NCBI GenBank assembly: GCA_016718205.1
Contig: JADKEB010000036.1
Span: forward strand, 52,148 to 116,147
DNA from: Saprospiraceae bacterium
GTDB taxonomy: Bacteria; Bacteroidota; Bacteroidia; Chitinophagales; Saprospiraceae
DNA length: 64,000 bases
Reading direction: 5' to 3'
Of the stretch, positions 1 to 64,000 are shown piece by piece. Numbering within the stretch: position 1 is the first letter of the stretch; every line of letters starts with the position of its first letter. The notes under the pieces are model-generated. The model was not told the DNA's origin. It made no database searches and was given only the letters and a program-made list of their open reading frames with translations. Position numbers and translations under genes: made by a program.

Positions 1-2212
1 TGCTCCTTGGTTAGGTGTTGATCAGGCCATTCAAGGTGAAAGCTGCAGGAGTATTTATAAACGGGTGCCGGTAAATTAGGGCAGGCGGTTACAGTGCGCG
101 TACGTGGAAACTCATCTATTAGCGCAAATAGCCAACCATTGTATGTCATTGATGGTGTGCCAATAACCACAGGGGACTTTTGGGAACTATGGTGGTGAAA
201 CAAACACATTAGCGGATATTAACTATAATGATGTAGAATCTATTGAGGTTTTAAAAGATGCTTCAGCTGGTGCAATCTATGGAGCAAGAGCTGCAAATGG
301 TGTTATTTTGATTACATACTAGAGCGAGGTAAGGCAGGAAAAACAAATATAAGTTTTAATTATCAAACAGGAAATTCAGAAGCTTCCAAAAGATTACCTT
401 TCTTAAATTCATCGCAGTTCGAATCAGAGATGTCAATATACCTCTTTATTATAATCCGGTGTTGTCAATTAATTATGGTAATTTTAAAGCATTATCTTAT
501 CGTACTTTGGCAAATGTTTATGGTCAAGTTACTTTTAATAAAAATTTGCGTTTCCGGACGGAGTTTGGTTCGGATATTTTAAATCAAAATGAAGAAGGTT
601 ATTTTGGTAGCCAAACAGTAAGAAATCAAACTCGTGCTGCAAGAGGAATTGGTTCAAATTTTGGAACATATGTTACCAATTACAATACAAACAACTATCT
701 TGTATACAATCAAGGTTTCGGCTCACACACAATAGATGCCACCTTGGGTATGGGATATCAGCAATCTCAGACTTTGACAAATTATATAGAGGGTTTTGGT
801 TTTGCATCAGACTCTTATAAAAAATTGGCTTCCGCTGCAACCAAATCTGATGGTTCATCTACTGAAACAAACTATCGTTTTGTTTCTTATTTTGCTCGTG
901 CGAATTATAAATTTAAAGACCGATATTTACTTGGTGTAAGTGCTCGTATCGATGGCTCTTCCCGTTTTGGAACAAATTCAAGGTATGGTCAGTTCCCTGC
1001 AATATCAGCAGGATGGGTCGTTTCTGAAGAAGGGTTTATGGACAAGATGACTTTTTTGAGTTTTCTGAAATTGCGGGCAAGTTATGGTATTACCGGAAAT
1101 GCTGAAATAGGTAACTTTCCACAATTGGGTTTGGCACAAGGTGATGCCGGTTATGTTGGAGTTCCTGGCCAACGTCCATCACAGTTGGCTAATCCTGATT
1201 TGGAAATGGGGAGACAACAACTCAATCAGACTTCGGACTTGACTTTGGGCTATTTAAAGATCGTATTAATGGTGAGATAGACTATTATAATAAAGTGACC
1301 ACGGATTTATTGTTGGAAGTGAATGTGCCTGCAACATCAGGTTATACACGCCAGTTTAGAAATGTTGGTAAGTTGACAAATAAGGGTGTTGAAATTGTAA
1401 TAAATACAAATAATCTTACTGGTGATTTTAAATGGACTACGTCTTTGAACTGGGCAACGAACCAAAATAAAGTGGTTGATATTCAAGGTCAAATTATTGA
1501 AGGGGGTATACGTAATATGAACCGGGTAGTGGAAGGACAACCTATTGGCGTGTTTTTTACCAGAGAGTATGCCGGAGTAAATCCTGCAAATGGAGATGCC
1601 CTATTTTATAAAAATACCAAAAGTTCTGATGGTTCAATCAGCAGAGAAACTGTTACAAATTCTGGCTATAACTCAACTGAACGAGTTGTAGTTGGTAATC
1701 CTAATCCCAAATTTATCGGAGGTATTACCAACAACTTTTCTTACAAAGGTATTGATTTAAGTATTTTCCTAAACGGTGTGTATGGTAATGATATCAACTT
1801 TTATGGTGTTGGTCAGTATTCTTCTGCCAATGGAATATATGAAGATAATCAAACTACGGATCAATTGAATGCATGGAGACCGGACAACACAGTTACTGAT
1901 ATTCCTGAAGCTCGCTATTTGAGAGCTAACGGAAGTCAACCATCCAGTCGTTATATCATTGACGGTTCATATCTTCGTTTGCGAAATGTGACTTTGGGTT
2001 ATAATTTGCCTAAATCTTTATTGAATAAATTGCGTTTAGAAAAAGCACGGGTTTATGTTTCGGGTACTAACTTAGCAACATTTACAAATTATACCGGATG
2101 GGATCCTGAAGTAAATTCTGACACATTTACAAGCAATTTTGCTCAAGGTAATGATTTCTATACACCACCTATGCCACGTACCATTTTATTTGGTGTCAAT
2201 ATTGGCCTTTAA
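1..2212 (+). pseudogene. SusC/RagA-type TonB-dependent outer-membrane receptor, 5' end outside the window, disrupted by at least 4 frameshifts
   Basis: Different frames give canonical plug and barrel motifs (VRVRGNSSISANSQPLYVIDGVPI; [29 protein letters not shown]; ETTTQSDFGLDFGLFKDRINGEIDYYNK; C-terminal TILFGVNIGL). The reading frame changes near 180, 315, 420 and 1212 (a G-run). The ORF track shows it split into 459..1280 and 1295..2212. Confidence 0.8.
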
Positions 2213-2248
2213 CATTATTCATTAAAAATCCTTATTAAAATATATAAA

Positions 2249-3649
2249 ATGAGAAAATCATATTTTTTAATTTCAGTGACAATAGCAATATTGGGAATGA
2301 TGAGTTGCGATAAAAACCTGGATGTCATACCTACACAGTCAATAGAGCAGGATGCATCACTTCAAACACCTCGCGATATAGAAGCCTACCTGATTGGATG
2401 TTATGACGGTATTCAGGGAACAAATGCTAATGGCAATACTTTTGCAGGAGGATTTCAATATACCTCTGAACTACTTGGACACACGCAGCTGGGAGAAGTT
2501 CGTTTTGCGGGTACATTTGCAAATTTGCTTGAATTGATTACAAAAACCACAACTACTATTAACTCTACTGCAGAAGATCAGTGGGTGCGTGCTTATACAG
2601 TAATCAATCGTTGTAATACAGTCATTGCCAATATTGACAAAGCCGATCCGGCTAAAAAAACAAGGATTGAAGCTGAAGCTCTGTTTCTGAGGGGAGCCCT
2701 TTATTTTGAATTGACAAGGCTTTATGCCAAACAGTGGGGTGATGGTGATAATAATACAAACCCTGCAATTCCTTTAATCTTAAGCCCTACTAAGGTCGTT
2801 TCTGATGAATCTTCACAACCACGAGCTTCTGTTGCCGCAGTCTATACCCAGGCTATTGCTGACTTAACTAAAGCTGGTGCAGGTCTGCCGGCTTCGAACT
2901 CAGTATATGCTACTCGGGGTGCAGCTTATGGTATGTTGGCACGGCTACATTTGCAACAGGGTGATTATGCTAAAGCGAGAGCAGCGGCGGATTCGGTTAT
3001 TTCGGGCAACAGATACCGTTTAGTGACACCATTTTCAGCTGCTTTTAATACAAAATTGTATAATGGTGGAGCTAATCCTGCGGAGTACATATTTGCAGTA
3101 CAAACCAGTGACCAGGATGGTTTCAATGGTATGAACACTTTCTTTAGTACAACTTTAAGCGCAATTCCAGGTACTGCCGGACGAGGTGATATTCGTATAT
3201 TGGCAGCCCACAAAACACAATATGACGCTAATGATGATAGAGGAAAGTTCTTTATCAAACCAACTGCAACGTCATCAAATGAATTTACTAATAAATTTAT
3301 TGATAGATTTGGTAATGTGGTGGTATTACGTCTGGCTGAAATGTATTTAATACGCGCTGAGAGCAATTTCCGATTGAATGAAAGCAGAGGAGATACACCA
3401 CTTAATGATATCAACCGTTTGAGAACAAGAGCCAACGCTACACCATTGACATCGTCTCAATTAACTTTAGATGCGATTTTGAAAGAACGTAGATTAGAAC
3501 TTGCATTTGAAGGTCATAGATTGCATGATATTAAGCGCGCAAAAGGCACTGTTGGAACATTGCCATGGAATGACAATAAATTGGTATTACCTGTTCCGCA
3601 ACGTGAGATTGATGTCAATAAAAAACTGACGCAAAATCCTGGTTATTGA
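2249..3649 (+). CDS. SusD/RagB-family nutrient-binding outer-membrane lipoprotein
   Basis: Intact 466-aa ORF with a lipoprotein signal (ILGMMSC). Lies 36 nt downstream of the SusC-like gene. C-terminal region is typical of SusD (LRLAEMYLIRAE, ILKERRLELAFEGHRLHDIKR). Confidence 0.85.
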   Translation: MRKSYFLISVTIAILGMMSCDKNLDVIPTQSIEQDASLQTPRDIEAYLIGCYDGIQGTNANGNTFAGGFQYTSELLGHTQLGEVRFAGTFANLLELITKTTTTINSTAEDQWVRAYTVINRCNTVIANIDKADPAKKTRIEAEALFLRGALYFELTRLYAKQWGDGDNNTNPAIPLILSPTKVVSDESSQPRASVAAVYTQAIADLTKAGAGLPASNSVYATRGAAYGMLARLHLQQGDYAKARAAADSVISGNRYRLVTPFSAAFNTKLYNGGANPAEYIFAVQTSDQDGFNGMNTFFSTTLSAIPGTAGRGDIRILAAHKTQYDANDDRGKFFIKPTATSSNEFTNKFIDRFGNVVVLRLAEMYLIRAESNFRLNESRGDTPLNDINRLRTRANATPLTSSQLTLDAILKERRLELAFEGHRLHDIKRAKGTVGTLPWNDNKLVLPVPQREIDVNKKLTQNPGY

Positions 3650-3701
3650 TATAAATAGTAAACAGATAAGCCCTATTTTTAATTTAAGAGTAGGAGATTA
3701 T

Positions 3702-3742
3702 AAAATGGGTTGCAAAATGAAATTGCAGCCCATTTTATTTAT
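3702..3742 (+). terminator. Rho-independent terminator after the SusD-like gene
   Basis: Hairpin aaaatgggttgcaa / ttgcagcccatttt (one G-U pair) with a 7-nt loop, followed by a T-rich tract. Confidence 0.55.
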
Positions 3743-3794
3743 AAAATTACTACCTCAAGATTTTTTTTCTTTGTAGTTTTATCATCATACAAAC

Positions 3795-4144
3795 ATGAAC
3801 AATTTAAAGATCCGATTTATAGATGCATATACCAACAAGCCAGGAGATTTAAGTTTTGATCTCTTCACTCTTTAGGAGATTTTATAGCATATGAAAGGAC
3901 TAAAGTTTTATAGTTGGCAGGGATGCCTTCCGATGCTGACATTGTTATTGTCAATAAATTTCAAATCAATTCTTATACTTTGTCAATGATGCCAAAGTTG
4001 CGGTAAATCGGTATGTCTGTGTAGCTTCGACAGGTTATAACAATATCGACAAAGTTGAAACCAATAATATGCAAATTCAGGTGAGCAATGTTAAAGGATA
4101 CAGCATTCCCTCAATAGCCCAGCATGTTTTTTCTGCATTGCTGT
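3795..4144 (+). pseudogene. D-isomer-specific 2-hydroxyacid (glycerate-type) dehydrogenase, N-terminal fragment, frameshifted and truncated
   Basis: Pieces in three frames read MNNLKIRFIDAYTNKPGDLSFD, DADIVIVNKFQINSYTL..MPKL and ATGYNNIDKVE..MQIQVSNVKGYSIPSIAQHVFSALL. Homology ends abruptly at 4144, where an IS66-type end (GTAAGC) begins. Confidence 0.6.
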
Positions 4145-4510
4145 GTAAGCATCCGACGAACCCCGTATTGCCAACCTTCGGCATAGGTGGTACCTTTGCA
4201 AAAAAAAACAAAGTCAGATGCGATACGACAAAGAACAAATAGATCAGTGGCTAACAGAATGGGAGCAATCGGGTCAGAGCATCAGTAAATATTGCGATGG
4301 GAAGCCCTTTGACAAGAGCACATTTTACAATTGGCGTAGCAAGGAAAGGAAACCTTCGGTCATAAATGAGCATAAGAGCAAGTTTGTATCTGTTCAAGTG
4401 TCACCATCCTTTATTCCTCAGATGAGTATTCATTACCCTAACGGAGTTAGAGTTGATATGCATATGATGCTGAGTATTGACTCCATCAGAGCATTGGCGG
4501 GATGTTAGCA
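4145..4510 (+). mobile_element. IS66-family insertion sequence, left-end remnant (terminal repeat plus orfA only)
   Basis: The sequence starts GTAAGCATCCGAC; IS66-family terminal repeats start with GTAA. It is followed by an orfA-like gene. No tnpB or tnpC follows. Confidence 0.55.
4218..4508 (+). CDS. IS66-family accessory protein (orfA/TnpA-like)
   Basis: 96 aa. N-terminal HTH-like segment WEQSGQSISKYCDGKPFDKSTFYNWRSK, and a C-terminal FVSVQV...MSIHYPNGVRVDM motif typical of Bacteroidota IS66 orfA. Confidence 0.6.
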   Translation: MRYDKEQIDQWLTEWEQSGQSISKYCDGKPFDKSTFYNWRSKERKPSVINEHKSKFVSVQVSPSFIPQMSIHYPNGVRVDMHMMLSIDSIRALAGC

Positions 4511-4514
4511 AGAG

Positions 4515-4860
4515 AGAATCGGGAAGATTTCTAGGCTTCGGATGTGAGATAAGTATGAAAGCTCGGACTCGCATCATTGAAGAATGGAAACAAATGAAAT
4601 TTCATCGAGCGAGCACACTTACCTTGCAAAACCTGGCGGAGATGCTCAACGTTAAATCACGAGGGATAATAAATTATTATGGCAAGATGAATATTTTGTC
4701 ATTAGAGAAATTATTCCGACATTTGGATTATCGTATAGCGAAATGGGTAAAGAATAAGTTTAAGAAATTGGGTAGCTACCTTAAGGCAGACGATTGGCTA
4801 CGAGACATCAAGTCAAAGTATCCTACTCTTTTTATGCATTGGGCGGTATCTAAAATCTAA
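4515..4860 (+). pseudogene. Group II intron reverse transcriptase/maturase, C-terminal fragment (end of RT domain 7 plus X domain)
   Basis: FLGF followed by LNVKSRGIINYYG (the maturase-domain RGWxNYY motif). The N-terminal RT domains are absent. It is followed directly by intron domain V-like RNA. Confidence 0.7.
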
Positions 4861-4865
4861 GATTG

Positions 4866-4990
4866 TATGTCAAGAGCCGTATGAATCGAGAGGTTCACAG
4901 CCTGTCCCGATCACCATCGGGATACGGTTCTGTGAGAGGCTGGGGCTGAGATGCATTGGTCTACTTGACCCCGAAACCGTTATGATCGAC
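4866..4990 (+). mobile_element. Group II intron 3' RNA domains (domain V with an insertion, domain VI region); 3' boundary not determined
   Basis: GAGCCGTAT-GAATC-GAGA-GGTTC....ATACGGTTC at 4874..4930 reproduces the domain V helices, the AGC triad and a GNRA loop. Confidence 0.6.
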
Positions 4991-5056
4991 TAAAATAAAA
5001 AGGAAATTTTTAGTTTCCTAATAGGGAAATACTTATCTTTGCTAAAAAATAAGTTA

Positions 5057-5413
5057 ATGGGTAATTTTACCGTAGAATTGTTAGCTGAAGCCGTTGAGTT
5101 TATGGACAGTCTTGACGTCAAAACAAGGGATAAAATATACTATAATATAAGAAAAGCCCAATCAACATATGACACCGAAATTTTTAAAAAACTTAATAAT
5201 AATATTTGGGAGTTTAGAACATTATATAATGGAAAAGCATATAGGCTTTTTTCTTTTTGGGATACAATTAATAGTTCAAATACCTTAGTCATAGCAACAC
5301 ATGGAATATTGAAAAAAACACAGAAGACACCAAAGAAAGAAATTAATAAAGCCGAAGAAATTAGAATTGGATATTTAAATAACAAATATAAAAAACAGAA
5401 AAATGAAGGATAG
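5057..5413 (+). CDS. Type II toxin, RelE/ParE superfamily (HigB / phage Gp49-like)
   Basis: About 118 aa from the ATG at 5057 (the ORF track starts at a TTG at 5039). Family-like motifs FVEFMDSL, IWEFRTLYNGKAYRLFSFWD and VIATHGILKKTQKTPKKEI. Overlaps the downstream HTH gene by 11 nt. Confidence 0.75.
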   Translation: MGNFTVELLAEAVEFMDSLDVKTRDKIYYNIRKAQSTYDTEIFKKLNNNIWEFRTLYNGKAYRLFSFWDTINSSNTLVIATHGILKKTQKTPKKEINKAEEIRIGYLNNKYKKQKNEG

Positions 5414-5729
5414 ATTCAAAACAGTTTCTCTTGAAACAATGATTGATAAACATATAGGAAAACGTGGAACAATAAAACGTGAAGCCTTCGAAAATGAATT
5501 ACGAATAGATTTGCTTGGATATAAAATTAAGGAAGTTAGAAAACAACGAAACTTAACTCAAGAGCAATTAGGTAAATTAGTTGGTGTGCAAAAAGCACAA
5601 ATTTCAAAGATAGAGAATAGTGTAAAAAATGCAAGATTCGAAACAATTTTGAAAGTTTTCGAAGCATTGGGTGCTAAAGTGAACTTCAACGTTGAAATAA
5701 CAAACAACAACAAATTGGAATTAGTATAA
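5403..5729 (+). CDS. XRE-family HTH antitoxin (HigA-like)
   Basis: 108 aa with a Cro/C1-type HTH (RKQRNLTQEQLGKLVGVQKAQISKIEN). Toxin-upstream gene order is typical of HigBA. Confidence 0.8.
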   Translation: MKDRFKTVSLETMIDKHIGKRGTIKREAFENELRIDLLGYKIKEVRKQRNLTQEQLGKLVGVQKAQISKIENSVKNARFETILKVFEALGAKVNFNVEITNNNKLELV

Positions 5730-6055
5730 AAGAAAGCCAGATCATAACAATGCACTGGACGGACAGACTTGCTAACGCTGCGTCCGTCGCCAGTGCTGAC
5801 GTTGTCATCGATTGAAAGGCTAAAAGTCGTCCCGAAATCAATGTCGATTATCAAAGTGGGAATTCTCACACCGTTAGTTTCTGACGGTCAGCAAAGTCAA
5901 AAAGCTTAGGTAATGAAAGGAGTAAAAGATTATTCAGTCTCGATTTAGGGTGTGGATGTGACACCCCTCGGAGAAAAAAATCACACACCCAAAAAAATGA
6001 AAGACGGACCATTTTGCTGGGTATATTTAGGTTCGCCCGAAAATTATTACTTTAC

Positions 6056-6224
6056 ACCTAAAAATCTAAAATGATAATCTATTACGACCTCCAAATACTT
6101 CAAAATCAGTCGCTATGCTCACTTTTAGCTTCGCACCATAGAAGTGACTATGATTTGTCGCTAAAAGTGCTGATTTTATTGTATTTGAAGCTCTCACTAC
6201 GAATCTCATTTTAGATATTTAGGT
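6056..6224. repeat. 169-nt imperfect palindrome (long hairpin or MITE-like element)
   Basis: The left arm acctaaaaatctaaaatga...caaatac..aaaatcag..cacttttagc pairs with the reverse complement of the right arm gctaaaagtg..ctgatttt..gtatttg...tcattttagatatttaggt. Confidence 0.7.
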
Positions 6225-6243
6225 TACATTTAAAAAATCATAA

Positions 6244-6768
6244 ATGAAAAATGTCAAAATACTTAGTCTTTTCATAATTCTATCTATTCCTTTTATTTCT
6301 TTAGGACAATTTACTTATAATGTATCAACAGGGGTATTTAATTATGATTATAATCCTTGCACTGATCCTTGCGTTATGGCAAATACTGAAGATTGTCTAA
6401 AAAAAGCAAATATGAGAAAATGCTTTCAAGATTTTGATAATCAGCCCTTTACTGACCAGCAGTGGTTGGCTTGTAGGGCGAAATGTAGAATTTTGGACAG
6501 TCAAATTCGAGTAAATAAAAGACCAGTTGGTTTTATTGCTCGAGTTCAATTTACAACAAATACTAATAACCCTACAAGTTTTAGTACTTTTGATTTCAAT
6601 AATGGAGTGACACCGTTGGGATGGTTGCAGATAACAAGTTCAGACCCTAGTTTTACGGGGCAAGCGCCAATATATTCAGCAGGATCATACTATTGCTACC
6701 GCTATGTAGCTACCCCCGTTACGGTAAGATCAGCTGGAATTATTGAAAAATTCCTACTAGGATTATAA
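6244..6768 (+). CDS. Secreted hypothetical protein, Cys-rich N-terminal half
   Basis: 174 aa with a signal peptide (ILSLFIILSIPFISLGQ). Seven Cys lie between residues 39 and 81. No family recognised. Confidence 0.5.
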   Translation: MKNVKILSLFIILSIPFISLGQFTYNVSTGVFNYDYNPCTDPCVMANTEDCLKKANMRKCFQDFDNQPFTDQQWLACRAKCRILDSQIRVNKRPVGFIARVQFTTNTNNPTSFSTFDFNNGVTPLGWLQITSSDPSFTGQAPIYSAGSYYCYRYVATPVTVRSAGIIEKFLLGL

Positions 6769-7295
6769 TGAAAGTTCATTAAGAAATTGGCATAATAATT
6801 GTTAAAATTACTAGTATTTTTCACCTTCAGTTTGCCTCGCATCTGGTTACTTACATTTAATATCCATTACACAACAAATCTTCATATTCTAAACCGTGTA
6901 GTGTCATCTCTAAAAAAATGAAATTTTACCACTTTTTAACTATATAATTTATCGTAATGTTTAATTATTTAAAAAGAAATCTCACTAATGACCACAATAA
7001 TTAAATACTTGTCGTACATTTGTGATACTTTTTGACTATGTATGGTGTTGTATGTTAATTAGTTGTTGAGATATTATTAAATTTGTAGATTTTTGACTAC
7101 ATCAAAATTTTAGAATGACTTATAGTAATATTATATATAAATAAAATTAAAATACATTTTTTTGTATATTTAATTGATTCAATTTGTACCGTATGAGCAG
7201 TACTCCCTATCAATTTGGATTAACTCGTAAAGACGGGAGCAAATATTGATACAATTAGCCATATTGAAAATTTAAAATGATAATTTATAAAATAA

Positions 7296-7970
7296 GTGAA
7301 AAGTAAATCATACTATTTTAGATGGGCTATATCTATAATGGCAGTGGTTCTATCTTATGTAGGTGGCATGGCTCAGGCAAAAATTGGTGATAATCCTACA
7401 GTGATTGACCCCAACTCTATTTTGGAACTCGAAAGTCCCAATCAGGGCTTGCTTATGCCGCGAATTTCGCTCACTGCTACCACCAATGCTGCACCACTTA
7501 CCACACATATCGCAGGCATGACGGTATATAATACTGCTACACAAAATGACGTACTTCCCGGATACTACTATAATGATGGCACCAAATGGGTCAAAGTACT
7601 CACCAGTGGATTGGGACCACTCAATACTCCAACGGTAATAGGAACCAGTCCGACCAATACACTCTCTATCACAGGCCTGGGATCAGGCAATCCATTGACA
7701 GATGAAATACTCACCATTGATCCGGTGACTGGGCGCATCAGCAAGTCATCGACATCCGCACTGATCGTAGAGGAGCAAATATTACATGTGGCTGCAGGAG
7801 GTCAGACCCAATTTCCTACTCCGATGCCCATCACCGATATCGACAAAATCAATGTATATAGAAACGGGGCCAGAATAGGTGCTACCATGGTCAATACGAC
7901 TACAATAGCCCTGGAAGCAGGAGTAATATGTGTACCTGATGATGAAATAAGAATCGTTCAGATCAAGTAA
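7296..7970 (+). CDS. Secreted fibre-module protein (paralogue 1 of 3)
   Basis: 224 aa from a GTG start, with a signal peptide ending AQA. Shares the ITGLGSGNPLTDEILTIDPVTGRISK module and a C-terminal VYRNGA...IK domain with the next ORF. Confidence 0.65.
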   Translation: MKSKSYYFRWAISIMAVVLSYVGGMAQAKIGDNPTVIDPNSILELESPNQGLLMPRISLTATTNAAPLTTHIAGMTVYNTATQNDVLPGYYYNDGTKWVKVLTSGLGPLNTPTVIGTSPTNTLSITGLGSGNPLTDEILTIDPVTGRISKSSTSALIVEEQILHVAAGGQTQFPTPMPITDIDKINVYRNGARIGATMVNTTTIALEAGVICVPDDEIRIVQIK

Positions 7971-8026
7971 ATATTTTAATAACAAATTTTTATAATTTTT
8001 TTTTTAAATCTTTAAATCAATTCAAA

Positions 8027-9154
8027 ATGAGAAAGTATTTTCTTCCACTAGTCGCCATACTATTTATGGCAGCAAGTGCCAATGCACAGCTTGACTCTAC
8101 CAAAGTCATAGACAACAAGGGTACTATCAAGTACGTACTCAAGGCTTCAAACTCTAATACCATTATCACAAAAATGGACAGCCTTGTGCTTTATGTCACT
8201 CCAAAACAATTGGGTGATAGTCTCAATAATTATGTGGCATATTCAGATACTATGGCAATGCTTTTAAATTATCTCAACAATGCTACCAATGGTCTCACAA
8301 AAGCAGGACAAACAGTAAAATTGGGTGGGGCGCTGACAGAGGCTACAACTATTTCTGCTAATGCCTTTGATCTGATTTTAGCTTCAACAGCTGGATCTGT
8401 TAAGGTAACAGGACTTGGGTCAGGAGCAGCAGCGACAGATAGTTTGGTGGTGGTGGACCCGAGTTCGGGTGCCTTAAAAAGAATCTCTGCATCTACACTA
8501 TTCAATGCGCTAACATTTAGCAACGGTCTTACAAAGACTGGTAATTTGGTGGAGTTGGGAGGTGCACTTACAAAACCCACAACGATCGGGACAGATGCTA
8601 CCAATGTATTGAAGGTCACCGGATTGCAGTCAGGAAGTGCAGTAGACAGTCTCGTAGTAGTAGGTGCTGACGGTACTTTCAAAAAGATCACTCAGGAGAG
8701 CTTACTCAAGAGTGGAGAGCAAGTATTTACAGCTACTGCAGGAACACTTACTTATACGGTCACCGGTACTGCAACTCCATTGCCAGTATATAGCAAAGTT
8801 TGGGTATACAGAAATGGTGCTAAACTCCTCGCAAATGATGACTATACTGTAGCTGGTAGTGTTGTTACTTTGGTAGAAGATGCCGAATGGAGTCTTGCCA
8901 CAGGAGATAAAATCGAAGTTCACTGGATCAAAAAGGAATGGAGGGGCACAGGACTTCCCCCTTGCCCAAATGGAGTCTTGCCACAGGAGATAAAATCGAA
9001 GTTCACTGGATCAAATAGACATGTAGCAGTACATGACTTTCCATTTTGGACTAAATATATGATAGGATTTCCATCATCAGTGATGCACTGGTTTTGGAAG
9101 TCCTTTCAAAATATGTCAAACAAAATTGTTTTTTGTTTCTATATACAATTTTAA
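8027..9154 (+). CDS. Secreted fibre-module protein (paralogue 2). The 3' end is altered by a duplication; the ancestral stop is probably the TAG at 9016..9018 read in another frame
   Basis: Signal peptide ending ANA. Two TGLGSG/TGLQSG..DSLVVV modules. The C-terminal domain [10 protein letters not shown]...[10 protein letters not shown] is homologous to the end of ORF 7296. After WIK the ORF runs on through unrelated low-quality sequence. Confidence 0.65.
8886..9015 (+). repeat. Two identical 47-bp copies (8886..8932 and 8969..9015) separated by a 36-bp GC-rich spacer
   Basis: Direct comparison of the two copies. The offset is 83 bp, so copy 2 is out of frame with copy 1. Confidence 0.9.
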
Positions 9155-9155
9155 G

Positions 9156-12100
9156 ATGCCAAAGTTATCAAAAATAATACATCTTGCCATATTTTTATTT
9201 TGTGGCTTGGGTTATATCCACGCACAAGTAAGAGTCATCGACCATAAGGGTACGTTCAAGCAGATTGATAGTAGCAAATGGACGCTCAGCGGCACGCATA
9301 TTTACAATAAGAATAGCGGCAATGTCGGTATTGGACTGATCAATCCTATGGCAAAACTGCATACTTCAGGTACACTTAGATTTGAAGGTTTACCATTAGG
9401 ATTAGTTTCTGACAGTTTGCTTACAATATTTGGAGGAAATGTTGGGAAGATTTCATCTGATGGATTCTGGAGGCTTGGGGGCAACAACCCTTCATCAGGG
9501 GCAGCATTGGGCAGCATTGATGCTGACTTACCTATCATATCATGGGGGAAAATGGGGATACTACTCAAAGACGATGCCAATGTCGTGTTTGGGATAAAAC
9601 CTGATCATAACCTAAGTGTGGATCCAAATAACCACAGTAACCTTTCTTTGACGTCCAATTTAAATGGAAGTATTCAAACACTTGATGACAATAACTCTGA
9701 AAATATTTTTGTAGGAGGTATTGAAAAAACTGCAAAAAATAGACTTAATTTAAGCTTTGGTGAAAAGATAAGAGATTTTCAAAATAATAAGCTAAATTTT
9801 ACCATCACAAGAGAACTGGAATTATTTCATGATAATACAAATGTCATCTTAAATCAGGGGGCTGCAGCTAATTTTACCCAAAATGAGTATATTATAGCCA
9901 ATGGAAATAAATTTTCGGATTGGACGAAAAATGACAGGATTTTAGCCAATGGAGAAGGACTTCAACTTGAAGATGTGCATCAGGCTGAAGTTTTTGGTTC
10001 CGGAAAAGTTACAGGTCAAAGTCAAGCCTTACTCCTTGTAGAAGCTGACAAGATAAATACAAAACTGGCGCATGGAGCCGGTTTATCCCAAAACTCTTAT
10101 ATAAATTATTTAGGTGGTAATTTAGGTATAGGCAACGATAACCCAATGGCAAAATTACATGCTTCAGGTACTCTTAGATTCGAAGGCCTCGGCACCAATA
10201 CTACCAACATCAATTTCCTGACCACTGATGTGAATGGTGATGTCACGACCCGGACACTTTCCAGCCTACTGAGCAATAATGCCATCACATCTCTCAATGG
10301 ATTGACCCAATCTATACAAACTTTTGCCACAGGTACTGCTGGTTCAGATTTCAATATAAACTCTTCAGGTTCGGTTCATACATTCAATATTCCTGATGCT
10401 TCAGCTTCAAACAGAGGATTATTGACAGCCGCAAACTGGACGACATTCAACAATAAAGAAAATGCCATAGCCGCAGGAACCGCTCCACAATATTGGCGCG
10501 GTGACAAAACCTGGCAAACACTAAATACAAGCGTCGTACCGGAAGTAACTAACTTATATTTTACGGACACCAGAGCAAGAAATGCGGTATCTTTGACAAC
10601 AACGGGAAATAGTGGTGCTGCTACTTACACTGCAGGTACAGGGGTATTTAACATTCCAACTTACACTTTGGCAGGATTAGGTGGGATTAGCCTGACTGGA
10701 TTATCTGCCACAGCCCCTTTAACTTATAATAACACAACAGGCGCTTTCAGTATCAATCAAGCCAACGGATCTACTAATGGATTTTTATCATCCTCCGATT
10801 GGAACATTTTTAATAACAAACAATCAGCATTAACTTTTTCAACAGGTTTAACCAATACAGCTAATACCATAACACTAAATCCAGCTACCGTTTCTACTTT
10901 AGGAGGTATAAAAGTAGGTTCAGGTTTAAATGTTTTGGGCGATGGAACATTAAGCGTTACATCTGTAGCCACAACAGTTTCTAATACTTCGTCGGCTAAT
11001 AATTTATCTACAACGGTAAACGGAGTAGCGGGTACGGCCGTTCCAATGATCAACACAAATGTTTTATCAAGTGCCTCCGGAAACATTACAAGTACGATAA
11101 ATGGTGTATCTTCGGGTGCAATTGCCTTAACTGGAATTACAACTTCTAATTTGTCTGCATCTGCAGGAATTGTCAATACTCAATTGGCTAATAGTAGCGT
11201 AACCATCAATGGAACTTCCATTGCTTTAGGCGGAAGTGGTACCATAACGGCTGCACCATCAGGAACAGCAGGTGGTGATTTAACAGGAACCTACCCAAAT
11301 CCAACTATTGGCACTGGAAAAGTAACTACTACCAATATATTAGACGGAACCATCGCAACAGCCGATATAGCTGACAACGCTGTGACTTCTGCCAAGATTG
11401 TAGATGGAACGATAGTCACATCCGATATAGCCAACAACGCCGTAACGGTTGCAAAATTACCAATAGGTGCCACCGCCACTACTTTTCTTCGCGGCGATGG
11501 TACTTGGGTGATACCAACCAATACCACTTATACAGGAAGCACATCTATCACTTTAAATGGCACATCTTTTGAAAGAGCGGCTCTTACAGGAGATGTAACT
11601 GCTGCTGCCAATTCCAATGCAACCACCATTGCTAATGATGCCGTAACTTCTGCTAAAATTGCCGATGGAACGATTGTAACAGCCGATATAGCTGACAACG
11701 CTGTGACTTCTGCCAAGATTGTAGATGGAACAGTTGCAAATGTTGATTTGGCAACAATGGCAGCAAATACAGTTAAAACAAATGCAACAGCCGGAACTGC
11801 TTCTCCGACAGATTTAGCAATTACAACAAATAGCTTATTCGGTCGTGGAGCAGGTAATATCACTCCAATAACATTGGGTACAGGACTTTCCATAACAGGG
11901 ACAACTTTAAACTCAACAGGTGGGACAGTTACCAATGTCACAGGAACTTTACCCATCTCTGTAGCAACTGGCTCCACAACTCCTGTGGTTTCTATTGCCA
12001 CAGCAAATACTTCCACAACAGGAGCAATTAGCAGTACCGATTGGAATACTTTTAACAATAAAATAGGAATTATCAATGGTACTGCACCCATTACAGCTAC

Positions 12101-12788
12101 AACTGCAAGTGGAACAACTAGCTTAGGGATAACAAGAAATAATATCACAGCAGGTACCAGCTCCAATGTGGCTACAAACCCTCTTGTTCTCGATGCCGGA
12201 GCTACCAATGCAGTTGTCGGTGGGGCCAATGCCACACTTACTGTAAACAATACTGCACCTCTCTGGAATGCTAATCAATTGCAGGGAAGAAATGTGGCCA
12301 ATACAGCACCAAGTAATAGCCAAGTGCTAACTTATAATACTTCTTCTAGTCAATGGGAACCACAAGGTAAGACATTGAAAGTTGTAGATTTATATTCAAC
12401 CACAGCTTCACAAACTATTTCTAACGTGGTAAGTACGCTAAATATTAATACTGTAAGGATTAATTTAGGATCTATATTTACTCTCGCAACAAATCAAATA
12501 ACAGTTAGCGAAACTGGTACATATAGAATTACGTATAATATCGGAGTAAATATTGCATCAACCAATGAAGTATCAAGTAGATTTTGGTTAGAAAACAATA
12601 ATACCGAGATAGTTAATTCCAATATTATAATCCATGCTTATGGTGGATCTTCTTCTTGTAGTAGCCGAAGCATAATTTTACAATTATCTGCAAGTGATGT
12701 TATCCGCATAAGGATGCAAAGAGTTAATACTATTGACATGAATACAGTTCCAACATGTACAGGGTTAAATATTGAAAAGCTAAATTAG
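9156..12788 (+). CDS. Large secreted tail-fibre-like repeat protein with a C1q/TNF-like C-terminal head (paralogue 3)
   Basis: About 1,210 aa from the ATG at 9156, with a signal peptide ([15 protein letters not shown]). Contains a duplicated GN(V/L)GIG..NPMAKLH(T/A)SGTLRFEGL module, three G(L/F)LS..DW..FNNK motifs, [16 protein letters not shown] repeat arrays, and a C-terminal jelly-roll-like pattern ([13 protein letters not shown] ... [13 protein letters not shown]). Confidence 0.75.
11357..11731 (+). repeat. Perfect 54-bp direct repeat (11357..11410 and 11678..11731) inside the fibre gene
   Basis: The string aacagccgatatagctgacaacgctgtgacttctgccaagattgtagatggaac occurs twice. The offset is 321 bp (107 codons, in frame). 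Confidence 0.9.
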
Positions 12789-12882
12789 TTAGAAAATTTA
12801 ATATACAAAATAATTCAATTAGATCCAAAACTTTTCACCTGTTTTTACAATACCTCATAATGTCATAGAATTAGAATTTTAG

Positions 12883-15800
12883 ATGCAGAAAAAATGTAAA
12901 AATATATTGTTGCAAAAGTGGGCTTTGATTGTCTTTATCAGCCTGGTTGCAACATGTACATTTACTTTATCTGCCCAAAGCAAAACCAGGGGCAACACCT
13001 TTGTGCACGGCGCAAGAGAGATGTCAGTGTTTAAGGAACATCATTTTATCAATGGAGGCAATGGGGTTCTTCCTGGGATCGTAGGTACTAAAAGAAATGG
13101 GCCTACCTATTTTTCGTTTGCTGGTACATCGAGTGTGGCTGCAGTCTCAGATGCTGCACATGTGGACGGTTATGTAAAAAACTATGTCCATCAGGTTTTC
13201 ACATTTCCTATCGGAGACAATGGTGTTTATGGCCCAGTAACCACGATTGCTCCTTCACCTATCACAGTAGCTTCACCTATCAGCGCTGCATACTTTCGTA
13301 CCAATCCTGATGTGGCCGTTACGACTTCGCTTCTCGGAAGTAATGAACCTGCACTGCCTGTGGGTGCTCCATTTCCACGTACCATGCGTGAAGTGGGTGT
13401 ATCAGCTGTCAGTCCCATCGAATACTGGGATGTAGATGGCACCGCACCCGTCCGTCTCAGGCTACACTGGAGCAATGCATCTCAGATCAATACACTCACC
13501 AATGGTATGCTCATGGGGCTAAGGATAGTAGGGTGGAACGGCACGCAATGGGTTGACATACCGGGTACGCTCGATGTCGGCGCAGACCTCAATGCAGGCA
13601 CCATCACGACCAATGCTGCTATTGTCCCCAATACTTATACGGCATATACGTTTGGTGTGTCTTGCGATCTGATAGATGTAGTTTTTTCAGGAGTTCCTGC
13701 GGGATTGTATCTATGTGAAGGGCAGACTGGGACGCTTGATGTCAATGTCATGTTGGGTGGAGCGGCTTATATACCAGATTTTATTTTGGAGAGATATGAA
13801 GGTGCATCTTGGCTACCATGGAGTGGTCCCAATACTGATGGTATTTTCACTTTCACAGGATTGCCACCCAATGTTCCCAATGTCAGATATCGTATCAGGA
13901 TCAATTTCGGCACCTGTACACGACTCAGTGATGAATTTATATTGCATTCATACAAGTCCGCCACTTTAGCCTGTCAGGGAAATCTCAATGCAAGTGTCAA
14001 TCAGGATTGTGAGATTTTTTTGCATGCCGGCATTTTTCTGACTCAGGCTGTCAATCCACCTGAGTTTTATGATCTGGTGGTGACCGATAGCAAGGGAAAA
14101 GTAGTGCCCAATCCTGTGAAAAATCCAAATAACGGAGAGATATTTATGGTATCTATCAAAGAGAGATGTACTGGAAACTCTTGCTGGAGTACGATCAAGC
14201 TCGAAGATAAACTGGCACCGGAGATTACTGATTGCCATTCGAGCCAATCATTTGCGTGTCATGAGTTTGAGACCATAAGATCAGAAACCGCTGCGCTCCA
14301 TTTTGGAGGATCTCCATCTTTTGCCCTGAGCAGAAAACCAGACGTCGCAGACAATTGCAGTAATATGGATGTTTCTTTTGTTGACATCATTTCCGCAGGT
14401 ACCTGTGGTGTAAAACAAATAAAGAGAGCTTGGCTATTTACCGATAAACCAGGCAATAAAGCCAGTTGTGAGCAAATATTAAATTTCACACCATTGTCAT
14501 TGACCGATATCAGGGATCCGGTAGCACAAGTAGTCCTGGATTGTAAAAGTGATTTCACACCACAGCATATCCAACAAGCATTTGACAATAAAGCGACTTT
14601 GGATGATTCCAAATCTCGTTACGTCATCGAAAACAATGAAGGAAGTGTCTATGGTGGATTTACTTACAAGGCAAGAGGAACGGACAGAGGCTTTCACAAT
14701 CAAAGGATAGAAAACAATGTCTGTAATATCTATACCTCATATACTGACGAAGAGATCCGAATCGAAAGCTTTTCAGGATGCATCAAAGAGAGAAAAATCC
14801 TTAGAAAATGGATAGTATTGGATGATTGTACCAATGCTTTCAGAAATTTGACCCAAATCATTATCCTTAGGGATACAACAGGGCCACAATTTACCATCGC
14901 TCCGATCACGCAGACGCTGGGTACACACGATTGTTCCGCAAGTGTAGTAGTACCTTTGCCTACGTTGCTGCAGGATGATTGTACAGAAATATCAAAACTG
15001 AAATGGTCCGTGATTACTCCTATAGGCACAACAGTTAGCGGTACGATGCCCTCTTATATTATCCATGGACTGGTCAAAGGTATTCATAATATCACCTACA
15101 TAGTAGAAGACTGTGCCGGCAACCAGGCCCAAAAAACGACTACCATTCATATACAGGATTTGATGGCACCTACTGTGATATTGAAGCAAAACATCGTTGT
15201 CAGTCTTTCAGGATCATCACAGGGAGGTGGATATGCCAAGTTGTTCCACACATCAATAAACAATGGCTCGTATGATCCATGCAGTCGTGTCAGAGTAGAG
15301 ATCAGACGCAAGATGGGCAGCAGCTGTGAAAATGATGGCATCAATCATCACAACAACAATCTTACTTATAGTAACATTGCAGCAACAGGCACCGTCAACT
15401 CCTGGGTACACACAGACAATAATCCGGCAGATACGGATGGCGGCGAATATGTAACATTTTGCTGTAGCGACATCATGCCAGGCATGACATATGGCCTTCA
15501 CGATGTGGAAGTCAGAGTATGGGATGATGCCAATGGAAACGGTATCATAGGTGACACACTCATCATCAATGGTATGCGGGACAATTTTAATAATGGATGG
15601 GCTAAGGTCAGAGTCGAGCACAAGATACCTCCGGTGATGACCTGTCCTAAAGATATCGTCCTCCAATGTGATGATACATTCGGCCTCAATACTCAAAATC
15701 CAATTCGGGTAGGTAGCACCATGTCTACCGGAATTCCTGCAGTGAGAGCACTGTGTACGGATACCTTTGCTATGACATATCTTGACAGATGGACAAGCAA

Positions 15801-18216
15801 TGGTATCTGCAATATAGGAACACTTGAGCGTACATTCAGGATCATGGATTCACCAATTTCATGCGTCCAGAAGATAACGGTCCATGCGCACCCTACGCCA
15901 TTTGCAGTGACTTTTGCAGAAGCAGGTATCTATCAGTGGGATCAATGTAACTTTACGATAGATCATGCCAAAAATGCCACCCATAGTCCCAAAGTGAGCC
16001 ATAGCCCGTGTGATGAGATAGGTCAGCATATAAAAATCGACACCTTCTATTTTTCCGGAAGTGCATGCAAAAAATGGGTAGTACAGTATTCTTATCACAA
16101 TCATTGCACAGGACAGACCATAGATGCACCTGTGATCAGCTACTTCTACAATGACACTATCACACCACAATGGAGTGATTTGTCACATGAAGTAAATGCT
16201 ATAGGCAGTACATGTACATCTGGTGTAGTACTCAAGGCAAAGCTGTCAGACAAAACAACCTGTGGTGACCAGCAGAGACTATCCATTGACTTTTACCTGG
16301 ATATCAATGGGGACAAAACGGTAGATTATATAGTCGCATCTGGATTGAAAGGAATCGTACCTTCCGGTCTATGGACAAAAATGAATCTTGGGCAGAGTGT
16401 GTACCATCAGGTGAAATCGCTTATGGGCAACATCATCTTGGCTGATGAAATCCATGTGAGCTATCTGCCATCAGTCACCGGCAGTGATGCTGTCATACAG
16501 ACATTACCTGTGACTATCCGGCAAGGTGATCACCTGCATAAACTCTCATGGAAAGTTAAGGACGAATGTGGTAATATCTCGGAGCAGACGTATGAATTTA
16601 ATTTGAGGGATCAAAAACCACCTTCTCCCATTTGTATAGAGCTGAGCACAAGTATCACTTCCAACTCCAATCCTTCAGTTGCATTGTGGGCCAAAGATTT
16701 TATCATCAAAGCACAAGACAATTGTACACCGGATGCTGAATTGTACTATACATTTGACTCCGTAGGGCCCGTGTCCAATATGATTCATTTGGAACATTAT
16801 TTCAAGCCAGTTGGAGGAGTTGCTACAGTTTCCAATTTAACTGAGTACGAAGCAGGCCTTTCTTACATCTGGGTACCATCGACCAAAACAGCGGGCAAAG
16901 TGTGGAATACGCATGGTATATTTGAAGTACCTGTCTATGTGTGGGATGCTGCCGGCAATCGCGACTTTTGCAAGACCAAGGTCACTGTCATCAATACCGA
17001 CATGCGCACTACCATATCGGGAAAGGTGGAGTCTATCAGCGGTGTTGCCAAAAAAGGAGCAATGGTACACCTTGTCTCCAGTCTGGAAGATCAATCAAAC
17101 AGTACCCTATCGGATGATCGGGGCGAATACCTTTTTGAAGTACCACTGAATGCTGAATATACAGTATCTGCTGAGTATGTCGGGGACTATCTTGAGGGCG
17201 TTTCTACACTCGATTTAGTGCTGATCCAAAGACATATTCTAGATCTGCAGCGCCATGACAATGTATATAAGATGATCGCATCCGATGCCAATAATGACGG
17301 CAAGATTACGGCTTCAGATCTTGTGGAGTTGAGAAAATTGATCCTTGGTGTGACCAATGCATTTAATAATAAGAGCTGGAGACTACCCAAAAAGCTTCAG
17401 AATCTTGACTTAACGTATCCATTCCCATATACGGAGGGCTATTCTGAAAACCCACTGATGCTGCCTATGCAAAAAGTGGACTTTGTAGCTGTCAAAATAG
17501 GAGATATCAACGGAAATGCTTCAGGCGCACAACAAAACATCGTAGAACCAAGATCCAATAAAAAACTTAATTTTGAAGTGGCCAATGTAGTTTTGGAACC
17601 ACAAGAGCGCATATATGTACCCGTGTATGCATCCAACTTCAAAGATATCTTTGGATTCCAGACTACATTGAAGCTCAAAGATGCGGTATTTGTAGATTTG
17701 ATACCGGAAGGACTGGATATCGATGCTACCAGTATCGGAAAGTTGAACGATGACACCTATACGCTTAGTTATGCTGCGAAGCAACCACTTACTATTGATA
17801 GAGATAAAAAGCTTTTCACTCTGGTGATTGACCCTAAAAACTCCGTGTTACTGGAAGATATCTTGCAGCTAAGCTCTGAGATCACCAGATCTGAGTCCTA
17901 TACAAGCGACCTGAAAGTAAGTGGCCTTAGCATCACATTTAGAAATGATGTCAATAATATGGCACTGCTCCAAAACGAGCCCAACCCATACATATTTACG
18001 ACCAATATCCGATGGTTGGGTACAAAATCAGAAAATGTAAAACTTGTGATCACAGACGACCAAGGCAAGATCATGTTGGTGAGAAATGTAAAATCTGTCA
18101 AAGGTCTGAATACCATTACTCTGGAAGCCAAAGATATACCGTATGCAGGTATCTACTTCTATACATTGAGCGGCAATACAATTAATGCGACTAAGAAGAT
18201 GGTGAAAATTGAGTGA
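12883..18216 (+). CDS. Giant T9SS-secreted adhesin (1,777 aa): HYR-like Cys modules, CarboxypepD_reg-like module, dockerin-like module, cohesin-like module and a type A T9SS C-terminal sorting domain
   Basis: Signal peptide present. Repeated D.C...C / PP..TCP modules (APEITDCHSS, GPQFTIAP..HDCSASVVVP, PPVMTCPKDIVLQCDD). TISGKVES...DDRGEYLFEV matches CarboxypepD_reg. DANNDGKITASDLVELRKLILGV is dockerin/EF-hand-like. KLNFEVANVV...IFGFQTTLKL is cohesin-like. The C-terminal QNEPNPY...GIYFYTL...KKMVKIE is a T9SS CTD. Confidence 0.85.
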   Translation: MQKKCKNILLQKWALIVFISLVATCTFTLSAQSKTRGNTFVHGAREMSVFKEHHFINGGNGVLPGIVGTKRNGPTYFSFAGTSSVAAVSDAAHVDGYVKNYVHQVFTFPIGDNGVYGPVTTIAPSPITVASPISAAYFRTNPDVAVTTSLLGSNEPALPVGAPFPRTMREVGVSAVSPIEYWDVDGTAPVRLRLHWSNASQINTLTNGMLMGLRIVGWNGTQWVDIPGTLDVGADLNAGTITTNAAIVPNTYTAYTFGVSCDLIDVVFSGVPAGLYLCEGQTGTLDVNVMLGGAAYIPDFILERYEGASWLPWSGPNTDGIFTFTGLPPNVPNVRYRIRINFGTCTRLSDEFILHSYKSATLACQGNLNASVNQDCEIFLHAGIFLTQAVNPPEFYDLVVTDSKGKVVPNPVKNPNNGEIFMVSIKERCTGNSCWSTIKLEDKLAPEITDCHSSQSFACHEFETIRSETAALHFGGSPSFALSRKPDVADNCSNMDVSFVDIISAGTCGVKQIKRAWLFTDKPGNKASCEQILNFTPLSLTDIRDPVAQVVLDCKSDFTPQHIQQAFDNKATLDDSKSRYVIENNEGSVYGGFTYKARGTDRGFHNQRIENNVCNIYTSYTDEEIRIESFSGCIKERKILRKWIVLDDCTNAFRNLTQIIILRDTTGPQFTIAPITQTLGTHDCSASVVVPLPTLLQDDCTEISKLKWSVITPIGTTVSGTMPSYIIHGLVKGIHNITYIVEDCAGNQAQKTTTIHIQDLMAPTVILKQNIVVSLSGSSQGGGYAKLFHTSINNGSYDPCSRVRVEIRRKMGSSCENDGINHHNNNLTYSNIAATGTVNSWVHTDNNPADTDGGEYVTFCCSDIMPGMTYGLHDVEVRVWDDANGNGIIGDTLIINGMRDNFNNGWAKVRVEHKIPPVMTCPKDIVLQCDDTFGLNTQNPIRVGSTMSTGIPAVRALCTDTFAMTYLDRWTSNGICNIGTLERTFRIMDSPISCVQKITVHAHPTPFAVTFAEAGIYQWDQCNFTIDHAKNATHSPKVSHSPCDEIGQHIKIDTFYFSGSACKKWVVQYSYHNHCTGQTIDAPVISYFYNDTITPQWSDLSHEVNAIGSTCTSGVVLKAKLSDKTTCGDQQRLSIDFYLDINGDKTVDYIVASGLKGIVPSGLWTKMNLGQSVYHQVKSLMGNIILADEIHVSYLPSVTGSDAVIQTLPVTIRQGDHLHKLSWKVKDECGNISEQTYEFNLRDQKPPSPICIELSTSITSNSNPSVALWAKDFIIKAQDNCTPDAELYYTFDSVGPVSNMIHLEHYFKPVGGVATVSNLTEYEAGLSYIWVPSTKTAGKVWNTHGIFEVPVYVWDAAGNRDFCKTKVTVINTDMRTTISGKVESISGVAKKGAMVHLVSSLEDQSNSTLSDDRGEYLFEVPLNAEYTVSAEYVGDYLEGVSTLDLVLIQRHILDLQRHDNVYKMIASDANNDGKITASDLVELRKLILGVTNAFNNKSWRLPKKLQNLDLTYPFPYTEGYSENPLMLPMQKVDFVAVKIGDINGNASGAQQNIVEPRSNKKLNFEVANVVLEPQERIYVPVYASNFKDIFGFQTTLKLKDAVFVDLIPEGLDIDATSIGKLNDDTYTLSYAAKQPLTIDRDKKLFTLVIDPKNSVLLEDILQLSSEITRSESYTSDLKVSGLSITFRNDVNNMALLQNEPNPYIFTTNIRWLGTKSENVKLVITDDQGKIMLVRNVKSVKGLNTITLEAKDIPYAGIYFYTLSGNTINATKKMVKIE

Positions 18217-18547
18217 TTTTAAAAAGGGAGTCCACTCCGAAAAATCATTGATGAAGAGAATTTAAAAAAATAGTAGCTACTTCTACTTTGTCATACTACA
18301 CAGACATTCCGGTTGATTGGAAACTATTGAGCTATCCCAACAGTGGTGATCCTAATTATTCTCAAAATAAAATGGTTTTGGGCAGACAACCTTAACGGTT
18401 AAAAAAAATTGGAGTCTGTGGTGTTCTGAAAATAAAAAATACTTTTCATGGGTGTATCCCAAAATTGCACTATACTATATAATTTTTAAGTTCTGAATTT
18501 AATGGATTATCCAAATAGTTAGGAGTTTAAGGGTGGGATGTCTCAAG

Positions 18548-18640
18548 CATAGCTTGGCGGGCTCTTCAGAGCTTGCCACGATTTGCGTGCGAATGAGCCT
18601 GCCTGCCTACGTAGTCAGGCAGGGGTTGCGGGCAGTTTAA
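18548..18640. repeat. GC-rich REP-like palindromic element, copy 1 (core CCTGCCTG..CAGGCAGG at 18598..18623)
   Basis: Core hairpin cctgcctgcctacgtagtcaggcagg. The flanks (tagcttg..gctcttcag..atgag) are shared with the copy at 20143..20212. Confidence 0.75.
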
Positions 18641-18649
18641 ACAATTTCA

Positions 18650-19054
18650 GTGCAAAAATGGGATACAGCACAGTTTGCCTCTCAGCCGCTACCCAATGCA
18701 CCTCTTTGCCAGCCATTGGTTTACAATTTTAGTATGCTTAGTACCCTTGCTGCCGATTTAAGAAACCACCGCTTGCAGGTAACTATACCTACAGGTATGA
18801 CCTTAACAACTGTGCGGATAGAATATCCCAGTAATAGCGGTTCTTACCAAACGGTAACACCTGATGCAGCAGCAGCTACATTGAGTGTATATGACGTAAC
18901 CGGAAAAGTTGTATCAGTAAGAAACATCAATGCAAATAAAGGCTTGAATAGTGAAGTATTCACAAGAGCGTAGTTGGGAGCAAGCGGTGTAATGTACTAT
19001 ACACTTAAGAGCGGTGAGTTCACAGCAACTAAGAAAATGATCATCATCGAGTAG
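18650..19054 (+). pseudogene. Remnant of a T9SS-secreted surface protein (internal fragment fused to a type A CTD, with an in-frame TAG at 18971)
   Basis: Reads ...ATLSVYDVTGKVVSVRNINANKGLNSEVFTRA*LGASGVMYYTLKSGEFTATKKMIIIE. The ending parallels the CTD of the 12883 gene (NATKKMVKIE). Confidence 0.65.
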
Positions 19055-19085
19055 TAGTAAGCAGCAATAAAATACTTCTTTTAAT

Positions 19086-19123
19086 GGCCCTTCCTTATTT
19101 AGCTTATTTAGGAGGGCCTTTTT
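19086..19123 (+). terminator. Rho-independent terminator
   Basis: Hairpin ggcccttcct ... aggagggcc followed by ttttt. Confidence 0.55.
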
Positions 19124-19325
19124 AAGTTCTGAAGATAAAACACAGGTCCTTCACAAAATTAAAATTTGTAGTACATAGACCGAAACTCAAAAATTTAGAA
19201 AACCCAAAAATCAGGGCAACTGCCAACATCGGGATGATTACAAAAGGTTTGTCAAGATAGACTACTAAGAACTTATTACCAATTATTTTAAATCCCCTAA
19301 AGAAACCTCCTTACAATCTACAACT

Positions 19326-20222
19326 TTAATAACCAGCTTCCTTTTTCCAGGTCAGAACCAGAGAAATAATCCCGTCATAACTCGCCAATCCATCTGACAT
19401 GCCATGTGATTTTAAATATAAATCATAAATCACATCCCTGAACCAGGGCAGGATGTCAGGGTATCTGTTGATATCTTTTCTGATGGCCTTCAGATCTGCT
19501 TTTACTCCTGGCAACATAGATGCATACACATTGTCAGCCCTTTCTTCAGAAAGATGATCCACTTCCCGGTACAAATATCGCCAGTAACCCAACCATCCTG
19601 AATATTGGATATGAGAATTTTCAGATTTGATACAAGTGACAAAACCTATAAAATTGCACTCCCCTTCATCAGTATATCCGTACCCATGAGCCATTTCGTG
19701 AGCCAAAGTAAATGGCCATTGAATAGGGTTCAAACCAGGATCTATATGACCTTCACAAACCAATGGTATGTATATGCCTGCAGTAGATAATGACAATAAA
19801 ATGCCTTTGGGGAACAATTGCCTGATCCTTACTCTTCCTGTGGCTTTGTCACCGTAGGATGTCAGAAAACGTTTTTGTTCTATACGGATATCATTTTCCA
19901 TCATCGTCCAATCAGGATGGTACGCTAGTGCTGAAGTATCCTTTGATATTTTGATTCTAAGTGCATTTACTTTTGCAGAGACTAACTGCATTTCTTGCAT
20001 TAACATTACAGAATCAGGGTATACAGCTGTGAGACCATGTTTTTCTATCCACGATGGCCGGTAATAGTTGAATCCCCACAAAAAGTAAAAAAGGAAGATG
20101 ACCCATCCAAGAATATTAAAAGTACTTAAGAATTGGTCCATCCAGGTTAGCTTGACATGCTCTTCAGGGTATGAGCCTGCCTGTGTGACTTGGCAGGCAG
20201 GGGTAGTGAAGAGCATAAACAA
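19326..20222 (-). CDS. DUF3810-like putative zinc metallopeptidase; appears N-terminally short, start uncertain (TTG 20222, ATG 20216 or ATG 20141)
   Basis: WGFNYYR membrane segment and an HEMAHGYGYTDEGECNFIGF (HExxH-type) motif. The 5' end of the ORF runs into REP-like element copy 2. Confidence 0.6.
   Translation of the reverse strand: MFMLFTTPACQVTQAGSYPEEHVKLTWMDQFLSTFNILGWVIFLFYFLWGFNYYRPSWIEKHGLTAVYPDSVMLMQEMQLVSAKVNALRIKISKDTSALAYHPDWTMMENDIRIEQKRFLTSYGDKATGRVRIRQLFPKGILLSLSTAGIYIPLVCEGHIDPGLNPIQWPFTLAHEMAHGYGYTDEGECNFIGFVTCIKSENSHIQYSGWLGYWRYLYREVDHLSEERADNVYASMLPGVKADLKAIRKDINRYPDILPWFRDVIYDLYLKSHGMSDGLASYDGIISLVLTWKKEAGY
20143..20212. repeat. GC-rich REP-like palindromic element, copy 2 (core at 20176..20201)
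   Basis: atgagCCTGCCTGtgtgacttggCAGGCAGGggtag, with shared flanks tagcttg..gctcttcag. Confidence 0.7.
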
Positions 20223-20323
20223 TAGTCCAATAAGTAATACTGATGAATTTTTAACAATGGGTGAAAATTATATTTCCATTCTGTAATAAGTCAACTATCA
20301 GCGACTCAAGCTTCCTATATCCA

Positions 20324-21817
20324 TCAAAATTTCTTTCCAATCCAAGCCCTTATATCTAAATAAAGTATTGATCTGTGCTCAAAAACATCAGATTCCAATG
20401 CTATCAATTCGCGATCAAAATCTTTTAATAGATTTTTTCTTTCGTTGACCGGAGCTTGGGTTATTTTTTGGAAAAACTTTAATGTAGTCTTCTGAAGTTT
20501 ATTCTTTTCTTCCATTTTATTGAAAAATTGTTTAGCACCTTTGATAAGGTATTCCATTATATGATCATTTCCTGCATCAAAATGGGCCATTAAAAACATA
20601 AGCTGACTATAGCCTTGGATATCTTCCCTTAAGGATCCGACTTCCATTTGAAAGATAAGGTTCAGGTATTTTAAAGCTGTGGAGTGATCACCTGCCATCA
20701 GATGCATCCACGCAATTTTGAAGTAGAAGACCAATATTCTGTGGGCATCCAGCTTAAGCTTATATCTTTGAATTCTTTTTAAGGTAAAGGGTATGACCTG
20801 CAGCCCTTCTTTGTAGGACTCATGGAGAAAATGATAATTCAGTCTTCCGTAGTGTACATATAGGAATGATATGATTTGCGAGTTATTATTAAAAGTTGCA
20901 TAGTTGTCTGTTCTGTATTTTTCCAGTTCACCCAGATACTTGTCATATTTATCAATGATGCGCAAATTGTAGGTGCATGTAAGCAGATAGTGATATCCTC
21001 TCATATACAGGTCGGGATCATCATCAATCAGATGCGGCGTACTGTCAAAAAGTTCTACCCATTTCTCAGCATTGATCAGACAGTTTTCAAAATCTAAGCA
21101 GATATAGTAAAGCCATACCAGAGATTGATACAGGTAAATTTTTTCATGGTAGGCTACACCATCTTTAGTATTGTATTCCCTTAGCCATTTGTATCTGTAC
21201 TTGAAGTCATTGAGTTCATCAACATTTTTGACATGACCATTTTTGACATAGTGGCTGTGGAGTAGTATTCTGATGTTTGAAAGTCTGGCTATGTTGTCTA
21301 TTTGTTGGATCTTTTCATCACATTTTGCAATGAGTTCCGGTACCATCTCAGGTCCGCTGCGCGTGATGTGTCTTGACTCTATATTTTTTTCAGTTTCGAA
21401 TATTGACAGATGCAGGATATTATTGTCAGATTTTTCTGCAAGAATTTTTGCTTTATCAAGTATTTTAAGGGCTTGAAGATAAAGTCCTTTACCGTACAAT
21501 ATGTCAGCATAATCCAGATACTCACGGAGTTGGATATCTGTTTTTTTCTGAATATGTATCATCCTGAGACTCATCATCAATTGTTTGTACAGGTGTCGTT
21601 TCAGATTGGAATATTGGTTTTTATCGACGCCTTTGAGCTTGCCGAGGATAAGATTGTCATTGACATCTTTTTGTTTGTCAATCATATCAAACAATTGCAT
21701 ATACTTCAATGAATCACTGTCCTGTATTCTTGATGTATAAAAAGTAAAATTCCTCTTTTCAGCCTTTGTCAGGGATTTTACTAGTTGGAATAGTTGATCT
21801 GACTGTGAGATGGGCAT
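20324..21817 (-). CDS. Conserved hypothetical protein, all-helical / TPR-like
   Basis: Intact 497-aa ORF, helix-rich, with no signal peptide. Divergently transcribed from gltB. No catalytic motif recognised. Confidence 0.5.
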   Translation of the reverse strand: MPISQSDQLFQLVKSLTKAEKRNFTFYTSRIQDSDSLKYMQLFDMIDKQKDVNDNLILGKLKGVDKNQYSNLKRHLYKQLMMSLRMIHIQKKTDIQLREYLDYADILYGKGLYLQALKILDKAKILAEKSDNNILHLSIFETEKNIESRHITRSGPEMVPELIAKCDEKIQQIDNIARLSNIRILLHSHYVKNGHVKNVDELNDFKYRYKWLREYNTKDGVAYHEKIYLYQSLVWLYYICLDFENCLINAEKWVELFDSTPHLIDDDPDLYMRGYHYLLTCTYNLRIIDKYDKYLGELEKYRTDNYATFNNNSQIISFLYVHYGRLNYHFLHESYKEGLQVIPFTLKRIQRYKLKLDAHRILVFYFKIAWMHLMAGDHSTALKYLNLIFQMEVGSLREDIQGYSQLMFLMAHFDAGNDHIMEYLIKGAKQFFNKMEEKNKLQKTTLKFFQKITQAPVNERKNLLKDFDRELIALESDVFEHRSILYLDIRAWIGKKF

Positions 21818-21994
21818 AACACTACAATTTTAAATAAAAACCTGAATTACAATGCTTTGCAACAAATTATTAATTTTTGAAAATAACATTCGAAGCTCAA
21901 TTGATGGTTTCTATCTTGTAAATATAATATAATATTGTCTTCCAATTGTATAATTGCAAAATAAAATTCTAAAATCATAAAATAAATTCATAGT

Positions 21995-24900
21995 ATGCAA
22001 TCTGTTGAAAATGACCAGGGACTCTATTTGCCTCAGCTTGAAAAGGATGCTTGCGGTATAGGACTGATAGCCCATCTTCAAGGTGATAAGTCTCATAGTA
22101 TCGTAAGTGATGCACTGACTATGCTTGAAAATATGGAGCACCGTGGAGCTTGTGGTTGTGAAGAAAATACAGGAGATGGAGCAGGGATTTTGACACAGAT
22201 TCCGTACGTGTTTTTTAGAAATTATGCTGAAAAAATCGGTCAGATATTACCGGAAGATGGTCATTATGCAGTGGGGTTTACTTTTATTCCCAAAGATGAG
22301 GTTCAAAAGAAACACATTATTCAGCTCATCAATGAAATCCTTGGGGCACATCATTTCAGATTGTTGTTTACAAGGGATGTCCCAACAGACAATAGTATGC
22401 TTGGGCAAGGTGCATTAGATACCGAACCTGATATGATTCAACTTTTTGTTGCTTCTGATGATGTTAAAGTCGTGCGCCACGATTTGGAAAGAAAGCTTTA
22501 TGTCATACGCAATCACATAGTACGCCAAGTGATCCAATACTATCCTCAACTTAAAGAAGTTTTTTATTTTCCATCTTTTTCATCTCAGACCGTAATATAT
22601 AAAGGACAGCTCAGAGCGATACAGATCAGGTCATATTTTAAAGATCTGCAAGATGCTCAATTTGCTTCAGCCATAGCCCTGGTACACTCAAGATTTTCAA
22701 CCAACACAGTACCGAGATGGAAACTTGCTCAGCCTTTCAGATGTATTGCCCACAATGGAGAGATCAATACAGTACAGGGCAATGTCAATTGGTGGACAGC
22801 CAGAGAGAAAGATCTTGTTTCTGACGTGTACACCCCACATGATTTTAAGCATTTGTTACCAGTATGCAGTGATACCCTTTCTGATTCCGGAAATTTTGAT
22901 GCGGTATTGGAGTTTTTGTTCAGAAATGGTTATAGTATGCCTCATGCATTGATGATGATGGTGCCTGAAGCATTTCAGAATGACAATGGCATGGATGCTT
23001 TTAAGAAGGACTTTTACAGTCACTTTGAACCTTTGATGGAACCTTGGGATGGACCTGCATCGATATGTTTTTCCGATGGTATTGTGGTAGGCGCGACAGT
23101 TGACAGAAATGGTTTGCGTCCTTCAAAATACTGTGTGACAAGTGATGATAGAATCATACTCGGATCTGAATCAGGGGTGCTGGATTTACCACAGGACAAA
23201 GTTATTTATAAGGGCAATCTGGCTCCCGGGAAAATCCTTATTGCTGATCTTGATGCAGGCAGAATAGTCGGTGATGATGAGTTGAAAGAAATAATATGCA
23301 AGCGGCATCCTTATAGTAAATGGAATGATCAATTCAGACTCAAATTAGAAACCATCGAGATAAAGGACGGTGTGAAGGTAGCAGAACCTGTATTGCCACT
23401 TATACAACGAGAAATTGCAGCTGGTTTAACGGAAGAAGATCAGGAAATTCTGCTGGTTTCTATGGCAGACACCGGATATGAACCGATTAATTCTATGGGG
23501 TCAGATATACCATTGGCAGTGCTTTCAAAACAAGCTCAACCTATATATAATTATTTTAAACAAGAGTTTGCTCAGGTCACCAATCCTCCTATCGACCCTC
23601 TAAGGGAAAAATTCTTTATGACCTTACAATGTTATTTGGGCAATTTGGGCGACATCCTGCATGTCAAACCTGAAAACGCTAAACAAATTCAATTGAAGGG
23701 GCCAGTTTTTTCTGATGATGATTTTCTTAAATTGTTGTCTGTAGATGCTGATGACTTTAAGCCCGGGAAAATAGAAGCATTATTTGATATTGAAAACCTG
23801 GAGAACCTTCAAAAGGCCATTCAAAAGATTTGTTTGGATACTGAAGAAAAAATAAAAAACGGTAGTACTATAATTGTTCTGGACAATACATCTATATCCT
23901 CAACCAATGCCGCAGTACCGTCGATGATGGCTATAGGCGCAGTACATCACCACCTGATCAATGCCGGCTTAAGAAGGAGAGCATCTATAGTAGTCAATGG
24001 GCTTGACATCATTGAGGCACATCATGTAGCCTGTCTGTTGTCGTTTGGTGCAGATGCAGTTTATCCATCATTGGCTTTGGAAAGTGTAAAATCACATGCT
24101 CTGCAAAAAGGCAAAGATGTATATACTGCGAAGAAAAATTTTATTAAAGCTCTTGATTCCGGATTGCTTAAGATTATGTCAAAGCTTGGAATCTCCACAG
24201 TCAATTCATATAAAGCAGCACAGACATTTGAAGCTTTGGGTATTCATAAAGAGGTTATGGATGTATGTTTCAAGGGTGCGGTATCCAGAATAAGCGGTAT
24301 GACATTTGAAATGCTGGCAAAGGAACAACTACACAAGCACCATCTTGCATTCAGCCACATAGATACAAATCTACCGGAATCAGGAAGATATCAGTGGAAA
24401 CAAAGAGGTGAATTTCACCTTTTTAACCCGGCATCAGTACATCTTTTGCAACAATCCACCAAAACCGGAAGCTATGAAATGTTTAAAAAGTATACAGAAG
24501 AGGTCAACAATCAGTCCGAAAGAGCTTGTACACTCAGAAGCCTGCTTGATTTTAAGCAAGGTACTTCTATACCGATAGATCAGGTTGAATCTGCCGAAAA
24601 AATCATGAAAAGGTTTGCTACAGGTGCGATGTCATTTGGCTCTATTTCGGCTGAAGCGCATACGACCCTGGCCATAGCGATGAACAGAATCGGTGGCAAA
24701 AGTAATAGTGGCGAAGGGGGCGAAGATGCCGAAAGATATCAACCACTACCTAACGGGGATTCCAAACGTTCTGCTATAAAACAAGTGGCATCAGGCAGAT
24801 TTGGTGTTACAATAGAATATCTGAATAATGCCGACGAAATTCAAATTAAAATAGCCCAGGGTGCCAAACCCGGTGAAGGTGGTCAGTTGCCGGGACATAA

Positions 24901-26527
24901 AGTCGATGCCACTATCGCCCGTATCAGACATTCTACAGAAGGAGTAGGACTCATCTCACCACCTCCACATCACGATATATATTCGATTGAAGATTTGGCA
25001 CAGCTTATTTTTGATTTAAAAAATGCCAATCCAACTGCAAGAATAAGTGTCAAACTGGTGGCTAAGGCAGGTGTAGGTATCATAGCTTCCGGGGTAGCAA
25101 AAGCCCATGCGGATCATATCCTCATTTCAGGATTTGATGGCGGTACCGGAGCTTCACCTTTATCATCCATCATGCATGCTGGTATTCCATGGGAACTGGG
25201 CTTGGCGGAGACACATCAGGTCTTGGTCAGGAACAGACTAAGAGACAGAGTGACATTACAGACAGACGGTCAAATACGGACAGGAAGGGATATGGCAATT
25301 GCCACAATGCTCGGTGCAGAAGAGTGGGGCATTGCGACAGCGGCTCTGGTGGTAAGCGGCTGTATTCTGATGAGAAAGTGTCACGTCAATACATGCCCGG
25401 TCGGTATAGCTACGCAAGATGAGTCTCTAAGAGCAAAATTTGACGGAAGAGTAGAATATCTTATAAATTACTTCACATTTTTAGCCAATGATTTACGTGA
25501 AATTATGGCGGAACTTGGATTCCGCACAGTAGATGAGATGGTGGGCAGATCGGATATGCTGGATTATGATTTGAGCAAGAAGTACTGGAAATATAGAAAT
25601 CTGGATTTGGGACCATTACTTCATCAACAGAAAAATACTGAAGGCCACACTTTGTACAAATCGATTCCACAAGATCATGGCATAGATGATGTACTTGACC
25701 ACAAATTGATAGAATATGCGTCTCTCGCTATAAAAGACAAAATTGCTATCAACAGCACTTTTCCAATAAAAAGTATCAACAGGGCAGTAGGCACCATGTT
25801 GTCCAGCCATATTGCGAAAAAATATGGTGCATCCGGTTTGCCCCATGGATCTTTGGATTTCAGATTTAAAGGATCTGCAGGACAAACTTTTGGAGGATTC
25901 GGGATCAAAGGCCTTCACTTTATACTCGAAGGCGAAGCCAATGACTACTTCGGCAAAGGCTTAAGTGGCGCAACCCTGATCATCACCCCGGACAGAGATT
26001 TTTCAGGTGATCCGGAGGAAAACATCATTGTAGGTAATGTCGCTCTATTTGGTGCTACATCAGGAGAAGTATTTATAAGAGGTCGAGCGGGCCAGCGTTT
26101 TGCGGTACGTAATAGTGGCGCAGCTGCTGTAGTAGAAGGAGTAGGGGACAATGCCTGTGAATATATGACGGGCGGTATGGTAACCATATTAGGGAGCGTG
26201 GGGAGGAACTTTGCAGCAGGAATGAGTGGAGGTGTAGCTTATGTGTATGATCAGGCGGAAAATCTGAACATTGTACTCAATCGGGAGATGGTCATCATTG
26301 ATGATATGACACCACATGATGAGCACATCCTGAAAGAGCAACTGAGAGACCATTTCAGATACACTGGGTCTGCTCAAGCTCTTGAAATTCTTACACATTG
26401 GAATACTCTGAAGAGAAAGTTCAATAAAATAATGCCTGTAGAGTATAAAGCTGTACTCGAAAGAAGAAAAGACCCTGGTTTTATACCAAAATCTAAAAAA
26501 GTGGCTGCCACCAGATATGGTTTTTAA
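21995..26527 (+). CDS. gltB: Glutamate synthase large subunit
   Basis: 1,510 aa. N-terminal amidotransferase Cys (KDACGIGLIAHL), FMN/synthase domain (GEGGQLPGHKV, ISGFDGGTGASP) and C-terminal GXGXG beta-helix domain. Confidence 0.95.
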   Translation: MQSVENDQGLYLPQLEKDACGIGLIAHLQGDKSHSIVSDALTMLENMEHRGACGCEENTGDGAGILTQIPYVFFRNYAEKIGQILPEDGHYAVGFTFIPKDEVQKKHIIQLINEILGAHHFRLLFTRDVPTDNSMLGQGALDTEPDMIQLFVASDDVKVVRHDLERKLYVIRNHIVRQVIQYYPQLKEVFYFPSFSSQTVIYKGQLRAIQIRSYFKDLQDAQFASAIALVHSRFSTNTVPRWKLAQPFRCIAHNGEINTVQGNVNWWTAREKDLVSDVYTPHDFKHLLPVCSDTLSDSGNFDAVLEFLFRNGYSMPHALMMMVPEAFQNDNGMDAFKKDFYSHFEPLMEPWDGPASICFSDGIVVGATVDRNGLRPSKYCVTSDDRIILGSESGVLDLPQDKVIYKGNLAPGKILIADLDAGRIVGDDELKEIICKRHPYSKWNDQFRLKLETIEIKDGVKVAEPVLPLIQREIAAGLTEEDQEILLVSMADTGYEPINSMGSDIPLAVLSKQAQPIYNYFKQEFAQVTNPPIDPLREKFFMTLQCYLGNLGDILHVKPENAKQIQLKGPVFSDDDFLKLLSVDADDFKPGKIEALFDIENLENLQKAIQKICLDTEEKIKNGSTIIVLDNTSISSTNAAVPSMMAIGAVHHHLINAGLRRRASIVVNGLDIIEAHHVACLLSFGADAVYPSLALESVKSHALQKGKDVYTAKKNFIKALDSGLLKIMSKLGISTVNSYKAAQTFEALGIHKEVMDVCFKGAVSRISGMTFEMLAKEQLHKHHLAFSHIDTNLPESGRYQWKQRGEFHLFNPASVHLLQQSTKTGSYEMFKKYTEEVNNQSERACTLRSLLDFKQGTSIPIDQVESAEKIMKRFATGAMSFGSISAEAHTTLAIAMNRIGGKSNSGEGGEDAERYQPLPNGDSKRSAIKQVASGRFGVTIEYLNNADEIQIKIAQGAKPGEGGQLPGHKVDATIARIRHSTEGVGLISPPPHHDIYSIEDLAQLIFDLKNANPTARISVKLVAKAGVGIIASGVAKAHADHILISGFDGGTGASPLSSIMHAGIPWELGLAETHQVLVRNRLRDRVTLQTDGQIRTGRDMAIATMLGAEEWGIATAALVVSGCILMRKCHVNTCPVGIATQDESLRAKFDGRVEYLINYFTFLANDLREIMAELGFRTVDEMVGRSDMLDYDLSKKYWKYRNLDLGPLLHQQKNTEGHTLYKSIPQDHGIDDVLDHKLIEYASLAIKDKIAINSTFPIKSINRAVGTMLSSHIAKKYGASGLPHGSLDFRFKGSAGQTFGGFGIKGLHFILEGEANDYFGKGLSGATLIITPDRDFSGDPEENIIVGNVALFGATSGEVFIRGRAGQRFAVRNSGAAAVVEGVGDNACEYMTGGMVTILGSVGRNFAAGMSGGVAYVYDQAENLNIVLNREMVIIDDMTPHDEHILKEQLRDHFRYTGSAQALEILTHWNTLKRKFNKIMPVEYKAVLERRKDPGFIPKSKKVAATRYGF

Positions 26528-26571
26528 CAGTCTTTTTTCAAAATATTCATATCAAATACAAAAATTAAAAA

Positions 26572-28038
26572 ATGGCTGATCCAAAAGGCTTTCAGAAGTA
26601 TAAAAGAGAAGTACCTTCATCAAGAATGGTAAATGAACGTTTGCAGGATTATAAGGAGATATATAATAAAACAGAAGATAGCTTTATTCATACGCAAGCT
26701 GCCAGATGCATGGACTGCGGTGTTCCTTTTTGTCATAGTGGCTGCCCATTGGGTAATATTATTCCTGATTTTAATGACGCAGTATACAAAGAAGATTGGC
26801 ACAAAGCTTTTCTGATTCTTTCTGAGACCAATAATTTTCCGGAGTTTACAGGAAGAATATGTCCGGCACCATGTGAAGCTGCATGCGTATTGGGTATAAA
26901 TAATCTTCCTGTCAGTATCGAAAATATCGAAAAACAAATCATCGAGCATGCATATGCTCACGGCTGGGTAAAAGCCAATAATATTAGGGTAGAATCAGGC
27001 AAATCTATTGCCGTCATCGGATCGGGGCCTGCAGGATTGGCAGCTGCATCGCAGCTCAATAAAGCTGGTCACCGAGTCACGGTGTACGAAAGAAATGAAA
27101 AACCGGGCGGACTGCTCAGATACGGAATTCCTGATTTTAAACTCGAAAAATGGGTGGTAGATCGTAGGGTCAAGCAAATGGAAGCATCGGGAATCACATT
27201 TATATGCAATGCCAATGTAGGTGTGAATACTGATATAAAGGAAATCGAAGCCAAAAACGATGCCATCGTACTCACAGGAGGAAGTACAATTCCCAGAGAT
27301 CTCAATATACCTGGCAGGGATGCAAAAGGTGTATTTTTCGCCATGGACTTTCTAGAAAAATCCAATAAATACATAGATAAAGGCTTCGAAAAATTGCCGG
27401 ATATATATGTTAAAGGCAAAAGAGTCGTCGTCATCGGTGGTGGCGATACTGGTGCGGACTGTGTAGGTACATCCAATAGACAGGGAGCAGCATCCGTCAC
27501 ACAAATAGAACTTCTCACTAAACCCGGTACATCAAGAACTATTAAAGATCCATGGCCACTCTGGCCAATGATACTTAGAACATCATCTTCTCATGAAGAA
27601 GGTTGTCAGAGAGAATGGTCCATTCAGACCAAACAGTTTGTAAAAAATGAAGAAGGCTACCTTACCGGGATTGAAATCGTAGATATTGTCTGGGAAATGA
27701 ACCCTGAAACGGGTAATTATGGATTAAGAGAGTTGGCTGAAACGATCAGGATATTGGAATGCGACGCGGTATTTATTGCGGCCGGATTTTTGTTCCCTCA
27801 AAAAGTAGGCATGATTGAACAGCTTGGAGTACAACTGGATGCAAGGGGCAATGTACAGACACAAAATTATCAAACAAATATTCCACATGTCTTTGCTGCG
27901 GGTGATATGCGGCGTGGACAGTCATTGGTAGTCTGGGCTATTCATGAAGGCAGGGAAGCAGCCCGTGCGATGGATGCTTACCTGCAAGGAGTATCATCTC
28001 TTGAAGGTAAAACAGTCAATGTTCTGGAAATGGTTTAG
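26572..28038 (+). CDS. gltD: Glutamate synthase small subunit (NADPH)
   Basis: 488 aa. Fe-S Cys clusters (CMDCGVPFCHSGCPLGN; CPAPCEAACV) and two dinucleotide-binding folds (VIGSGPAGLAAA; VIGGGDTGADC). Confidence 0.95.
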   Translation: MADPKGFQKYKREVPSSRMVNERLQDYKEIYNKTEDSFIHTQAARCMDCGVPFCHSGCPLGNIIPDFNDAVYKEDWHKAFLILSETNNFPEFTGRICPAPCEAACVLGINNLPVSIENIEKQIIEHAYAHGWVKANNIRVESGKSIAVIGSGPAGLAAASQLNKAGHRVTVYERNEKPGGLLRYGIPDFKLEKWVVDRRVKQMEASGITFICNANVGVNTDIKEIEAKNDAIVLTGGSTIPRDLNIPGRDAKGVFFAMDFLEKSNKYIDKGFEKLPDIYVKGKRVVVIGGGDTGADCVGTSNRQGAASVTQIELLTKPGTSRTIKDPWPLWPMILRTSSSHEEGCQREWSIQTKQFVKNEEGYLTGIEIVDIVWEMNPETGNYGLRELAETIRILECDAVFIAAGFLFPQKVGMIEQLGVQLDARGNVQTQNYQTNIPHVFAAGDMRRGQSLVVWAIHEGREAARAMDAYLQGVSSLEGKTVNVLEMV

Positions 28039-28107
28039 TTAAAAAAATAGGACTGATTGAATATCAAGTGTTAAGTGGGATAACAAAATGGTTCAGTTTA
28101 TTCTTAA

Positions 28108-28263
28108 CTAAGATTTGGCGTGAAATATAACATTACCAATTTTATTAAGAATAACCTTTTTTGAATGTTCATCAAACACTTTTATAAAGTAGTTTCCCGT
28201 TGGAAAATTGGATAAACTAAATTCTTCTTCATGTATATTTTGGGAAATATTTACATTTTGGTT
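28108..28263 (-). pseudogene. Remnant of a T9SS type A C-terminal sorting domain (last ~50 codons only)
   Basis: The minus-strand frame reads NQNVNISQNIHEEEFSLSNFPTGNYFIKVFDEHSKKVILNKIGNVIFHAKS*, with the L..L..G.Y.(I/V)K(V) pattern of Por_Secre_tail domains. Nothing upstream of it survives. Confidence 0.45.
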
Positions 28264-28561
28264 CTAAATTATGGTAATCATGTTTTCCCTTGATAATTCT
28301 AAGACATCATTTTCATCAAACTGATGAACTATATTATTTAGATTTTTCTCAAAAATTTGTAATATTTCATTGGTTGTGATGTAAGTTAACAAATTAAGGG
28401 CTTATTTTAAGATTGTAATCGTCTTTGTGTTGGGCAGGCTGATTTGCATCTGATGTAAGATTTTTATTTGGTAAATCTAATGTGTGTATTGCATGGTGAC
28501 CATGATTACTAAGATACAAACTTGGTCGTTTAGGTAGTTGAGCATCTACTAAAAATTTCAT
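28264..28561 (-). pseudogene. DUF5615 (PIN/Mut7-C-like) putative toxin, frameshifted
   Basis: MKFLVDAQLPKR...GHHAIHTLDLPNKNLTSD, then the frame is lost. The family-like C-terminus LLTYITTNEILQIFEKNLNNIVHQFDENDVLELSRENMITII* lies in another frame. Its ATG overlaps the DUF433 stop codon (ATGA). Confidence 0.6.
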
Positions 28562-28797
28562 GCCACTAGCTGTGTGATACTTTTTACAGTTGAAAGTTTG
28601 GCAGCAAATAAAAGGCACGCTTTTAAATCTTCTTCCTCAAGGTCAGGAAAATCATCTAAGATTTCTTGATGTGTCATTCCTGATGCCAATAATTCAAGTA
28701 TGCTACTTACAGTGTATCTCATACCTCTGATGACAGGTTTACCATGACATACTGCAGGATCTATAATAATTCTACTTAAGATATTCAATTTATTCAT
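28558..28797 (-). CDS. DUF433-domain protein (putative antitoxin partner of DUF5615)
   Basis: 79 aa with IIDPAVCHGKPVIRGMRYTVSSILELLASGMTHQEILDDFPDLEEEDLKACL, typical of DUF433. Confidence 0.75.
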   Translation of the reverse strand: MNKLNILSRIIIDPAVCHGKPVIRGMRYTVSSILELLASGMTHQEILDDFPDLEEEDLKACLLFAAKLSTVKSITQLVA

Positions 28798-29012
28798 TAG
28801 GTCAAATTAATCAAATAAACAACAAAGATATACAAATATTAGTTTTTGTTTTCGAGACGGAAAATTAATAAATGTGATCATTTGATTATCATCTATAAAC
28901 ATTTTTGCACAGTAAAGTATTTGAATTTCTAAAAATCAACATTTTTATTCTTATAAGATAGTCTATTTCTCTACATCATCCAAATCATAAATCTATTCTT
29001 AATAAAAACTGA

Positions 29013-29101
29013 AGCGGCAGACCGGAATCGAACAGGCTCCGAAGATTGGATTCTTCAATCAAGATCTGAAGTCTTGCGTGCTTACTGTACACTACTGCCG
29101 C
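29013..29101 (-). tRNA. Class II (long variable arm) tRNA-like gene with anticodon UCA (opal suppressor or Sec-like); possibly a pseudo-tRNA
   Basis: Minus strand folds as GCGGCAG-UA-GUGU-ACAGUAA-GCAC-G-CAAGA-CUUCAGA-UCUUG-[22-nt variable arm with GAAGA/UCUUC stem]-GCCUG-UUCGAUU-CCGGU-CUGCCGC-U. It has a perfect 7-bp acceptor and 5-bp anticodon stem and a canonical T loop. The T stem has a U:C mismatch and the D loop lacks GG. Confidence 0.5.
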
Positions 29102-29113
29102 ATAAAAAATATA

Positions 29114-29191
29114 GCACGGGTAGCCGGGATTGAACCGACGCAGAGAAAGTCAGTAAAATAAATCTGCCTTAATATAGCAAATATTACCCCA
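29114..29191 (-). pseudogene. Degenerate tRNA-like remnant (good T arm and 3' acceptor strand only)
   Basis: Minus strand ...GCAGA-[18 nt]-UCUGC-GUCGG-UUCAAUC-CCGGC-UACCCGUGC. The T arm is perfect and the 5' acceptor pairs over only about 5 bp. There is no normal anticodon loop or variable region. Confidence 0.4.
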
Positions 29192-29349
29192 TTCTTTAAA
29201 ATTTGTTCATATGAAGGATACAGTAATAAAAATTTACATCTGACTGTATATTTTTGGGGACACAGTATAATAGTTCTCTTTATCTAAATTTTGGAATAAA
29301 TAGTTTTTGCACAACCTACTTAAGTATATTTGCAATCATTTGGAGAAAT

Positions 29350-29515
29350 AAAAGATATAGAATCAGAAATGATGCTTCAATACTCAGAGACGGAAGTGCC
29401 ATTCCAAAAAATCTAAATATTCAAGGCACAAATGCAAACAGTATGTATTTTGCTCTTAATTTTCTTGAAAAGTCGAATATGTATATCGAAAAAGATTTTG
29501 AAAAGTTATCGATTT
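29350..29515 (+). pseudogene. Diverged partial copy of gltD (corresponds to about 27240..27410)
   Basis: ORF 29254..29547 reads RNDASILRDGSAIPKNLNIQGTNANSMYFALNFLEKSNMYIEKDFEKLS. GltD reads KNDAIVLTGGSTIPRDLNIPGRDAKGVFFAMDFLEKSNKYIDKGFEKLP. Confidence 0.7.
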
Positions 29516-29531
29516 GGATTGAGATTATTTT

Positions 29532-29696
29532 AGAGTATGTTGTTTAAATTTTCATGTTTGAGCGAAAGTATACAAATTTAATTTTAGACAAGGCATATTT
29601 TGCAGTCGTAGCCGGCAGCTTCGGCGAAAAATATAACGAAGCATAAAATTAAATTTGTCGCTTGCAGCCAAATGATGGAATTTTAAACATACTCTT
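29532..29696. mobile_element. MITE-like palindromic element, short copy (165 bp)
   Basis: About 55-nt terminal inverted repeats (agagtatgt..tttaaa..catgtttgagcg..aaatttaatttta / taaaattaaatttgtcgcttgcagccaaatgatggaattttaaacatactct). A second copy lies at 40667..40928. Confidence 0.75.
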
Positions 29697-29757
29697 AAGT
29701 ATTTCTTAAAAAATGGTCTGAATTTTATAATTGTTGAGACAAAAATATAAACCGTAA

Positions 29758-30784
29758 ATGTTAAGATTTATATTTATACTATTATTATTTACAGGCATTT
29801 TTTCATGTAATCATTTGTTGGGTAATACTTTCCAAAACTTCAATTGTGATACTATTTCAAAACCAGATATTGGGCCTGATACAAGTATTTGCGAAGGAAT
29901 TATTTTGCTTTTGAAGAATCAGTTTGAAACCCCAAATGCCACATATTTATGGTCAGATGGAAAAACCACTTCTACTATAGATGTAACAAAAGCAGGTGCC
30001 TACTGGCTGGAAACGACATTTTTACAATGCAAAAAAACGAGACACGATCAATATATATGTTTTGCCATCACCTAGAATAACCAGCTCTAAGGTCTACAGC
30101 TTTTGTGAAGGTAAAAGTGTAATAGTGGCGCTACAGGGAGATTTTAATACAGTGACATGGGATGACTTTCCCTCACAACAAAATATACTGGTATCATCTG
30201 CAAAAGCTTATAAGTACACAGCAATAAAAGGTCTATGTGAGTTGCGTTCAGAAATCAATGTCCGTGAAATCAAAATACCAAATCCTGCAATAGGAGATTA
30301 CATTGATAAGTGCCGTGGAGAAGTTCAAAATTTGTCTGTTCCAAGTTTCAGTGGTGCGATCAAATGGAGTAATGGATCCCAAACTAAAGGAATTCAGGTG
30401 ATTTCATCTGGATATTACAGCGTGACGCTCACAGATTCAGGATGTTCAAAATCAGATACAGTGTTTGTCGGATTTTTTGATTGTAAAGGAGAATTCCTCT
30501 ATTTTCCCAATATAATCTATCCAAAATCAGTTAACGGTAATGAAAATTTCTTTCCAATTGTAGATCAAAAATACACTGTAACCCAATATAAACTATCCGT
30601 ATTTAATACTTTTGGCAACCTGATTTTTGTTTCAGATGATATTAATAATCACTGGGATGGTCTTCAATTTGGAAATAGAGAGTCCCAACCGGGAGTATAT
30701 ACATATATTTGTACAGCCAGTGCTGATGGTCCTAAAAAGTTTGAAAACAAAACATTTACAGGGACGGTCACATTATTGAAGTAG
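29758..30784 (+). CDS. T9SS type B (gliding-motility-associated, CHU_C-like) C-terminal-domain surface protein, interrupted by a frameshift in an A7 run (30031..30037)
   Basis: Signal peptide present. Repeated C..sD.I.V modules. C-terminal YFPNIIYP..NGNENFFPI...YKLSVFNTFGNLIF...HWDG...GVYTYI matches the type B sorting domain. The ORFs 29758..30075 and 29996..30784 join if the run is A6. Confidence 0.75.
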
Positions 30785-30880
30785 CCTTATTCATAAACAA
30801 TGAGTGTTTCCATTAAGAATAAAAAAAACCGGATGACTATTTTCAAAGCCCCCGGTTTTTAAAACTATAATTGAAATCAA

Positions 30881-31735
30881 TTATTTTTTTGACCACATAG
30901 CAATGGACTCATTATTCATTTTGATATAGTCATTGTTTTTTGCTTCTGTTGCTTTAGTTAACGATTCTTTTGCAACAGCAATAGCTTCAGTGTACTTTCC
31001 GGCTTTAGCCAGAATAAGGCTATAACCTCTTAGATTCCAGAATTGATTTGCACCCATGCTTACCGCTTTTGCACCCCATTCCAATGCTTTGTTGATATCC
31101 TTTCCGCTATTAGAATAATAATTGGCAGCTGCCATATAATCATTGGCACTAGGACCTGCTAATGCCTGAGTGATACTTGCAACAACTTTAGCGTCAGTCA
31201 TAACATCTACAGTAAATCCAACTCTGGTTTTTTCCCATGCTATATACATTTCAGTAGTATTGTCAGTCAAATTAGAAAATCCAACAGAGAAAGTTTCAAC
31301 ATGATTGGGTATTGCAGTTGGAACTACAGATATTCTTGCTGCTTCATCGCTTTCTTTGTAGTTATCGCCACCTGGAGTACTAAGTCCGGCATCTTTGTGG
31401 AATATAACTTTCCATTCAGTGGCCCCAGGTAATGTAAATAAAGAATACTTGCCCTTCTTTAAATCCACACCATTGACTTTTACGTCATCGCTGAAGGTAA
31501 CTTTGGTGCCTTGATTTGCACCGGTACGCCACAGTTGACCATATGGAACAAGATCACCCATAACTTTACGACCTTTAGCACTCGGTCGGCTATAATCTAA
31601 ACTGATGGTAGACAGACCTACTGACTGCTCGATTTTTGCTCCCGGGCTGGCCGCAGGTGTTTTTACCTGAGCATTTGCACTTGAAAATATCATCAGGAAT
31701 GCTCCTGCAACTAAAAGATTAAAAATGTTTTTCAT
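30881..31735 (-). CDS. DUF2911-domain protein with a C-terminal TPR-like region
   Basis: 284 aa with a signal peptide. YSRPSAKGRKVMGDLVPYGQLWRTGANQGTKVTF and GKYSLFTLPG..EWKVIFHKD are typical of DUF2911. Confidence 0.7.
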   Translation of the reverse strand: MKNIFNLLVAGAFLMIFSSANAQVKTPAASPGAKIEQSVGLSTISLDYSRPSAKGRKVMGDLVPYGQLWRTGANQGTKVTFSDDVKVNGVDLKKGKYSLFTLPGATEWKVIFHKDAGLSTPGGDNYKESDEAARISVVPTAIPNHVETFSVGFSNLTDNTTEMYIAWEKTRVGFTVDVMTDAKVVASITQALAGPSANDYMAAANYYSNSGKDINKALEWGAKAVSMGANQFWNLRGYSLILAKAGKYTEAIAVAKESLTKATEAKNNDYIKMNNESIAMWSKK

Positions 31736-31852
31736 TGATTAAAATGTTTACAATTTACTGATTAAAAAAAAATTATTTTCAGTATTTAATACTGACCAGA
31801 ATAGTAAATAATAAATATTCTTAAAATGTTCAATTGATATCAAAAATAATTG

Positions 31853-32380
31853 TCAATTGTTGGCGTTTTTCTTTTTTTCAGAATGTATAATCTCCATTTT
31901 GGACTGACCTTCCTTAATTTTTATACTTCTTTGGTCTATGAAGGTTTTTATCAGTTTTTCTGAATCAAGTGGTTTTTGATTGATATGACGGTGGAAAAGA
32001 GTAAGCATAAATCTTGTCATATCTTCTGTGTAGTACAAGCCTTTTAATCTGAGATAATGTGAAAATCTGGAACCCTCTTCAAAATGCCAGTTGTACTCCC
32101 TCCATCGCCCCAATACGAAATAGAGTTTTTTTACCATGATATCTTCAGACACTTCCCTAAGAGGTTTTCTGGCATCTTCATCTGTTAGTTCCATAAGTTT
32201 TGAAAGTGCATCATCGATATCTCGTGGTATATAAATCCCGTATAACCTGGATTTTTTTATATTATCCTGATATGTTGAGTCATTGGGTATAACTTGTTTG
32301 GTTTTTTTATCTTGTCCAAAAGAGATATTATGAATAAGTACCACACAAAGCAATATACCAGACATCCTGTATAAATCCAT
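31853..32380 (-). CDS. Hypothetical secreted or lipid-anchored protein
   Basis: 175-aa ORF with an N-terminal hydrophobic segment. No confident family assignment. Confidence 0.45.
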   Translation of the reverse strand: MDLYRMSGILLCVVLIHNISFGQDKKTKQVIPNDSTYQDNIKKSRLYGIYIPRDIDDALSKLMELTDEDARKPLREVSEDIMVKKLYFVLGRWREYNWHFEEGSRFSHYLRLKGLYYTEDMTRFMLTLFHRHINQKPLDSEKLIKTFIDQRSIKIKEGQSKMEIIHSEKKKNANN

Positions 32381-32446
32381 AGGTCAAAAGAATTATGATA
32401 AAAGTTTAAACATACGGGTGTTTAACAAATTGCACAATTATAACAC

Positions 32447-32478
32447 CCTGCCTGAATACGTAGGCAGGCAGGCAGGGG
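32447..32478. repeat. GC-rich REP-like palindromic element, copy 3 (core only)
   Basis: CCTGCCTGaatacgtaggCAGGCAGGcagggg. Confidence 0.65.
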
Positions 32479-32763
32479 TATGTGGAGGAAAATGGCGTAA
32501 ACTAATTTCATTTCGTGGTTAGCCTAACAGTCATTATCGATTTAATAAAAAGTGTAATTTGTTATACACACTAAACATACTCTAAACGAAAAAAAGTGAT
32601 ATAATTGTTTCAAAATCAAATATTTTTAACTTCTGATTAACCTTAAAATGCATCGGTGCTAAAATTATTTACTTAACAAGACTACTAATAGTAAACAAAC
32701 CACTAATTTTACGGTTTAAAAATCAATCAGGTTTAAAAAAATAATTTTAAGATAAATTAGCTC

Positions 32764-33798
32764 ATGGCAGAAGTATTGGAGAAAAAAAAATCAGATAAAA
32801 AATTAGCGTCTCAAAATTATGACAAAGCTACTTATCTGAAATGGCTGGAGACGATGTACAGAATCAGAAGATTTGAAGAGAAGGGATTATTTGCATACTC
32901 ACAGCAGAAAATACGAGGTTTCTTCCATGTGTATATAGGTCAGGAAGCTATTGCAGGTGGCTTAGTATCAGCACTGAGAAAGGAAGACAAAATTGTGACA
33001 GCGTATCGCCAACATGGAATCGCACTCTCAAGAGGTTTAAGTCCGGCATCATGTATGGCTGAGCTATATGGTAAAGCCACAGGCTGTGTAAAAGGAAAGG
33101 GTGGGAGTATGCACTTTTTCTCTGCAGAACATAATTATTTCGGTGGCAATGGTATCGTAGGTGCTCAGATACCTATCGGTACAGGTATCGCTTTTGCAGA
33201 AAAATATAAAGGAACTGATAACTTATGCGTCACAATGTTCGGAGATGGAGCTGCACGTCAGGGAGCGCTGTATGAATCATTCAATATGGCTATGACATGG
33301 AAGCTGCCTGTCCTATACATCTGCGAAAACAATATGTACGCCATGGGTACTTCAGTGACCAGAACAAGCAATGTCCACGATCTGGCGAAGATAGGATTGT
33401 CTTTCGACATACCCAGTGAAAGCGTCGATGGTATGAATCCTGAATCGGTCCATGAAGCCCTCACTAGAGCAGCAGCGCACATCAGAGCAGGGAAAGGGCC
33501 ATATTATCTGGAAATAGAAACATACAGATACAGAGGACACTCTGTTTCGGATCCGGCCAAGTACCGTACTAAAGAAGAACTCGAAGCATATAAGGAAAAA
33601 GATCCATTAGTAGTAATACAGGATAGAATCATTAAACAAAAAATCGCTTCTCAAAAAGAAGTGGATGATATCATAGAAGCTATCAACAAAGAGATAGATG
33701 ATGCTATGGAATTTGCTGAAAATTCACCATATCCACTGCCTTCTGAGCTGTACGAAGATAATTATACGCAGAAGGACTATCCTTATATTACGGATTAA
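32764..33798 (+). CDS. pdhA: Pyruvate (2-oxoacid) dehydrogenase E1 component, alpha subunit
   Basis: 344 aa with the TPP-binding region (MFGDGAARQGALYESFNMAMTWKLPVLYICENNMYAMGT) and YRYRGHSVSDP. Confidence 0.85.
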   Translation: MAEVLEKKKSDKKLASQNYDKATYLKWLETMYRIRRFEEKGLFAYSQQKIRGFFHVYIGQEAIAGGLVSALRKEDKIVTAYRQHGIALSRGLSPASCMAELYGKATGCVKGKGGSMHFFSAEHNYFGGNGIVGAQIPIGTGIAFAEKYKGTDNLCVTMFGDGAARQGALYESFNMAMTWKLPVLYICENNMYAMGTSVTRTSNVHDLAKIGLSFDIPSESVDGMNPESVHEALTRAAAHIRAGKGPYYLEIETYRYRGHSVSDPAKYRTKEELEAYKEKDPLVVIQDRIIKQKIASQKEVDDIIEAINKEIDDAMEFAENSPYPLPSELYEDNYTQKDYPYITD

Positions 33799-33814
33799 GA
33801 GTAGATAAAAAAAA

Positions 33815-33850
33815 CAAAAATGCCTGAAATTTTTCAGGCATTTTTGTTTT
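33815..33850. terminator. Bidirectional rho-independent terminator between convergent genes
   Basis: aaaaatgcctgaaa-tt-tttcaggcattttt, flanked by A-runs and T-runs on both sides. Confidence 0.7.
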
Positions 33851-33888
33851 CTACTACTTAAAAAAAAGATTTCATCTTACACTCTGAT

Positions 33889-34908
33889 TTATTCTTTTAT
33901 ACCATAGACTATTTGTCCTGAAAACGAATGCGGAAATTTTTCTACTCCAGGAAATCCCAGCCGTATATCTCTTCCATCATGTGGGATTTCAGCGGTCCCA
34001 AAAAGGTAATCCCATATCGCCAATGAAATTCCAAAATTGATTCCATATTTACGGTTGGCAGGAAGTTCATAAGCGTGATGCCAGATGTGCATCTCAGGAC
34101 TATTAAATATTCTTTTCATAAATGGTCCTAAAATTAAGTATCCAGTCATAGTACTTCCTAAAATGGTAACGGTTTTGATGAGCAAATCTGATTCGTTGAC
34201 AAAAGTGATATCTGCAAGTCCCATCACCATCACAAAACCTGCTAAAAAACCAACAACTCCACCAGTGATTTTACCATCAATGTGGAAATTACTGTGATTG
34301 TAATGCCCGATCGCCAAAGTGAAAATATGTATGATAAAGAAGTCATACAACCCGATGCCCAATAATGCTAAGGGTATATATTCTATGGTACGGTACACGA
34401 TTGTCTCCATCCAGTGATATCTGAGATGTGCCGCAAATCCCATTTCTTCCACACTGTGATGGACCTTGTGAAATTCCCACAGCCACTCCACTCTGTGCAA
34501 CAATCTATGCACCCACCACTGAACAAAATCTCTTACTACAAACCCAATCAAGAGTATAGCCCAAAGTGGAAAAGATCTCAAGGGATTGGAAGCTTGTAAG
34601 TCAAAGGAGAATAGAGATTTAATACCATTGTTAAACAAATTGACCACAACATCTGATGCCGCATTGTAAATCACCAATGAAAAAAGAAAAAAATTGAAGA
34701 ACATATAGAAAAAGTCCAACCAAAAATCTTTTCTGAACATAGCTTGATTTTCTCTCCATGGTTTCAGGATCTCAAGACCAAAAAAGAAAGCACTGACTAG
34801 CAATAACCAGTAAAAGTAGTTGTGCCATGAAGGGTGGGTGATCTCAGACCAAAGATAAGATGCATAGCCACCATATCCATTGAGGAAGGTGTTCAAAAGA
34901 TTTTCCAT
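33889..34908 (-). CDS. Fatty acid hydroxylase / sterol desaturase-family membrane protein
   Basis: 339 aa, multi-TM, with His boxes HRLLH, HKVHH and WHHAYE. Confidence 0.75.
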   Translation of the reverse strand: MENLLNTFLNGYGGYASYLWSEITHPSWHNYFYWLLLVSAFFFGLEILKPWRENQAMFRKDFWLDFFYMFFNFFLFSLVIYNAASDVVVNLFNNGIKSLFSFDLQASNPLRSFPLWAILLIGFVVRDFVQWWVHRLLHRVEWLWEFHKVHHSVEEMGFAAHLRYHWMETIVYRTIEYIPLALLGIGLYDFFIIHIFTLAIGHYNHSNFHIDGKITGGVVGFLAGFVMVMGLADITFVNESDLLIKTVTILGSTMTGYLILGPFMKRIFNSPEMHIWHHAYELPANRKYGINFGISLAIWDYLFGTAEIPHDGRDIRLGFPGVEKFPHSFSGQIVYGIKE

Positions 34909-34933
34909 ATTGAAAATGTATTATGCTGAATAA

Positions 34934-35365
34934 TTATTGTCTTGACCAACCTACATATCCTGGGGCCAGATTGTGTACTTTGGTAAAACCCACTTGCTGC
35001 ATCATAGATACTGCGGTAGCACTCCTGCCACCAACTGCACAGTACACGATATACTCTTTGCTTTTGTCCAGCTTGTTGATTTTATCTGTAAACTCTGGTG
35101 AAGAGATATTCATTTCCAGAGCATTATTGATTTTGCCCCTGGCAATTTCTTCCGGTGTTCTGACATCTATCAAAACGATGTCCTTGTTGGCTTCCATCAT
35201 TTTTTTGGCTTCAACGATGTCAATATTGATTTTTGTTGTAAGGGTTTCAGTTGATTTCTCTGTAGCTTGATTTGAGACGTTTGTCGTAGTTGAAGCTCCG
35301 GACTTTTGTCCTTTGCAAGACATTAAGGTAAATCCCAGTATGAGAACAATAAAATATTTAAACAT
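34934..35365 (-). CDS. Rhodanese-domain lipoprotein
   Basis: 143 aa with a lipobox (LMSCKG) and the active-site loop YCAVGGRSA. Confidence 0.8.
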   Translation of the reverse strand: MFKYFIVLILGFTLMSCKGQKSGASTTTNVSNQATEKSTETLTTKINIDIVEAKKMMEANKDIVLIDVRTPEEIARGKINNALEMNISSPEFTDKINKLDKSKEYIVYCAVGGRSATAVSMMQQVGFTKVHNLAPGYVGWSRQ

Positions 35366-35465
35366 ATTAAAGTTATTTTTTGTAAAAAACAGTACAAAAG
35401 TACAATTGTTTTAATATCAGCAGTGTAACCTAAGTTACGGGAGTCTGATACTTCAACATTAAAGA

Positions 35466-35505
35466 TAAAAAAGCCGCAGAACTCTTATTAGTTATGTGGC
35501 TTTTG
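35466..35505 (-). terminator. Rho-independent terminator downstream of the S46 peptidase gene
   Basis: Minus strand aaagccac...gcggcttt hairpin (one mismatch) followed by tttttt. Confidence 0.45.
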
Positions 35506-35619
35506 TGTTGTTATGTAGCACAAATTGTATTTATCTGGCTTAAAAAGACTGAAACTTGTCCCAGCAGTAGACCAAGTAAATTTGTTACAGGGTACTCCGT
35601 CAATACTCACACACCCTTC

Positions 35620-37689
35620 CTACTCTATCTCCTTGATGATCCTGTCAGCTTTAAATATATACTTCAGGGCTGCATAAATACCTCCGGCATGAACAGAGAC
35701 TGTTCTGTTGACCTTTTCATCAAAGATAAAATTGCCGGGAAGTGATTCGATATTTCCGTCAAATATCAAACCTATGGCCTCTTTGTTTTTATTGATGAGT
35801 GGGCTTCCGCTATTGCCACCGATAATATCATTGGTTGATACAGTGTTAAAGGGTGACTTAAGCAGTTCCGGAGTCGGATCGAGCCACCTTTGTGGTAGAG
35901 AAAATGGAAAAACACCTTTATTGCTGTAATACCTGTCATACATTCCATAAAAAGTAGTATTTACCGGTGCTATGGTTCCATTATAATCATATCCTTTGAC
36001 CACTCCGTCTGATATTCTGAGCGTAAATGTAGCATCAGGTGGTAACTTGTCGCCATATACCTTAAATACCTGATTGGCGATTTTGCCTTCCAATGCTTGT
36101 CTTGCAGGACTTGAATCAACAAATAATTTATTGGCTTCTTTATTTTTATTGACCAAAATTCTGGCTGTTTCAAGCAGAATGTCATCATCTTTAGCCATCT
36201 TATCTTCTTTCTCAAAAAACTTCACTACTTTTTTATCCTCTGTAAATTTTGTTTCCTTAACCAAGTGGGCAACAAAATCCTTAATATTTCTTTTTCCTAA
36301 TACCTTTTGGAGGGTCATGTCACCCGGATAGATATCATCTTTGATTTCCTGAAGGAATACTGTGAATAATTCGATTTCTTCTTCATCTTTGATAGATTTT
36401 GCTTTTTCTGTGATGACTGCTTTCAGTTTATCCTTTTTGTCTTGAGGGGCTGATGTTTTGACCATTTCAGCGTAATTTTCCAAATCATGCATCATGGAAT
36501 ATATCTTGCCTCTCAAAGGATTGGGAAGAAGCAGTGTATATGCCCAACCTTGCGGATTGAGTACTTCGTAGTGTTTGGTCAGATCATCCCAGTAAGTGAC
36601 TCCAGGTGATTTGGAACGGATATAATTCTCCATAGCTTCCTTTCTGCCAAAAAGTTCAGGATCTTTTAAGCCTTTTGCTATACCTCCAAACGCTTTCATT
36701 GAGTTGGCCACATTGGCAATATTGTTTAATAATTCCTGAGCTTCAAACTCTTTTTTAGGGTCATTTTTTATTATATTATATTTTTTCATCATAAGATCAT
36801 TCCTGTTTTTCATGAACTTATACTGAAGCGGATAACGGTAGTCTCTGTCATATTTCAGCTGTGTCACTGTTCGGTATCTTTCTGTTCTGCCCGGGTTGCC
36901 TACTACAAATACTGGCTCTCCCTCCACAGCTCCATTCTTATTGAATTTCAGATAGTTGGCAGCAGTATTGAGTGGTATGCCATTTTCGTCATAAGCTCTC
37001 CAGAAGGTAACATCCAGGTTGTATCGAGGATAAGTAAAGTTGTCGGGATCTCCACCGAAAAACCCAAGATCGAGTTCCGGAATCCATACTAATCTGATAT
37101 CGCTATATCTTTTGTAGCCATAAATAGAAAATTTTCCACCGCTATAAAATGTAACCATTTGTAATCTCAGACCCTTCCAGCCGTCTTTTTGAGCATATAC
37201 TTTTTGAAGCGAATCCAATGCTGATTTTCTCATCGCTGCAGCATCTTCATCCGTTTTAGCATTCTTTACTGCTTTCAGGACCTGAGCGGTGATATCTTCT
37301 GCCATGATCATTTGTTCGACAAAAAGACCTTCAGCTTTGCGCTCATCTTCCAGGTTGACAGCATAAAATCCTTGTTTATCAAAGTTTTCACCTTCTTTCT
37401 GCAAAGCTGTCACTACATCTCTGGAACAGTGATGATTGGTCATGATCAACCCGTCAGGTGAAATAAATGATGCACTACACCAGGAAGCAAATCTTAATGA
37501 CGATTTTCTTACAAAATCAAACCACTCATCCTTAACGTCCATACCATAAGTAGATTTCAACCATTCCTTAGGTGGATTTTCAAAAGTCCACATTTTACCA
37601 TAATCATATGGACTAGCTTTTTGCTGTGATGTGGCAGTGGAAATAACAAAGATATATGCCAAACATCCAAAAAAGAATTTTTTACACAT
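35620..37689 (-). CDS. S46-family dipeptidyl-peptidase (DPP7/DPP11-like)
   Basis: 689 aa with a signal peptide. Catalytic-triad contexts MTNHHC and IIGGNSGSPL. Confidence 0.85.
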   Translation of the reverse strand: MCKKFFFGCLAYIFVISTATSQQKASPYDYGKMWTFENPPKEWLKSTYGMDVKDEWFDFVRKSSLRFASWCSASFISPDGLIMTNHHCSRDVVTALQKEGENFDKQGFYAVNLEDERKAEGLFVEQMIMAEDITAQVLKAVKNAKTDEDAAAMRKSALDSLQKVYAQKDGWKGLRLQMVTFYSGGKFSIYGYKRYSDIRLVWIPELDLGFFGGDPDNFTYPRYNLDVTFWRAYDENGIPLNTAANYLKFNKNGAVEGEPVFVVGNPGRTERYRTVTQLKYDRDYRYPLQYKFMKNRNDLMMKKYNIIKNDPKKEFEAQELLNNIANVANSMKAFGGIAKGLKDPELFGRKEAMENYIRSKSPGVTYWDDLTKHYEVLNPQGWAYTLLLPNPLRGKIYSMMHDLENYAEMVKTSAPQDKKDKLKAVITEKAKSIKDEEEIELFTVFLQEIKDDIYPGDMTLQKVLGKRNIKDFVAHLVKETKFTEDKKVVKFFEKEDKMAKDDDILLETARILVNKNKEANKLFVDSSPARQALEGKIANQVFKVYGDKLPPDATFTLRISDGVVKGYDYNGTIAPVNTTFYGMYDRYYSNKGVFPFSLPQRWLDPTPELLKSPFNTVSTNDIIGGNSGSPLINKNKEAIGLIFDGNIESLPGNFIFDEKVNRTVSVHAGGIYAALKYIFKADRIIKEIE

Positions 37690-37777
37690 TATTTTATTTA
37701 TTTTATAGTTGAATTAAAGGTCAAATATATCAAAAGATGTCAACAAAATCCTTATAAAAGTCAAAATTATTTTTAGA

Positions 37778-38596
37778 TCAAGGTCCTACCTTTCCTGTCT
37801 CGTAACCCTCAGCAAAGGTGATACCTATACCGTTTTCACTATAGACTTTTTTGATGTTCGCCATCACTTCATAGTATACTTTCCAGTAATCATCTGGTCG
37901 GACATATGGACGGATATTGATCACCAGATTAGTTTGTCCAAATTCTTCAATCCCTATCTCAGGAGCTGGATTTTCAAGAATTTCGGGCATTTGTTTCAAT
38001 ACATCCAAAATTAGGGATTTGGTTCTGGGAAAATCTTCAGAATACGGAAGCAAAACTTTGAGTTCAAGTCGGATATTTCCTATTCCGGAAAAATTTGTTA
38101 TCACTCCATTGATGACCTCTCCATTGGGAATGATCAGCACTTTATTTCCGGGAGTCTGCAAGATTGTATTAAATATCTGAATGTCTGTGACTCTACCAAA
38201 TTTCTCCTTGATTTCCACCCAATCCCCTTTTTTATAAGGCTTAAAGACTACTATGATAATGCCGGCTGCAAAGTTTCCGAGACTTCCCTGCAATGCCAAT
38301 CCTACCGCGAGCCCACCGGCTGCCAGCACGCCCACAAAAGCTGCAGTATTGACGCCTACCATGCCTGCCACACTGACGACCAGCAAAACCTTAAGAGCAA
38401 TATTTGCCAATGTACCCAGAAATGATCCAATCTCCGGAGTAAATCCTGCTTTCTGCAAGGTAACTAAAAAAACAGATGTAAGCTTCTTTATCACCCATAG
38501 ACCGAGCCATAAAACTACTATCGCCAGTACCATATTTGGTAATGCTTTGATCAGCCAGTCAAAAGCAAGAGTGGCATATTTTTCGATATTATCCAT
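37778..38596 (-). CDS. Small-conductance mechanosensitive channel (MscS family)
   Basis: 272 aa. Three N-terminal TM segments, then FKPYKKGDWVEI...GRVTDIQIFNTILQTPGNKVLIIPNG. Confidence 0.85.
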   Translation of the reverse strand: MDNIEKYATLAFDWLIKALPNMVLAIVVLWLGLWVIKKLTSVFLVTLQKAGFTPEIGSFLGTLANIALKVLLVVSVAGMVGVNTAAFVGVLAAGGLAVGLALQGSLGNFAAGIIIVVFKPYKKGDWVEIKEKFGRVTDIQIFNTILQTPGNKVLIIPNGEVINGVITNFSGIGNIRLELKVLLPYSEDFPRTKSLILDVLKQMPEILENPAPEIGIEEFGQTNLVINIRPYVRPDDYWKVYYEVMANIKKVYSENGIGITFAEGYETGKVGP

Positions 38597-38699
38597 GTTA
38601 TTTTAAAATTGAAAAGTTTACAAATATAAATTTGAAAATGGTATTACATTGAAAATGAGTCAAATATGATGTAGACTTTGAAAATAGCAGGCTGATCCA

Positions 38700-39380
38700 T
38701 TATGCATTTACAACGTCTCTTTTGCTGATCATCATGATATTTTTATGAACTTTTATCATTGTCGAATCAAAAAATATCTTTGAAAATACAGTCTCAAAAT
38801 ATTGTTTTGATTTTGAAACATCAAGTGACGTATACCCAAGATGGTTAAACAAAATCACACCGCTTTCTTTGATGATTTCTTTGACTTTTATAAGAAATGA
38901 TTCTGTGAGAAAATAAGGAGGTATATTATCATCTATAAAAATATCAATACAGATGATGTCAAAAAGTTCCTCATTTTGTTCCACAAATGTGGCGGCATCG
39001 GTCCCTATTATTGATATCTCGGAACTCAATTCGGGCAAGACGTATTTGGAAGCAAGATATATAATCATAGGATCGATTTCCACGCCGGTAAACCTGTAAT
39101 TTTTCATAAATACTTTCTCGAGCATGTATGGGATACTTCCCATTCCGAAACCCAACAACAAAACTTTGGTTCCACTGGAATCCGGAAGTTGCATTTTTTT
39201 AAAGCATTTTCTGAAATTATCATATTTGTCACCATATGAGTAGATAGCATTTTCTGTGCACAACTGATATCTTCCGTTTTTCAGAACTACATGTAGTTGA
39301 TCATTATACTCTGAAGGAACACTTTCTAAATGCACCTCAGTCAGATAGCTCAATAGTGATTTGATTTTGCTTTCCTTCAT
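38700..39380 (-). CDS. Spermidine-synthase-like class I SAM-dependent methyltransferase-fold protein
   Basis: 226 aa. VLLLGFGMGS (motif I-like), GVEIDP, ICIDIF. Confidence 0.6.
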   Translation of the reverse strand: MKESKIKSLLSYLTEVHLESVPSEYNDQLHVVLKNGRYQLCTENAIYSYGDKYDNFRKCFKKMQLPDSSGTKVLLLGFGMGSIPYMLEKVFMKNYRFTGVEIDPMIIYLASKYVLPELSSEISIIGTDAATFVEQNEELFDIICIDIFIDDNIPPYFLTESFLIKVKEIIKESGVILFNHLGYTSLDVSKSKQYFETVFSKIFFDSTMIKVHKNIMMISKRDVVNA

Positions 39381-40566
39381 CTCAATATACTATCCATAGC
39401 TTTCAATATAGTGCTTACACCATGTTGGATTTCCTGGTCTGTTATGATCAATGGAGGTGCTATTCGAAAGGAAGACGGATTGAACAGAAAATAGTCGATC
39501 AAGACCCCATCGCTTATGACTCTGTCTATCAAAGGAGTAAGTAATGATGGATCGTGGATTTCTACAGCCATCATAAGACCGGAAGAACGCACTTCTTTGA
39601 TCATGGCATGTTTCAGCAAACTTTTTAAGAGTACTTCTTTTTTTCTATTTCAGCAATATAAGTTTCATCTATGAGCAGCTTTAAAGTTGCCAATGCAGCA
39701 GCTACACATACCGGATGTCCACCGAAAGTAGTGATATGCCCAAGTGCAGGATTGCGGGCAAAATGTATCATCATTTCATTGGATGCCACCACCCCACCTA
39801 TAGGCATTCCACCGCCCATCCCTTTTGCTATAAGCAATATGTCCGGGGTAATTCCATATTTTTGATGTGCAAACATTTCTCCTGTGCGACCGAATCCTGT
39901 TTGAATTTCATCCAGAATCAATAATGTCCCGGTCTTTTGACAGCGGGTTTGGACTTTTTGCAGGTAGTCATTTACAGGAACAATAATACCTGCTTCGGCT
40001 TGTACGGGTTCCAGGATCACACAAGCTGTTTTGTTGGTAATCTTTGCTAAATCTGTATCATTGTTGAATCGGATGTGTCTAACTCCCGGTATGGTGGGCA
40101 GAAAATGTTTGGTATAGGTAGTATCACTTCTCAGGCTTTCTGCTGCGATAGTACTGCCGTGATATGCATTGGCGCAACTGATGATATCATATCTTCCTGT
40201 GGCCTTTCTTGCCAGTTTCATGGCTGCTTCAACAGCTTCAGATCCACTATTTACGTAATAAATACTATTGAGCCCATTGTTCAAAACTTCGGTCAATAGT
40301 GTGGCATATTCAACCTGTGGTGCCTGAATATGTTCTCCGTACACCATAGTATGCATATATGTTTCTGCCTGTAATTTTACCGCATTTACCACTGCAGGAT
40401 GACAGTGACCAACTGAACTGACAGATATTCCGGAATCAAAATCAAGATATTTTTTTCCATCAGTCCCATAGATATACATACCTGAAGCATGACTTACTTC
40501 AAGACACATGGGAACTTCACTTGTCTGTGCTACATGTTGCAGAAATAATTGTCTTTTGGAAAACAT
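39377..40566 (-). CDS. Class III (acetylornithine/ornithine-type) PLP aminotransferase, split by a frameshift in an A7 run (plus-strand T7 at 39638..39644)
   Basis: GSEAVEAAMKLAR, LILDEIQTGFGRTG and IAKGMGGGMPIGG (PLP lysine context). The ORFs 39625..40566 and 39377..39619 join as ...EIEKKEVLLKSLLKHAMIKEVRSSGLMMAVE if the run is A8 or A5. Confidence 0.8.
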
Positions 40567-40666
40567 AAAATATTTTCCACAAAAGTAGGAGAAATTATAT
40601 CATGTTTGAGCTATTCGGTAGAAATTGACGAAATCAATATTGAATAAAATTCGTATCCCTGGACTT

Positions 40667-40928
40667 AGAGTATGTTTAAATTTTTATGTTTGAGCGAAAG
40701 CGAGGAAATTTAATTTTGGACAAGATGACTGAATGGTCTCGTCTGTGACGAGAATTGAGTAAAATACTTTACTCAATAAAGAAGGAACTGCGAGCAGCTG
40801 CTCGCAGCGAATACTGAATATAGTCGGAAGTTCAAGCGTAGCTTGACGCGGTACGCCGAAAAATATAACGCTGGATAAAATTAAATTTGCCGCTTGGAGA
40901 CAAATGATGAAAGTTTAAACATACTCTT
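40667..40928. mobile_element. MITE-like palindromic element, long copy (262 bp) with nested internal hairpins
   Basis: Same termini as 29532..29696 (agagtatgtttaaa...catgtttgagcgaaag...aaatttaatttt / aaaattaaatttgccgcttggagacaaatgatgaaagtttaaacatactct). Internal hairpins include ctgcgagcagctgctcgcag and tctcgtctgtgacgaga. Confidence 0.75.
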
Positions 40929-41189
40929 ATTAAGTACCTAGGCCAGAAACTAGGTTATGTTAAGGTTAAATTGACGGATGACTTATTGTATCTTTTCCAT
41001 TTGCTCTTCGTTGATGAACCCCTTCCTTAGATCTGTGGAATCACCGCAATCTGTGAACAACATTGCAAGTTCAGGACCTAATCACTGATCAAAAATAGCC
41101 CTTCCTATTCCTACATATTCACATTAGAATTGCAGCAAAACCAAAAAATAAATACATTTACAGTTTTATAACAAATATCATCATTTCAC

Positions 41190-41714
41190 ATGCATTCAAA
41201 AATCAACATCATAGTCAGCATACTGCTATTCTCAGTATTGACCATTTCAGCACAAAATCCTGACAAGCGCATCACAGAACTTAAGCTGGAACTTCCTCTC
41301 GTATCATCACCTGTCGCATCTTATGTCAACAGTGTACAAACCGGCAACTTGCTTTTTCTGTCCGGCAAAGGGCCCAAAAAGTCAGATGGAACTTATATCA
41401 AAGGTAAGTTAGGTGCTGACTTGACCATAGAACAAGGCCAGGAAGCGGCCAGACTTACAGGATTGATCATCCTCGCAGAATTGAAACACCAGTTAGGCTC
41501 ATTGCAAAAAGTAAAACGCATCGTAAAAGTCCTTGGAATGGTCAACGCTACACCGGATTTTGAAAATCATCCTAAAGTGATGAATGGGTTTTCAGATCTG
41601 ATGATTGAAGTGTTTGGCGACAAAGGAAAACACGCGCGAAGTGCTGTAGGAGTAGGATCTCTGCCTTTCAATATGGCAGTGGAGATTGAAGTTATTGTGG
41701 AAGTGGGGAATTAG
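41190..41714 (+). CDS. RidA/YjgF-family protein with a signal peptide
   Basis: 174 aa with a signal peptide ending SAQ. GNLLFLSGKGP and ARSAVGVGSLPFNMAVEIEVIVEV are typical of the RidA family. Confidence 0.75.
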   Translation: MHSKINIIVSILLFSVLTISAQNPDKRITELKLELPLVSSPVASYVNSVQTGNLLFLSGKGPKKSDGTYIKGKLGADLTIEQGQEAARLTGLIILAELKHQLGSLQKVKRIVKVLGMVNATPDFENHPKVMNGFSDLMIEVFGDKGKHARSAVGVGSLPFNMAVEIEVIVEVGN

Positions 41715-41750
41715 TTCAATATAGTTCAATGGATTTCAATGTGGTTCAAT
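41714..41750 (+). promoter_or_regulatory. Four (G/T)TTCAAT direct repeats phased at exactly 10 bp (candidate regulator-binding array)
   Basis: TTCAAT occurs at 41715, 41725, 41735 and 41745, between the RidA stop and the sulfatase start. Confidence 0.35.
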
Positions 41751-41775
41751 TAATTCATTAAGACAATTTATTTTA

Positions 41776-43767
41776 ATGCCAATAACATCAAGATGTAGAA
41801 GTAAAATAGTGGTTTGCACACTGATATTCTTTGCATTTCTGAAAAGCATCAATGATTTATCAGCTCAAAATCAACCGAATATCGTTTTGATTTTTGGCGA
41901 TAATATAGGGGTAGGGGAGGTCAACTCGTACGGAGGTGTGCGCGGCGTACCTACACCCAATATCGACAAAATAGGGAAGGAAGGGATCAGACTCACCAAT
42001 TTTAATGTAGAATACACTTGTACGCCTTCCAGAATTTCCATCATGACCGGCAGGTATGCCATGAGGACAGGTGAGGATTATTTTTCCGGTATCACGTTGT
42101 GGGAAAACACCATAGCTGAAATCCTCCAAACTAAAGGCTACAAAACAGCTGTCTATGGCAAATGGGATGTCAGTGGTGATGACTGGATAGGTAAAAGAGA
42201 ACCCACGCAGCAAGGCTTTGACGAATGGTATGGCATCCCAGGTACGACCCATGTTTCTATGTTTTCATCCATGCAGGGTTTTCCAAAAGATGAGGAAGTG
42301 CCCTATGTTTATTCAGGGGTAAAAGGTGAAGTATCTAAAAAAGTGAAACCATTTGATATTCCTGCCCGAAGGATCATCGACAGAGAATGCAGCGAAAAAA
42401 GTGTAGCGTTCATTAGAAAAAATGTACAACAGAAAAAGCCGTTCTTTTTATGTTTTCCGATGACACAACTACATTTTCCAGCATTACCGCATCCGGATAA
42501 ACAAGGTACTACAGGAGCAGGAGATATGGCTGACTCGATGGCAGATATCGATTACAATGTAGGACTGATACTGGATGAACTTGATAAAAACGGTATCAGC
42601 AACAATACTATTGTCATATGGTGCGGTGACAACGGTGCCGAATTGCGACGACCCTGGAGAGGCAACCCCGGACCTTGGAGAGGATATTACAACTCTGCCA
42701 TGGAAGGTGGCGTCAGGAGTCCTTGTGTCATCCGATGGCCCGGGCAGATTCCTGCAGGTAGAGTCTCAGATCATATGGTCCATGAGACGGATTTTTTTTC
42801 AACATTTGCATCCATAGCTGACATTAAAGATTATGGTCAAAACGATCGTATCATTGATGGTGTAAATCAATTGCCTTTTCTACAAGGAAAACAGAATAAA
42901 TCCAACAGGCAAAGTTGTATATTTCTCAACAGAAAAGGACAGGTCATGGCTGTTAAATGGCAAAACTGGAAGTTTTGGTACCATTATAAAACAGAATTGC
43001 CTGATCCGGATCCGGATAATTTGGTGCGGCTATTTGATTTGAATGTAGATCCACAAGAAGAAATAGATGTTACCGATGAATATCCTTGGGTGATAGGAGT
43101 CATGGATTCTATAGTGAAAGAGTATGAGTTGTCTCTGATTAAATTTCCCATAGTACCTGCTTCCGCAAATAAAAATGAACCTTATATCCCACCCCTTCGT
43201 GAGATCGGAAAATGGCAGCCATCTTATACAAGAGCTGACAGAAATATGGACAATAAGCCAAAAAATGCGCTGGACAATCCTGATTTTTCGGGGAGCTGGT
43301 CCACTACTGAATTGAGTACCGTTTCGGTTATAAATCAAGGTGAAAAACCAAAGGTACCATCATTGGGCAGTGGATGGGGAGACAAACTGACCATAATTCA
43401 TACTCAAGATGACCTTAAAGTGGAAAAAGTGTTTTTTAATCCCAGAGAGACATTGCCGATATCTGTCAGCTACTATTCCTTAACGGGCCAAAAAACAAAT
43501 AACAACACTTATATAGGTCGTAGTTCAGAACCAACAGTCTCAGCAACCAGTTGGGTAGGCAATACCTTGATCATCAGCACAAAAATACCTTATATCGATG
43601 GGCATGATGGAAAATCCAAATTCAGTACTGTGGAATATTCATTATGGCTGGAAAAACCTACAGCACCACCCTTCGAGCCTAGGATGGTGATTGAAACCAA
43701 TAGATTTCCGATATCAGTAGGAATTCCTGTGAAGAATCAAACCTTTTACTCAAAAGGATATAGATAA
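41776..43767 (+). CDS. Arylsulfatase-family (formylglycine-dependent) sulfatase with a ~190-aa C-terminal extension
   Basis: 663 aa with a signal peptide. PNIVLIFGDNIG and the CTPSRISIMTGRY (C-x-P-x-R) motif. The region after about residue 470 is unrelated to the sulfatase fold. Confidence 0.85.
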   Translation: MPITSRCRSKIVVCTLIFFAFLKSINDLSAQNQPNIVLIFGDNIGVGEVNSYGGVRGVPTPNIDKIGKEGIRLTNFNVEYTCTPSRISIMTGRYAMRTGEDYFSGITLWENTIAEILQTKGYKTAVYGKWDVSGDDWIGKREPTQQGFDEWYGIPGTTHVSMFSSMQGFPKDEEVPYVYSGVKGEVSKKVKPFDIPARRIIDRECSEKSVAFIRKNVQQKKPFFLCFPMTQLHFPALPHPDKQGTTGAGDMADSMADIDYNVGLILDELDKNGISNNTIVIWCGDNGAELRRPWRGNPGPWRGYYNSAMEGGVRSPCVIRWPGQIPAGRVSDHMVHETDFFSTFASIADIKDYGQNDRIIDGVNQLPFLQGKQNKSNRQSCIFLNRKGQVMAVKWQNWKFWYHYKTELPDPDPDNLVRLFDLNVDPQEEIDVTDEYPWVIGVMDSIVKEYELSLIKFPIVPASANKNEPYIPPLREIGKWQPSYTRADRNMDNKPKNALDNPDFSGSWSTTELSTVSVINQGEKPKVPSLGSGWGDKLTIIHTQDDLKVEKVFFNPRETLPISVSYYSLTGQKTNNNTYIGRSSEPTVSATSWVGNTLIISTKIPYIDGHDGKSKFSTVEYSLWLEKPTAPPFEPRMVIETNRFPISVGIPVKNQTFYSKGYR

Positions 43768-43788
43768 TGGACCTAAAATCAATAAAAA

Positions 43789-44532
43789 ATGAATAAATTT
43801 TGCAGCATATTTCTTCTTGTGTTGGTAAGCCAATCTTTGTTTGGTCAATCGGCGACTTCAAAAAAGGTCTTGTTTGTGGGCAATAGTTATACCTATTTCT
43901 GGAATTTGCCATTGACTGTCCAGGTCATGTCAGAAAAAGATTCTGTTCAACTGATCACAAAACAATCAACAGGCGGAGGTATGAGTCTCCGACAGCATTG
44001 GAATCATGAAAATAACCTGATCACCAAAGACATCATGGATAATAACCAATTTGACATCATCATCCTACAAGATTTTAGTATGCAAGCCATCAATAAGCCA
44101 GACAGTTTGTTGTATTATGGAAAATTATGGAACGACTTCATAAGGAATTATGGCGCGAAAGTATATTTGTACACGACGTGGGCAAGAGAAAATGATCCTC
44201 AAAAACAGCAAATCATCACAGATGGGTACCAAAAGTTGGCTCTGGAAATTGGGGCTACCGTTGTGCCTGTTGGTCAGGCTTGGGAAAAAGTACGTGCACT
44301 TCGCCCTGATATTCAGTTATTTGATAAGGACGGCAGTCATCCTTCTCCGTCGGGAACATATCTTTCAGCATGTGTATTTTATGCAGTGCTTACTGGCAAA
44401 AGTCCGGTGGGTTTACCAGGCAGAATTATCACTAAAGACAGAAATGACGAAAAACTCTATCTGAACATACAGTCAGATAATGATGCAAAATTTATGCAGG
44501 AATTGGTGCAGGAATTGGTATTAGGAAAGTAA
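43789..44532 (+). CDS. SGNH/GDSL-like hydrolase (DUF4886-like)
   Basis: 247 aa with a signal peptide. VLFVGNSYTY (block I) and DGSHPSPSGTYL (block V). Confidence 0.7.
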   Translation: MNKFCSIFLLVLVSQSLFGQSATSKKVLFVGNSYTYFWNLPLTVQVMSEKDSVQLITKQSTGGGMSLRQHWNHENNLITKDIMDNNQFDIIILQDFSMQAINKPDSLLYYGKLWNDFIRNYGAKVYLYTTWARENDPQKQQIITDGYQKLALEIGATVVPVGQAWEKVRALRPDIQLFDKDGSHPSPSGTYLSACVFYAVLTGKSPVGLPGRIITKDRNDEKLYLNIQSDNDAKFMQELVQELVLGK

Positions 44533-44590
44533 AATCATGTTTCTTGCAATGTAAAGATGTTATATCTAAGTGAATCAAATTGGTGCTATA

Positions 44591-45002
44591 ATGGAAAATC
44601 GAAATTTGAATGAAATAATTAAGGAATTGGCTTACAATGGTAGGGACTATGATGCTATTTTAAAAGAGTTAGAATCGCAGAACAGTAATTTTTCTGGTGA
44701 ATCAATAGACGCCGCAAAAAGAAGAATTGATGACTACATTGTGGATTTTCAACTTGCAAGTCAGGAAAGACGTAAAGGTCGGGAACACATGATAATAGGT
44801 TTTTTTTTTTAGCATTATAGGATTTGGCATAACGCTGTACACTTTTTTTACTGGTAGAAGTGGTTTTGTTTTGGTTTGGGGAGCAATAATATTGGGTACT
44901 GTTGAATTTTATTATGGGTACAAGATCTTTCGAACGCCTATCGAAGAGCTGGTACCGAAAAAAAATAAATTTCAAAATGGAGGAATATTCAAGAAGCGCT
45001 GA
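44591..45002 (+). CDS. Small protein with a two-TM C-terminal half, interrupted at a T11 tract (44800..44810)
   Basis: MENRNLNEII...MIIGFFF* stops inside the T run. The frame shifted by one base continues SIIGFGITLYTFFTGRSGFVLVWGAIILGTVEFYYGYKIF... to the TGA at 45000..45002. Confidence 0.5.
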
Positions 45003-45133
45003 GAATTAATATTCTATTTACAATTGGGAATTCCGATCTGGATTAAAACATGACTTTTTTATGGCTTATTGATGTGGTATCTAAGTCGAGACCTATGACC
45101 CGAAAATCCAAATTATTGATACGACTCCCATCA

Positions 45134-45163
45134 AGTTTTAGTTTTAGTTTTAGTTTTATTTTT
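45134..45163. repeat. (AGTTTT)4-5 hexanucleotide microsatellite upstream of the SusC-like gene
   Basis: agttttagttttagttttagttttattttt. Confidence 0.8.
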
Positions 45164-45353
45164 ATAAATTTTTACTAAACTGAATACATACCAAATGCAC
45201 ACACAAAATGAGAGTCAAATTTTGAAAACAGTAAGAAAATCCTTACCAAAGCTACAACATATTCAAATTTAATTTATATTAAAAAAATTTGGTTGTTCCA
45301 TTTTGTTTTAATACTTTTGTTTTCTCATTAATTTTTTAACCAAAGTATCACAC

Positions 45354-48300
45354 ATGAAACAATTAGTATTTGCATTTTTATTTTTGATGGTGACCTTGAC
45401 TGTCTTCGGACAACGAAAAATCACAGGTTTGGTCACCAATGCCGCAGGAGAGCCTCAAATTGGCGCCAATATAGCCGTTAAAGACGCTCCGGCATCTGGT
45501 TCTATTACTGATTTTGATGGTAAGTATGAAATCACAGTACCTACAGATGCCAAAATGCTTATCTTCAGCTACACGGGATTCGAAACCAAGGAAGTGGAGA
45601 TTGGTGCATCGGATGTCATCGATGTCATCATGGACGAAGGAAAACTTCTTGAAGAAGTCGTCGTTACGGCTTTGGGTTTTACGACAAAAAAAGACAGGTC
45701 AGGCTCGACTGCATCCAGCGTCAACAAGTCGGCAATTAAATCATCAGGAGAACCAAATTTGCTTAATAGTCTGGGGAAAAACCGGGTGCGCCCGGTCATC
45801 GTGGATGGTGTGCCGATGTCTAATGACAATCTATATGGATCTGGATCATCCAGATCGGGAGGGGTGTCACAGTCATCACGTATCAATGACATCAACCCTG
45901 AAGATGTGGAATCCATTCAAATTCTAAAAGGAGCATCTGCCGCCGCATTATGGGGCTCCAGGGCAGCAAATGGGGTGTTGATGATTACTACTAAATCCGG
46001 AAAACTGAATCAAAAAATGAAAATCAGCGTATCTTCATCCTATTCAATAGATGAGATCAATAAAAGACACCCTCTTCAATCTACCTTTGGGCAGGGAGCA
46101 GCAGGTGTATTTGTTGAAGGAGGTGCCAATTCATGGGGAGATAAAATCGCAAATAGGTCTGGTGAGGCGGATGCTTTAAATATTGCGGGTCAAAGATTTG
46201 AAGGCGATAATGGCCGAATTGTATATCCCATCACCAAAAAAAATTCTAAACAAACTTTTGTCGACGAAAATTTTAACCAGGTTTTTCAGCAAGGTTTTGT
46301 AACGGATAATAACATCACCTTCTCTGGTGGTGGTGCTAAAACCAATAATTACTTTTCGGTAGGATACTTGACACAGGAAGGTATAGTAAAAAACAGCGAA
46401 TATACCAGAGCAACAGTTAGATTTAACAATCAAACGTTTATGTCAGATAAATTTGTTCTGACAACAAAGGCCAATTATGTTTATTCAACTGGAAACAGAA
46501 TACAGCAAAACTCCAATACGGCTGGACTTTATCTTGGATTGTTGAGAACTCCAGCAGATTTTGATAATTCAACTTACAAAGGAACCCATATAAGTGCTTC
46601 GGGTGTAGCCACAACAGGTCGACAAAGAAGTTATAGAAGACCTTTAGGTGATAATATCAATCCAACGTGGAACAATCCACTCTGGACTACCAATGAACAA
46701 AAAGCTCCTAATACAGTTCAGAGGTTTGCATTTTCCTCCAACTTGAATTATTCTCCTGTCAAATGGCTGCAGTTGGACTTAAGAGGTGGTTTGGATGGAT
46801 ATACTGATGACAGGACATATTTCTCTCCAATAGGTTCAGCAGCATTCAATACTGGAAGACTTGAGTCAGAAATTTTTAAAAATTCCGAAGTCAATCTTGA
46901 CCTGATTGGTAGAACAGAATTTGGAAAGCTGATGGATGGACAGATAGGCATCAATGGTACACTTGGTTTTAATATCAACGATAGAACTAGGTATTCTGAT
47001 TTTGCATCTTCACAAATTTTCCTGCTTCCATCAGATATTCAAAATTTTAGCAATAGCAGGTCTCCTTATGAAGTAAATAACAACAAAAATCAAATAAGGT
47101 CTAATAGATTGTACGGTATACTAACAATGGATTATGATGATCAAGTCTTTGTTAATTTATCTGGCACACAAGAAGCTGCCTCATCAGTAGCAGGTACTTA
47201 TTTTTATCCATCAGCAGATTTAGCGTGGCAGTTTACCAAATCCATAATACCAGCCAATGATATCTTATCATTTGGTAAAATAAGATTGTCCTATGGACAG
47301 GTAGGCGTTCAACCTGCGGCTTATTGATTCAAAACAACTTATGAGCAGTTTGCTTACGGGACTTACGATGATGCTTTAGATATCAATGAATTTGGTGGAG
47401 GATTTCGTGTTAATGATGATTTAGGCAACCCTAATTTAAAGCCTGAAATAAAAACTGAATTTGAAATTGGAACAGACCTTAGGTTGCTAAAAGACAAAGT
47501 CACTCTTGGTTTGACATATTACAAGAATACCATAGATAATATTCTTTTGGCCATTAATCTCACTCCAAGTTCAGGTTTTTTATCCCGATATGCAAATGCT
47601 GCTAAAATGGAAAACAAAGGTTTGGAAGTCGACCTTGGTATAAAAGTTTTTGACGAACAAAAATTTGGATTGGAGCTTTATGGTAACTTCAACAACAACT
47701 GTAACAAAGTACTGGATTTGTCAGGGGTAGAAAGATTGGCATTGACCGATCAGTCTATTACTTCCAATGCCATCGTAGGACAACCACTGGGCATTATGTT
47801 TGCTTCAAAAGCGGCCAGAAAAGCTGATGGAAGTCTGGCACTGAACGAAAGAGGATTCCCAACTCTGGCTCCTGAACAAGGAATAGTAGGTGACCCAAAT
47901 CCCGATTGGAGAGGAGGAGCAGGCATCAGAGGCCGTTATGGCAAATTGAATTTCAATGTCTTATTTGAGACATATCAAGGGGCTGATTTTGCTGAAAGAA
48001 CAAGATTTGTACTCCTTGCATTCGGTACATATCAGGATGTAGGAAATGAAGTGACACTAACCAAGGATTTAGTTAACAGTGCAGGCAAATTATTTACTGC
48101 AGGTACTACTGTAAGAGGAAATATTCAAAACTTTGGAGCTGGTGACGTTTTATTGGATGAAGGTTGGTACTCATCTCTTGGCGGTGGATTAGGAGGATCA
48201 GCCATCAATGAATTTGCCGTAGCTGACGGTAGCTGGACAAGACTTAGAGAAGTTTCTCTTGAATATAGTTTTTCAGGAAAAGCACTAAGCAAGATCGCTA

Positions 48301-48473
48301 AGTTATCTTCCATTGATGTGTCAATATCTGGTAGAAACCTGGCGATATGGACTGATATTTTAGGCATTGATCCTGAAGTAAATCAATCAGGAGTGGATAA
48401 TGGTTTTGGAATAGAGTACTTCACCAATCCAAGTACAAAATCCTGGGTGGCATCCGTTAAACTTAATTTTTAA
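45354..48473 (+). pseudogene. SusC/RagA-type TonB-dependent receptor with a single in-frame TGA (47325..47327) and an apparently shortened plug
   Basis: CarboxypepD_reg N-terminal domain (ITGLVTNAAGEPQIGANIAVK), plug motifs (INPEDVESIQILKGASAAALWGSRAANGVLMITTKSG) and a C-terminal barrel ending ASVKLNF. ORFs 45354..47327 and 47484..48473 are in the same frame, and the sequence between them reads through as FKTTYEQFAYGTYDD... Confidence 0.8.
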
Positions 48474-48499
48474 TCATACTTTTAAAAAAAATATTTGAA

Positions 48500-49909
48500 A
48501 TGAAGCGATTTAGAAATATATTCATTTTCACATTTATATTATCATTAATAAGCTGTGAAGGATTGGTGGATGGAATTAATGACAATCCAAACGCTATTGC
48601 AGTCGAAAGCGCAGATGCTGGACTGCTGTTACTTAAAGGTATTCAACTTGCAAATGTAAGTGTTCAGTTAGGCCATCAGGCCAGAATTGGTAGTATGTGG
48701 AGTGGCCAGTCACAAGGAGTTTTGTTGTTGTACAAAAGTATTGCTGAATACAATATTTCTGCGGAAGAAACAAACGGAATGTGGCAAAATGCCTACCAAG
48801 GCATTATCAAACAATGTAAAGTGTTAAGAGAACAGACTGCATCAAATCCTGCCATTAAATTGTATTCAGGAATTACAAAAGTGATCGAAGCGCAAACATT
48901 TGGTACCTTAGCTAGTCTTTTTGGTGATGTACCATTTAGTGAGGCTGCTGGTGAAATATCCAATCCAAAATTTGAATCTCAAAAACAAGTACTTGCAGGT
49001 GTACAAACTTTGCTTGATGAAGCCATTGCCGAACTCGAAGCAGCACCAACGGCAACTGTCGCTGATGACTTGTTTTACGCAGGAAATAAGACAAAATGGA
49101 TCAAAGCAGCAAACACAATTAAAGCGAGATATTTTATATTGACACGCGAATATGAAAAAGCTTTGGTCAGTGCTAAAAAAGGAATATTGTTAAAGGCCGA
49201 TGCAATGGTTTTCACACCTCCAGCCATTGGCAATGGTAGTTTGAATACCGTATTTAAAATGATTAATGAAAGAGCGGGATACTGGGGTTTTACAGGGTCT
49301 TTTATGGACAATATGTTGAAACCAGGAGCTAACAGTAGAAATCATACAAAAACCAATGAAGCCGCCAGACTCAGATATGTAGCATTTAATGGAAATACAG
49401 CCAATAGCAATTTAGGTATTGCAGCGAGAAACAGACCCCAAATATTGGTCGGGTATGAAGAAAATCTCCTGTATATTGCAGAAGCTGAAGCAAGGGTGGG
49501 CACAGATGCAGAAGCATTAAAAAACCTTAATACATTAAGGGCACACCTTCAGTCCGGAACTGGATTTGAAAAACTTGTGGCTAATGACTCCTTGAGATAT
49601 ACCGCTTTTACCATCCAGGATTTTGAAGCCGGTGGTATTGAAAACAGAGACAATAAGGCAGTAAAAACAGCATTACTCAGAGAAATCATACAGGAGAGAT
49701 ATGTTACCACATTTTTGAGCCATGTACCTTTTGAAGATTTAAGACGATTAAGTGGAAAGGAAAGAGATATTGCAGTTTTACCTCCATTTAATATTTCAAC
49801 CGCTACTAAATACCCACAAAGATTTATTGTAGCCCAGACGGAATTGAGTGCCAATCCAAACGCACCAAGCGACCCGGGAATATTTGCAGAAACAGAAGTA
49901 AACAGGTAA
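48500..49909 (+). CDS. SusD/RagB-family lipoprotein
   Basis: 469 aa with a lipobox (LSLISCEG). Lies 26 nt downstream of the SusC-like gene. Helical SusD-like composition. Confidence 0.8.
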   Translation: MKRFRNIFIFTFILSLISCEGLVDGINDNPNAIAVESADAGLLLLKGIQLANVSVQLGHQARIGSMWSGQSQGVLLLYKSIAEYNISAEETNGMWQNAYQGIIKQCKVLREQTASNPAIKLYSGITKVIEAQTFGTLASLFGDVPFSEAAGEISNPKFESQKQVLAGVQTLLDEAIAELEAAPTATVADDLFYAGNKTKWIKAANTIKARYFILTREYEKALVSAKKGILLKADAMVFTPPAIGNGSLNTVFKMINERAGYWGFTGSFMDNMLKPGANSRNHTKTNEAARLRYVAFNGNTANSNLGIAARNRPQILVGYEENLLYIAEAEARVGTDAEALKNLNTLRAHLQSGTGFEKLVANDSLRYTAFTIQDFEAGGIENRDNKAVKTALLREIIQERYVTTFLSHVPFEDLRRLSGKERDIAVLPPFNISTATKYPQRFIVAQTELSANPNAPSDPGIFAETEVNR

Positions 49910-49928
49910 CGGAATACAGCTATCATAC

Positions 49929-49966
49929 AAAATCCTTCCTGAAACTTTCAGGAAGGATTTTTTCAT
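49929..49966 (+). terminator. Rho-independent terminator after the SusD-like gene
   Basis: Perfect hairpin atccttcctgaaa-ct-tttcaggaaggat followed by tttttt. Confidence 0.75.
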
Positions 49967-50024
49967 TTGACTTCTATCTTTCCATTTCCCAATTTTATCT
50001 ACTCTACTTTTTAATCATTTTACC

Positions 50025-52874
50025 ATGAAATTCAGCCTGATATTTTTCATTACCATTTTAAGCATTAACATTTACGGACAAAAGAATCAGTTTCCCGGCA
50101 CAGACTTGTATATTCGGAATATAGGTCCTGCCAATCCGGGCGGCAGAGTAGTGGACATAGAAGCCCATCCTGATGATTTTACAAAAGTGTATGTTGCTTC
50201 TGCTTCTGGTGGCGTATGGAAATCCACCAACGCAGGGACCACCTGGCAACCAATTTTTGATCAATATGAGACAGCTTCCATAGGAGATATAGCCATAGAT
50301 CCTATGAATAAAAACACTCTTTGGGTAGGAACAGGTGAAGCAAATAACCGAAACAGCGTTTCATGGGGTAATGGAATATATAAATCAATAGATGGTGGCA
50401 AAACCTTTGAAAATAAAGGTCTTCAATCCACACAACAAATCAGCAGAGTTTTGGTCAACCCTAAAAATTCTGATGATGTTTGCGTTTGTGCCATAGGACA
50501 TCTATGGGGATATACAGGTGACAGAGGTCTTTTCAGAACAAAAGATGGTGGAAAAACCTGGAATAAAAAAACCAATGGATTGCCCAATGATGGTAAAACA
50601 GGGTGCACAGATCTGGTTAGAGACAGTAAAAATCCAAATATATTGTATGCGGCATTTTATCACCGATTGCGCAAGCCATGGAATTTTTTCTCAGGCGGTG
50701 AGCAAGGAGGTATATTCAAAAGTACAGATGGCGGAGAGACTTGGAAAAAACTGACCAATGGACTTCCTTCGGGTCCTACCGGAAGAATAGGTTTAGCCAT
50801 TTATGAAAAGAATCCCAATATACTTATGGCGATAGTAGAAGCTAAAAGATCTGATACATTAGCGGTACCTGGAAGCGGAATCTATCGGTCAGAAAACGGT
50901 GGGCAAACATGGTCTTATGTTAATACTTACAATAACAGGCCATTTTATTATTCCCAAATAAGGATCAATCCTTTGGATGATAAAAGAGTTTATGTGCTTA
51001 CCACAAGGTTTATGGTTTCTGCAGATGGCGGCAAGACTTTTAAAGATGGAAGCGAAGATCAGGAAGTGCATGGAGATTTTCACGCCTTATGGCTCGATCC
51101 AAAAAACACGGATAGATATTACCTTGGTGCTGATAAAGGTTTCTCGTTAACACACGACCATGGTGCTCATTTTCAGCTGATAGACAATCTGCCCATCACT
51201 CAGTATTATAGTATTAATTATGATATGAAGGAGCCTTATATGGTTTATGGTGGACTTCAGGACAATGGATCATTTGCTACACCATCTTTTTCAAGGGATG
51301 CACGAGGTATCCTGAATGATCATAATTGGAAGATGCATTGGGGAGACGGACAGGAAGCTGCTGTCAATCCATTTGATCCAAATGATGCGTATACAGGAAT
51401 GGAAAACGGTCATTATTTTAAATATAATCCACAAACCAGGGAGTTGAAACAAATAAGCCCTTCTTTTTATAATGTCCTGAATTTTAATGATTATTTTAAA
51501 ACGAGCGATACCATACAGGATGTCATGAGATTCAACTGGTCAACACCTTTCGCGTTGTCACCAAATGATCCATCCACAATTTATATGGCCGGAAACCATG
51601 TGTATAAATCTACCAATAAAGGTATGCAATGGACCATCATCAGCCCGGACCTGTCCACAAATGATCGAATAAAAAGAAAAGACGGCGCTAGTGGTGGCAT
51701 CACACCGGACAATACCGGCGCTGAAACACACTGTACGGTGTCTTCTTTATCCATATCATCAATTTCAGATGACATCATTTGGGCTGGAACAGACGATGGG
51801 CAGGTACAAGTCACTAAAGATGGTGGAAAATCCTGGCAAAATCTGACAGCCAAAATTTCATCAGTTACACAAGGATTGTGGGTGAGCAAGGTGGAAGCGT
51901 CCAAATTTCATCCCGGACGTGCATATGTCACTTTTGATGGTCACAGAAGCGATGATTTTGGGACATATATCTTTATTACAGATGATTATGGATCTAACTG
52001 GAATAGAATCAATTCCGGTTTTACAGAAGGGGAAGTCGTCAGGACACTCAAAGAAGATCACATAAACGAAAATCTGTTATTTGTGGGTACCGAAACTGGA
52101 GTGTATTACTCATTGGACAAGGGAAATTCTTGGACTAAGTTAAAAGGCTTGCCAACTGTTTCAGTATATGACCTTAAGATACATCCCCGTGATAATGACT
52201 TAATCATCGGTTCTCATGGTCGCGGTATCTGGATCGTCGATGATATCTCATCATTGCAGCAAATGTCAGAGATTACCTTGAAGAAAGGCATGCATTTCTT
52301 TGATCAAAAACCAACTACCCTCTGGCACAATGTCAGCAGAGGTGGACAGCGTGGCCATTTCTGGTGGGCAGGTGGCAATCCTGCCAATATAAAAAATACT
52401 TCCAGCGTTCCCAGAGGAGAATTTCGGACAGAGGTGCCTATGACCTTTTTTATTGGTTCTGATAAAATTGATAGTGTAAAGTTGGTCATCAGCCATCCTA
52501 ATAAAAACTTGTCATACACAAAGAAGATAAAAGTCAATCAAGGGGTGAACAGATACTTCTGGAACCGAGAGTTCGATAGCGAAGCCTTTGACAAACAGGA
52601 AAATGATTGGATCGTCAATTTTTTTAAAGAAAACATTAAAAAGGACAACACCAATGCCCTAAATACGGCCTACAACAGATATATAAGAGCAAATACTCCT
52701 TCTGCCAAAAGAAGAATAGTGCAGTCTTTGGTAGGAAATACTCTGATACCACCTGTAGATGAAAAATACGGCATACAGGAAGCAGGCCCAGGACTATATC
52801 ATGTGGAAATTTCATCCGGAGCATGGCAGGAGAAAGGACAAATCGTTATCAAAAAGGATCCGATGGGCAACTGA
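50025..52874 (+). CDS. Sortilin/VPS10-type BNR (Asp-box) repeat beta-propeller protein
   Basis: 949 aa with a signal peptide. Repeated S-x-D-x-G-x-T-W boxes (KSTNAGTTW, KSIDGGKTF, RTKDGGKTW, KSTDGGETW, RSENGGQTW, VSADGGKTF, VTKDGGKSW, YSLDKGNSW). Confidence 0.8.
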   Translation: MKFSLIFFITILSINIYGQKNQFPGTDLYIRNIGPANPGGRVVDIEAHPDDFTKVYVASASGGVWKSTNAGTTWQPIFDQYETASIGDIAIDPMNKNTLWVGTGEANNRNSVSWGNGIYKSIDGGKTFENKGLQSTQQISRVLVNPKNSDDVCVCAIGHLWGYTGDRGLFRTKDGGKTWNKKTNGLPNDGKTGCTDLVRDSKNPNILYAAFYHRLRKPWNFFSGGEQGGIFKSTDGGETWKKLTNGLPSGPTGRIGLAIYEKNPNILMAIVEAKRSDTLAVPGSGIYRSENGGQTWSYVNTYNNRPFYYSQIRINPLDDKRVYVLTTRFMVSADGGKTFKDGSEDQEVHGDFHALWLDPKNTDRYYLGADKGFSLTHDHGAHFQLIDNLPITQYYSINYDMKEPYMVYGGLQDNGSFATPSFSRDARGILNDHNWKMHWGDGQEAAVNPFDPNDAYTGMENGHYFKYNPQTRELKQISPSFYNVLNFNDYFKTSDTIQDVMRFNWSTPFALSPNDPSTIYMAGNHVYKSTNKGMQWTIISPDLSTNDRIKRKDGASGGITPDNTGAETHCTVSSLSISSISDDIIWAGTDDGQVQVTKDGGKSWQNLTAKISSVTQGLWVSKVEASKFHPGRAYVTFDGHRSDDFGTYIFITDDYGSNWNRINSGFTEGEVVRTLKEDHINENLLFVGTETGVYYSLDKGNSWTKLKGLPTVSVYDLKIHPRDNDLIIGSHGRGIWIVDDISSLQQMSEITLKKGMHFFDQKPTTLWHNVSRGGQRGHFWWAGGNPANIKNTSSVPRGEFRTEVPMTFFIGSDKIDSVKLVISHPNKNLSYTKKIKVNQGVNRYFWNREFDSEAFDKQENDWIVNFFKENIKKDNTNALNTAYNRYIRANTPSAKRRIVQSLVGNTLIPPVDEKYGIQEAGPGLYHVEISSGAWQEKGQIVIKKDPMGN

Positions 52875-53085
52875 CAGAGGGCGATGTGATAAACGTCCAT
52901 GACGATAATCATATTACAAAAAGCACAAGGGATATTCAATGGGATTAAAAAAAAATATAGTAATGAGCAAAAGAGCATTAGTCAGAATTAAGTAAGTAAA
53001 CTTAAGTAAACTTCCTAATCTTGATTTCCGGAATTATAAAGGTTTTCTGCCATATTGACCCAAATGAGTAAATTTTAAAGAAAAG

Positions 53086-54306
53086 TTAAATTGTCACCGA
53101 CTTTTTAGGCGACAATTTTCCTGGTTTTCTATTATCAATGATATTGTAATTTTCCATTACTAAGGCAGCGGCACCTAAAAGTTCAGCATTATATTGCAGT
53201 TCAGAAATTTGGATTTCAAGATGTTCTGCTAATTTTGGAATACAATGTTCATTGAGTGCCTGTTGTATTGGTGTAATCCATAACTTTCCGGCTCGTGAGC
53301 CCCTTCCGCTGATGAGCACTAGTTCAGGATTTAAAAGATGTACAAGAATGGCAATTCCCCGTCCGATATGATATCCTGCTTCTGAAATCAAACTGACAGA
53401 AAATTTATCGCCATTGATAGCAGCATCAATTATCTTTTTAATAGATTGGTCTAAATCATCCAATGTTAATTCTTTCAGTACAGTTGGAGTTCCATTCCGG
53501 ATGCCGGAGATTGCTTTTTTAGTGATTACTAATAAGGATGTTTCTGTTTCTAAGCACCCCATTTTCCCACAGCTGCACATCTTGTCATTATTGAATAGAG
53601 GAAGGTGACTGAATTCTCCGGCAAAACCTCTGTCCCCGCGAAATATTGCTCCATTGATGATCATTCCAAGTCCCACACCCCAACCAATGTTCAAAACCAT
53701 CACATTCTTCCTGCCTTTAGCAGCCCCATATTTGTGTTCCGCTAATGCAATAAGGCTGGAATCATTGTCAATCAGTACCTTAAGTCCGATAGATGTTTCC
53801 AGATTTTTTTCAAGGTTATTGTCTGAAAAACTAAAAAATGAGTGATTTATACCTTTTTTGACATCGACAAAACCAGGCATACCTATTCCGACTCCTACAA
53901 TTTTGTTTCGGGGTATTCCGCATTCTTTAATATAATCATTTATAATTTTTACTAGAGATTGGAGCGTTTTTGGATCATTGTCAATTTTTAATTCATATTT
54001 TGCAACATCTCTCACTAAACTTCTGGACATGTCCACAATAGAAATTCTAGTGATATACTGGTCTAGAGCAACTGCGATGATATATTTATAATCGTTGAGG
54101 ATGGAATAATATTGCGCTGGCCTTCCTACAGCAAATATTGATGTGTTATCCTCGATTATTACGTTTTCATCTTTTAATTCATTGAGTAGTTTAGTTACAA
54201 ATGGAATGCTTTTGTCAGTTTTGTCACTTAATTCTGCAAGTGTAGAAGGTCCTGCAAAGAACATTTCTTTAATGATTGCCCTCTTATACAATTTTTGCTT
54301 TTCCAA
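53086..54306 (-). CDS. ROK-family transcriptional regulator (NagC/XylR-like)
   Basis: 406 aa. N-terminal winged-helix region, ROK sugar-kinase fold, and the Zn motif CSCGKMGCLE. Confidence 0.85.
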   Translation of the reverse strand: MEKQKLYKRAIIKEMFFAGPSTLAELSDKTDKSIPFVTKLLNELKDENVIIEDNTSIFAVGRPAQYYSILNDYKYIIAVALDQYITRISIVDMSRSLVRDVAKYELKIDNDPKTLQSLVKIINDYIKECGIPRNKIVGVGIGMPGFVDVKKGINHSFFSFSDNNLEKNLETSIGLKVLIDNDSSLIALAEHKYGAAKGRKNVMVLNIGWGVGLGMIINGAIFRGDRGFAGEFSHLPLFNNDKMCSCGKMGCLETETSLLVITKKAISGIRNGTPTVLKELTLDDLDQSIKKIIDAAINGDKFSVSLISEAGYHIGRGIAILVHLLNPELVLISGRGSRAGKLWITPIQQALNEHCIPKLAEHLEIQISELQYNAELLGAAALVMENYNIIDNRKPGKLSPKKSVTI

Positions 54307-54541
54307 AATTAAACACTTTTATATAAAAAAACATCACAAGATATTTAAATATATTAAAAATTACAAATAATTTTAATAACAATTATGAACTATTTGTATT
54401 TTGACTATTTTTAAAAGTAAAGGTAATATCCTGATAAGTGTTATCACAAAGTGTATGTCAAAATTTTTATTTTTGAGTTGATTTGAGAAATTTATGGCCC
54501 CGGAATTTCTGACTCTATGGATTTTGTAAGGGTATAAATAA

Positions 54542-55426
54542 TTATCCTATCTTAACTGATGTCATAGTGAGTGATCCGGCCACTGCCGTATCGTTAAAAA
54601 ACTCAGGATGGTCATTTTCTTCCTGAAGAGCCAAAATATAGAGTAGGGGCAGGTAATGTTCAGGTGATGGAATGGCAAGTTTCCAGGCCTTGCCTTGGTT
54701 TGTATAGTTGATCAGATTCAGATGATTTTTTTGGCTGATGTATTTTTTCATTTGATCTGATGCTTCATTGGCCCATTCATACCCGTAGCCTGGCAAGTGC
54801 ATTTTGTCCCAGGCGATCATTCCCAGATTATGTACCATATTACCACTACCGATTATCAAGATACCTCTGCTGCGAAGGACAGAAAGTTCTTTGGCAAGTT
54901 CATAATGGTAAGAAGGTGGTTTAGAGTAATCCAGGCTCATTTGTATCACGGGAATATCGGCCGCCGGGTATAGATGTTTTATTACACTCCAGGCACCATG
55001 ATCAAGTCCCCAATTTTGGTCCAGTTGAATATTGGTGCTTTTGATCATGGCTTGAGTCTCTATTGCCAATGCAGAATTTCCGGGTGCCGGATATTGAACA
55101 TCGAACAATTCCTTCGGAAATCCACCAAAATCATGAATAGTCTTTGGGTTTTCCATAGCTGTGACATAGGTGCCATTGGTTTCCCAATGTGCAGAAATAC
55201 ACAAAATGGCCTTGGGTCGCTCAATTCCTAACCCAATGGACCTGAAGCCACGAACAAAATCATTTTCTTCAATGGCATTCATCGGACTACCATGCCCCAG
55301 AAATAATGCCGGTAATTTCTCAGTAGCCGGTAATTTTTCGTTTAGTTTATTTAGTTCATTCGATTTCTTGGCACATCCCAAAAGGGGTAGTAAGCCCATG
55401 GTCTTTAAAAATTCTTTACGATCCAT
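54542..55426 (-). CDS. Class III extradiol dioxygenase (LigB / 4,5-DOPA dioxygenase, YgiD-like)
   Basis: Start taken at MDRKEFLKTMGLLPLLGCA. Motifs FLGHGSPMNAIE, DHGAWSV and GSGNMVHNL. Confidence 0.8.
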   Translation of the reverse strand: MDRKEFLKTMGLLPLLGCAKKSNELNKLNEKLPATEKLPALFLGHGSPMNAIEENDFVRGFRSIGLGIERPKAILCISAHWETNGTYVTAMENPKTIHDFGGFPKELFDVQYPAPGNSALAIETQAMIKSTNIQLDQNWGLDHGAWSVIKHLYPAADIPVIQMSLDYSKPPSYHYELAKELSVLRSRGILIIGSGNMVHNLGMIAWDKMHLPGYGYEWANEASDQMKKYISQKNHLNLINYTNQGKAWKLAIPSPEHYLPLLYILALQEENDHPEFFNDTAVAGSLTMTSVKIG

Positions 55427-55527
55427 AACCTGACAATAATATTTGTTACAACAAATATAATGGGATTTTATCACAAAAGTTCATTTTGTACCACTGGTTT
55501 AATGTCATGTTAAATATCTACAGAGTT

Positions 55528-56457
55528 TTATTTAGGATCACAATCTCTGTAAGCCTGTATTAGTTTTAACTCTCCTTCTTTACCACCCTGCGACTTACCG
55601 TGTTCCATACCAAGAATCAGATTTTTGCCTTCTGCTTTTGATTTATCCTGTATTTTTTTAAATAGATATTTGTAATTTATTTCACCGGAATTGGGTTCAT
55701 TGCGACCAGGTTCATCACCTATTTGAAAGTAAGCTATTTCATCCCAAGTAAGGTCAATATTTCGGGATATTCTGCCTTCGTTTTTTTGCATATGGTAGAT
55801 ATCAAATAGTATCTTGCAGGCAGGGCTATTTACCGCTTTACATATCATATGAGTTTGGTCAGTATATCTCAAAAACAAGTCTGGTGTATCAGAAAGTGGT
55901 TCGAGTACCATGACCAAATTATTAGGTTCAAATATTGCTGCACCACTTCTCAAGGTATCTATCACATGGCTTGTCTGAATGCCTATAGGCAATGAACGGT
56001 CGTAGTTGCCTGGTACCACAGTCATGAAAGTAGCGCCTGTCCGTTTTGCTACATCTACAGCATCTTTGCATGTACGGGTAAATTTTTGTTTCCACTCATC
56101 TTTTCCCGTCGTCATTGAAGATTGCAAAGGCCAATTGTCAAACGCAACCACAAATACACCCATTTTCATCCCCAATTTTCCTAACATATTACCTATTTTT
56201 TCCTGCATTTCAGGAGTTCGTCCCATCATTCCATTGTCTTCTATAGCCCTGAATCCTCGCTCATGCATATACTTGATCTGATCCAAAAGGTCTTTGCCGG
56301 CATGGTTTTCAAACATGCCAAAATGTGGTGCAAAAAGCATATTGTATGGATTGTCATTGAACAAAGACTCTGATGGATGGGTGATTTCTGCTGTCAGCCC
56401 TATTCCTGTGGAGACAAGAGCAGAATTTTTTAGAAATGTTCTTCTTGAAAGTGGCAT
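55528..56457 (-). CDS. Xylose-isomerase-like TIM-barrel protein (hydroxypyruvate isomerase family) with a Tat-type signal
   Basis: 309 aa. MPLSRRTFLKNSALVSTG twin-arginine-like leader. VLEPLS and FQIGDEPGRNEP motifs. Confidence 0.7.
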   Translation of the reverse strand: MPLSRRTFLKNSALVSTGIGLTAEITHPSESLFNDNPYNMLFAPHFGMFENHAGKDLLDQIKYMHERGFRAIEDNGMMGRTPEMQEKIGNMLGKLGMKMGVFVVAFDNWPLQSSMTTGKDEWKQKFTRTCKDAVDVAKRTGATFMTVVPGNYDRSLPIGIQTSHVIDTLRSGAAIFEPNNLVMVLEPLSDTPDLFLRYTDQTHMICKAVNSPACKILFDIYHMQKNEGRISRNIDLTWDEIAYFQIGDEPGRNEPNSGEINYKYLFKKIQDKSKAEGKNLILGMEHGKSQGGKEGELKLIQAYRDCDPK

Positions 56458-56664
56458 GATTATTTTTTAAAACAAATATATTAAATAGAATTACTTCTAT
56501 ATCATCAACTCCAAAATAAAAGTCAAAAAAGCCATTTTTTATTTTACGCCCAAAAAAATACTGTGAATATTTTAACATATCGGCTGCAATAGTCATTAAA
56601 TATAAAGTTAGCAGGTTCCGATGCAATCCGGATTTGGAGTCATTTAAGTTTAGTCTTTTTGACT

Positions 56665-57282
56665 TTAGCCGACGATCTTACACATCGGACAATTCTCTTT
56701 GACGTGGCTGCGCGCAGGACAATATTCACGACCAAAAAAAATAATTTGCAAGTGTAACTTGTTCCATATAGCTTCCGGAAAAAGCTTTTTCAGATCCTTT
56801 TCTGTCTGCTCGACATTTTTGCCTGACGTAAGTCCCCATCGCTGAGCCAATCTATGAATGTGTGTATCTACAGGAAATGCAGGAACTCCAAAAGCCTGAC
56901 TCATCACTACTGAAGCCGTTTTATGTCCAACTCCGGGCAATGCTTCTAAATCTTCGAAATTGGCAGGCACTCTTCCTTGATGTTTATTCATAATAATGGC
57001 AGAAAGATCAGATATGGCCTTTGATTTCCTGGGCGCAAGGCCGCAAGGGCGTATTATATTTTCTATATCAGAAACCTTTTTTGAAGACATATCGTAAGGA
57101 TTGTCCGCCAATACAAACAACGCAGGGGTTACCTTATTTACTCTTTCATCGGTACACTGTGCAGAAAGGAGGACGGAGACCAGCAAAGTATAAGGGTCTT
57201 TATGTTGCAGGGGTATTGGAGTTTCCGGATATAGAGATTCCAGAGTATTGATGATGAATTGTATTTTTTCCTTTTGCATCAT
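56665..57282 (-). CDS. nth: Endonuclease III
   Basis: 205 aa. LVSVLLSAQCTDERVN, the HhH-GPD motif LPGVGHKTASVV...PVDTHIHR, and a C-terminal Cys cluster. Confidence 0.9.
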   Translation of the reverse strand: MMQKEKIQFIINTLESLYPETPIPLQHKDPYTLLVSVLLSAQCTDERVNKVTPALFVLADNPYDMSSKKVSDIENIIRPCGLAPRKSKAISDLSAIIMNKHQGRVPANFEDLEALPGVGHKTASVVMSQAFGVPAFPVDTHIHRLAQRWGLTSGKNVEQTEKDLKKLFPEAIWNKLHLQIIFFGREYCPARSHVKENCPMCKIVG

Positions 57283-58331
57283 ATAGTATCCGGGCTATTT
57301 TGATTGGAAATAATCATAATTTTGTCACCTTGAATTTCAAAAACCGAATCCAACTTTCCTTCAATCAGTGGAGCTACTATACCATCCATCAGCTTTACAT
57401 CTGTATCTATTACCCTGGCTTCATGCCAGCAATTGCTTGAAATAAAGCTTTTTAACAGAGAAGCACCTCCTTCAATCAAGACTGAAGAAATACCTGCGTT
57501 AAATATTTTACTCATCACTTCCCGACAATCACCCATATTATCCACTTTGATATATGACAAGGGTTTGTCATTCAGACCTTTGATGCTATTGATAACGATG
57601 CTTGGATTTTGGTCTGAAAGTATCTTCAAACCCTGATCCGTACTTAAGTGTGTATCCATCAAAATTCTGACAGGAGAAATTCCGGAATAATGTCTTACAT
57701 CAAGTGAGGGATTGTCTATCAGGGCTGTATTTTTTCCTATCATGATGCCTTCGACCTCACTACGCCATTTGTGCGTGAGGATATTGGTGTAAGCATTTGT
57801 GAGCCATGTTTGGGTATTTTGCTTTGAAATAAAATGGTCAGAAGACTTAGCCCACTTGAGGATAATATAGGGTATACCATTCAGATTTGCCTTAAATTTT
57901 GTAAGTAATTTCTGACATTCAGCTTTAAGGACAGGTACAGTGACATCAATACCTTGAGTTTTTAGATAACTGATACCTCGACCAGCCACTACAGGATTGG
58001 GATCGATACAGCCTATGACTACATTTTTGATGCCTTCGCTTGCTATCCTGTGTGCACAAGCCGGAGTTTTTCCTACATGAGCGCATGGTTCGAGGCTGAC
58101 GTACATAGTGGAGTGGGGTAGTAAGGACCTGTCATGATCTATTACATCATTCAGCGCGTTTACTTCAGCATGGTGTTCTCCGTATTTTTGATGGTAGCCT
58201 TCCCCTATGATACGATTTTGATATACTATGACACAACCTACCATGGGGTTGGTGAAAGTATGCCGGATCCCTTTTTTTGCAAGTGTTATACATCTTTGCA
58301 TGTATAATGTTTCTGCTTGTGATCCGGCCAT
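57279..58331 (-). CDS. ribD: Bifunctional riboflavin biosynthesis deaminase/reductase
   Basis: 350 aa. The deaminase zinc motifs HAEVNAL and LEPCAHVGKTPAC, plus a C-terminal reductase domain. Overlaps nth by 4 nt. Confidence 0.9.
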   Translation of the reverse strand: MAGSQAETLYMQRCITLAKKGIRHTFTNPMVGCVIVYQNRIIGEGYHQKYGEHHAEVNALNDVIDHDRSLLPHSTMYVSLEPCAHVGKTPACAHRIASEGIKNVVIGCIDPNPVVAGRGISYLKTQGIDVTVPVLKAECQKLLTKFKANLNGIPYIILKWAKSSDHFISKQNTQTWLTNAYTNILTHKWRSEVEGIMIGKNTALIDNPSLDVRHYSGISPVRILMDTHLSTDQGLKILSDQNPSIVINSIKGLNDKPLSYIKVDNMGDCREVMSKIFNAGISSVLIEGGASLLKSFISSNCWHEARVIDTDVKLMDGIVAPLIEGKLDSVFEIQGDKIMIISNQNSPDTI

Positions 58332-58355
58332 GTTAAATGTCTTCAGATAGTTGTG

Positions 58356-61300
58356 TTACCTGCCGTGGCAGTGTTTAAATTTTTTACCGCTTCCACACGG
58401 GCACAAATCATTTCTGCCTATTTTTTCTTCTGTCCTTCTGAAAGTTTCCACTTTTTCTGTTTTTTTGGATACACCTTCAGCGGCTTGCCTCATTGCTTCT
58501 TCTTCACGGCTTGTCCTCACTCTGGAAAGGTCAGTTTTCTGAACTTTAGCTTCCCTGACTTCTTGTTGGATAAGGAGTTTGCCATTAAGAAGGTAAGCTG
58601 ATACATCCTTGTTAATCTTATTTACCAGCTCTTCAAACAAGTTGTAAGCTTCAATTTTATACTTGACCAATGGATCTTTTTGCTCAAATGAAGCTGCTTG
58701 TACCGCATCCTTAAGTTCGTCCATGCTTCTGAGATGCTCTTTCCAATGGTCATCAATTATGGCCAGGGTGATCGTTTTTTCTATATCTCTCATGATGGAA
58801 CCACCCTTGCTGTCCACAGCTACTTTCAGGTCTGCAGCGATAGGAAGTGGATTTGTACGCCCATCGGTAAACGGTATTGCTATTCTTTTGTACAAATGGC
58901 CTTGATTCTCATATACATTCGTTATAGTAGGCAAAAGGATATTTGTAATTTGTTCTGATTTATGATGGTACTGATCATTCACTTCCTGTAAGGTTTGATC
59001 TATCAGGTCATCCACGGATGTGGATTTAAATGTTTCAAGATCTATCTTAGGGTTCATACCTAAGGATGTGAGGTAATCAAACTTGAAGCCCTCGTAATCA
59101 TTGGCTTTTTTGTTAGTATCTACAATGTATTCAACAGAACCGACCAGCATATTATGAATATCTACAGCGATTCTGTCGCCATTCAGAGCATTGTTTCTTT
59201 TTTTGTAAATCGCCTCCCGTTGTATGTTCATGACATCATCATACTCCAGCAGTCTTTTCCTTATTCCAAAGTTATTTTCTTCGACTTTTTTCTGAGCTCG
59301 TTCGATAGATTTTGTCACCATACTATGCTGGATAACTTCTCCTTCTTTGTGACCCATTTTGTCCATCATGCCAGCTATTCTTTCTGATTGAAATAGCCTC
59401 ATCAGATTGTCTTCCAGCGATACATAAAATTGTGAAGTACCAGGGTCACCTTGTCTTCCGGCTCTACCTCTGAGCTGCCTGTCAACCCTTCGCGAATCGT
59501 GCCTTTCTGTAGCTATGATGGCAAGTCCTCCTGCTTTTTTGACCTCATCACCGATCTTGATATCTGTACCTCTACCTGCCATGTTGGTAGCGATGGTTAC
59601 ACCACCTGGTTTTCCTGCTTCGGCCACAATTTCAGCTTCCCGTTGGTGTTGTTTTGCGTTCAGGACATTGTGTTTGACATTTCTCATATTCAGCATCCTA
59701 CTGAGCAATTCTGAAACTTCCACTGATGTGGTACCTACGAGCACTGGCCTGCCGTTGGCCGTCAGGATGCCGATTTCTTCTATGACAGCATTGAATTTTT
59801 CTCTTGCCGTTTTGAAGAATAAATCTTCTTTATCATCTCTCACTATCGGTTTGTTGGTAGGGATTACTACAACATCCAGCTTGTAAATTTCCCAAAATTC
59901 ACCTGCTTCTGTCTCAGCAGTACCAGTCATACCAGCGAGCTTATGGTACATACGGAAATAGTTCTGCAATGTGATAGTGGCATATGTTTGGGTGATATCT
60001 CCTATTTTTACACCTTCTTTGGCTTCAAGGGCCTGGTGTAACCCATCTGAGTATCTTCTACCTTCCATCATACGCCCTGTCTGCTCATCTACAATTTTTA
60101 CTTCTTCATTGATGACTACATATTCCTGGTCTTTGTCAAATAGGGTATAAGCTTTTAGCAATTGACTCGTTGCATGCAGCCTTCGGGACTTCACCGCATA
60201 ATCCTGAATTAAAGTTTCTTTTTGCTCAGTGAGATCGATGTTTTCTTTTGCTTCTTTTGTGGTTATTTCCTGAATATGCTGAGTGATATCAGGCATTACA
60301 AAAAAACTAAGATCATTCTCGCCTTTTGACAGATATTCTATACCTTTATCTGTGAGTTCAACTGATCTGTTTTTCTCATCAATAGTAAAATAAAGCGGAC
60401 CATCAGCCAAATGCATATTTCGACTTTGCTCCTGCATGTAGAAGTTTTCCGTTTTTTGCAGTATTACTTTGACCCCTTCTTCACTCAAAAACTTAATCAA
60501 TGGGCGATATTTTGGCAACGCTCTGAAGACTCTAAATAGAGCTAATCCACCTTCACCCTCCTGGTTTCCGGTATTACCGTCTTTTATAAGTTTTCTTGCT
60601 TCAGCAAGATATTCGGTAGCCAATTGACGCTGGACACTAAAAAGTTTTTCGATTTTGGGTTTAAGTTCCACATATTCCTGCTCTTCAAGTCCCTGAGGGA
60701 CAGGTCCGGAAATGATAAGTGGCGTCCTTGCATCATCTACGAGGACAGAGTCTACCTCATCCACCATGGCATAATGATGTTTCACCTGGACAAGTTCTTC
60801 TTTATCCCTGACCATATTGTCGCGTAGATAATCAAAACCAAACTCATTGTTGGTGCCGTAGGTGATATCGCATCTGTATGCACCAATTCTCTCAGGAGAG
60901 TGAGGCTTGTATTTGTCTATACAATCTACTGTAAGCAATAGAAACTGGAATATGGGTCCTACCCACTCACTATCCCGTCTTGCAAGGTAATCATTGACTG
61001 TGATGATGTGGACACCCAGTCCGGCAAGTCCGTTGAGGTAGGCAGGTAATGTGGCAACCAATGTTTTTCCTTCTCCCGTAGCCATTTCAGCAATCTTTCC
61101 TTCATGAAGCACCATACCGCCTATCAATTGAACATCGTAATGAAGCATATTCCATGTGACATCACCTCCTGCTGCTTTCCAGCTATTTTTCCATATAGCC
61201 TTGTCCCCGTCAATCATGACAAAATCCCTTGAAACTGCCAGATTTCGGTCGTGTTCTGTTGCTGTAACTTCAAGAGTGGTGTTATCTTTAAATCTTTTGG

Positions 61301-61649
61301 CAGTTTCTTTCACGACTGCAAAAGCTTCGGGCAAAATTTCTTTTAATGTACTTTCCAGATATTTATTTCTTTCCTTTTTAAGAGCATCTACTTCGTTGAA
61401 TATGATTTCTTTTTGTGTAAAATCCTCCTCATTTTGAGCTTTGCTGGTCAAAGCTTCAATATCTGCATCTATATCTGTCAGACTTTCTTTGATCCTTTGT
61501 CTGAATTCTAGAGTTTTGTTTCTTAAGGCATCGTTTGAAAGACCTTGGTATGAGTCATAAAACAGATTTGTCTGTTTTACAACTTCTGAATACAGCTTGA
61601 CATCCTTTTCGTGTTTATTGCCAAAGATATTTTTTAAAAAATTGAACAT
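58356..61649 (-). CDS. secA: Preprotein translocase ATPase SecA
   Basis: 1,097 aa. MATGEGKTLVATLPAYLN (Walker A), DEVDSVLVDDARTPLIISG, TNMAGRGTDI, and the C-terminal zinc finger CPCGSGKKFKHCHG. Confidence 0.95.
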   Translation of the reverse strand: MFNFLKNIFGNKHEKDVKLYSEVVKQTNLFYDSYQGLSNDALRNKTLEFRQRIKESLTDIDADIEALTSKAQNEEDFTQKEIIFNEVDALKKERNKYLESTLKEILPEAFAVVKETAKRFKDNTTLEVTATEHDRNLAVSRDFVMIDGDKAIWKNSWKAAGGDVTWNMLHYDVQLIGGMVLHEGKIAEMATGEGKTLVATLPAYLNGLAGLGVHIITVNDYLARRDSEWVGPIFQFLLLTVDCIDKYKPHSPERIGAYRCDITYGTNNEFGFDYLRDNMVRDKEELVQVKHHYAMVDEVDSVLVDDARTPLIISGPVPQGLEEQEYVELKPKIEKLFSVQRQLATEYLAEARKLIKDGNTGNQEGEGGLALFRVFRALPKYRPLIKFLSEEGVKVILQKTENFYMQEQSRNMHLADGPLYFTIDEKNRSVELTDKGIEYLSKGENDLSFFVMPDITQHIQEITTKEAKENIDLTEQKETLIQDYAVKSRRLHATSQLLKAYTLFDKDQEYVVINEEVKIVDEQTGRMMEGRRYSDGLHQALEAKEGVKIGDITQTYATITLQNYFRMYHKLAGMTGTAETEAGEFWEIYKLDVVVIPTNKPIVRDDKEDLFFKTAREKFNAVIEEIGILTANGRPVLVGTTSVEVSELLSRMLNMRNVKHNVLNAKQHQREAEIVAEAGKPGGVTIATNMAGRGTDIKIGDEVKKAGGLAIIATERHDSRRVDRQLRGRAGRQGDPGTSQFYVSLEDNLMRLFQSERIAGMMDKMGHKEGEVIQHSMVTKSIERAQKKVEENNFGIRKRLLEYDDVMNIQREAIYKKRNNALNGDRIAVDIHNMLVGSVEYIVDTNKKANDYEGFKFDYLTSLGMNPKIDLETFKSTSVDDLIDQTLQEVNDQYHHKSEQITNILLPTITNVYENQGHLYKRIAIPFTDGRTNPLPIAADLKVAVDSKGGSIMRDIEKTITLAIIDDHWKEHLRSMDELKDAVQAASFEQKDPLVKYKIEAYNLFEELVNKINKDVSAYLLNGKLLIQQEVREAKVQKTDLSRVRTSREEEAMRQAAEGVSKKTEKVETFRRTEEKIGRNDLCPCGSGKKFKHCHGR

Positions 61650-62171
61650 ATCTATTTATTTTATTTGAATGCTAGGATAATTAAAGGGTATGGTGTTGGG
61701 TATATTGAAAAATCTGCTGTTGGAGTGAAAGTGATAAAAGTTATTTCATTTAACCACAACCGCGGTGCAAAGATATGAATATATGTAATATCATTATAAA
61801 GTATTATACCTTTCCAAAATCATTCCAAAGATATTATTCTGACAAAATGACATGATTTTATTTTTGACCTTATATTATTGTCTGTTTTTATCTAAGAAAT
61901 GTTTTTTTTTGGCATATCTAAAAATGAACGACTTCATACTGTTCAATCTATAAATGGGAATTTTATACATTTTTCTTTTAGGCTATTTTTAGACTAAAAC
62001 AATAGAAGTCATTCGTCGTTATGAGATATTAATATGTCTTCGGCATTCGTACTTTTATAACAAACAAATTCGGATTAAATGATTGGTGATAGAAATTATA
62101 TTTTGATTTATTCTTTATTAATATGTTTTATTTGGTGTAAATTCATCATTTTGAACTTGTTTAAAATATTA

Positions 62172-62206
62172 TTTGGTAGTTATTATCAAATTTATGTTTA
62201 ATTTTG
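62172..62206 (+). promoter_or_regulatory. Candidate Bacteroidota sigma-A promoter (-33 TTTG / -7 TAATTTTG)
   Basis: TAATTTTG at 62199..62206 matches the published TAnnTTTG -7 consensus, 20 nt before the ATG. A TTTG lies at 62172..62175. Confidence 0.3.
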
Positions 62207-62225
62207 CGCAAAAAATATACTTAAA

Positions 62226-63917
62226 ATGTTTGACTGGTTTAGAAATCTTTTCTTCCCGACCGATACCCCCGATATCACTCAATCTATTATTGCCATCCTG
62301 ATCACAATTGGTTTAGGTGTCCTCCTTGGGAGGCTTAAATTTAACAAAGTATCATTAGGTGTATCTGCAGTGATGTTCACTGGGATATTTTTAGGGCATT
62401 ATGGTTTTGTCGTAAAACAGGATATTTCTACTTTTATTAGGGATTTTGGGTTGATCCTCTTTGTTTATGCCATAGGCATACAAGTGGGACCATCATTTTT
62501 TTCTTCTTTCAGAAAGGAAGGCATTAGATACAATGCATTGGCAGTAACTACTGTATTGTTGGGCGGAGTCATCACTTTTATCATTTATAAAATCAGTGAT
62601 ATGGGCATAGCCAACGCAGTAGGGCTGATGTCAGGCTCAGTGACCAATACTCCCGGACTTGGTGCTGCCAAATCATCCCTACACGAAATAGAACTTCAGT
62701 TTGCAGGCAAACAATTTGCTGATCCCGCTGTGGCATATGCGATTACATACCCTATGGGTGTCCTTGGAGTCATCTCTGTCATCATCCTGACAAAAGTCAT
62801 ATTCAAGGTAAACATCAAGGAAGAATTAGCAAAAGTACAAAATAAATCAGGTCAGGATGCATCAGGGCTTGTCAGAAAAAAATGTCGTGTCGCCAGCCCA
62901 GAAGTATTTGGAAAAAGCATATATCACATTATGAGAGATTTCAGTCTCAATGATATCATTATATCAAGACTAAAACACAGCGGTTCGTCGGAAGTGTTTT
63001 CTCCTCCTATGGATACAAGACTTTCTGATAAAGACGTCATGATGGTGGTCGGTACCGCTGATATGGTAGAAAAATTTATTGATATAATAGGGAAAGAATC
63101 ATCAGATCAGTTGATAGAAGATGAAAAAGATGTAGTTAGCAAAACCATATTTGTAACGAAAAAATCTGCTTCTCACAAGACTCTGGCTGAGCTGGATTTG
63201 TTCAATAAATATGGATTGAAAGTTACACGCGTATTTCGGTCAGGTATGGAATTATTGGCATCACCTTCGCTGGAGTTATATTATGGGGACAGGATAAGGG
63301 TAGTCGGTGATAAGGATGATATAGCTGAAGTAGAAAGAATCATTGGAAATTCAGAGAAAAAGTTGCTTGAACCGGATTTTTTATCTCTTTTTGGAGGCTT
63401 GGTTATCGGTATTATTATTGGTTCCATTCCTATTGCCATTCCTTCACTTCCAGTTCCAATCAAACTTGGTTTTGCGGCCGGTCCATTGCTTGCAGCATTG
63501 ATGATCAGCAGATACGGCGGTATAGGCGTGATACATTCCTACATCAATAATGGAGCTATACATTTCATGAAGGACCTCGGGATTTGTTTGTTTTTTGCAT
63601 CTGTAGGTTTGCATGCCGGTACTCATTTTTATGAAAATTTTACTCAGAACAACGGTTGGTTATGGATATTTTATGGAGCCTTCATCACATTTGTTCCTCT
63701 GATATTTATGGTCTTTGTTGGCAAAGTCATCATGAAAATCAACTATGCAAAACTCATTGGTTTGATGAGTGGGTCGTATACTGATCCCGCAGCACTTGCA
63801 TTTTCCAATGGTTATATAGATTCAGACGTACCTACACAATCTTATGCTACTGTGTATCCATTGGTGACTATTTTCAGGATTTTTGTTGCCCAAATTTTGA
63901 TATTACTTTGCTTTTAA
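62226..63917 (+). CDS. AAE-family (YidE/YbjL/AspT-like) transporter with two central RCK_C (TrkA-C) domains
   Basis: 563 aa. Two 5-6-TM halves flank two soluble repeats (RKKCRVASPEVFGKSI...DVMMVVG and KTIFVTKKSASHKTLAEL...GDRIRVVG). Confidence 0.8.
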   Translation: MFDWFRNLFFPTDTPDITQSIIAILITIGLGVLLGRLKFNKVSLGVSAVMFTGIFLGHYGFVVKQDISTFIRDFGLILFVYAIGIQVGPSFFSSFRKEGIRYNALAVTTVLLGGVITFIIYKISDMGIANAVGLMSGSVTNTPGLGAAKSSLHEIELQFAGKQFADPAVAYAITYPMGVLGVISVIILTKVIFKVNIKEELAKVQNKSGQDASGLVRKKCRVASPEVFGKSIYHIMRDFSLNDIIISRLKHSGSSEVFSPPMDTRLSDKDVMMVVGTADMVEKFIDIIGKESSDQLIEDEKDVVSKTIFVTKKSASHKTLAELDLFNKYGLKVTRVFRSGMELLASPSLELYYGDRIRVVGDKDDIAEVERIIGNSEKKLLEPDFLSLFGGLVIGIIIGSIPIAIPSLPVPIKLGFAAGPLLAALMISRYGGIGVIHSYINNGAIHFMKDLGICLFFASVGLHAGTHFYENFTQNNGWLWIFYGAFITFVPLIFMVFVGKVIMKINYAKLIGLMSGSYTDPAALAFSNGYIDSDVPTQSYATVYPLVTIFRIFVAQILILLCF

Positions 63918-64000
63918 ATCAAGACTAAATTTTTAGAATTTTCATTCAATAAGCTGATTTTTTTAATTCTCTAAAAGATATATCATTACTTTATTTTTAT

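Follow-up and report, generated by a model that had tools for sequence, protein, structure and literature searches.

A conserved cassette of phage-tail-fibre-like secreted proteins and a T9SS-linked domain in Bacteroidota

The stretch of Saprospiraceae DNA analyzed here (the window, 64,000 nucleotides in full) encodes three consecutive proteins that look like phage tail fibres, yet open with signal peptides, and are followed by a large T9SS substrate. This arrangement raises the question whether these genes are the remains of a phage, a group of adhesins that merely share a neighborhood, or parts of a single cell-surface structure.

Domain architecture of the fibre-like proteins

The three genes, P1 (7296-7970, 224 aa), P2 (8027-9154, 375 aa in its present form) and P3 (9156-12788, 1210 aa), lie on the forward strand, as do P4 and the leader described below. 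As the sequence-only reading had it, each begins with a Sec-type signal peptide (aa 1-26, 1-20 and 1-23, respectively), recognizable in the sequence by its basic n-region, its hydrophobic core and a cleavage context of A-x-A followed by Q. Q27 is nearly invariant among 47 homologues of P1, and A20/Q21 is invariant among 43 homologues of P2. Also in agreement with that reading, P1-P3 contain neither a T9SS CTD detectable with Pfam and NCBIfam nor, by inspection, a lipobox.

In P1, the signal peptide is followed by the PTL_trimer N-domain (PF26696; aa 27-101, nt 7374-7598), mapped from the precomputed annotation of P0121, a protein identical to P1. Next come a fibre module (aa 102-158, nt 7599-7769) and, at the C-terminus, a beta-sandwich of docking-like type (aa 159-224, nt 7770-7967). 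P2 has a short N-terminal motif (N-motif, aa 27-36) behind its signal peptide, then a pair of fibre modules (one at about aa 101-160, the other at about aa 161-228), and ends in the same type of C-terminal domain (aa 229-300). The proposal that one module occurs once in P1 and twice in P2 was borne out by profile-profile comparison with hhalign: the P1 module matches module 1 of P2 at 99.3% (E 5e-20) and module 2 at 98.6% (6e-16), and the two P2 modules match each other at 99.4%. The C-terminal domains of P1 and P2 are likewise homologous (hhalign 97.3%, E 2.5e-11; BLASTP of P1 against P2, 2e-11), as had been claimed, and end 0-2 residues before the stop codon in almost every P1 and P2 protein.

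The claimed termination of P2 in “IK-stop”, however, did not hold. A tandem duplication of 83 bp (8883-8965 and 8966-9048) spans the native stop codon of P2. In copy 1, the native TAG reads AAG, and in copy 2, the TAG after “...IEVHWIK” is out of frame because of the frameshift caused by the duplication, so that the ORF continues through 75 junk residues (nt 8927-9151) to 9154. The native form would comprise about 300 aa (nt 8027-8926), and every other P2 homologue is 290-316 aa long; among 85 P2 proteins, that of this genome (P0241, 375 aa) is the only one with 75 residues beyond the C-domain.

The AF2 models of P1 (pLDDT 82 overall, 97 for the C-domain) and P2 (68 and ~90) have low confidence in the N-terminal halves. 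In Foldseek searches, the P1 C-domain matched N-terminal domains of podophage fibres and tailspikes, and that of P2 matched the N-termini of T7 gp17 and CBA120 TSP4 along with HRP29 and LME-1; for the two domains jointly, the matches, including the PhiM1 fibre base, have a probability of 1.0 and an rmsd of 1.6-2.6 Å over 62-75 residues. Their E-values stay modest (about 1e-3 against PDB) owing to the small size of the domain. The domain is C-terminal in P1 and P2 but N-terminal in the phage fibres, and its role may therefore differ.

P3 starts with the N-motif “VIDHKGTFK” (aa 27-35) and contains two copies of a module (aa 55-90 and 321-357), with the shared motif at aa 55-79 and 321-345, and a lineage-specific insert at aa 80-309. 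The duplication within P3 stands, but the kinship of this module to that of P1 and P2, asserted in the sequence-only reading, is only marginally supported by sequence comparison (hhalign 58.6%, E 9.5e-5; BLASTP not significant). The motif “G..S..DW..FNNK” was found three times (aa 421, 542 and 956) and the short-repeat arrays at aa 730-768 and 827-865, as described. These arrays had been likened to phage tail-fibre repeats; tblastn matched aa 651-897 to tail-fibre proteins of T7-like cyanophages and to Gordonia minor tail proteins, and the repeats also matched PHROG tail fibre 28766, so that, judged by these matches, the arrays are real phage-fibre repeats. The phage-fibre repeats come with a second insert (about aa 556-809). 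The C-terminal head (aa ~1075-1210, nt 12378-12785) is C1q/TNF-like, with an E-value of 1.6e-4 against Pfam C1q; the profile of the P3 C-terminal family matches C1q-like chains in PDB at 1e-9 to 6e-8, and the hits of this profile include adiponectin, C1QL and cerebellin (1e-9 to 3e-7), BclA (2.6e-3) and BxpB/ExsF (0.016-0.04).

The N-motif, with the consensus “VIDxKGT” near the mature N-terminus, links P2 and P3. It is present in all 85 P2 proteins and 56 of 68 P3 proteins, in none of 72 P1 proteins, and in only 16 of 2265 background ORFs; the N-termini of P2 and P3 match at 94.6% (hhalign). In Saprospiraceae and Chitinophagaceae, the motif lies only 4-6 residues past the predicted site of cleavage; in Flavobacteriaceae, the distance is 25-45 residues.

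Gene order and genomic context across Bacteroidota

We collected 82 homologous loci from Saprospiraceae, Chitinophagaceae, Flavobacteriaceae, Chryseobacterium, Paludibacter/Microbacter and Nubsella. In all 82, P1 is followed by an adjacent P2 on the same strand. A fibre of the P3 type comes next in nearly every case. With a strict pattern, the N-motif was detected in the gene after P2 at 51 of 65 loci, and near-variants occur in 12 of the 14 remaining ones; the order P1, P2, N-motif fibre is strict across several Bacteroidota orders. Loci most often combine two docking domains with two N-motif proteins (45 of 68 loci). The conservation of P2 is unusual for an adhesin (its length is uniform, and the Saprospiraceae and Chitinophagaceae proteins are 54-60% identical), and the length and tip of P3 are highly variable (226 to >1800 aa).

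All ORFs within 10 kb of the 82 loci were clustered all-against-all, and only two conserved families emerged, the fibre superfamily itself (82 loci) and a domain of ~245 aa that we denote P4N (46 loci; 42-46 depending on the count). Among these ORFs, no capsid, portal, terminase, tail, baseplate or integrase family is recurrent, and the cassette is flanked by housekeeping genes that differ between lineages. Thus, P1-P3 are chromosomal and not prophage-borne, in line with the absence of a phage context noted from the window.

In the window, P4N (aa ~15-262, nt 12925-13668) is the N-terminal part of P4 (12883-18216, 1777 aa), the gene after P3. As had been recognized, P4 is a T9SS protein, with HYR/Ig-like, CarboxypepD_reg and dockerin-like domains in the middle and a type A CTD at aa 1700-1775 (nt 17980-18207; TIGR04183, 6e-9). 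The link of the fibre genes to a T9SS protein proved to be conserved, but the partner is the P4N domain rather than the giant adhesin as such. Outside this genome, P4N is a stand-alone protein of 380-440 aa with its own T9SS sorting domain, of type B in Flavobacteriaceae (PF13585, 1.7e-20) and of type A in Chitinophagaceae (TIGR04183, 1.7e-6), with pairwise E-values for P4N of 6e-13 and 1e-13. The sorting domain is thus kept through a switch of CTD type and through the type A adhesin fusion seen here. P4N lacks the N-motif (0 of 48), matches 758 representative clusters and stands at the front of many further proteins (200-6910 aa); in Maribacter-type loci, long fibres headed by PTL_trimer are directly followed by a P4N gene of their own. 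Given that P4N is found near only about half of the loci, it may be non-obligatory or encoded elsewhere.

A four-part cassette of P1, P2, P3 and P4N is conserved across Bacteroidota. We found no description of it in the literature, nor any paper on PF26696. P4N as the fourth partner and the N-motif of P2 and P3 had both escaped the sequence-only reading.

The proposed surface fibre and the alternatives

We consider it moderately probable that P1-P3 are Sec-exported, homotrimeric subunits derived from phage tail fibres, which together with the T9SS-exported P4N protein build an adhesive cell-surface fibre. The P4N protein, delivered by T9SS, would serve as the base and bind the PTL_trimer domain of P1; P1 and P2 would be short connectors, whose C-terminal docking domains receive the N-motif ends of P2 and P3; and P3 would form the long distal segment, with its C1q/TNF-like head binding a ligand. 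The product would be a segmented or branched fibre, P4N-P1-P2-P3, that follows the gene order, as in the long tail fibre of T4. A trimeric state is suggested by the C1q heads, by a Gly-X-Y stretch of collagen type in the P1 homologue of Maribacter and by the Pfam name PTL_trimer. Support for this fibre comes from the conserved gene order, the non-phage surroundings, the retained CTD of P4N, the PTL_trimer fibres next to P4N genes, the docking fold, the N-motif, the usual two docking domains per two N-motif proteins, the C1q head, the Q kept at +1 of the signal peptides and the precedent of the MAT fibres described below. It is weighed down by the patchy presence of P4N, the C-terminal rather than N-terminal place of the docking-like domain, the modest Foldseek E-values, the low-confidence N-terminal halves and the read-through tail, which may impair P2 in this genome. 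The surface location of P1-P3 would further imply that these CTD-less subunits cross the outer membrane, which also counts against the proposal; we know of no demonstrated case of T9SS export of CTD-less partners. The earlier idea that the small paralogues act as adaptors fits, because both P1 and P2 end in a fold like that of the podophage particle-docking domain. Overall, the earlier observations are partly confirmed and their interpretation is partly supported.

Alternatively, P1-P3 could be three independent secreted or surface adhesins, paralogues held together by tandem duplication and shared regulation, with a functionally unrelated T9SS neighbor. The variable length and tip of P3, the loci lacking P4N within 10 kb and the many other proteins headed by P4N fit such independence, as do the MAT fibres of Bdellovibrio, which work as separate adhesins (PMC10769870). 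Nevertheless, we regard it as unlikely, considering the strict gene order, a P2 unusually conserved for such a role, P1 and P2 that end in a docking-type domain instead of a variable tip, and P4N, which retains a CTD through the type switch and recurs beside PTL_trimer fibres.

The conserved ends could also be export or sorting signals, with the P1/P2 C-domain representing an unrecognized class of T9SS signal, or the N-motif serving another outer-membrane route, and P4N acting as a shuttle or chaperone. A small beta-sandwich next to the stop codon does resemble T9SS CTDs, the N-motif is close to the cleavage site in two families, and the cassette is linked to a T9SS substrate. However, P3, the largest subunit, carries variable heads in place of such a C-domain, the best structural matches of this domain are phage docking domains rather than CTDs, none of TIGR04183, TIGR04131 and PF18962 gives a hit to it, and the N-motif is far from the cleavage site in Flavobacteriaceae, which renders this explanation improbable. 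That the genes are tail-fibre survivors of a decayed prophage or tailocin, as the P3 repeats, the podophage-like fold of the P1/P2 C-domains and mobile-element debris 2.5-3 kb upstream (fragments of a transposase HTH and a group II intron maturase, and a Gp49-like toxin) might suggest, is hardly credible given the lack of recurrent phage families at the 82 loci, the lineage-specific housekeeping flanks, the phylum-wide conservation, the conserved Sec signal peptides of all three proteins, a feature that virion fibres are not known to have, and a search of 50,697 phage genomes that yielded no match for P1 and a single weak one for P2.

Among the closest parallels to the proposed surface fibre are the mosaic adhesive trimer (MAT) fibres of Bdellovibrio bacteriovorus, surface-located proteins with a signal peptide, a conserved N-domain and a trimeric fibre whose tips vary (Caulton et al. 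2024, PMC10769870). Both systems are chromosomal and phage-tail-fibre-like, with Sec signal peptides, no recognizable anchor, a conserved region right behind the signal peptide, a long repeat stalk, trimeric in MAT and probably in the cassette, and swappable C-terminal tips; the S74 chaperone domain, the hallmark of one MAT subfamily, is present in many database relatives of the P3 stalk. The MAT proteins, however, come from a different phylum and are described as single-gene fibres (PMC10769870), whereas the cassette is a fixed three-gene set with two short tip-less connectors and a T9SS-exported partner. A comparison with the solved structures of MAT tips gave no match in sequence.

BclA, the collagen-like hair of the Bacillus exosporium, is a trimeric filament, as proposed for P3, carries a C1q/TNF-like C-terminal head, as P3 does, and attaches through a short N-terminal segment to a separate base protein, BxpB/ExsFA, an arrangement that might have its counterpart in the cassette. 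Collagen Gly-X-Y stretches as in BclA are found in Maribacter homologues; unlike BclA, the proteins of the window have stalks of phage-fibre repeats, without collagen, and BclA is a Gram-positive spore-surface protein with no T9SS link. Among podophage fibres and branched tailspikes (T7 gp17; CBA120 TSP4; G7C gp63.1/gp66), the N-terminal domains that dock to the particle or a partner match the P1/P2 beta-sandwich, and cyanopodovirus fibres share the P3 repeats; the notion that short adaptors carry other fibres comes from branched tailspike complexes. P1-P3 differ from these in the signal peptides, the lack of a virion or tail, and the cellular, phylum-wide conservation. PF26696, to which P1 aa 27-101 belongs, is a domain catalogue entry only, silent on P2, P3, P4N and the cassette.

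The leader and the region upstream

ORF 6244, which the sequence-only reading had named as a candidate for co-occurrence, has no homologue in any of 81 related loci and was rejected as a member of the system. The 527-bp AT-rich leader noted upstream of P1 (6769-7295) indeed has a GC content of only 23.7%. It matches no Rfam family. Its promoter-proximal ~370 bp are conserved, aligning at ~85% identity with two orthologous Saprospiraceae loci, and the alignment takes in the GTG start as well as, at 7015, a TACATTTG box.

Conservation and genomic context of the cassette

In the window, part of a metagenome-assembled genome of Saprospiraceae, three forward-strand genes encode the secreted, tail-fibre-like proteins P1 (7296-7970, 224 aa), P2 (8027-9154, 375 aa including an appended tail; identical to NCBI protein IPO37_24070) and P3 (9156-12788, 1210 aa). 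The next gene (12883-18216) encodes P4, a 1777-aa T9SS protein whose N-terminal domain is denoted P4N. The spacers are short: 56 bp between P1 and P2, 1 bp between P2 and P3, and 94 bp between P3 and P4.

Hundreds of homologues of P1 and P2 were identified, all in Bacteroidota. We compared 82 loci (79 from a scan with one genome per species, two from orthologue look-ups, and the window) and, in all 82, a P2-type gene lies directly 3' of a P1-type gene on the same strand. The most common layouts are P1-P2-P3-P4N and P1-P2-P3, with 19 loci each, and P4N-P1-P2-P3. When all 2562 ORFs located within 10 kb were clustered all against all, two families alone proved conserved: the fibre superfamily, present in 82 loci, and P4N, present in 46. 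The remaining clusters were shadow ORFs on the antisense strand or housekeeping genes specific to a lineage. The sequence-only reading had suggested a test of how often the three families, ORF 6244 and a giant T9SS adhesin co-occur across Bacteroidota; P1 and P2 do so in all of the loci, nearly always with a P3-type fibre, and the P4N domain accompanies them in 46 of the 82, but no homologue of ORF 6244 occurs at any locus, and it is excluded from the cassette. In two genomes, a Ferruginibacter and a Saprospiraceae, the whole cassette is doubled in tandem (L012, 9146-18912; L017, 9160-18599), and the P3 lengths differ between the copies.

The array region of P3 (aa 651-897) is homologous to T7-like cyanophage tail fibres and to Gordonia minor tail proteins, and also matches PHROG tail fibre 28766, bearing out the resemblance to phage tail fibres that had been noticed by eye. 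The alternative that these genes are a prophage remnant was, however, rejected as very unlikely. The cassette is flanked by housekeeping genes; no family of capsid, terminase, tail or baseplate genes recurs within 10 kb in the 82 loci, which upholds the earlier placement of the set on the chromosome rather than in a prophage; and, among 50,697 phage genomes, P1 has no match, P2 has one weak match, to its module, and P3 matches (24 phage records) through the repeat region alone.

Docking-like domains, fibre modules and heads of P1-P3

Profile-profile comparison of family alignments from the 82 loci matched the P1 module to P2 module 1 (99.3%, E 5e-20) and P2 module 2 (98.6%), and the C-terminal domains (C-domains) of the two proteins to each other (97.3%, E 2.5e-11), in agreement with the initial claim that ORFs 7296 and 8027 share both elements. 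All motifs originally listed for P3, including two copies of the 'GNVGIG..NPMAKLH' module, are present at the multiplicity given there, but the proposed kinship of this module to that of P1 and P2 is weak because the same kind of comparison gives only 58.6% (E 9.5e-5). Compared with a 722-aa orthologue, P3 contains two lineage-specific insertions, aa 80-309 (9393-10082) and about aa 556-809 (about 10821-11582). The first of these is flanked by a duplicated module, which is why the P3 module occurs twice; it has a lower G+C content and no homologue in the 81 related loci.

P1 and P2 have no useful match in the PDB by sequence, the sole hit being BT_4661 (E 0.044). In the AF2 models, the C-domain has a higher confidence than the whole protein in both P1 (pLDDT 97, compared to 82 overall) and P2 (about 90, compared to 68 overall), and Foldseek searches with these models identified its fold as that of the N-terminal docking domain of podophage fibres, of the T7 gp17-N type. 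The matches (9efk_AE, 8es4_F, 8vbx_S, 7ey9, 7boz_a, 7rfv and many BFVD tail fibres) include T7 gp17, LME-1, HRP29, PhiM1, cyanophage A4 and CBA120 TSP4, as well as depolymerases in BFVD, with a probability of about 1.0 and rmsd of 1.6-2.6 A over 62-75 residues, and E values of 1e-3 to 1e-2 in the PDB and as low as 3e-7 in BFVD. In phage fibres the domain is N-terminal and attaches to the tail adaptor or nozzle; in P1 and P2 it lies at the extreme C-terminus, and there is no tail here.

The N-terminal part of P1 (aa 27-101) corresponds to PF26696, PTL_trimer, an assignment taken from the precomputed annotation of P0121, which is 100% identical to P1. According to the same type of annotation, only a few of the 120 P1 homologues listed lack this domain; it is kept by the N-terminal fragments P0214 and P0225 and is missing from P0152, which lacks the N-domain. 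A literature search on the meaning of “PTL” returned nothing relevant. In four long fibre proteins (P0040, P0098, P0115 and P0120), PTL_trimer is located at the extreme C-terminus instead, and the domain can thus cap either end. A Maribacter homologue of P1 contains a collagen Gly-X-Y stretch, a sequence feature that supports a trimeric state.

The mature N-termini of P2 and P3 share the motif V-I-D-x-K-G-T (N-motif; hhalign 94.6%), which was detected in 85 of the 85 P2 proteins and 56 of the 68 P3 proteins, the other P3 proteins carrying near-variants, compared to 0/72 for P1, 0/48 for P4N and 16/2265 for other ORFs. Two docking domains and two N-motif proteins is the most common count per locus (45/68). 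A strict one-to-one rule is ruled out, this being the commonest pattern rather than a universal one.

At its C-terminus, P3 scores 22.4 bits against PF00386 (E 1.6e-4), narrowly missing the cut-off of 23.7, which its homologue P0029 exceeds (32.8 bits). In the PDB, a head profile built from 12 family members matched adiponectin (1.4e-9) and, across profile positions 25-145 of 148, C1q-related factor/C1QL3 (3e-8 to 7e-8); it also matched BclA (2.6e-3). By these scores, the head is a C1q/TNF-like domain by sequence match over the whole domain. Small P3 proteins escape the family profiles. In L046 there is even a minimal P3 of 226 aa, in which the N-motif is joined to a C-terminal domain judged C1q/TNF-like by eye and to nothing else.

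Export and the T9SS partner

Read from the sequence, P1, P2 and P3 each start with a basic n-region and a hydrophobic core, followed by Ala-x-Ala and then Gln; among 43 P2 homologues A20/Q21 never varies, and in P1 Q27 is nearly invariant. Gln at +1 is common in signal peptidase I substrates of Bacteroidota. The earlier statement that these proteins lack a lipobox and a T9SS C-terminal sorting domain (CTD) was confirmed on both counts: inspection revealed no lipobox with a +1 Cys, the signal peptides of P1 and P2 being devoid of Cys and the “FLFC|G” of P3 having an unfit Phe at -1, and no type A (TIGR04183/PF18962) or type B (TIGR04131/PF13585) model matched P1, P2 or P3 at E<=1.

P4N comprises the N-terminal ~245 aa of P4 and is homologous to 380-440-aa proteins of other loci (pairwise E 6e-13 and 1e-13), with no match in Pfam or the PDB by sequence. 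The CTD of these shorter proteins is of type B in Flavobacteriaceae (PF13585, 1.7e-20) and of type A in Chitinophagaceae (TIGR04183, 1.7e-6); in the lineage of the window, P4N forms the head of a giant type A adhesin (TIGR04183, 6.2e-9, aa 1700-1775 of P4). The type of CTD thus varies while its presence is constant, which argues that T9SS export matters. Overall, P4N heads 758 representative clusters of proteins of 200-6910 aa. In Maribacter-type loci, each long fibre that has the P1 N-domain at its start is followed by its own P4N gene. A second type of pair, in L043 (Maribacter, 14714-19515) and also in L032, L034, L041, L044 and L080, combines a PTL_trimer protein of 960-1350 aa, in which some 40 copies of a 'GADGNDG..SAYE.AV..GFTG..S.WL.SLQG' repeat come after that domain, with a P4N gene of its own, of the type B T9SS class, directly behind it.

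We conclude that P1-P3 are a cellular, Sec-exported, phage-fibre-derived set that is genetically tied to a T9SS substrate. How this set would reach and assemble on the surface is inferred. T9SS cargo is held through its C-terminus, so that in this genome P4N would be located at the far tip of a 1777-aa stalk. P4N would be bound by PTL_trimer; the two docking-type C-domains would receive the two N-motif ends, and trimers of P1-P3 would make one surface fibre with the P3 head at the distal end. A route in which the CTD-less, phage-derived trimers reach the cell surface, or assemble there, by docking onto P4N as a dedicated T9SS substrate, and three different trimers then join end to end, in gene order, into a segmented fibre borne by a cell instead of a virion, is, in our estimate, rather unlikely. 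The T9SS moves folded proteins (review, PMC9251779), and therefore co-export of CTD-less trimers with P4N is conceivable; we found no report of such piggy-back export by the T9SS in the literature.

Nor did the literature searches turn up an account of the cassette itself. Among known systems, it comes nearest to the BclA nap of Bacillus spores and to the Bdellovibrio MAT fibres, the latter having a similar general architecture and an anchor that is still not identified (PMC10769870). In MAT proteins, a signal peptide and a conserved, beta-rich N-domain of ~130 aa precede the trimeric fibre, whose tip is either variable or of the S74 type; judging from sequence alone, the cassette has signal peptides, fibre repeats and variable tips, with S74 in relatives, and the solved MAT tips have no sequence match to its proteins. 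In contrast to both systems, the cassette is a fixed multi-gene set with two connector proteins and a T9SS partner. Were docking on P4N to prove correct, it would hint at the type of anchor missing for MAT fibres.

Bacteroidota surface biology is mostly that of T9SS cargo and lipoproteins, and phylum-wide fibre proteins that have neither a CTD nor a lipobox, yet are tied to a T9SS substrate, suggest an undescribed route of appendage building. The families P1/PTL_trimer, P2, N-motif fibres and P4N, all four uncharacterised before, are now named and bounded, and yield a testable model of how parts of phage fibres were taken over by cells for adhesion, with exchangeable heads that include the C1q-like one. 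Given that the carriers include culturable marine or fish-associated Tenacibaculum, Maribacter, Zobellia, Cellulophaga and Chryseobacterium, this model is directly testable.

The altered end of P2 and the flanking sequences

ORF 8027 does not end at “IK-stop” as first described: the TAG after '...IEVHWIK' is out of frame owing to an 83-bp tandem duplication (8883-8965 and 8966-9048, 87% identical) that shifts the frame, leaves the native stop only in copy 2, and appends 75 unrelated residues. The remaining P2 homologues measure 290-316 aa, and no other of the 85 P2-class proteins extends far beyond the C-domain. About 10 positions, clustered 3' of the stop, distinguish the two copies; DGR-type mutagenesis is ruled out as the source of these substitutions because they are not adenine-specific. 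The duplication may be a genuine mutation, or it may have been introduced during assembly or polishing.

The ~370 bp of leader directly 5' of P1 (6925-7295) are ~85% identical to the corresponding sequences of two orthologous loci (L001 7825-8224 and L002 7765-8164), a conservation at the level of coding sequence. At 7015, the invariant GTACATTTGTGATA block forms a Bacteroidota -7 box of the TAnnTTTG type; the GTG start is conserved as well. Conservation of this stretch and of the box points to a promoter together with a 5' UTR of ~280 nt. No riboswitch or other known RNA was matched in Rfam, and a sigma-70 promoter and terminator scan, whose model is ill-suited to Bacteroidota, scored the same as shuffled sequence.

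Further upstream, a TonB-dependent receptor is apparently split (459-1280 and 1295-2212), possibly a frameshifted SusC, and is followed by a SusD-family gene (2249-3649). At 4218-4860, a 96-aa transposase HTH fragment overlaps a maturase-only group II intron fragment (GIIM, 3e-8) without a reverse-transcriptase domain; L001 and L002 keep an intact 411-aa RT-maturase at the equivalent site, and the intron has therefore decayed in the window. Between this mobile-element debris and the cassette, at 5039-5729, a Gp49/HigB-like toxin gene (PF05973, 4e-17) and an HTH_3 antitoxin-like gene share an 11-bp overlap and are likely a toxin-antitoxin pair. Just past P4, a 107-aa ORF (18650-18973) ends in '...LSVYDVTGKVVSVRNINANKGLNSEVF', which resembles part of a type A CTD of the T9SS, and may be the remnant of a second cargo gene.

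Follow-up and report, generated by a model that had tools for sequence, protein, structure and literature searches.

The 64-kb window, by which we mean the whole stretch of DNA analyzed, contains a single tRNA gene called by ARAGORN, located at 29013–29101 on the minus strand and labelled tRNA-SeC with the anticodon tca. The Rfam model RF00005 matched the same segment end to end (41.9 bits, E = 1.7e-5 for the window); with this score above the gathering score of 29 bits and a hairpin in the 22-nt variable arm, the gene passes the generic test for a class II tRNA. Parsing of the 89-nt sequence gave a 7-bp acceptor stem (GCGGCAG/CUGCCGC), where the would-be eighth pair is U:U, a 4-bp D stem (GUGU/GCAC, one U–G pair included) closing the loop ACAGUAA without GG, and an anticodon stem CAAGA/UCUUG with the loop CUUCAGA (U34, C35, A36 and then G37). 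The variable arm, AUUGAAGAAUCCAAUCUUCGGA, occupies 29038–29059 on the minus strand and forms a stem of 5–6 bp, with the hairpin GAAGA/UCUUC and the loop AUCCAA containing the UCCA motif of the family described below. The T loop is UUCGAUU, the fourth of the five T-stem positions is a U:C mismatch, and the discriminator is U73. Every structural detail that a first-pass annotation had listed for an 89-nt minus-strand cloverleaf was confirmed by ARAGORN, RF00005 and sequence parsing, among them U73, G37, the D loop lacking GG and the mismatch, numbered U52:C62 there; the covariance-model score, named in it as a check on the call, came out on the side of a tRNA.

The minimum-energy fold of the gene is a cloverleaf with a distorted T arm. 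At –25.9 kcal/mol (z = –1.19), the fold exceeded those of shuffled sequences by a small margin, with 27 of 200 shuffles equally good, compared with –34.7 kcal/mol (z = –3.2) for the homologue in another species of the genus (genome G002). The case for the window tRNA being more than chance comes mainly from homology: the gene is 81% identical to the G002 copy, and at least 74 distinct members of its family show compensatory changes in the stems. The variable-arm stems of the two copies, GAAGA/UCUUC in the window and GGAGA/UCUCC in G002, themselves differ by a compensated change. The window sequence is a genuine tRNA-shaped gene.

Upstream of it, the segment 29114–29190 on the minus strand holds the remnant of a second tRNA, which neither ARAGORN nor Rfam calls any longer. 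In alignment with the intact 91-nt class II tRNA(UCG) of G002 (L002, 1403–1493), the interval 29114–29145 is the recognizable 3′ third of such a gene, with the end of the variable arm, the T arm GUCGG-UUCAAUC-CCGGC, the 3′ acceptor strand UACCCGU and G73. Across 29146–29190, the degenerate 5′ two-thirds, the 5′ acceptor strand and the anticodon arm, along with some of the variable arm, have disappeared or can no longer be recognized, and 13 nt are deleted relative to G002. The remnant had been noted before as another tRNA-like remnant; it is present but not incidental debris, since it is the truncated UCG partner of the window tRNA, and no intact class II tRNA(UCG) lies beside the gene. For the same reason, and because the genome holds no second copy of the fragment, duplication of an att site was ruled out as its source.

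The neighborhood contains a DUF433 gene, a DUF5615 fragment and a multicopy repeat of ~170 bp at about 29525–29705, in agreement with the toxin–antitoxin debris and MITE claimed from the letters, and the region is variable and accessory, as its description as a decayed accessory setting had implied. No phage genes were found near the tRNA in the window. Farther along, a susC-like (TonB-dependent receptor) gene at 45312–48473 is interrupted only by an in-frame TGA at 47325–47327, a stop that would end the product at codon 671.

A family of tRNAs and a partner protein

Class II-shaped tRNA(UCA) genes form a family, with 111 members in the loci of metagenome and viral scans, in addition to those of loci L004, L006 and L007. 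The subfamily with U73 comprises 74 unique sequences, all of which have a 7/5 acceptor/T branch, as has the window copy. Among these 74, acceptor pairs 5–7, anticodon pairs 3 and 5 and T pair 3 covary, with three to five compensatory pair types per site and about 100% pairing. The search pattern allowed only UCA or UCG anticodons and prescribed the D stem as well as some of the anticodon arm, so the invariance of those regions is uninformative. A first pattern, anchored on the acceptor GCGGCAG, had no match in viral contigs.

Three anticodon classes share the D arm and a UCCA hairpin and differ in the acceptor end: the UCA class has G1–C72, C2–G71, G3–C70 and U73, the UCG class A1–U72 or G1·U72 with G73, and the CCG class G73. 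The UCCA motif occurs in the variable arm of 57/75 UCA-class, 46/47 UCG-class and 11/11 CCG-class tRNAs, and in 0/20 ordinary class II tRNAs. U33, the 7-nt anticodon loop, the canonical T loop and G18G19 are conserved across the family, and about a third of the genes encode the 3′ CCA.

The tRNA-Gly of the source genome reads GCGGAAG...CUUCCGC-U, with the T stem GCGGG/CCCGU and the anticodon loop CUUCCAA, and on this comparison the UCA-class tRNAs share with tRNA-Gly its identity set in the acceptor and the T arm. The hairpin formed by their variable arm, with UCCA in its loop, resembles a second anticodon loop; in tRNA-Gly(UCC), the anticodon loop reads AUUCCAA or CUUCCAA, and UCA, UCG and CCG differ from the Gly anticodons UCC and CCC at position 36. 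The UCCA loop is compatible with both a Gly (UCC plus A37) and a Trp (U33 plus CCA) reading, which makes the amino-acid identity ambiguous, and the UCG and CCG classes have a Trp-like A1–U72/G73 end, not a Gly-like one. A suppressor derived from tRNA-Leu was also considered. The 5′ half resembles Leu(UAG) only when the comparison is limited to the genome's class II tRNAs, and this origin was dropped because, with class I tRNAs added, the acceptor/T half matches tRNA-Gly and the D arm is specific to the family.

Beside intact tRNAs of this family lies a gene for a protein of ~300–350 aa, annotated as hypothetical in every source. It consists of an RNase III fold, a dsRBD, a basic helix of ~75 residues and a conserved C-terminal KRRxLEDK motif, and its AF2 model (pLDDT 85) has the RNase III fold, the dsRBD and the long helix. 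The best Foldseek matches were mL44 (7qh7_c, E = 2.5e-8) and the RNase III of Thermotoga and Aquifex (about 1e-6). Aligned by HMMER with C. jejuni RNase III, the protein has NSRYVFLGM where the enzyme has NERLEFLGD; the family consensus at that position is NSRYVFxGM, and the second acidic motif (D..E) is replaced by HKHIFVY. Without the catalytic acids of RNase III, the protein is predicted to be catalytically dead. Most members match Pfam below threshold, and PADLOC, PHROGs and NCBIfam contained no match to them. An apparent extreme rarity of the protein was traced to the low sensitivity of a word-based search with P0001 only, which gave three relatives; profile searches gave 281 clusters when grouped at 90% identity, and 92 representatives with E ≤ 1e-30.

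In intact loci, tRNA(UCA) stands in tandem with class II tRNA(UCG) and sometimes with tRNA(CCG) too. In G002, the protein gene is followed directly by tRNA(UCG) and tRNA(UCA); in L004, L005 and the Lacihabitans locus L006, the same protein gene is followed by tRNA(UCA). The order in Saprospiraceae and Lacihabitans is the reverse of the layout with the tRNAs upstream. At least one module tRNA lies within 700 nt in 70/72 loci with a near-full-length protein gene, and at nine places anchored on the protein, which are free of anticodon bias, tRNA(UCA) was present in 9/9 and UCG, with or without CCG, in 6/9. As these loci represent it, the intact module consists of two to three tandem paralogous class II-shaped tRNAs directly beside the protein gene, and the tRNAs and the gene are probably cotranscribed.

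The module is sporadically distributed and occurs in variable genomic contexts. It is abundant in rumen and gut Bacteroidales metagenomes, and a survey of 401 genomes across the phylum gave a single weak protein match with no tRNA beside it, from which we take the module to be rare among the sampled reference species. Members of the U73 subfamily lie on large chromosomal contigs, amid housekeeping genes such as mfd, lptD and hsp20, and toxin–antitoxin genes recur as neighbors, with PIN in L122, ParE in L004 and DUF433/DUF5615 in the window. No description of the module was found in the literature searched, and it is apparently undescribed.

Decay of the window copy

Apart from the D-loop GG, the window tRNA has the signature of the module: GCG.../U73, GUGU-N7-GCAC, YUUCARA and the UCCA variable-arm hairpin. 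Its RF00005 score is about 18 bits below the 59–63 bits of intact family members, and it is one of the two among 74 with a D loop lacking GG and one of the two with T pair 4 broken. A tblastn search for a homologue of the partner protein gave no match at 27000–33000 of the window nor anywhere in the source genome. Judged by sequence, the window copy is most likely a relic of a conserved Bacteroidota module. With the protein gene gone, the UCG tRNA truncated, and G18G19 and one T-stem pair lost, the tRNA is most likely inactive or barely active, while the perfect acceptor and anticodon stems and the compensated change in the variable arm indicate that selection acted on this copy for at least part of its history, and some activity may persist.

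The first-pass annotation had called the gene an orphan and offered a mobile-element-derived suppressor or a dead tRNA as explanations. Given the large conserved family, the gene is not one of a kind; all that orphans it is the loss of its module partners. The option of a dead tRNA gains from the D loop without GG and the U52:C62 pair being outliers within their own family; the phage connection behind the other option is only distant. We consider it likely that the window tRNA is the decaying leftover of a conserved module of tRNAs and a dead RNase III-like protein, and that it is neither a selC nor an agent of genome-wide recoding.

Possible roles and origins

What the intact module does, we infer from the sequences described above. 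Our best guess is that its tRNAs would be chargeable adaptors: the extra arm would supply the anticodon signal needed by the synthetase, the true anticodon would read UGA (or CGA/CGG), and glycine would be the most likely charge of the UCA member. The dead RNase III/dsRBD protein may be a dedicated tRNA-binding partner that, we guess, controls maturation or availability.

A possible alternative, if not the one we favor, is that the RNAs of the intact module are structured ligands of the dead RNase III/dsRBD protein and not adaptors, forming a ribonucleoprotein or a type III toxin–antitoxin-like pair of which the window retains an orphan RNA component. As in type III systems, the RNA genes are tandem paralogues placed just upstream of a gene with a nuclease fold, and a shared D arm and UCCA hairpin combined with differing acceptor ends would be expected if a common protein read them. 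The repeated proximity to toxin–antitoxin genes (PIN, ParE and DUF433/DUF5615), the sporadic distribution and the varied contexts point the same way, as does the cost that general decoding of UGA, CGA and CGG would have. Of the Arg codons in genes flanking intact modules, about 25% are CGA or CGG, and TGA accounts for roughly one-third of the stops; reading the former efficiently as anything but Arg, or suppressing opal stops strongly, would therefore be very costly. This cost speaks for tight control, an Arg charge on the UCG and CCG tRNAs, or a nontranslational role. A codon-usage test gave no clear enrichment of CGA/CGG in the partner gene, and TGA stops numbered 12/55 against 34/92 in background ORFs, a mild and unconvincing under-use. 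A pure protein ligand would, however, hardly be expected to retain the canonical T loop, G18G19 and, in about a third of the genes, an encoded CCA, or the features of decoding and charging that the family conserves (U33, 7-nt loops, three anticodons and class-specific acceptor and discriminator sets). Saprospiraceae and Lacihabitans also have the opposite gene order. PADLOC and PHROGs gave no match to the protein, which is missing the catalytic residues on which a toxin RNase of type III would depend.

A fully specified version of the adaptor model is doubtful. In it, the module would be a new type of self-contained recoding device, whose anticodon-like hairpin, standing where the variable arm would be, enables charging by the host GlyRS (UCA) or by TrpRS or GlyRS (UCG/CCG) regardless of the true anticodon, with Gly or Trp inserted at UGA, CGA and CGG. 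Release of the tRNAs, for instance under stress or phage attack, would be gated by the dead RNase III/dsRBD protein, and the phage Trp-type suppressors would be related to these tRNAs.

It is unlikely that the window copy itself still works as a weak opal suppressor, for example by letting the susC-like gene be read past its TGA. Its acceptor, D, anticodon and variable-arm stems are intact, U33 and UCA are kept, the Rfam score is still above threshold, the variable-arm change relative to G002 is compensated, and one TonB-dependent receptor gene in the window is broken by TGA alone. These signs of integrity are set against the absence of G18G19 and the broken T pair 4, each intact in 72/74 family members, the weak fold with its distorted T arm and the loss of both module partners. 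By the identity rules of tRNAs, a G37 beside A36 and a class II body with U73 are unfavorable for charging and decoding, which makes efficient use of the tRNA doubtful. Finally, a crude genome-wide census of frames broken by one in-frame stop, with 200 or more codons on each side of it, gave 13 with TGA, 13 with TAG and 14 with TAA, without the excess of TGA over TAG and TAA that recoding as in codes 4 and 25 would bring. The window tRNA does not recode TGA genome-wide, and of the connection once drawn to the susC gene, the in-frame TGA stands and the link to the tRNA is not supported.

TGA-to-Trp recoded gut phages are on record (bioRxiv 10.1101/2021.08.26.457843), and a related Trp-type subfamily with the same D arm occurs in phage tRNA arrays and IMG/VR contigs (L072, L084, L107, L128, L129 and L133); its variable-arm loop, CUCCAAA, is identical to the anticodon loop of tRNA-Trp. 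Even so, we regard it as very improbable that the window tRNA is a suppressor left by a TGA-recoded phage. It belongs to the other subfamily, with GCG.../U73, a UCG partner and the RNase III-like protein, which is chromosomal and sits among mfd, lptD and hsp20; the protein is absent from the five phage records searched, the window has no phage genes near the tRNA, and the GCGGCAG-anchored pattern was unmatched in viral contigs. No phage or prophage in the collections scanned combined the U73 subfamily with the protein. The earlier suggestion of a tie to stop-codon-recoded phages is therefore reduced to a distant one, the phage subfamily being Trp-type, distinct and without the partner protein.

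A divergent selC has next to no chance of being correct, refuted as it is by structure, by the RF01852 score and by the missing selA and selB, within an assembly estimated to be 92.8% complete. The ARAGORN label tRNA-SeC follows from the UCA anticodon and the long variable arm. Bacterial tRNA-Sec has an 8/5, 13-bp acceptor/T branch, a 6-bp D stem with a 4-nt loop and G73, whereas the window tRNA and its family are 7/5, and the window tRNA has a 4-bp D stem, a 7-nt loop and U73; the first-pass annotation was right in denying it a tRNA-Sec architecture. Its RF01852 score of 38.1 bits is below the gathering threshold of 47 bits and level with the genome's ordinary Leu and Ser tRNAs (37.7 and 37.0). 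We found no SelA match in the source genome and no selB, for which the best match was EF-Tu-like (186.7 bits against a cutoff of 242). The search for sel genes, on which the alternative of an ordinary if divergent selC had been made to depend, returned selD only, adjoining the selenouridine synthase gene selU and so pointing to selenouridine use. In G002 and Lacihabitans, both with intact modules, selA is absent as well.

Comparison with known systems

Noncanonical tRNAs that read stop codons or reassigned sense codons show code change and are useful chassis for code engineering. Here, one worn-out gene leads to a conserved and widespread set with the anticodons UCA, UCG and CCG, class-specific acceptors, an anticodon-loop-like arm and an obligate-looking protein partner. 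If its tRNAs are charged and used, the set would be a chromosomal system under protein control that rereads UGA and two of the Arg codons; otherwise, it would be a new tRNA-mimic ribonucleoprotein. An isolate with an intact module, located on NZ_RJUA01000001 (L006, 4767–5787) and including a 91-nt tRNA, is Lacihabitans sp. LS3-19, and ARAGORN calls of tRNA-SeC in Bacteroidota without selA and selB likely represent this tRNA family.

Mukai et al. (Nucleic Acids Res 2017, PMC5389517) described bacterial tRNAs with long variable arms, found as tRNA-Sec-like sequences, under the names allo-tRNAs and selC* tRNA-Cys. Among their anticodons are UCA and those of Arg codons, some have U73, they are often located near toxin–antitoxin genes and are often pseudogenes, and they were proposed to be nonsense or missense suppressors or regulatory RNAs; the hosts are Acidobacteria, Clostridia and Proteobacteria, with Bacteroidota absent from the paper (PMC5389517). 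The acceptor/T branch of allo-tRNAs is 8/4 or 9/3, in contrast to 7/5 in the window copy and the 74 unique family members. The selC* tRNA-Cys combine U73 with a GCA or UCA anticodon, and the window tRNA shares U73 and UCA with them, but they have a modified 8/4 branch with a bulged nucleotide and the partners selB*/cysS*, whereas the module has an RNase III-like gene in intact loci and toxin–antitoxin debris in the window. The UCCA hairpin is a feature of the module family not described for allo-tRNAs or selC* (PMC5389517).

The phage Trp-type suppressors resemble the window family in their class II-like shape, UCA anticodon and anticodon-loop-like extra hairpin, and share its D arm GUGU-AAUGGUA-GCAC. 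They have A1–U72, G73 and CUCCAAA, and lie in phage arrays with no RNase III-like partner, whereas the window subfamily has a Gly-type end (GCG, U73), is chromosomal, and comes with UCG and CCG paralogues and a protein partner; the window copy itself, with G1–C72, U73 and the loop AUCCAA, falls outside the Trp type.

The tRNA-Gly(UCA) of genetic code 25 (SR1/Gracilibacteria) and the suppressors derived from E. coli glyT have a Gly body reading UGA; these tRNAs are class I, and the genomes with code 25 have TGA recoded throughout. They agree with the UCA class in G1–C72, C2–G71, G3–C70, U73 and the UCA anticodon. The UCA class differs in its long extra arm, in a genome without TGA recoding and in having UCG and CCG partners with G73.

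On the protein side, RNase III and mL44 have in common with the partner protein the fold of an RNase III domain and a dsRBD, and mL44 is like it in missing the catalytic acids; the additional basic helix, the KRRxLEDK C-terminus and the linkage of the gene to tRNAs set the partner protein apart from both. In type III toxin–antitoxin systems of the ToxIN type, tandem genes for structured RNAs, in the form of short pseudoknot repeats, lie directly upstream of the gene for a nuclease-fold protein. The module differs from them in its complete tRNA cloverleaves, the absence of catalytic residues from its protein and the reversed order in some lineages, and it resembles them in being sporadic, in occupying accessory regions and in often lying beside other toxin–antitoxin genes.

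Structure and genomic setting of the window tRNA

Within the 64-kb window, ARAGORN predicted a single tRNA (29013-29101, minus strand), which it labeled tRNA-SeC(tca); the general tRNA model of Rfam matched the same interval end to end with 41.9 bits against a threshold of 29. Our parsing agreed in every structural detail with the first-pass annotation of this 89-nt tRNA(UCA): an acceptor stem GCGGCAG/CUGCCGC, U8 and A9, a D stem GUGU/GCAC with the loop ACAGUAA, G26, an anticodon stem CAAGA/UCUUG with the loop CUUCAGA, a 22-nt variable arm with a GAAGA/UCUUC hairpin, a T stem GCCUG/CCGGU whose fourth pair is a U:C mismatch, a T loop UUCGAUU and the discriminator U. At minimum energy the sequence folds into a cloverleaf whose T arm is distorted, with an energy only marginally better than that of shuffled sequences (z = –1.19).

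We rejected the gene as a selC: it has a 7/5 fold, a 4-bp D stem and U73, and not the 8/5 architecture of bacterial tRNA-Sec, as the first-pass annotation had recognized. The Rfam tRNA-Sec model gave 38.1 bits against a threshold of 47, no better than for the genome's own Leu and Ser tRNAs. The annotation had kept an ordinary but divergent selC, accompanied by sel genes, as an alternative, and this fell with the gene search. The 5.67-Mb assembly (92.8% complete) lacks selA and selB, the best match to the latter being the EF-Tu gene, and of the three genes sought only selD was found. Because selD (427 bits) lies directly downstream of selU, the gene for tRNA 2-selenouridine synthase (337 bits; contig C21, 22291-24373), the selenium trait of the genome is selenouridine and not selenocysteine.

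The SusC/TonB-dependent-receptor-like gene at 45312-48473 on the plus strand (CarboxypepD_reg and Plug domains) does contain a single in-frame TGA, at 47325-47327 (codon 671), but its proposed tie to the UCA tRNA was not upheld. A crude genome-wide count of frames broken by a single stop, made on an incomplete assembly, gave 13 TGA, 13 TAG and 14 TAA and thus no sign of TGA recoding; since a genome-wide TGA excess is absent, the simplest reading of the gene is a pseudogene.

The region between gltD and a DUF2911 gene is nonsyntenic even in the closest relative, and the toxin–antitoxin debris and the MITE reported near the tRNA are both present there. On the minus strand at 28394-28797, a DUF433 antitoxin-like ORF (91 bits) overlaps a short ORF with a weak match to DUF5615, a PIN-like toxin (33 of 110 profile positions), and the two are a decayed type II toxin–antitoxin pair. 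The repeat, ~170 bp in length (~29525-29705), has many copies of 82-90% identity in this genome (among them on contigs C18, C20, C23 and, twice, C31) and in many other species of the genus.

Association with a second tRNA and an RNase III-like protein

A full-length homologue of the window tRNA was found in one of 42 other species of the genus (G002, a Saprospiraceae MAG, record JAWKLK010000009), with 81% identity, the UCA anticodon retained and a perfect T stem. There, a second class II-shaped tRNA, 91 nt long and with the anticodon UCG, lies 7 nt upstream of the tRNA(UCA), and the pair is directly preceded by an ORF of 299 aa, for which Pfam gives a weak RNase III-like match. Directly downstream of the pair is a 13-nt tandem repeat, AATGGCGTTTCCA, in about five copies (locus L003, 10095-10167). 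The tRNA-like remnant that the first-pass annotation had placed beside the window tRNA exists, but its alignment to the G002 tRNA(UCG) identifies it as a truncated copy of this partner: what survives is the T arm together with the 3' acceptor strand and G73 (29114-29145), and the 5' two-thirds are degenerate.

A first protein search found two detectable relatives of the G002 ORF, on unrelated metagenomic contigs (L004 and L005), each followed immediately by a class II tRNA(UCA). G1 of the tRNA is the first nucleotide after the stop codon in L004 (1857-1860), and in L005 the last ~15 nt of the ORF overlap the 5' end of the tRNA (1010-1024), inside which the contig ends. A pattern scan of reference genomes recovered the same arrangement in Lacihabitans sp. 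LS3-19, an isolate of a different order. Using a looser tRNA pattern, whose fixed D arm and restriction to UCA and UCG bias ascertainment toward these anticodons and the family D arm, we found at least 120 loci in the metagenome collection and six in IMG/VR. ARAGORN found at least 111 class II tRNA(UCA) genes among the matches listed together with L004, L006 and L007; locus L066 carries exactly the tRNA(UCA) sequence of the window. Two subfamilies can be distinguished. At least 74 unique sequences, the window included, belong to subfamily A (acceptor GCG..., U73); their sources are metagenomes of rumen, gut, termite and sediment, with contigs as long as 440 kb. Phage tRNA arrays and viral contigs contain subfamily B (acceptor AGGxxCU, G73).

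Clustering of the neighboring genes revealed one protein family (~300-366 aa) beside the subfamily A tRNAs. In most loci its gene follows the tRNAs at a distance of 1-250 nt on the same strand; in Saprospiraceae and Lacihabitans it precedes them, and in a few loci it is divergent. A class II tRNA(UCG) nearly always adjoins the UCA tRNA (at least 61 genes, at least 47 of them unique), and at least 14 loci additionally contain a class II tRNA(CCG); Rfam scored the UCG and CCG genes as tRNA-like with 44-52 bits. Among the matches listed, 70 of the 72 loci with a near-full-length protein gene had at least one module tRNA within 700 nt, most commonly in the order UCA-UCG-protein. To remove the anticodon bias, we anchored a search on the protein and found four further family members in six places, all with the order UCA, in some CCG, UCG and protein. 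In these rumen-type loci a distance of 1-25 nt separates the end of the last tRNA from the start codon (e.g., L135, 2499-2501). With the three earlier proteins included, tRNA(UCA) was adjacent in nine of nine protein-anchored places. Because the ORF and the tRNAs are tightly packed or overlapping, tRNA end-processing would cut the mRNA at or inside the coding ends, which could couple tRNA and protein.

The surroundings of the module vary by locus and include the chromosomal genes mfd, hsp20, lptD and methylmalonyl-CoA mutase, often with toxin–antitoxin genes (PIN, ParE) nearby. One metagenomic locus with the module also carries an abiF RNA motif (Rfam RF03085, 53 bits; L125, 5710-5748). The protein family is small, with 92 representatives at E ≤ 1e-30 among 1.84 billion, and rare in reference species, with one weak match in 401 genomes sampled across the phylum. 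Its named sources are Bacteroidales and Bacteroidaceae MAGs, in which every member is annotated as a hypothetical protein. It has no match in PADLOC, PHROGs or NCBIfam and is absent from five phage records with subfamily B tRNAs.

An AlphaFold model of the protein (25-sequence alignment, pLDDT 85) begins with a helical domain of the RNase III type (residues ~23-158), followed by a dsRBD of alpha-beta-beta-beta-alpha topology (residues ~166-239), one helix of ~75 residues with a high content of K, R, E and A, and a short C-terminal helix with a conserved KRRxLEDK motif. The best Foldseek matches were mitoribosomal mL44, a catalytically inactive RNase III relative, and then bacterial RNase III. 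In a profile alignment to Campylobacter jejuni RNase III, NERLEFLGD corresponds to NSRYVFxGM and the second acidic motif is replaced by HKHIFVY; the metal-binding acids are therefore absent.

In the window, the UCG partner is truncated, and the genome lacks a homologue of the protein. Among the 74 subfamily A sequences in the matches listed, the D-loop GG is missing in two and T pair 4 is unpaired in two, in both cases including the window copy, whose Rfam score is ~18 bits below that of intact members and whose fold is ~9 kcal/mol weaker than that of the G002 homologue. The decay is nevertheless recent or partial, because the remaining stems are perfect and the variable-arm stem differs from that of G002 by a compensated change.

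Covariation and tRNA identity

Among the unique subfamily A sequences in the matches listed, pairing is ~100% at each stem position, and three to five Watson–Crick or wobble pair types occur at each of the last three acceptor pairs (5-7), the third and fifth anticodon pairs and the third T pair. Such near-complete pairing across several pair types is the signature of a structure under selection. Among the copies first compared, compensatory variants were found in the anticodon stem (CAAGA/UCUUG, CAGGC/GCCUG and CAGGA/UCCUG) and the T stem (GCGGG/CCCGU, GUGGG/CCCAU and GCCGG/CCGGU).

The UCA, UCG and CCG classes have the same D arm, GUGU-AAYGGYA-GCAC, as well as a canonical T loop, and ~1/3 of the module tRNAs encode CCA. 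The UCA class has G1-C72, C2-G71, G3-C70, U73 and the loop CUUCAGA (G37); the UCG class has A1-U72 or G1.U72, G73 and the loop UUUCGGG; and the CCG class has A1-U72, G73 and the loop CUCCGGG. The acceptor determinants of bacterial GlyRS are G1-C72, C2-G71, G3-C70 and U73. In the window's genome, tRNA-Gly genes read GCGGAAG...CUUCCGC-U-CCA with the T stem GCGGG/CCCGU, and Gly(UCC) has the anticodon loop CUUCCAA. As several UCA-class members reproduce the acceptor and T stems of tRNA-Gly exactly, the aminoacyl-acceptor half of this class is Gly-type. Judged by these suggestive identity elements, its charge is most likely Gly; the UCG and CCG classes could be charged with Trp, Gly or Arg.

The variable arm of the module tRNAs is a 5-6-bp hairpin, and its loop contains UCCA in 57 of 75 UCA-class, 46 of 47 UCG-class and 11 of 11 CCG-class sequences among the matches listed; the motif is absent from all 20 ordinary tRNAs for Leu, Ser and Tyr used in the comparison. 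The G002 loop reads AUUCCAA, and in the UCG and CCG classes CUUCCAA(C) equals the Gly(UCC) anticodon loop. Phage subfamily B has an analogous feature, its arm loop CUCCAAA being the tRNA-Trp anticodon loop on a tRNA-Trp-like body. UCA, UCG and CCG differ at position 36 from the Gly anticodons UCC and CCC and are one- or two-step neighbors of the Trp anticodon CCA.

Eight loci in phage tRNA arrays or IMG/VR contigs carry subfamily B tRNA(UCA) with a tRNA-Trp-type end (A1-U72, G73), an exact Trp anticodon loop on a 5-bp stem as the extra arm and the D arm of the chromosomal family; an ordinary tRNA-Trp(CCA) often adjoins them. Eight other loci have a U73 class II tRNA(UCA) with the acceptor GCGAGUG or GCGGACG and the anticodon loop CUUCAGA, UUUCAGU or UUUCAAU, with CCA encoded except in L055 and L079. 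No RNase III-like gene was detected near these tRNAs, which may represent a third context or subfamily.

Possible functions and relation to known systems

In genes flanking intact modules, CGA and CGG make up ~1/4 of Arg codons and TGA ~1/3 of stops, so harm would be expected from non-Arg decoding without restraint or from strong opal suppression. The constraint suggests one of three options: tight control, which the protein could plausibly exert; charging of the UCG and CCG tRNAs with Arg; or RNAs acting outside translation as ligands of the protein, similar to a type III toxin–antitoxin system. A real adaptor function is favored by the conservation of U33, the 7-nt loops, the defined anticodons, the discriminators specific to each class, G18G19 and the T loop, and on these sequence features we place a putative adaptor with the protein as gatekeeper somewhat above a putative pure RNA ligand.

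The literature searched, including the allo-tRNA paper and a review of noncanonical tRNAs, does not describe, for Bacteroidota, any set of 7/5 class II tRNAs with the anticodons UCA, UCG and CCG or the RNase III-like protein that accompanies them. We classify the finding as a new variant of noncanonical suppressor-type tRNAs, and the tRNA–protein module is possibly a new kind of system. Among the closest known systems are the allo-tRNAs and selC* tRNAs, from which the module tRNAs differ in fold and partners, and the phage decoy-arm suppressors, which differ in identity and come without a protein.
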